A DNA stretch of 22,789 bases from an uncultured virus (IMG/VR IMGVR_UViG_3300030061_000857) (lineage: Duplodnaviria; Heunggongvirae; Uroviricota; Caudoviricetes; Crassvirales): IMG/VR virus record IMGVR_UViG_3300030061_000857, one strand, 5' to 3'. The notes beneath the pieces were generated by a model. It searched no databases. It was not told where the DNA came from and was given only the letters and a program-made list of their open reading frames with translations. Numbering within the stretch: position 1 is the stretch's first letter; each line of letters begins with the position of its first letter. Both the position numbers and the translations under genes were made by a program. This document shows positions 1 through 22,789 of the stretch, piece after piece.

Positions 1-1
1 T

Positions 2-1096
2 ATCACTGTGTTAATTATGAATACTGGAGCAATGGCAGGGCAAAGTAAAACAGTACAGTTTTTTGATAACTCTGGTAATTTACTTTACACAGATCCTACT
101 ACATATACTAATGCAAATAGTCCTAATCATCAATTTACTTCTACACTTTCTAATGTAGGTCCTGGAGTTTATTTAGCAGTTGTAACTGATAACTTTGGAT
201 GTGTAGAAAATATATATGGAACTGTAGGTAGTACTACAGCAAACTGTGGGTGTACAGATCCAAATGCATCTAACTACGACCCAACAGCAACTACAGACGA
301 CGGATCATGTTTATATCCAGGATGTATAGATCCTAATGCTTTAAACTATGATCCTAACGCATCAATAGACGATGGCTCGTGTGTATATCAAACAGTAGTA
401 AACCCTTGTATTCCTGGAAATACTAATTCATTAATTAGTTTATTACAAGCATGTATAGCTAAGAATGGTTTTACGTATTATAACAAATTAGTTACAGGAC
501 AAGCAGATGATTGTTCTATAATGAATGCTTGGAAAGTTATTTTAATAGAATATCTAGTAAGTAAAAGAGGAACAAAGTGTATATACAATTGTGCAGATTC
601 TGCAACTCCAAATGTATCTACAATTGGAACATGTGCTTCATTATGGACAACAGGAGGACCAGTAACAGGGCTTAATGATCAAGCGCATGCAGGATCTAGT
701 ATAGCAACAGGTGAAGGAACTACAATAACAGATCCTAGTTTATATTTTGTAGCATCAAATACTTTATATTTAGGAGATGTTATAAAAATGCCTAGTGGTC
801 TTATCTATCAAGTAGTTCCACCAACAACTAGTATTAGTGGTGCAGGACACAATCCTGAAACAGCTCAAGGAGCAAAATCTGGTGCTTGGCAACAATGTGT
901 ACCAGGTCTACAAGTAACTTCGTTTCCAGACAGTGTAAATTATTTAGATAATTTTAATACATTTGTAGCTAAGTTCTGTGTAGACTGTAATATAGTAGAT
1001 GAAAATGTGATTAGAAACGTAAAATCAACACCACCATCTAAAAGAGGTAGAAGTGGAAGATTAAGTATAGATGGTATTAACGGTTTAGAAATATAA
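2..1096 (+). CDS. 5'-truncated Cys-rich protein with an SprB-like repeat end and two GCxD repeats; probable virion (tail hub/decoration) protein
   Basis: Frame is open from base 2 (ATC ACT GTG...), so the real start probably lies upstream of the window. LSNVGPGVYLAVVTDNFGC (146-202) resembles the SprB repeat GTYTVTVTDANGC; two GCxDPNAxNYDPxAxxDDGSC repeats at 248-382; ends TAA 1096. Virion role inferred from context. Confidence 0.7.
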   Translation: MTVLIMNTGAMAGQSKTVQFFDNSGNLLYTDPTTYTNANSPNHQFTSTLSNVGPGVYLAVVTDNFGCVENIYGTVGSTTANCGCTDPNASNYDPTATTDDGSCLYPGCIDPNALNYDPNASIDDGSCVYQTVVNPCIPGNTNSLISLLQACIAKNGFTYYNKLVTGQADDCSIMNAWKVILIEYLVSKRGTKCIYNCADSATPNVSTIGTCASLWTTGGPVTGLNDQAHAGSSIATGEGTTITDPSLYFVASNTLYLGDVIKMPSGLIYQVVPPTTSISGAGHNPETAQGAKSGAWQQCVPGLQVTSFPDSVNYLDNFNTFVAKFCVDCNIVDENVIRNVKSTPPSKRGRSGRLSIDGINGLEI

Positions 1097-1105
1097 AAAA
1101 ATAAT

Positions 1106-2551
1106 ATGGCAAAAATAACAGACTTAGGAACTCTAGCAAAAACTTCAGTAGCAAGTACAGATTTTTTACTTGTAACAAGTAGTGCTACAGGACAATCTAA
1201 AAAATTAACAGTAGAAAGCCTATTTCCAGCTGTATCTACAGCAGGGAGTAGCAGTGAAACATTATATAATAGTGCAACACTAACAAATAAAAATCAAATA
1301 GCTTTTAAAGGTATAAAGAGTGGTGATACAGGTTTACTAACTGTAGGAACAACTTCTAGTAATCTTGTATTAACAGTATTAGAAGCTGGTATTGATCTTA
1401 GTTTATGTAACAATGCTACATCTGGATTTATAACTGGTGTAGATTTTTCCGGAACAGTTACAGGAGAATGTGGAGTAACAAACGGAGGTACTGGTTTATC
1501 TACAGTAGCAAAAGGATCTGTACTATATGCAAGTAACACAGATACAATAGCTGCATCAACTGCAATGTCTACAAATGGACAATTACTTATTGGTAATGCA
1601 ACTAATGGTTATCCATCAGTAGCAACACTTACTGCAGGAACAGGTGTAACAATAACTAATGCTGCAGGAGCAATTACAATTGCAGCTTCAATAGCTAATG
1701 CAGAATCAAACATAGATATGCGTAATGCAGCAAATAGTACTACATACAACATAGATTTAGTTGGAGGTACAGCATTTATATCTGGAGATGGATCTGCAGA
1801 AGGTTTAACAGTAGACAATGACGGTAAAGTATTTATAGGACAATCAACTCCTACAGCAGCTTTTGCTGATAGTTTAAATATAAAAGGAGGAATTAGATTT
1901 ACTAATACAGATGCTCCTACAATAAAACCAACAGCTACTACATCGAGTACAGCTGGACAAGCAGTAACAATTGAAGGAGGAAGCAGTGCAGGAGCGGCAG
2001 CTGGTGCTTTAAATTTAAAAGGAGGTACGGCATCAGGAAACGGAGCAGGTGGAAATGTAGTAATTTGTGCAGGTAGAGATACTTCTGGTTCTTCTGATGG
2101 TAATGTACAACTAAAAACTTACACAGGAGGTACAGAAACTGCAGGATTAACTGTTGCAGCAGAAGGACAAAATGTAACAGTTGATACAGGTAATTTAGTT
2201 ATTACTCAAGCAGCTAAAGGTCTTGTACATACAGGCACAGGAACAGTTACACAAGCTTCAAATCACACAACAGGAGTTACAATTAATGCAACTTCTGGTA
2301 GAATAACATTAGCGGCATCAGCTTTAGCTGCAGCAACTAATGCAGAATTTACTGTAACGAATAGTACAGTAACTGCTAACTCAATTATTTTAATAACAGT
2401 GCAAGATGAGAATACAACTGATAATGCACAGTTAACTGCGTGTACGCACACAATAGCGAGTGGTAGTTTTAAAATATCGTTACATAATCCAGCGGCTACT
2501 GGAGCAACATCAGCCACAGCAAGTAAAATTCACTTTTTAGTGATTAATTAA
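1106..2551 (+). CDS. Gly/Thr/Ala-rich phage fibre/structural protein (481 aa)
   Basis: N-terminal MAKITDL...TDFLLV...SKKLTVESL attachment-type motif, internal NGGTG and GQLLIG fibre-shaft motifs, C-terminal GTVTQ...TTGVTINATSGRIT...FTVTNS domain recalled from phage structural proteins; low charge. Confidence 0.7.
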   Translation: MAKITDLGTLAKTSVASTDFLLVTSSATGQSKKLTVESLFPAVSTAGSSSETLYNSATLTNKNQIAFKGIKSGDTGLLTVGTTSSNLVLTVLEAGIDLSLCNNATSGFITGVDFSGTVTGECGVTNGGTGLSTVAKGSVLYASNTDTIAASTAMSTNGQLLIGNATNGYPSVATLTAGTGVTITNAAGAITIAASIANAESNIDMRNAANSTTYNIDLVGGTAFISGDGSAEGLTVDNDGKVFIGQSTPTAAFADSLNIKGGIRFTNTDAPTIKPTATTSSTAGQAVTIEGGSSAGAAAGALNLKGGTASGNGAGGNVVICAGRDTSGSSDGNVQLKTYTGGTETAGLTVAAEGQNVTVDTGNLVITQAAKGLVHTGTGTVTQASNHTTGVTINATSGRITLAASALAAATNAEFTVTNSTVTANSIILITVQDENTTDNAQLTACTHTIASGSFKISLHNPAATGATSATASKIHFLVIN

Positions 2552-2576
2552 TTTATTAACCAAATTCATATAGACA

Positions 2577-2987
2577 ATGAAAAAAATTAAAGCAAAAAAT
2601 GGTGAGTGGGTAAATTTATCAAACCACCTACCAACATTAACAAAAGTAGAAGGTAAACAATTTGCAACAGCAGTTGCAAATAACATTTTAATACTAAGAA
2701 ATTCTCTATCACATTTAGAGGGTATTTTAGTAGCTACTCCGGAGTTTGCAGAGTTAGCTGCAAAAATGAAACCTTACGAAAATAAAACGGATAAAAAATC
2801 TTTAGCAGCAGTTAAAAAACTGCAAAAAGATTATAAAGAAGTATTAGAAGCTAGACAAGCTCAAATTGACGAAGTTAATACAATATTAGCAGAAGAAGTT
2901 GAGATAGAAGTAGCACCTATTACTGAAGATATTTATCCTGATAATATAACAGCTGAACAAATAATAGGCTTACAAATACTTAGATAA
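2577..2987 (+). CDS. Helical/coiled-coil phage protein, DUF1617-like; possible fibre assembly chaperone
   Basis: 136 aa, amphipathic helices, C-terminal ILAEEVEIEVAPI...ITAEQIIGL pattern recalled from DUF1617-type proteins; lies directly after a fibre gene. Confidence 0.45.
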   Translation: MKKIKAKNGEWVNLSNHLPTLTKVEGKQFATAVANNILILRNSLSHLEGILVATPEFAELAAKMKPYENKTDKKSLAAVKKLQKDYKEVLEARQAQIDEVNTILAEEVEIEVAPITEDIYPDNITAEQIIGLQILR

Positions 2988-2988
2988 A

Positions 2989-4047
2989 TTGAAGAAAAAA
3001 TTACTTACATTTATATTAATAGTTATTATAACTTCTTGTGTAGCACCAAAGAAGTGTTGTGGACAATTAGATCTTAAAAAAGCATTTAAGTTCTCAACTT
3101 TCTATGCATCTGTAAACGGAGGTACATCTTTATCAAATGAAGATGTATTCTCTGTTAATACAGGAATATTACAACAAGATGTTATTACTACACCTTATGA
3201 TTATAATCTATCTTTAGGAGTTAGAAAAATAGCTAGGTTTGGTTACGAGAATAGAGCAAATACGTTTTATGATGGTACAGAAACTAGTTGGTCAGACGGT
3301 GCTAATGTAGGTAAAGTATCTGGTTTAGAATTTTTATTTGAAGCTAATTATAAAAGACAGCAAGGTGTAGACTACTTAGATCAGCACCACTTTATTAGAT
3401 TTGTAGCAGATAATTATATTTTAAAAGGAGAATATTTAGAAGATGGTTTTGCAGATATTAAATACTTTGAGACATCTCAGAGATATAGATATAAAGCAGA
3501 TAATAAACTATCTTTTAATGTTGGACTTGTACAAAGATTATCAGAGCCTTATGGATATGATCCTTTAGCAGATTGGATGTTAGATAATGGTAATTTACAT
3601 TACACTTATTTAGCAATACAAGAAGGATATGCAATAGATGTATTTAATAGTGAATATAGAGATCCTCAAGGTAATATTGTTGCAACAAGTAAAGAAGTTT
3701 GGGAGGAAGTAGTAATCCCAAATGTATTATATGATTATTCAGAAAGAAAAAGAAACGAGCTAGAAAATACTATACAACACTCTGTAGTATTAGGATTTGA
3801 TTTTTATTATTATAAGAAAAACTTTTGGACTCACAGTTGGGCTAACTTAATGCCATATCATTTAGATAACGGTATATATTCTTACGAGAAATATAACGAC
3901 GGACAATGGTTAGACTATTCTGGAGGTTTAATATTTGGATATAAATACAATAAAAATCTTGGTACATTTATAGAAGGTAAATACAATAAGTATTGGAACA
4001 GAGAATGGTATGATTTTAAATTTGGAATTAATTATATAATATTTTAA
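2989..4047 (+). CDS. Exported putative outer-membrane beta-barrel protein (352 aa)
   Basis: TTG start; N-terminus MKKKLLTFILIVIITSC (basic + hydrophobic signal, Cys17 lipobox-like, alternative G|Q26 cleavage); many Tyr/Phe/Trp-rich alternating strands; ends WYDFKFGINYIIF with terminal Phe like a BamA beta-signal. Confidence 0.65.
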   Translation: MKKKLLTFILIVIITSCVAPKKCCGQLDLKKAFKFSTFYASVNGGTSLSNEDVFSVNTGILQQDVITTPYDYNLSLGVRKIARFGYENRANTFYDGTETSWSDGANVGKVSGLEFLFEANYKRQQGVDYLDQHHFIRFVADNYILKGEYLEDGFADIKYFETSQRYRYKADNKLSFNVGLVQRLSEPYGYDPLADWMLDNGNLHYTYLAIQEGYAIDVFNSEYRDPQGNIVATSKEVWEEVVIPNVLYDYSERKRNELENTIQHSVVLGFDFYYYKKNFWTHSWANLMPYHLDNGIYSYEKYNDGQWLDYSGGLIFGYKYNKNLGTFIEGKYNKYWNREWYDFKFGINYIIF

Positions 4048-4400
4048 TGTACACATACGTAATAACACTAGATAGAGTTGTAGATGGAGATACTATAGAT
4101 GCGATGATTGATCTAGGGTTTGATGTGCACGTTAAAAAAAGAATTAGATTTATGGGTATTAATACTCCTGAATCTAGAACTAGAGATTTAGAAGAAAAGA
4201 AAAGAGGTCTAGCTGCTAAAGCTAGAGTTGAGGAACTGTTAAATAAATGTTCTTGCATTACTTTAAAATCTCATGGCTCAGGTAAATTTGGTAGATGTTT
4301 GGGAGAACTTTTTATTGAATTAGAAAATGAAGCCGTAAACTTAAATCAATTATTAATTTCTGAAGGACATGCAACAGAGTACTTCGGAGGAAAACGTTAA
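4047..4400 (+). CDS. SNase/thermonuclease-family nuclease
   Basis: Motifs RVVDGDTI, IRFMGINTPE, GKFGRCLG, LNQLLISEGHA match the staphylococcal nuclease family; TAATG overlap with the upstream gene; no signal peptide. Confidence 0.9.
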   Translation: MYTYVITLDRVVDGDTIDAMIDLGFDVHVKKRIRFMGINTPESRTRDLEEKKRGLAAKARVEELLNKCSCITLKSHGSGKFGRCLGELFIELENEAVNLNQLLISEGHATEYFGGKR

Positions 4401-4403
4401 AAT

Positions 4404-4583
4404 ATGAATTGGATAAATAGCTGGAATGCTGGAAACAAAAAAGAAAAATATGAAATAAATTTTAGATTAGGTACACTAACTATTCTTGAAATTGCATTTT
4501 GTCCTTGTGAAATGTGTGAAAACAACGAAGCAAGCTGTGCAAAATTTAGATTTATGGTATTTAATCTTGGATTTGAAATATAG
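4404..4583 (+). CDS. Small hypothetical protein with four Cys (59 aa; not in ORF track)
   Basis: Hand translation MNWINSWNAGNKKEKYEINFRLGTLTILEIAFCPCEMCENNEASCAKFRFMVFNLGFEI*; fills the gap between 4400 and 4591 almost exactly; A at -3. Confidence 0.75.
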   Translation: MNWINSWNAGNKKEKYEINFRLGTLTILEIAFCPCEMCENNEASCAKFRFMVFNLGFEI

Positions 4584-4590
4584 TTGAATT

Positions 4591-4872
4591 ATGGCAAAAG
4601 AACTAAGCGAAGATACAGCAGTACAACTAAGTCTAAAAACATTAGGAGGGGTAGCCTTCTTGATAGCTACCTTAGTTGGTATGTGGTTTACATTGCAAGC
4701 AGATATAAACGAAGCAAAGGAACTACCGGTTCCTCCACCACCTGATGTAACTAGAATGGAATTTGATATGAAAGATCAAATGATTCGTAATACAATTATA
4801 ACTACACAGAAAGATGTAGAAGAAATAAAAACTACTCTTGAAAAAATAGAAGACAAACTATATAACAGATGA
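4591..4872 (+). CDS. Single-pass membrane protein with Pro linker and C-terminal coiled coil (93 aa)
   Basis: Hydrophobic TLGGVAFLIATLVGMWFTL, then PVPPPP, then heptad-like TQKDVEEIKTTLEKIEDKL; ATGA overlap with the next gene. Confidence 0.75.
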   Translation: MAKELSEDTAVQLSLKTLGGVAFLIATLVGMWFTLQADINEAKELPVPPPPDVTRMEFDMKDQMIRNTIITTQKDVEEIKTTLEKIEDKLYNR

Positions 4873-5219
4873 AAAAAATAGACATGTCAAAGGTTATTTA
4901 TGTTTTAATGATGATAATAGTATTTACTATATCACAAGCTTTTGGTCAAATAGTAGTAACAGAATTTAATGCTGAGTGGAATGCTGCTAACAAAGTTGAA
5001 TGGGTAGATAAATTATCTGATTGTGATATAGCAAAAGTTGATATTACAAAAGAAGTAGACTTACAGCAAAAACACAAAGTAGTTATAGTACCTACTATAA
5101 TTATATTTAAAGACGGAGAAGAAATAAAAAGATACCAAGCAGATCTTAGTTTTAAGATGCTTGCAACAAGAAAAGAGATACAAAACTTTATTAATGACCA
5201 AATAATGTCAGATTTTTAA
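4869..5219 (+). CDS. Exported thioredoxin-fold protein lacking the CxxC motif (116 aa)
   Basis: Signal-like VIYVLMMIIVFTISQAFG|Q; VVTEFNAEWNAANK aligns with Trx VDFWAEWCGPCK; AKVDI and VVIVPTIIIFKDGEEIKR (cis-Pro loop) are retained. Confidence 0.8.
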   Translation: MKKIDMSKVIYVLMMIIVFTISQAFGQIVVTEFNAEWNAANKVEWVDKLSDCDIAKVDITKEVDLQQKHKVVIVPTIIIFKDGEEIKRYQADLSFKMLATRKEIQNFINDQIMSDF

Positions 5220-5220
5220 A

Positions 5221-8200
5221 ATGAAAAAATTATTATTAATATTATTATTATTACCTTTTATAGGGTTAGGACAAAATACTTGGGTAAACTACCAAGTACA
5301 ATATGATTTTTATGCACCAGCAGAATCACACTTTTTTATGGTATCTGATGCTAATGGTGATACAGCTATGTTTCATCAACCAACTACTCCTTATGAGTTT
5401 TTAGATACTACAATATTTATAAACTCTGGTAGTTACACAGTATCATTAATTGATAGTTTTGGTGATGGATGGATTTCTAATCAACCAGCATTTTTTAGAA
5501 TGCGTAATTTATGTCAAGGATTAATAATAAACTGGGATCCAGTATTAGGTTCTTTTTATTTAAGAGACACTACTGTAAACATATTGCCTTGCGCACCACC
5601 AGTATATGGGTGTATGGACTCAAACGCTTTAAATTATGACCCGTTAGCTACAATAGATGACGGTAGTTGTACATATCCACCTTGTAATGGTATTATAAAC
5701 GATACAGCTTGGCAGATGTGTTGGGGGTCACAAGCAGCTATATCATGGGAATGGGAAACTCCTAATAATACTAACTGCGCTGTAATAGAGTTACATTATG
5801 GATCTGCAAATGGTTACAATATAACAATACCTGGTTTTTGGCCTAGTGGTGGTTGGAGTAACTTTGCTATAGGTGCAGGACCTGGACAAATGCCACCTAA
5901 TTGGAATGAAGAACATTATATGGTATTAGAGTTTGTTGATGGGACTTTATCAGACACAATGTTTTTTACACCTTATGCTTGTATACCAGGTTGTACAGAT
6001 CCAACACAACAATCTTATAATCCTTGGGCTACAATAGATGATGGCTCATGTGCAGGTACTACATGTGATACTGCAACAGAGTATCAAATTACAATGGAGA
6101 TTACACTTGACAACTGGCCAAATGAAACTTCATGGATAATGAATAGTGGTGGTATAATAGATCAAGCACCACAAGGTACTTATAACTTTAATGATATAGG
6201 ACAAACCTTTACTTACACTTTTTGTGTAGATCAAAATATAGGCTTTGAATTAATATTAAGTGATAGCTATGGTGATGGACTTGCTGGTTCTACATCTGGA
6301 GGATCATTAGATGGTAATGTAGTTATATATGATTGTAATGGTGATACTATATGGAGTTTACCTGATCCTAACTTTGGTAACGTAACTTATTCAGGACCAC
6401 AAAATGGTGTGCCTTGTAATACAACACCAGATATATATGGGTGTACAGATGATGATTATGTAGAATATGTTGATAGCGCAAACGTAGACGATGGTAGTTG
6501 TTTAACATTACACACTTACGGTTGTACTGATTCTGCAGCATTTAACTATAATCCAAACGCTACAATTATGGACTTAGTGCCTGATTGTAATTACACGTTA
6601 ATATTAGAAGATGACGCAGGTGATGGTTGGGGTAACTCATACTTAGGAGTATCACAAGGACAAATGTTATGGAACTTTACAATGGGACCTGGTGCTTATG
6701 CTGATACATTTAATTTAATATTAGACTCAGATCAGCCTGTAACAATATATTACTTTGAAATAGGTGGACCACAAACACCACCTGAAGAAGTACAATTCCA
6801 AACATGGCATAACTCTTTTAAACTTATAAATGCTAATGGTATTGTATTATTAGAAGAAGGCACTAATCCTTTTGCTAATAATGGTCAAGGTGCTTTACAA
6901 GAATTTGATAGTCCTTTCTGGCATACTTATTCTGCAGTACCTTATTGTGGTAATTACTGTATACCTACTATATTAGGTTGTATGGACAGTACAGCTTTTA
7001 ACTATGCAGATTCTGCTAACACAGATGACGGATCTTGTATACCTGTAATATTAGGATGTACTAATCCACTTGCATTTAACTACGACGCATTTGCAAATGT
7101 AGATGATAGTAGCTGTGTCACTACAATTGTAGGTTGTATGGATTCATTAGCATTTAATTACAATCCTTTTGCAAACGTTAATGATCCAGCATCATGTGTA
7201 CCTGTTATATATGGTTGTATGGATGACACTATGTTTAACTACAACCCAGCAGCAAATACACCTGACACATGTATACCAGTAGTATTTGGATGTACAGATG
7301 CATTAGCATTTAACTATGATAGTTTAGCTAACACTAATAATAACTCTTGTATACCATTTATATATGGTTGTACAAATCCTGCGGCATTAAATTATGATCC
7401 GCTAGCAAATACTGATGATTCAACATGTATAGGTGTAGTATATGGGTGTACTGATCCTACAATGTGGAATTATAATCAATTAGCTAATACAGACAATGGA
7501 TCCTGTATTCCTTTTATCTATGGATGTACAGACTCAACTATGTTTAACTATGATCCTTTGGCTAATACAGATAACAATACTTGCATACCTTTTATATACG
7601 GATGCACTAACCCTATAGCTTTAAACTTTGATCAGAATGCTAATACAGATGATTTTAGTTGCATACTTCCTATATACGGTTGTATGGATAGCACTGCATT
7701 TAATTATGATCCTTTAGCTAATGTAGATAATGGTAGTTGTGTACCAGTAATCTTAGGATGTACAAACCCAATAGCATTAAATTATGACCCTAATGCTAAC
7801 ACTGACGATTTTAGTTGTATATTACCAATCTACGGATGTACAGACAGCACAATGTTTAATTACGATCCGTTAGCAAATGTAGACAATGGCACATGTATAC
7901 CATACATATATGGATGTACTAATCCAGTAGCACTTAATTATGACCCAAATGCAAACACAGATGACTTCTCTTGTATATTACCTATATACGGTTGTACAGA
8001 TAGTACTATGTTTAATTATAACCCACTAGCAAATGTTGATAACGGAAGTTGTATTCCTTTTATATACGGTTGTACTAATCCTAATAGTATCAACTATGAT
8101 CCAATGGCTAATACTGAGGATTTTAGCTGCATTCCTTTTATTTATGGGTGCACTGATTCTACAGCTCTTAATTATGACTCATTGGCTAACACAGATAATG

Positions 8201-8589
8201 GCTCATGTATTACAGCGATTGAAGGATGCATGGATGCAAATGCTTTTAACTATGATGCGTTTGCTAATGTAAATGATTCTGCATCTTGTTTATACGATGC
8301 ACAATGTATTACAGGTCCAGGTAATCCTTACTGGTTAAACGATCCTTGTTATGCTTGGGTAATAGATGTAGATGAATATTGTTGTAATAATGCATGGGAC
8401 AATATATGTCAATTAACATACGATCATTGTAATGATAATTGGTCAGGACCTCTACCTAAAAGAACAGACGCAAAATTAATAGGAGTTACAGATTTATTAG
8501 GTAAGCCTGTAAATAAAATTAAAAATCAGCTTTTATTATATATGTATGATGATGGAAGCGTAAACAGAAAAATAATAATTAAAAAATAA
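5221..8589 (+). CDS. Large secreted Cys-repeat protein with T9SS-like C-terminal domain (1122 aa)
   Basis: Signal peptide MKKLLLILLLLPFIGLG|Q; three DxxGDG modules; 21 GC[TM][DN]...NY...A...C repeats; DEYCCNNAWD module; basic tail KLIGVTDLLGKPVNKIKNQLLLYMYDDGSVNRKIIIKK resembling flavobacterial T9SS CTDs. Confidence 0.75.
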   Translation: MKKLLLILLLLPFIGLGQNTWVNYQVQYDFYAPAESHFFMVSDANGDTAMFHQPTTPYEFLDTTIFINSGSYTVSLIDSFGDGWISNQPAFFRMRNLCQGLIINWDPVLGSFYLRDTTVNILPCAPPVYGCMDSNALNYDPLATIDDGSCTYPPCNGIINDTAWQMCWGSQAAISWEWETPNNTNCAVIELHYGSANGYNITIPGFWPSGGWSNFAIGAGPGQMPPNWNEEHYMVLEFVDGTLSDTMFFTPYACIPGCTDPTQQSYNPWATIDDGSCAGTTCDTATEYQITMEITLDNWPNETSWIMNSGGIIDQAPQGTYNFNDIGQTFTYTFCVDQNIGFELILSDSYGDGLAGSTSGGSLDGNVVIYDCNGDTIWSLPDPNFGNVTYSGPQNGVPCNTTPDIYGCTDDDYVEYVDSANVDDGSCLTLHTYGCTDSAAFNYNPNATIMDLVPDCNYTLILEDDAGDGWGNSYLGVSQGQMLWNFTMGPGAYADTFNLILDSDQPVTIYYFEIGGPQTPPEEVQFQTWHNSFKLINANGIVLLEEGTNPFANNGQGALQEFDSPFWHTYSAVPYCGNYCIPTILGCMDSTAFNYADSANTDDGSCIPVILGCTNPLAFNYDAFANVDDSSCVTTIVGCMDSLAFNYNPFANVNDPASCVPVIYGCMDDTMFNYNPAANTPDTCIPVVFGCTDALAFNYDSLANTNNNSCIPFIYGCTNPAALNYDPLANTDDSTCIGVVYGCTDPTMWNYNQLANTDNGSCIPFIYGCTDSTMFNYDPLANTDNNTCIPFIYGCTNPIALNFDQNANTDDFSCILPIYGCMDSTAFNYDPLANVDNGSCVPVILGCTNPIALNYDPNANTDDFSCILPIYGCTDSTMFNYDPLANVDNGTCIPYIYGCTNPVALNYDPNANTDDFSCILPIYGCTDSTMFNYNPLANVDNGSCIPFIYGCTNPNSINYDPMANTEDFSCIPFIYGCTDSTALNYDSLANTDNGSCITAIEGCMDANAFNYDAFANVNDSASCLYDAQCITGPGNPYWLNDPCYAWVIDVDEYCCNNAWDNICQLTYDHCNDNWSGPLPKRTDAKLIGVTDLLGKPVNKIKNQLLLYMYDDGSVNRKIIIKK
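6973..8289 (+). repeat. Tandem array of 17 ~26-aa (~78-nt) two-Cys repeats
   Basis: Counted from the translation; consensus YGCT[DN]xxAxNYDPxANxDxxSCIPxI; four more dispersed copies lie upstream in the same ORF. Confidence 0.95.
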
Positions 8590-8598
8590 ATAAAAATT

Positions 8599-8964
8599 AT
8601 GGCAACATTAATATCAAAATTAACTTTATCTAGTTCAAATGCTACAAGCGATACGCTAAATGTTACTGTTACAGATACTTTAAATGTAGGAGAGCCTTCA
8701 GTTAGTTTATCTAGAATATCATTAGTAGGTGATGCTTCAGCAACTTCAATACTTTCAGCAAGTAATTCAACTACTACTTATGTATATGTAAAAAATACTG
8801 ATGCTACAAATCATATAAAACTATATACAGGAGCAGATGAATTATTTGGAATAATTTGGCCAGGACAATTTTCTTTCTTTGCAATAATAGACGGTGAAGG
8901 ATTAAAGTGTCAAGCAAATACTGGAAACTGTATTATTGAATACGGATATTGGACTAAAGCATAG
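8599..8964 (+). CDS. Small beta-rich phage protein, probably structural (121 aa)
   Basis: Ser/Thr-rich strands, YVYVKNTD and WPGQFSFF motifs recalled from small aquatic-phage beta-sandwich proteins; A-rich leader. Confidence 0.55.
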   Translation: MATLISKLTLSSSNATSDTLNVTVTDTLNVGEPSVSLSRISLVGDASATSILSASNSTTTYVYVKNTDATNHIKLYTGADELFGIIWPGQFSFFAIIDGEGLKCQANTGNCIIEYGYWTKA

Positions 8965-8966
8965 AT

Positions 8967-9428
8967 ATGAAACTACAAGTATTAAGGTTTAGCAGTGAAT
9001 CAGATTCAACTAATGGCTTATTACTAGATGTTACAGATGGTGTAAATTTTCTTGCATATACTTTAGAAGATGAATATAGAAAACACAAGAGAAGTAAAGA
9101 AACAAGAATACCTGCTGGAACATATGAAATAAAATTAAGAAATGAAGGGGGATTCCACCAAAGGTATAGTAAGAAATATTCTAGTATCCATAGGGGTATG
9201 CTGCATATTATTGATGTACCTGGTTTTGAGTACATTCTCATTCATGTTGGCAATTCTGATGAGCATACTGCAGGCTGTTTACTTGTGGGTGATAGTCAAG
9301 AAAATAACCAAATAAATAAAAATGGTTTTATAGGAAGCTCGGGTAATGCTTACAAAAGAATATACCCTTTAATAGCAAAAGCAATAGAAAAAGAAAAAGT
9401 AACAATACAATATATAGACTTAGATTAA
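8967..9428 (+). CDS. DUF5675-family protein, putative endolysin/peptidoglycan peptidase
   Basis: AYTLED, TRIPAGTYEI, DVPGFEYILIHVGN, HTAGCLLVG match the DUF5675 signature, with an H...GC pair as in L,D-transpeptidase-like folds. Confidence 0.85.
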   Translation: MKLQVLRFSSESDSTNGLLLDVTDGVNFLAYTLEDEYRKHKRSKETRIPAGTYEIKLRNEGGFHQRYSKKYSSIHRGMLHIIDVPGFEYILIHVGNSDEHTAGCLLVGDSQENNQINKNGFIGSSGNAYKRIYPLIAKAIEKEKVTIQYIDLD

Positions 9429-9429
9429 A

Positions 9430-9675
9430 ATGGCAAAGTGGATTAAACAACAGAAGTTAACAAACAACATTTATACAGCGGATGCAAACTTTGTACACTC
9501 ACAAGGTGTGCCTGCTGCACAATGGGTTATTACTCACAACTTAGGTAAAAAAACCTCAGTAACAGTTGTTGACTCTGCAGACCAAGTCGTAATAGGTCAA
9601 ATTACTTATAATAGTGTTAACCAGGTTACATTAGACTTTCAAGGTTCTTTCTCAGGGAAAGCATACTTTAATTAA
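9430..9675 (+). CDS. Small tail-fibre-associated protein with HNLG domain (81 aa)
   Basis: WVITHNLGKKTSVTVVDS...VTLDFQGSFSGKAYFN; similar to the C-terminal domain of the next gene. Confidence 0.7.
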   Translation: MAKWIKQQKLTNNIYTADANFVHSQGVPAAQWVITHNLGKKTSVTVVDSADQVVIGQITYNSVNQVTLDFQGSFSGKAYFN

Positions 9676-9706
9676 AAAATAATAATAAACATAAAAAAAT
9701 AAAAAA

Positions 9707-12532
9707 ATGGCAGAAGTAAAATTTATAGCGGATATTAACCTAAATAATAATCAGCTTACAAACGTTAAACTTCAAAATTTAACATCCGATCCTTCTGGTT
9801 TAGCTGGTGAAGGACAAATATATTATCATAGCAATGATAATTTAATAAAGTTTCACACAGGTTCAGACAACTGGGTATCTCTCTCATCAGCTTCTGGTGA
9901 TATAACAGGTGTTACAGCCGGTAACGGTTTAACTGGTGGTGGTACTTCAGGTGGAGTTAGTTTAGCTGTAGGTGCTGGTGACGGTATAACAGTTAACTCA
10001 GGTGACGTAGCTGTAACAGCTGCACAAACAACTATAACATCCGTATTAAACGCTAGTTTAGTTATTGGTAGAGATGCTGATAATGACATTGATTTTGGAA
10101 CTGATAACAACATAATTTTTAGAGCAGGTGCTGCAGATCAAATAGTTTTAAAAGACGGAGTGTTAGAGCCTGTAACTGATGATGATGTTGACTTAGGTTC
10201 AAGCTCAAAACAATTTAAAAACGGTTATTTTGATGGAACATTAGAAGCTGATGTTTTATCTATTAATGGCACCGCCGTAACAAGTACAGCTGCAGAGCTC
10301 AATATTCTAGACGGAGTAACGGCTACTGCTTCAGAACTGAATATTATGGACGGCGTGACTTCAACTACTGCAGAATTAAATATTCTTGATGGTGTAACAT
10401 CAACTGCAGCAGAGTTAAATATATTAGACGGTGTAACTAGTACGGCAGCAGAATTAAACATACTTGATGGCGTAACGTCTACTACTGCTGAATTAAATGT
10501 GTTAGATGGTATAACAGCAGTTGTAGGTGAATTAAACGCTTTAGACTTAGGAAGTACCGCTGTTGGTACTGCAATCGCAAGTAAAGCAGTAATATTAGAT
10601 TCAAGCAAAGATTACACAGGAATAAGAAATCTTACAATAGCTGGCTTATTAACTGGTAGTGGTAGAATTATAGTTGATGATACAACTGATGCTACAAGTA
10701 CAACAGACGGATCTTTACAAACAGATGGTGGTTTATCTGTAGCAAAAGACGCTGTAATTGGTGATGACTTAATCATGTTATCTGATTCAGCTCAAATAGC
10801 TTTTGGTGCTAACAAAGAAGTATTATTAAAACATGAGCATAATTCAGGTTTAGTATTACAACACTCAGCAACAGCTGACGGTGCTGGAACAACACTTACA
10901 TTACAATCGGCAGAAGCTGCTTTAACGGCTAATGAAGAAATTGCTGCAATACAGTTTGATCCATCAGATTCAGATGGTACTGACGGTACAGCTATATCTG
11001 CTAGAATTGCTGCAATTGCTGAAGGAACTTTTTCTGCAAGTAACAACGCTACAAGACTTGAGTTTCAATTAGGTGAATCTGAAGCTGCTAGTACAGACAC
11101 AGTTAAAATGACTTTATCATCTGCAGGTTTACTTACTATTACTGATGATCTTGTTATTAAAAATGGTGGTACAATTGGAGCTGCAAATGATACTGATTTA
11201 CTTACAATGGGTAATGGTATATTAACTGTTGCTGGTGAAGTATCTATGACAACTCTAGATATTGGTGGTACTAATGTATCAGCAACTGCTGCGGAACTAA
11301 ACATATTAGATGGTGTAACTGCAACAGCTAGTGAATTAAATATTATGGATGGCGTTACATCCACAACAGCTGAGTTAAACATCCTGGATGGTGTTACCGC
11401 AACGGCAGCTGAGCTAAATGTGCTTGACGGTATTACTGCTGTAGTTGGTGAACTTAACGCTCTTGATATTGGTAGTACAGCTGTAGGAACAGCAGTAGCA
11501 AGTAAGGCTGTTATACTAGACTCTAATAAAGATTATACAGGTATAAGAAACCTTACGATTACTGGTAACTTATCGGTAACTGGTACTACTACTACGGTTA
11601 ATACAGTAACAATGAATGCGGAAAATGCTATAGTATTTGAAGGTGCTACTGCTGATTCACACGAAACTACTTTAACCATTGTAGATCCAACTGCAGATCA
11701 CACATATAAATTACCTGATCTTGGCAGCACTAATGACGAAGGATATATTGCTGCTTTTGCTGCAGACCCTGGCACAAGTCCACTTATAACATCTACACCT
11801 ACAGAACTTAACTTGTTAGACGGAGTTACATCTACAACGGCTGAATTAAATATTTTAGATGGAGTAACTTCTACTGCGGCTGAACTTAATATACTAGATG
11901 GTGTTACTTCAACAACTGCGGAACTTAATATACTTGACGGGGTTACTGCAACTGCATCTGAGTTGAATATAATGGATGGAGTGACTGCTACTACAGCAGA
12001 GCTTAACATTATGGATGGTGTAACAGCTACCGCTGCAGAAATTAATTTAATAGACGGTGGTACTTCAAGAGGTACTACAGCTGTATCTAACGGTGACGGT
12101 TTCTTACATAATGATGGTGGTACAATGCGTATGACTAACGTTAGTAAACTAGCTGATTTAATGGCTGGTACTAACATATCTGCTTCAAATTCTGTATTAT
12201 CTGTAGCTAATGCTGCTGCTGATACTAAAGGTGTTGTTGAGCTTGCTACAACTGCAGAAGCTTTAGCTGGTTCTGATACATCAAGAGCTGTTACACCTGC
12301 TGGTTTAGCAGCTAGAAGTTTTAAAGCTACAATTGGTGATGGTAGTGATTTAGATATAACTATTCAACATGATTTAGGAACAAGAGATGTTATTGTACAA
12401 TGTTATGACGCAAGTTCTTATGAAACTGTTTATGCACAAGTAGTTAGAACAGATGCAAACAATGTTACAATTGACACTAATACAGCTATTGCATCTAATG
12501 ATGTTATAGTATTAATAACTAAAGTAGATTAA
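9707..12532 (+). CDS. Long tail fibre protein with 13-aa ELNILDG repeats (941 aa)
   Basis: GDITGVTAGNGLTGGG, 19 VTxTxAELNILDG repeats in three blocks, KGVVELATTAE...RAVTPAGL fibre motif, C-terminal IQHDLGTRDVIVQ domain. Confidence 0.85.
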   Translation: MAEVKFIADINLNNNQLTNVKLQNLTSDPSGLAGEGQIYYHSNDNLIKFHTGSDNWVSLSSASGDITGVTAGNGLTGGGTSGGVSLAVGAGDGITVNSGDVAVTAAQTTITSVLNASLVIGRDADNDIDFGTDNNIIFRAGAADQIVLKDGVLEPVTDDDVDLGSSSKQFKNGYFDGTLEADVLSINGTAVTSTAAELNILDGVTATASELNIMDGVTSTTAELNILDGVTSTAAELNILDGVTSTAAELNILDGVTSTTAELNVLDGITAVVGELNALDLGSTAVGTAIASKAVILDSSKDYTGIRNLTIAGLLTGSGRIIVDDTTDATSTTDGSLQTDGGLSVAKDAVIGDDLIMLSDSAQIAFGANKEVLLKHEHNSGLVLQHSATADGAGTTLTLQSAEAALTANEEIAAIQFDPSDSDGTDGTAISARIAAIAEGTFSASNNATRLEFQLGESEAASTDTVKMTLSSAGLLTITDDLVIKNGGTIGAANDTDLLTMGNGILTVAGEVSMTTLDIGGTNVSATAAELNILDGVTATASELNIMDGVTSTTAELNILDGVTATAAELNVLDGITAVVGELNALDIGSTAVGTAVASKAVILDSNKDYTGIRNLTITGNLSVTGTTTTVNTVTMNAENAIVFEGATADSHETTLTIVDPTADHTYKLPDLGSTNDEGYIAAFAADPGTSPLITSTPTELNLLDGVTSTTAELNILDGVTSTAAELNILDGVTSTTAELNILDGVTATASELNIMDGVTATTAELNIMDGVTATAAEINLIDGGTSRGTTAVSNGDGFLHNDGGTMRMTNVSKLADLMAGTNISASNSVLSVANAAADTKGVVELATTAEALAGSDTSRAVTPAGLAARSFKATIGDGSDLDITIQHDLGTRDVIVQCYDASSYETVYAQVVRTDANNVTIDTNTAIASNDVIVLITKVD
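10277..10549 (+). repeat. ELNILDG repeat block 1 (7 x 39 nt)
   Basis: Seven consecutive 13-codon units, the last a variant ITAVVGELNALDL. Confidence 0.95.
11276..11470 (+). repeat. ELNILDG repeat block 2 (5 x 39 nt)
   Basis: Five 13-codon units followed by the same cap (GSTAVGTAxASKAVILDSxKDYTGIRNLTI) as block 1. Confidence 0.95.
11786..12058 (+). repeat. ELNILDG repeat block 3 (7 x 39 nt)
   Basis: Seven 13-codon units from ITSTPTELNLLDG to VTATAAEINLIDG. Confidence 0.95.
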
Positions 12533-12549
12533 TAACTAAATAGTATTAA

Positions 12550-13869
12550 ATGGGGGGAACTCATAAAATATTTGCAGATATTGATGTTGACGGTGAGGTA
12601 CAAGGTACTTCGCTAGACATTAACGGTAATGGTGATATATCTGGTGTTTTAACACAAGGTGATCATATTGAAATAGCTTCTGCTAAAAGAATAAGATGGG
12701 GAGCTGGAGACGCTATGATTGCAGAAGGTATATCTGAAAATTATGCTTTAGAGTTTTCAACATATAACGGTAGTTCTATGACAGAAGCTTTAAGGTTGAG
12801 TGGTGATAACTCTGCAACTTTTACAGGTAATATAGCTGTAGGCGGTACAGTACTTGGTACATCTGCTAAGTTTGGTAGAGACGCAGACAATCTTATAGAT
12901 TTTGCAACTACAGATAATCAAATAAGATTTAGAGTTAACGGAGGTGACGAAGCTAATATGACTAACGCTTTTTTCTATCCTCACTCTAACGATGGTATGG
13001 CACTTGGTCAAGCGGCTACCGCATGGTCTGACCTTTTCTTAGCATCAGGCGGTGTTATTGGGTTTAATAATGGTGATATGCTTATTACGCACTCTAGTAA
13101 TAAATTAAGTATTAGTGGAGGAACTACATCTATTAACGCTCTTGAACTTGGCCAAACTGATCACGTAATAGAAGATGGTTCTAATATTTTAGATGAAAAC
13201 GATAATACAATGATGAGTTTTGCTAGTGGTGTAGCTAATATTACTGGTAACGCGGCTACAGCCACAGCTTTAACATCTGGTAATAAATCTATTAGTGGTG
13301 ACTTAACTGTTAGTGGTAAAGTAACTACTACTGAAATAGAAGGTAGTAGTATACTATTAGATTCTGCTGGAGATATTGAATTAAACTGTGATGGAGCAGA
13401 TGTAATTTTAAAAGATGCTACTACTGAATTTGGTAGATTTAAAAACGACAGTACTGATTTTGTAATAAAATCTGCTGTTAGTAACAAGGACATGATATTT
13501 AAAGGAGTTGATGGTGGTTCAGCTATAACAGCTCTTACTTTAGATATGTCTGAAGCTGGTAAAGCAACATTTAATAATGACGTTGTAGCTTTCTCTGATA
13601 GAAAATTAAAAGACAATATAGAAACTTTAGATGGTAAAAAAGTTTTAGATATGAGAGGTGTTAGTTTTACTAGAAAAGATACAGGATTAGCTAGTTCTGG
13701 AGTTATAGCCCAAGAAATACAAGAGGTAGCTCCTGAGCTTGTTAACGAAACAAACGGTACATTAGGAGTATCGTATGGTAATTTAGTTGGTTATTTAATT
13801 GAAGCTATTAAAGATCAACAAAAACAAATTGATGAATTAAAAGAAATGTGCAATGGCTGTTCCAAGTAG
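12550..13869 (+). CDS. Tail fibre with C-terminal peptidase S74 intramolecular chaperone (439 aa)
   Basis: FSDRKLKDNI (Ser at 13594), MRGVSF, GVIAQEIQEVAPELV, VSYGNLVGYLIEAIKDQQKQIDELK form the canonical S74 autocleaving chaperone. Confidence 0.9.
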   Translation: MGGTHKIFADIDVDGEVQGTSLDINGNGDISGVLTQGDHIEIASAKRIRWGAGDAMIAEGISENYALEFSTYNGSSMTEALRLSGDNSATFTGNIAVGGTVLGTSAKFGRDADNLIDFATTDNQIRFRVNGGDEANMTNAFFYPHSNDGMALGQAATAWSDLFLASGGVIGFNNGDMLITHSSNKLSISGGTTSINALELGQTDHVIEDGSNILDENDNTMMSFASGVANITGNAATATALTSGNKSISGDLTVSGKVTTTEIEGSSILLDSAGDIELNCDGADVILKDATTEFGRFKNDSTDFVIKSAVSNKDMIFKGVDGGSAITALTLDMSEAGKATFNNDVVAFSDRKLKDNIETLDGKKVLDMRGVSFTRKDTGLASSGVIAQEIQEVAPELVNETNGTLGVSYGNLVGYLIEAIKDQQKQIDELKEMCNGCSK

Positions 13870-14776
13870 TGGTGCTTTAAGTTTAGCTGGTATTAGAGCT
13901 GAGTTAGCTACTAATACTTACGACGCTACTGCTACAACACAGTCTAGTTTAAAAGGATGTTCTGAAGGAAGTGTAGCAACTATTAATACAGCTAACAGTG
14001 CTAGTAATAGACCTGACGGTAGTACACCACATTCAATGGCTGAATTTTATTCTTACGATCACGATCTTAGTTCTTTTACTGATGATATAAGTTTTGATTT
14101 TGATGGAGCTAATGACTATTTACACTTCCAATCAGGTAATTTTGGAACTGATTTAGAAGCTACAGGATCTGTTAGTATGTGGGTTAAGCTAGATTCAATG
14201 TCTGCTAATGGATTTTTGTGGCAAATAAAAGCAGAAGAAGGTACTGATAATCAAATTATATTATTATGGAATAATGCTGCAGGTGTAATAAGAGGTAACG
14301 TTAAGTTTGGTGGAACTACAAATGTAGTTGATTCTGGTAGTGGTTTAGAAAATGATGGTAATTGGCATCATGTTGCAATGACATGGAACTCTGGCTCTAA
14401 AACAGCTAGTCAAAACTATGTTAGATTATATATAGATGGATCAGAAACAGATAACGATGCTATAGGTAACACTTGGTCAGATGAAAGTGGTCACGCTGGT
14501 TTTATTATTGGTAGAAACGATATACAAAGTAATGCCTATTTTAATGGACATATGAACGATATAGCTTTCTTTAGTGATGTATTAACTTCTTCTGAAGTTT
14601 CAACTATATATAATTCAGGATCACCAAAAGACGAAGAGGCACACTCTGGTTTAATAGCTTATTATACTATGGAAAATTATAGTGATAATGATACCACATT
14701 AGCTGATGACTCTGGTAATAGCAAAACACTAACAATAAACAATAGTACAAATATAGACAGTACAGACACACCGTAA
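13853..14776 (+). CDS. Putative fibre-tip adhesin with LamG/concanavalin A-like domain (307 aa)
   Basis: N-terminal MAVPSSGALSL...SMAEFYSYDH typical of genes following S74 fibres; FDFDGANDY, SVSMWVK, DGNWHHVAMTW, LYIDG, FNGHMNDIAFFSDVLTSSEVSTIYNSG are LamG motifs; 17-nt overlap with the upstream gene. Confidence 0.85.
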   Translation: MAVPSSGALSLAGIRAELATNTYDATATTQSSLKGCSEGSVATINTANSASNRPDGSTPHSMAEFYSYDHDLSSFTDDISFDFDGANDYLHFQSGNFGTDLEATGSVSMWVKLDSMSANGFLWQIKAEEGTDNQIILLWNNAAGVIRGNVKFGGTTNVVDSGSGLENDGNWHHVAMTWNSGSKTASQNYVRLYIDGSETDNDAIGNTWSDESGHAGFIIGRNDIQSNAYFNGHMNDIAFFSDVLTSSEVSTIYNSGSPKDEEAHSGLIAYYTMENYSDNDTTLADDSGNSKTLTINNSTNIDSTDTP

Positions 14777-14777
14777 T

Positions 14778-15020
14778 ATGGCAAGAAAATACGTAATACT
14801 AGAAAGTGATGAGTTAAGCAGTGTAGATTTTTCTGATGTACAAGAAACATCTGCAGATACATTAAGGTGGAATAATAACAAGACAAGGACTTTTGTAAAG
14901 TATGAAGGATATAAACCATTGTGTTTATACGGTAAACTTACTTATAGCTACAATCAAATGTTAACACTGTTAAATGATGTAGATGGTGAGTGGTATATAG
15001 AAGATACAACATCAGAATGA
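14778..15020 (+). CDS. Small phage hypothetical protein (80 aa)
   Basis: Tightly packed between neighbours; KYVI...VDFSDVQETSADTLRW...FVKYEG pattern recalled from aquatic phages; function unknown. Confidence 0.7.
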   Translation: MARKYVILESDELSSVDFSDVQETSADTLRWNNNKTRTFVKYEGYKPLCLYGKLTYSYNQMLTLLNDVDGEWYIEDTTSE

Positions 15021-15394
15021 AACTAAAAGAATATATACATAAAAATTTAACAGGTAATACCGCTCAAACTTTATTTAAGAATGATAAAAATAAAGATATT
15101 TCTATAACAGGTATGACGTTATCTAATGTACATGCTACTGATACTGTTTATGTAGATTTATTTTTAAGAGAAAAATTATATATACGTCAAAATCCTATAA
15201 AAAATTGGGACTTAAATACTAATACTTATAGAGATTATTACATAATGAAAAAAATAGAAATTACAAATGAAAATACTTTAATATTAGAACCAAGAGAAGT
15301 TGACTATGACTCAAGAAAGTATGACCTAATGGTACAACTATCTTCTGCAGATAGTAAAGTAGATTTAATGATGAACTTTAGAAAAGAATACTAA
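15017..15394 (+). CDS. Hypothetical beta-rich protein (125 aa; start revised from 14990)
   Basis: ATGA overlap at 15017-15020 with the upstream stop gives MKLKEYIHKN...; LSNVHATDTVYVDLFL and YYIMKKIEI strands. Confidence 0.65.
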   Translation: MKLKEYIHKNLTGNTAQTLFKNDKNKDISITGMTLSNVHATDTVYVDLFLREKLYIRQNPIKNWDLNTNTYRDYYIMKKIEITNENTLILEPREVDYDSRKYDLMVQLSSADSKVDLMMNFRKEY

Positions 15395-15606
15395 TGGAAA
15401 TATTTAAAGATAATAATAACTGGAATGAAAAATCAATAATAGGAGCTGTAGCATTTATAATAATGTGTATGGTTATGGTGTTAGATTTATTAACAGGATG
15501 GCTAGGCAGAGACTTAGCAATTAATGAGTTTGTGTATGACTCTTTTGTATTAGTAGTACTAGGATGTTTTGGTATAGCTGGACTAGAAAAATTTGCTAAG
15601 AAATAA
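15394..15606 (+). CDS. Two-TM small membrane protein, holin/antiholin-like (70 aa)
   Basis: Two hydrophobic segments (IIGAVAFIIMCMVMVLDLL; FVLVVLGCFGIAGL), basic C-terminus, TAATG-coupled to the holin. Confidence 0.6.
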   Translation: MEIFKDNNNWNEKSIIGAVAFIIMCMVMVLDLLTGWLGRDLAINEFVYDSFVLVVLGCFGIAGLEKFAKK

Positions 15607-15998
15607 TGGGAGTTCTAGGAAAAATATTTAGTGCAGGTGCTGGTAAACTAGTAGAGAATGTAGGAGGAGTATTAGATAATCTAACTACAACCAAAGAAGA
15701 AAAACTAGAAGCACAAAGAAAAATAAAAGAAATAATAGCTAACTATGAGGTAGAGATGGAAAAGAATGTTACTGATAGATGGAATGCTGATATGAACAGT
15801 GACTCATGGTTAAGTAAGAATGTAAGACCTATGGTTTTAATATTTTTAGTAGTATGTACAGTATTACTTATATTTATTGACGCAGGTCATTTAAAATTTA
15901 ATGTAAAAGAATCATATGTAGATCTTTTACAGATAGTTCTAATAACAGTGATTGGTGCCTACTTTGGTGGAAGGTCACTAGAAAAAAGAAAAAAATAA
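15606..15998 (+). CDS. Holin, GTA-type 3TM holin family (130 aa)
   Basis: VGGVLDNLTTTKEEKL, RWNADMNSDSWLSKNVRP, two C-terminal hydrophobic helices, GAYFGGRSLEK. Confidence 0.85.
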   Translation: MGVLGKIFSAGAGKLVENVGGVLDNLTTTKEEKLEAQRKIKEIIANYEVEMEKNVTDRWNADMNSDSWLSKNVRPMVLIFLVVCTVLLIFIDAGHLKFNVKESYVDLLQIVLITVIGAYFGGRSLEKRKK

Positions 15999-16690
15999 TG
16001 ACATTAAACGAAATAGCTTATAACTTGCTAAATTTAGTAAGGGGTGGTAGATCTAACCATGATGAGCACATATCTTTAGATCAAATTAAATTTAACATTA
16101 AGCACTACAGAGCAATGTTTATTAGAAGAGACTATGAAAGAAATGGTTTTGTTAGTAGACATGTAGAACAAGATCTTGGTTGTATAAAACTACAAAGAGT
16201 AGATGCAACTAAATGTTGTTCTTTACCCTCAGAGTGTATTGTGTCTAGAGGTGAGGATCTTATACCTAAGACTATTAGATATAATAGGCAAGAAGCTATT
16301 ACATATGTAGGAGATGTTACAGGAACTGGGACCATACCTATGGTTGATTCTAGCGCAGTACAATGGTTACCTTTTGATAAGTATACAAATAAAAAATATA
16401 AAGCTTACATGATAGAAGATTATATGTATATTTATAATGCAGAAGGATTAGAGTACATTAACGTTAGAGGAGTATTTGAAGATCCAGAAGCTGTAGCTAA
16501 ATTTGCAAACTGTGATCAAGGAAATAAATGTTATGATGACAGTACTACAGATTTTCCAATTCCTATGGATATGTTAAACACAATTAATAAAGGCATCTTA
16601 AGCGGTGAGTTATCATTATTAGCTAGCACTAAGAGTGATACTACAAATGATCGTATGCAGGATGTAGCACAAGTACAAACTAAAAATTAA
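15998..16690 (+). CDS. crAss-like tail ring protein (230 aa)
   Basis: MTLNEIAYNLL...ISLDQIKFNIKHYRAMFIRRD, EQDLGCIKL, INVRGVFEDP, FPIPMD...D.TND pattern recalled from crAss-like ring proteins; synteny with IHF-like, tail tubular and muzzle genes. Confidence 0.7.
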   Translation: MTLNEIAYNLLNLVRGGRSNHDEHISLDQIKFNIKHYRAMFIRRDYERNGFVSRHVEQDLGCIKLQRVDATKCCSLPSECIVSRGEDLIPKTIRYNRQEAITYVGDVTGTGTIPMVDSSAVQWLPFDKYTNKKYKAYMIEDYMYIYNAEGLEYINVRGVFEDPEAVAKFANCDQGNKCYDDSTTDFPIPMDMLNTINKGILSGELSLLASTKSDTTNDRMQDVAQVQTKN

Positions 16691-16703
16691 ATAATTAAAT
16701 AAA

Positions 16704-17267
16704 ATGAGCAAAGGAACACATAAAACAAAAGACGGTAGAACAGCCAAAAAAGGTTTATACTACTATATGAATCGTGCTAAAAAAAGAGGCACGTCAAAAC
16801 CTGGTAAAGGTACAGTAACTGACGAAGCTTTAGCAAGATCTAAGAAGACTGCTAAAAAAGCAATGATGGGAGGTAAAAAAGAAATGATGTATAAAGAAGG
16901 AGGTAAGTTTCCTGATATGAATAATGATGACAAAATTACTCAGGCAGATATATATCTAAGAAAAAAAGAAAAAGGTACTATAGCAAAGAAAGGAGGTGCT
17001 AAGAAAAAGAAAGCAATGATGTACAAGAAAGGAGGAATGAAGCAACAAGCTGCTATTGCAATCAAAATGAAAGAAGAAGGTAAAATGCCTAAAGATAAAA
17101 TGGGTATGGGAGGTAAGAAGAAAATGATGAAAGATGGCGGTAAGAAAAAAATGTACGGAGGTATGATGAAAAAGAAAAAGATGATGGGAGGTAAGAAAAA
17201 GATGATGTACGAAACAGGAGGATTTCTTGAGCCAGGTATTCCAAATCTTGACGATTGTTGTAACTAG
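16704..17267 (+). CDS. Highly basic Lys/Met/Gly low-complexity protein with repeated xxGG motifs (187 aa)
   Basis: Nine GG motifs in KKKMMxGG-like context, one EF-hand-like loop DMNNDDKITQAD, C-terminal YETGGFLEP; A-rich leader. Confidence 0.75.
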   Translation: MSKGTHKTKDGRTAKKGLYYYMNRAKKRGTSKPGKGTVTDEALARSKKTAKKAMMGGKKEMMYKEGGKFPDMNNDDKITQADIYLRKKEKGTIAKKGGAKKKKAMMYKKGGMKQQAAIAIKMKEEGKMPKDKMGMGGKKKMMKDGGKKKMYGGMMKKKKMMGGKKKMMYETGGFLEPGIPNLDDCCN

Positions 17268-17743
17268 TGAGTTATACTCTTAAACATATTTACAAAGACT
17301 ATCAAGATTGTTATACCGATGATCTTGATAAGTCTTTACATACAAATATTATACAAGAGTTTAATATTATGATTATGGATTATATTCTAGAAGGAAAGGA
17401 ATTTAATATGGGTAATAACCTTTCTACACTGTCTATTATAAGACGAGATAGAGATCCTAGATCACCAAGATTAGATTGGGGGGAAAGTAACAAGTATAAA
17501 AAAGAACTCCTAGAAGAAGGTCAATTGTTATATAACTCGGAAACGGGTGAAGGAGTAAAGTGGCATATCTATCATACTGATGAATATTACTGCAAGTACT
17601 ATTGGAGGAAAGGTAAGTGCAAGGTACCAAACAAATCAGTATATAGATTTGACACTACACGAGGAGTAAAAGGAAATAAAGAAAAGCTAATACGTTTATT
17701 AAAAGAAGACGATTTAGCATACTTAAAATTTAAAAAACATTAG
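17267..17743 (+). CDS. crAss-like IHF/HU-related protein (158 aa)
   Basis: GTG start overlapping TAG; IIQEFNIMIMDYILEGKEFNMGNNLSTLSI (HU/IHF-like helix and strands), LDWGESNK, YYWRK...NKSVYRF; position just before tail tubular and muzzle genes matches crAss-like gene order. Confidence 0.65.
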   Translation: MSYTLKHIYKDYQDCYTDDLDKSLHTNIIQEFNIMIMDYILEGKEFNMGNNLSTLSIIRRDRDPRSPRLDWGESNKYKKELLEEGQLLYNSETGEGVKWHIYHTDEYYCKYYWRKGKCKVPNKSVYRFDTTRGVKGNKEKLIRLLKEDDLAYLKFKKH

Positions 17744-17745
17744 AT

Positions 17746-18063
17746 ATGGCAACACCATTATGGCAGAGAAAAGCAGGTAAGAGCCCTACAGGTGGTTTGA
17801 CTCCAGCAGGTTCTAAGAGCGCTGGTGTAAAGAGACCTGTTACATCTAAGAATCCTAAAGGTAAAGCAAAGAAAAGAAAGAAGTCTTTTTGTGCTAGAAT
17901 GAGAGGTATGCGTAAAAGACAAAAGCCTAGTAACAATACAGGTAAAGATAGATTAAGCTTATCACTAAAGAAGTGGAGATGTAGAGATGGAGGTGTTTGT
18001 GGACCTACAAGATATGACACAGGAGGATTTTTACAACCACCTATACAAGATATATTTGAATAA
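17746..18063 (+). CDS. Basic DUF6321-like phage protein with C-terminal extension (105 aa)
   Basis: WQRKAGKSPTGGLT, RKKSFCARMRGM, RLSLSLKKWRC match the recalled DUF6321 pattern; extra tail RDGG...YDTGGFLQP. Confidence 0.7.
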   Translation: MATPLWQRKAGKSPTGGLTPAGSKSAGVKRPVTSKNPKGKAKKRKKSFCARMRGMRKRQKPSNNTGKDRLSLSLKKWRCRDGGVCGPTRYDTGGFLQPPIQDIFE

Positions 18064-18076
18064 ATAAAACAACAAC

Positions 18077-18961
18077 ATGGCAGTATATAAAACAAAGTCT
18101 AGTAAGACAATCATAAGAAAAATCTTTAGGGATCTAAAGCCACAAGATGATAATTGGATTGATGATGCTATTGAATGGATAGGTGAAGCGTTAGAGCATA
18201 TAGGTGCAGCTTCTCAACTATTACAAAAACAATGTGTATTAACTGTAGCAAATCATAAAGTATTACTGCCTACAGATTTATATTACATTAATCAAGTAGC
18301 TATAAACAACTCAGTAGATCCAGTATCTTCTAAAGAGTTAGATACATTAATAGATAAAGTAAAAGAACTAAAAGATGAGATAGCCGATGCACAAGCAAAC
18401 GGTTTAGAATACTCAAGCACAACATCTGTATTAAATGAAATTAATTCTAGAATTGTTGTGTTAGAAAATATATATTTTAAAAATAGTAACAACATGCAAC
18501 CACTACAATATGGAGCAAGTAACTTCCATAGAAGTATGCATTGTGATGACTGTGTAAATGAAAATGTACACTATGAAGATACATATATAGTAGACAATGA
18601 TTACATAAAAACATCATTTGAGAGTGGTAAGATATGTTTAAGTTACATGGCTTTTCCTACAGACGAAGACTGCTTTCCTTTAGTACCAGACGATATAAGC
18701 TACTCTGAAGCATTATTCTGGTATATATACAAAAAGATTTTATTATCTAAACCAGACTTTAAAGACAACGGAATAAACTATGTAACTGCAGAACAACAGT
18801 GGAAGTACTACTGTACACAAGCTAGGAACGCTGCAAACTATCCTGATATTGATAGGTATGAGTCTTACATGAATCAGTGGGTAAGAATGATACCTAACAT
18901 AAACAGACATGATGTAGGATTTGAACAATTAAATAACAGAGAGGATTTACATAGAAGCTAA
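18077..18961 (+). CDS. crAss-like tail tubular/ring protein (294 aa)
   Basis: IIRKIFRD...DAIEWIGEALEHIG, LPTDLYYINQV, YIKTSFESGKICLSYMAFPTDEDCFPLVPD, EALFWYIYKK, WKYYCTQA; immediately precedes the muzzle gene. Confidence 0.8.
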   Translation: MAVYKTKSSKTIIRKIFRDLKPQDDNWIDDAIEWIGEALEHIGAASQLLQKQCVLTVANHKVLLPTDLYYINQVAINNSVDPVSSKELDTLIDKVKELKDEIADAQANGLEYSSTTSVLNEINSRIVVLENIYFKNSNNMQPLQYGASNFHRSMHCDDCVNENVHYEDTYIVDNDYIKTSFESGKICLSYMAFPTDEDCFPLVPDDISYSEALFWYIYKKILLSKPDFKDNGINYVTAEQQWKYYCTQARNAANYPDIDRYESYMNQWVRMIPNINRHDVGFEQLNNREDLHRS

Positions 18962-21900
18962 TGGATAAACGATTTATAAAAGGATTATTTAAAGACACTG
19001 CGCATATTGACCAACCGGAAGGTACTTGGAGATATGCTAAGAATGCTATTATCAATAATAAGAAAGGATCTCTTTCTAATGAAGGAGGTACAGAGCTTGC
19101 TGGACATTTAGGGAACAACCCTACAACAGGAGCACAGAATGATAAAGTTATTGGTAAAATAGAAGTTAATGATAATAAGGTAGTTCTTTTTGTAATCGAT
19201 GTTGTTAATACTGTAAACCCTAGAAGTGAAATAGGTATATGGGAAGATAATACTTATACTATATTATATAATCCAGATGTAGTAGCTACAGGTATAGATT
19301 TAAATTTTAGAGAAACACATCCAATACAAGGTACATTTAAAATAGATTCTAAAGGAGATTTAGTCGTATACTTTACAGATGATTTAAATCCACCTAGAGC
19401 ATTTAATGTAGATAGACAAATACGTGAGAGTGCAGGTGTTGTAGAACATTTGTATGGATTTATACCTAACGATATAGAAATATTAAATTTATTTCCACAC
19501 GCAGGATCTGTACCGCATATAGAACTAGATGATCTTATCACACACCAAGCCTCTATTCTAGAAGGCGGAGGCTTACTAACAGCTGTATACTACTTAGCAT
19601 TAGGATATGTTGATGATGATTTTGTATCTACAAACTTTGTAACAGTATCAAATCCTATATCTATTGTAGACGAATTTGATTTTACTATACCAACAACTAA
19701 AAAAGATGGAGCTAAAGAAGGTAGTCAGACAACTAAAGCTATTAAATGGCTTGTAAGTAATTTAAACTCAGATTATAAATTTTTAAAAGCAGTTGTTATT
19801 AGAAAAATGGGAGATGCTACTGAGGCATTTAAACTTCCAGACTTAGATATTACAGCAAGTAGTACTAAGGAAGTAGTGTTTACTGGAATTGAAGGAACTA
19901 GCCCTGCATCGGTAGAAGATGTAATTATAGATACTATTTCTTATGCTACAGCTAAAACAGTACAACAATTAGATAATGTTCTTTATTTAGGTAATACAAC
20001 AAGTGATGTAGATTTAGATTATCAAAAGTATGCTAACAATATTAAACTACGTTCTACAACTAAACGTATAGAAAATTTTGATGAAATGTATGCTACAGTA
20101 GATAATTTAGAAACTGGGTTTTTAAACAAACCTGTAAATAAATTTAATGGAAATGTACAAACTGTAGACTCTACAAAATCATACAGATACGCTCCTAATA
20201 TATTTAAGTATAAAGGATACATGAGAGATGAGGTATATGCTTTTTATATAGCATTTATCCTTAAAGATGGTAGCACATCATATGCATATCATATTCCAGG
20301 AAGAGAAGTTATAGGTACAGAAAATTCAACAGCATTCAATGGAGCAGGCCCTTTATATGGAGATCTACAAGAAATAAATCCTGAGTATGCAAAAGAGTTT
20401 CATTTTATAGATAGCTCTTCAGCATTAGGAGCAAAAAAAATGAACTTTTGGCAAAACGCTACAGAAAAATATCCTAATACAGATGACTACCAAGTATGGG
20501 ATGAAACAGGAAATACAGGTAATGACTTAAAAGGTAAGAACATTAGACATCATCATTTTCCTTCAAACAGAAACCCAAGTAGAACAACAATTGTTGATAC
20601 AAATTGTAGTGCAGCTCAATCAGAAGGTATAGCTTTTAATACAACTACTTACAATAATTTAGAACTAATATTTTATAACCGCAGTGAGACTGAATGGGAA
20701 GTTAAGGATGGCACTTGGGATTATACTCGTTTTTATACTGACTTAAATACACACCCAGACTCTGGTCTTTTATGGGATGGAACACATTTTACAGCTACAC
20801 AACCTATGGATGTAGAAGTTAGATGGTTTGTGCAATATCATCAAACCGGAGGATTTTGGAGTGGTGTAGGAGATGTAACTACGCAGTTAAGAAAAATAAT
20901 AAACGGTACAGATGATTTAGTAAACGAAGATATAATTGAAGATATGGACTTTGAAATTACTGGCTGTAGTGGTTGTAGTGATTTAGCTGTTAATAGTCAA
21001 TTAACTTCAACTGTTGGTAATAGTCCTTCTGATCAAGCAGGTTTAGATTATGATATAACTACAGGATCAGATTTAGAATATACAAATGCTATACATTTAG
21101 AACCTGGAGATAAGTTATATCTTAGACATCAAAGAGACGAGTCTAATGATAAAGTATATCAAGCAAAAGAAAGTCAACAAAAAGTAGATATAACTGATGA
21201 TGATTGTCCAAATCATGAAACAATGATTCAATTTAGAATTACATCTAGTCAATTACAAATGGATCCTACATGGTTACATGATGCTAAAATAAGTCATGAT
21301 GTAGATGTTTTAGGTTTTGAATTAAGTGATATTAAAATACCTGAAAGTATAAGAGAAAAAATACAAGGCTTTAGAGTTTATTATGCAAACAGAGATCATG
21401 CAGATAAAACAATATTAGGACAAGCTCCTATATTACCTATGAAAAAACTTGTATCTCAAATAGGTATATGTAAAGAAGCTAGTTCAGGGGGTAATGCAGA
21501 TAGGATTTTAGAGACTTTACAAAACGCTCCTGAAGAATTTTGGTCAGCAGATCCTTCTACAGATACATATTATAATTATGCTAAGTATGATTTGTTTGAA
21601 GAAAACAATACAGGAGTTAATCTTAGAACAGATGAGTATGGATATAAAGTATTTAACTTTCCAGCTTTTGATTTACTTAGAACAAATAAAAGTATCTCTT
21701 CAGCTACTCATATTAATATAGAGTATATAACTAGAAACTTAGTATTTAATGGGCCAACTATAGAGCAAGATAAAAAAATGATGTCTTTTGTAAAAGAAGA
21801 TAATAATAGTACTCCGCCTCTTAAAACTGTTGATCAAGAATGGGGATATGATACTGAGTTTAATTGTTATCCTAAAGATGTAAACAGCTCAATACATATA

Positions 21901-22789
21901 GGACATGTTTATGATAGACCTCATGCACCTACAATGCCTAGAATGATAGGACAAAAAGCAAAAACATATGTTCCAGGTGACACTATATTTGATGCTAGAA
22001 GTTTAGGTTTTGGTGGTAAAATATTTAATGAGTTTGGTGAGTCTGGATTAGCTATTGGATTAAAAGACAAACATGAATTAAGTGCTTATAAAGCTAGAAT
22101 GGAACCTCTTAATGATGCTGGTCATCCTAACTGGGTTGGTAATAATTTTGGTTATTTTAACTACACACACAATGCTACTCCAAGTATATTAGTCAATCCT
22201 GTAGATTCTAATGGTGATTGGGATAGTACTTTCTATGATGGTTCTAATAGAAGTAAATCATATATAGCTAACTTAAAAGCTTTTAAAACTGATGTGTATA
22301 AATCTATTGATAGTCAAGACTTAGTATGGACAGGGTTTGAAGTACTAGGAGATGATTTAGATTATTTTACAATTGGTAATCAATTAGCTCATTATGATAC
22401 ACAACAATTAGGTACAGTTAATGGTTTTGATCATGAGGGTATATTTGGAGGAGATACATACATATGTAGATATGGAATATCTAGTGCTATTACACCTAAT
22501 GATAGAAACAGAGAGTCTAATCCAGGCAGAGCTATACATTATCATATTGTAGAAAGTCAAGATAATATTAATTTTAGACACACACAAGATGATGATAGTA
22601 TTTACTTTCCAAGTACACCAGCTAAAAATGTTTTAAAAACAGTAGGAATAAAAGATATAGTTAGCACTGATAATCTAAGATATAATGACAATTATTCTGA
22701 ATTAAATGGTTTACGATCAGCTTTTCCTTTACCATTAACTGATACTATACAAACTAATTTTCCAACAAGAACACACAGAAGTGCTAAAG
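18961..22789 (+). CDS. crAss-like muzzle / tail stabilisation protein, 3'-truncated (>1276 aa; not in ORF track)
   Basis: Hand-translated with no stop from ATG 18961 to the window end. Motifs FIKGLFKD...QPEGTWRYAKN...LSNEGG, LNFRETHPI, VYFTDDLNPPR, YKGYMRDEVYAF, YHIPGR, IRHHHFP, IFGGDTYI, VESQDNINFRH are recalled from crAss-like stabilisation proteins. Confidence 0.85.
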   Translation, partial: MDKRFIKGLFKDTAHIDQPEGTWRYAKNAIINNKKGSLSNEGGTELAGHLGNNPTTGAQNDKVIGKIEVNDNKVVLFVIDVVNTVNPRSEIGIWEDNTYTILYNPDVVATGIDLNFRETHPIQGTFKIDSKGDLVVYFTDDLNPPRAFNVDRQIRESAGVVEHLYGFIPNDIEILNLFPHAGSVPHIELDDLITHQASILEGGGLLTAVYYLALGYVDDDFVSTNFVTVSNPISIVDEFDFTIPTTKKDGAKEGSQTTKAIKWLVSNLNSDYKFLKAVVIRKMGDATEAFKLPDLDITASSTKEVVFTGIEGTSPASVEDVIIDTISYATAKTVQQLDNVLYLGNTTSDVDLDYQKYANNIKLRSTTKRIENFDEMYATVDNLETGFLNKPVNKFNGNVQTVDSTKSYRYAPNIFKYKGYMRDEVYAFYIAFILKDGSTSYAYHIPGREVIGTENSTAFNGAGPLYGDLQEINPEYAKEFHFIDSSSALGAKKMNFWQNATEKYPNTDDYQVWDETGNTGNDLKGKNIRHHHFPSNRNPSRTTIVDTNCSAAQSEGIAFNTTTYNNLELIFYNRSETEWEVKDGTWDYTRFYTDLNTHPDSGLLWDGTHFTATQPMDVEVRWFVQYHQTGGFWSGVGDVTTQLRKIINGTDDLVNEDIIEDMDFEITGCSGCSDLAVNSQLTSTVGNSPSDQAGLDYDITTGSDLEYTNAIHLEPGDKLYLRHQRDESNDKVYQAKESQQKVDITDDDCPNHETMIQFRITSSQLQMDPTWLHDAKISHDVDVLGFELSDIKIPESIREKIQGFRVYYANRDHADKTILGQAPILPMKKLVSQIGICKEASSGGNADRILETLQNAPEEFWSADPSTDTYYNYAKYDLFEENNTGVNLRTDEYGYKVFNFPAFDLLRTNKSISSATHINIEYITRNLVFNGPTIEQDKKMMSFVKEDNNSTPPLKTVDQEWGYDTEFNCYPKDVNSSIHIGHVYDRPHAPTMPRMIGQKAKTYVPGDTIFDARSLGFGGKIFNEFGESGLAIGLKDKHELSAYKARMEPLNDAGHPNWVGNNFGYFNYTHNATPSILVNPVDSNGDWDSTFYDGSNRSKSYIANLKAFKTDVYKSIDSQDLVWTGFEVLGDDLDYFTIGNQLAHYDTQQLGTVNGFDHEGIFGGDTYICRYGISSAITPNDRNRESNPGRAIHYHIVESQDNINFRHTQDDDSIYFPSTPAKNVLKTVGIKDIVSTDNLRYNDNYSELNGLRSAFPLPLTDTIQTNFPTRTHRSAK

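Follow-up and report, generated by a model that had tools for sequence, protein, structure and literature searches.

The main finding of this work was the identification of a conserved core of three phage genes, predicted to encode an outer-membrane beta-barrel, a single-pass inner-membrane protein (TM93, or TM) and a secreted thioredoxin-fold protein (Trx), which is common to many unrelated ocean phages and almost never occurs in cells. The trio lies in the window, the whole stretch of 22,789 nucleotides analysed here, from an uncultured crAss-like virus (IMGVR_UViG_3300030061_000857). Our tentative best guess is that its products form a trans-envelope complex aiding the breach of the outer membrane at lysis, resembling spanins in action but made from other parts.

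Table 1. Core, passenger and lysis-type genes and features in the window.
Feature	Position	Strand	Description
Barrel (core gene 1)	2989..4047	+	352 aa, TTG start; predicted 12-stranded outer-membrane fold (AF2), no known family
SNase-family nuclease (passenger)	4047..4400	+	117 aa; PF00565 E 1.5e-9, phrog_452
59-aa protein (passenger)	4404..4583	+	no known family
TM93 (core gene 2)	4591..4872	+	93 aa; predicted single-pass inner-membrane protein (hydropathy, alignment)
Trx (core gene 3)	4869..5219	+	116 aa; predicted secreted thioredoxin fold; PF00085 E 1e-7, AF2 and Foldseek
Large repeat protein (cargo slot)	5221..8589	+	1122 aa; predicted secreted; 60 Cys, 21 GC[TM][DN] repeats, Cys-rich pre-tail domain
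Cysteine-repeat run in cargo	6976..8304	+	17 repeats, period of about 26 residues
Short C-terminal cargo tail	8455..8589	+	host-type sorting tag (tail model)
DUF5675 protein, candidate endolysin	8967..9428	+	two genes after cargo; PF18925 E 1e-25
70-aa two-helix membrane protein and 3-TM holin	15394..15998	+	holin phrog_3427 E 5e-30

The six genes that the initial annotation had grouped together form a contiguous series of open reading frames on the plus strand between positions 2989 and 8589, with gaps of -1, 3, 7, -4 and 1 nt, in order. Its count of four export or membrane signals agrees with hydropathy: the maxima over 19-residue Kyte-Doolittle windows are 1.84-2.15 for the hydrophobic N-terminal or transmembrane segments of the barrel, TM93, Trx and the large repeat protein, and no hydrophobic export segment was found in the other two products, whose maxima are 0.73 (nuclease) and 1.17 (59-aa protein). 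The predicted locations likewise place the products in several envelope layers, as proposed. The position between fibre genes stands only in a looser sense, since the direct neighbours are a 136-aa ORF, a 121-aa ORF and the DUF5675 lysin candidate, and the fibre genes lie one to three genes further out. The flanking gaps (1, 9 and 2 nt) are as tight as the internal ones, and therefore contiguity does not delimit six genes.

The grouping of all six into one module had to be abandoned. The nuclease gene occurs in 26 of the 124 trio loci and the 59-aa gene, whose position differs between loci, in 33; both lie far from the trio in one genome (G415), as does the nuclease in another (G407), and the large repeat protein is replaceable or absent. 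Both the nuclease and the 59-aa gene thus count as passengers outside the conserved unit, which consists of the barrel, TM and Trx. That the six genes nevertheless constitute one system, or that their products are virion parts, is very hard to credit: the close spacing in this genome and the presence of the cargo repeat in an upstream signal-less protein speak for it, but besides the scattered passengers the signal peptides are conserved, the barrel fold is of membrane type, and the trio is found in phages with unrelated virion genes.

The wide co-occurrence expected of these genes was borne out for the trio, which was found at 124 non-redundant loci in crAss-like, siphovirus-like and T4-like marine phages of 30-120 kb; TM directly precedes Trx in 143 of the 145 loci compared for adjacency, the tightest pair. 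The barrel forms 3,616 clusters at 90% identity, with at least 589 IMG/VR matches. No barrel match was obtained among 50,697 deposited phage records, and Trx gave one weak partial match in deposited phages. A cellular origin of the trio was rejected: of eight loci in GTDB, seven belong to MAGs from unrelated taxa and are surrounded by genes of phage type, and the last is a fragment at a contig end; among Flavobacteriales-order genomes the barrel was found in 2 of 401 and TM in 4 of 301. No description of this gene set was retrieved by full-text searches of open-access papers and the main texts of preprints.

The outer-membrane barrel proposed for the first core gene is supported by an AF2 model with 12 membrane strands (pLDDT 86.7) and by structure searches, whose matches are membrane barrels, while searches of Pfam, PHROGs, NCBIfam and the PDB returned no sequence family (Pfam: 0 matches in 81 family members). 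Its N-terminus is a predicted signal peptide that is also lipobox-like, and the C-terminal motif GxxYx[FILV] is present in 211/214 proteins. In the model, residues 81-111 form a long conserved loop on the periplasm side and residues 186-260 a large, variable, acidic extracellular insert of 75 residues; the lumen is polar, with inward R79, E114, R137, K146, R165, R167, R183, H282 and E329 conserved at 93-100%. The PorV and PorP barrels of the T9SS have 14 strands, and a barrel of that type was rejected on the strand number; a T9SS complex chain (8gl6_F) ranked 43 among the fold matches (E 0.014). A Lom-type barrel was rejected on the same ground, lambda Lom being 8-stranded (bioRxiv 10.64898/2026.10.24.761521). 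Like Lom, the outer-membrane proteins (OMPs) of huge phages, of which that preprint counts 1,603, and cyanophage PF24653, the present barrel bears a signal and is aimed, by prediction, at the host outer membrane; unlike them, as far as the available text describes them, it has 12 strands and no close host homologue, occurs in 30-120 kb phages and is linked with TM and Trx. T9SS, thioredoxin and porin are not mentioned in the main text of the preprint, whose supplementary tables may list this barrel family.

In TM93, hydropathy and alignment place a transmembrane segment at residues 17-35, after a lysine, followed by a short helix, a proline linker and a coiled-coil pattern; the predicted orientation is N-in/C-out. 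Its ESM Atlas matches are all viral and belong to no family. The predicted periplasmic part has about 58 residues, and none of the 214 TM proteins has a cysteine in its last 58. In two TM homologues there is an additional motif at the N-terminus that resembles MshEN, but it gave no Pfam match. The thioredoxin had been described as CxxC-less, and indeed WCxxC occurs in 0/214 and WNxxN in 176/214; a redox-active thioredoxin was therefore rejected, although the fold and the cis-Pro motif are kept, with P75 and T76 invariant. A Gln after the Trx signal is also conserved. The aromatic C-terminal tail of Trx is conserved in 288/289 rows with a barrel and missing in 11/11 rows of one barrel-less clade; one clade retains TM-Trx without the barrel. 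The three top TM-Trx couplings, a weak signal, fall on the Trx groove. A three-protein coupling analysis (effective depth 88) gave no consistent barrel-Trx or barrel-TM patch, and a complex prediction with the barrel, three TM periplasmic segments and Trx scored 0.27 against a mark of 0.32, which counts neither way.

Lysis genes recur around the trio. The DUF5675 family has been handled as a C82-like candidate lysin in the available text of bioRxiv 10.64898/2026.04.11.717860. In unrelated phages, such as the terminally repeated 30-kb G418, TM-Trx or the trio stands immediately before the endolysin and holin, and among 79 loci anchored on an M15 endolysin 36 have the trio and 12 two of its members. 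A supported holin or endolysin lies near Trx in 31 of the 124 trio loci within 1 kb, in 40 within 2 kb and in 66 within 4 kb. In syntenic relatives the pre-endolysin slot holds TM-Trx in 44/64 loci and in 12/64 X77, a single gene for a 72-85-aa protein with a transmembrane segment and coiled coil and a weak match to a PHROG holin (E 4e-4), never both in the slot; G431 (94% complete) and G425 (100%) have X77 and lack Trx. The alignment of TM with X77 is limited to the membrane segment (probability 52%). By a lipobox scan run without a positive control, no small lipoprotein was found in 8 of 11 near-complete trio records, the sole match in G000 being the barrel's own N-terminus, nor in 26/27 and 73/76 trio-less lysis loci. 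Missing spanins are therefore not peculiar to trio phages, and no mutual exclusion between the trio and canonical spanins emerges from these counts.

The trio region lies inside a late gene block with no plus-strand terminator-like site and no excess of promoter-like sites (32 against 44 expected by chance), and late expression of the trio is probable. Parts of the region are matched, mostly at 90-95% identity, by contigs from metatranscriptome libraries, as are structural genes. Because such contigs carry no information on strand, level or timing and could derive from DNA, this coverage does not establish expression.

We hypothesize that the barrel, TM and Trx are the functional unit and would be made late from the structural and lysis transcript. 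TM would be anchored in the inner membrane, its coiled coil extending into the periplasm. Trx, no longer redox-active, would bind TM around residues 49-64 through the old substrate groove, and the Trx C-terminal tail would bind the barrel; since Trx would hold both partners, the trio is proposed to bridge the inner and outer membranes. Once the holin and endolysin have acted, this bridge might help to open the outer membrane, the barrel replacing the spanin lipoprotein. Of these elements, the gene content, the linkage, the predicted folds, the absence of CxxC and the host-type tail rest on the results above; late expression, topology and the two Trx contacts are inferred, and the part in outer-membrane disruption is a guess. 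The large repeat protein would be exported by the host T9SS as a separate, exchangeable passenger.

This spanin-like reading is based on the Rz-like topology of TM, the position before endolysin and holin, the slot swap with a holin-like gene and the loss of the Trx tail together with the barrel. According to the available text of PMC6139136, Rz is N-in/C-out with two coiled coils and a linker, an OMP is a possible substitute for the o-spanin, and about 13% of the phage genomes surveyed have no recognisable spanin. As in the two-component spanins described there (lambda Rz/Rz1), TM is predicted to be a type II protein of the inner membrane whose periplasmic part consists of two helices and a linker, the gene directly behind it also encodes an exported protein, and the genes are frequently placed in the lysis cassette. 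Here, in contrast, the gene behind TM encodes a thioredoxin fold and no small outer-membrane lipoprotein, a 12-stranded barrel is added, the short periplasmic part of TM offers no cysteine for intermolecular disulfides, and linkage to lysis genes is partial. Other observations count against the reading: a mere anchor would require neither the near-invariant polar lumen nor the surface insert, in 42/124 loci even a broad list of lysis-type genes gives none within 4 kb of Trx, the holin of the window lies 10.4 kb downstream of Trx, about 25 kb separate the trio of G432 from its endolysin and holin, G413 carries X77 as well as the trio, TM and X77 align over the membrane segment only, trio-less lysis loci also lack small lipoproteins, and there are the small size of the periplasmic segment and the clade with TM-Trx but no barrel.

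The cargo bears on both this reading and its main rival. Its N-terminal signal peptide is supported by hydropathy and conserved N-termini. The T9SS cargo of the initial annotation stood in part: TIGR04183 (T9SS type A) has no match in the window's protein, but its short tail is of a host secretion type, the tail model matching 61/151 Flavobacteriales genomes with up to 47 copies. The tail was C-terminal in 14/14 ORFs inspected and SprA was present in 5/5 tail-bearing genomes checked, and the tail is by sequence a host C-terminal tag of SprA-bearing marine Flavobacteriales. TIGR04183 scored above cut-off in 9 of 16 hand-picked cargo homologues (9/17 counting the window's own), and orthologues have the canonical type A domain where this cargo has the short tail. 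A cargo gene is present in 107/124 trio loci and often adjoins the barrel; its three families are mutually exclusive, never two in one locus. The other 17 have no cargo cluster, and in 13 of these Trx lies no more than 2 kb from a holin or endolysin. In one clade cargo is found in 0/36 trio loci, and a tail-motif scan of two cargo-less records of that clade, both rated 100% complete, gave no candidate. The large repeat protein thus occupies a swappable slot. Phage-encoded T9SS cargo is known from Cryophage (PMC7468147) and crAss-like contigs (PMC6949934), where the genes are likewise variable between relatives and encode a signal peptide and a T9SS-type C-terminal tag. The present tag differs in being a short, lineage-specific form that TIGR04183 does not detect; a cysteine-repeat stalk makes up the body, and the cargo travels with the barrel, TM and Trx, partners that do not appear in the available text of those two reports.

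Such a cargo could instead serve, with the barrel, to alter the surface of the infected cell (superinfection exclusion, receptor masking, adhesion or grazer avoidance), TM-Trx helping to fold, hold or anchor a protein with so many cysteines. The frequency of cargo beside the trio, the exchange of its families, its adjacency to the barrel and the variable extracellular insert fit this idea, and there are precedents in lambda Lom, which blocks LamB (as cited in bioRxiv 10.64898/2026.10.24.761521), and in the Cryophage cargo (PMC7468147). We regard it as unlikely, though a serious contender, because the trio persists at loci without cargo, the cargo already bears a host export tag and the genes lie within the late block. 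The gene context points to the lysis stage at least as much as to surface remodelling.

Control of lysis timing is another explanation that leans on this context. In the lysis inhibition of T4, the single-pass holin T is bound by the secreted antiholin RI, and TM-Trx similarly comprises a single-pass protein, N-in/C-out by prediction, and a secreted partner. TM would then be a holin or a holin regulator, Trx would take the antiholin-like role in the periplasm, and the barrel would sense or conduct a signal from outside the cell; its arginine-rich lumen would suit an anionic ligand. The tightness of the TM-Trx pair, its persistence without the barrel, its exchange with X77 and the MshEN-like extensions agree with this, but there is no sequence or family match to T/RI or tying TM to holins, a barrel is included, the MshEN resemblance lacks a Pfam match, and 11/12 genomes examined already encode a distinct 3-TM holin, so we consider it decidedly unlikely. 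Less probable still is that the barrel passes an anionic solute, as KdgM/NanC do, or modifies lipid A or phospholipid, as do LpxR and OMPLA, with TM-Trx gating or positioning it. The best Foldseek match is NanC (E 1e-5, TM-score 0.33/0.50, rmsd 9.7; Z 7.9), LpxR and OMPLA reach Z 9.5 and 9.1, all share 12 strands and a polar basic lumen with this barrel, the inward arginines are invariant and accompanied by H282 and E329, and one solitary cellular copy sits among housekeeping genes. Many unrelated barrels, however, score equally well (Z 8-10, rmsd 4.5-7), no match standing above the others, and such matches show the fold only; identity is 5-14%, TM-scores are low, Pfam gives no match, the large insert and long periplasm-side loop set this barrel apart, that loop (81-111) may plug the pore, and no transport genes recur nearby.

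Returning to the spanin-like reading, there is a little under an even chance that the trio represents a third way of disrupting the outer membrane or controlling lysis, not described before, in which an inner-membrane coiled coil and an outer-membrane barrel are joined by a thioredoxin adaptor that has lost its cysteines. Under this view the genes would move as a cassette between unrelated marine phages, and ordinary spanins would be absent from the phages of their hosts. The short T9SS-type tail would be a sorting tag missed by current models and marks small-genome marine Flavobacteriales as likely hosts. The trio, which is abundant, small and clonable, may bear on how the spanin-less phages of the survey in PMC6139136 cross the outer membrane. 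Should it prove to be a surface or sensing system instead, it would still be a trans-envelope complex made by phages, and would include a barrel family not seen before and a thioredoxin put to another use.

The six open reading frames are spaced as described in the initial annotation, which had grouped them into one candidate host-envelope module, and four of them carry the hydrophobic signals it noted. Since the flanking genes are equally tightly spaced, other genomes were needed to delimit the unit, which turns out smaller, with three core genes (the trio: barrel, TM and Trx) and one cargo slot. Of the best 80 among 439 IMG/VR loci related to the barrel, profile searches recovered TM at 73, Trx at 70, the cysteine domain of the cargo at 57, the nuclease at 24 and the 59-aa gene at 23; at 80 loci from a distant-barrel alignment, the respective counts were 74, 72, 0, 5 and 24. 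Reciprocally, 78 new TM-anchored loci held the barrel in 73 cases and Trx in 77, one distant Trx clade had the barrel in 36 of 36 loci, and TM lies immediately upstream of Trx in 143 of the 145 loci having both. After redundant and truncated loci were taken out, 124 trio loci remained, with a cargo gene in 107. The co-occurrence expected of all six genes is therefore widespread in IMG/VR neighbourhoods for the trio, but not for the nuclease (26 of 124) or the 59-aa gene (33 of 124).

Depending on the genome, the trio neighbours crAss-like genes, T4-like replication genes, siphovirus-type portal and tape-measure genes or an SU10-type capsid. Seven of eight GTDB loci with trio genes lie amid phage-type genes, and in the order of one Flavobacteriales MAG the barrel was found in 2 of 401 genomes and TM in 4 of 301, the solitary barrel of L170 being among these cases; the trio is nearly confined to phages. 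We conclude that the gene set is real, widespread and mobile. The window itself belongs to a virus record that is a single contig of 69.5 kb (G000); it lies in the structural block, with every gene on the + strand, and its tail ring proteins match PF24228 and PF25702, two crAss ring families. The nearest deposited phages, at ~30% identity, are crAss-like phages of the gut and Fpv phages of Flavobacterium, and close relatives come from seawater.

The assignment of the first protein as an outer-membrane barrel is borne out by its predicted fold. The AlphaFold2 model (81 sequences, pLDDT 86.7) has 12 membrane strands, and Foldseek and VIA-align returned outer-membrane barrels with no clear winner (NanC, E 1e-5, TM-score 0.33/0.50; Omp33, AIDA-I, OpcA, LpxR and OMPLA, Z 9-10). 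No sequence family matched in Pfam, PHROGs, NCBIfam or PDB, and the 30 ESM Atlas clusters closest to the barrel all lack a name, at least three of them being viral. Strand faces alternate in membrane-barrel style, nine inward charged residues are 93-100% conserved (215 rows), and the final strand carries GxxYx[FILV] in 211 of 214 barrels. A strand count that starts from a periplasmic N-terminus would place the conserved loop 81-111 on the periplasmic side and the acidic insert 186-260 outside.

In TM, a lysine precedes the single hydrophobic segment, which is followed by a short helix and, beyond a proline linker, by a pattern typical of coiled coils; a periplasmic cysteine occurs in 0 of 214 homologues. 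Trx has a thioredoxin fold and retains the cis-Pro motif; as annotated, it is CxxC-less (WCxxC in 0 of 214 proteins, WNxxN in 176), and normal oxidoreductase activity is therefore impossible. Coupling analysis between TM and Trx (233 rows, effective depth 92, 25 neighbour-swapped controls) gave V53-W37, M64-L93 and M64-F95 as top three pairs, the Trx residues W37, L93 and F95 lying where thioredoxins have their substrate groove. Pairs joining the groove to periplasmic TM made up 6 of the top 20, against 0-5 in the controls, and the top score was no higher than in the controls; the couplings point weakly to a TM-Trx contact via the groove. The C-terminal aromatic tail of Trx is present in 288 of 289 rows whose locus has the barrel and missing from 11 of 11 rows of one barrel-less clade, with redundancy among the rows of both groups. 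Eight rows have the tail but no barrel, their loci being short or truncated close to the gene, and the barrel was not found in the four searched records (39-78% complete) of the tail-less clade. Tail loss and barrel absence are probably one evolutionary event, and this co-occurrence of sequence features hints that the tail may contact the barrel.

The 1122-aa cargo protein bears a signal peptide and contains 21 repeats along with 60 cysteines in all. It had been read as a T9SS cargo; TIGR04183 gives no match in the window protein but matches 9 of 16 hand-picked homologues. Of 151 genomes of the order, 61 matched a model of the cargo's short tail, with as many as 47 copies in one genome; 60 of the 61 are 0.8-2.3 Mb in size. 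In each of 14 inspected ORFs, no more than 2 residues separate the match from the C-terminus, and 12 of these ORFs show a signal-like N-terminus by eye; SprA is present in 5 of 5 tail-bearing genomes tested. The copies, the C-terminal position and SprA argue, at the sequence level, for the tail as a host tag that most likely acts as a short sorting signal for T9SS. Distant loci carry two further secreted cargo families (in 41 and 14 loci), both shorter and with tails of a similar kind; two cargo families never share a locus, and one trio clade has cargo in 0 of 36 loci.

Coordinates of the gene set and of associated features (L, individual locus; G, virus record)
Feature	Location	Observation
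Barrel	window 2989-4047	352 aa; L255 has two barrel genes, one upstream of TM, the other downstream of cargo
Nuclease	window 4047-4400	
59-aa gene	window 4404-4583	
TM	window 4591-4872	
Trx	window 4869-5219	
Cargo	window 5221-8589	
N-terminal piece ending PKKCC	window 2989-3063; L081:2915; G409:66911-69388	Lipobox-like; on barrel (50/214), one Trx and one cargo protein; apparently a signal peptide moving between genes
Solitary, diverged barrel	L170:1366-2580	Cellular genome of the Flavobacteriales order; neighbours glycosyltransferase-like, monooxygenase-like and HAD-like (housekeeping); possibly captured from phage
Second small barrel-like protein	L103:10764-11183 and 12 more loci	Signal-bearing, 139 aa, weak DUF5777 match; often adjoins a 74-aa two-helix membrane gene
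TM homologues with N-terminal extension	L089:9092-9766; L090:6852-7478	110-130 residues, proline run; no Pfam match; two MshEN-like motifs
TM-like paralogue, phrog_20984	L400:6663-7001; L393; L396; L397; L414; L129; L183:10396-10671	91-112 aa; often directly after Trx or directly before endolysin
Barrel-less clade	L361; L367; L376-L379; L381; L400; L414	TM-Trx before endolysin and holin; Trx tail-less
X77 family	L371:6580-6813; L383; L390; L370; L406; L117	72-85 aa, single TM and coiled coil; in L406 together with a truncated TM gene
Small proline-rich lipoprotein	L319:6778-6963 (G420); L349:4194	Adjoins barrel gene in two phages; o-spanin-like candidate
Ferredoxin-like gene	L183:11738-12046	Cysteine motifs; between barrel and holin
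40-residue C-terminal tag	window 8455-8589; L496-L509	Missed by TIGR04183; in small SprA-bearing marine Flavobacteriales; probably a short T9SS sorting signal of a kind not described before
Additional secreted proteins	L005:12114-13118; L518:9220-9753	Between Trx and cargo; one with weak Omp28 match
1560-aa upstream protein	window 2-1096; G000:21443-26125	No signal peptide; has the cysteine repeat of the cargo; weak internal TIGR04183 match (E 0.002)
187-aa protein	window 16704-17267	Very Lys/Met/Gly-rich; between tail ring genes; no family match

In one 30-kb record with terminal repeats (G418), the gene order is barrel, cargo, small membrane gene, TM, Trx, M15 endolysin and holin. Among 79 loci anchored on this endolysin, the first 23 being close relatives of the query, the full trio is present in 36, two of its members in 12, a single member in 4 and no member in 27. 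Syntenic pairs (e.g., L361/L371) show the slot before the endolysin occupied by TM-Trx or by X77, a short TM and coiled-coil gene; the 64 loci with enough upstream DNA divide into Trx with barrel (35), Trx without barrel (9), X77 only (12) and neither (8). Trx is missing from two near-complete X77 records, and one near-complete record with neither has the trio elsewhere.

The distance from Trx to a supported holin or endolysin is at most 1 kb in 31, at most 2 kb in 40 and at most 4 kb in 66 of the 124 trio loci, and in 42 there is no lysis-type gene within 4 kb even by a broader list. Eleven whole records carrying a supported lysis gene were compared: in 6 of them Trx is closer to that gene than at least 91% of genome positions, and in the other five, G000 included, it is not, under a null that treats late genes like all others although all compared genes are late. 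The trio of G432 is ~25 kb from the lysis genes. Of 80 loci, many of them short, that were anchored on the holin of the window, just 4 have the trio; in 3 of 5 longer records it is ~35 kb away from that holin, and an endolysin lies 4-5 kb from Trx in two of these three. Linkage of the trio to lysis genes does not hold generally. By a crude lipobox scan, 3 of 11 trio records contain small lipoproteins, and since they are almost absent from trio-less lysis loci also, the scan is non-discriminating.

Phage T9SS cargo (PMC7468147, PMC6949934) and phage-encoded barrels (bioRxiv 10.64898/2026.10.24.761521) are already known on their own. The full-text literature searched, including passages of PMC10136315 and bioRxiv 10.64898/2026.04.11.717860, has no account of the gene set. 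The trio is not described in the literature searched, and the supplements of the barrel preprint may list the barrel. Against the spanins, as presented in a survey (PMC6139136), the trio would work similarly at best and is not a member, because the lipoprotein and the cysteines are absent. A channel or lipid enzyme is the least probable of the four roles ranked here, a role in lysis timing is improbable too, if somewhat less so, and remodelling of the cell surface, as first proposed, is unlikely while standing ahead of both. We tentatively prefer, with well under even confidence, a lysis-stage bridge, in which the trio would link both membranes of the host at the lysis stage.
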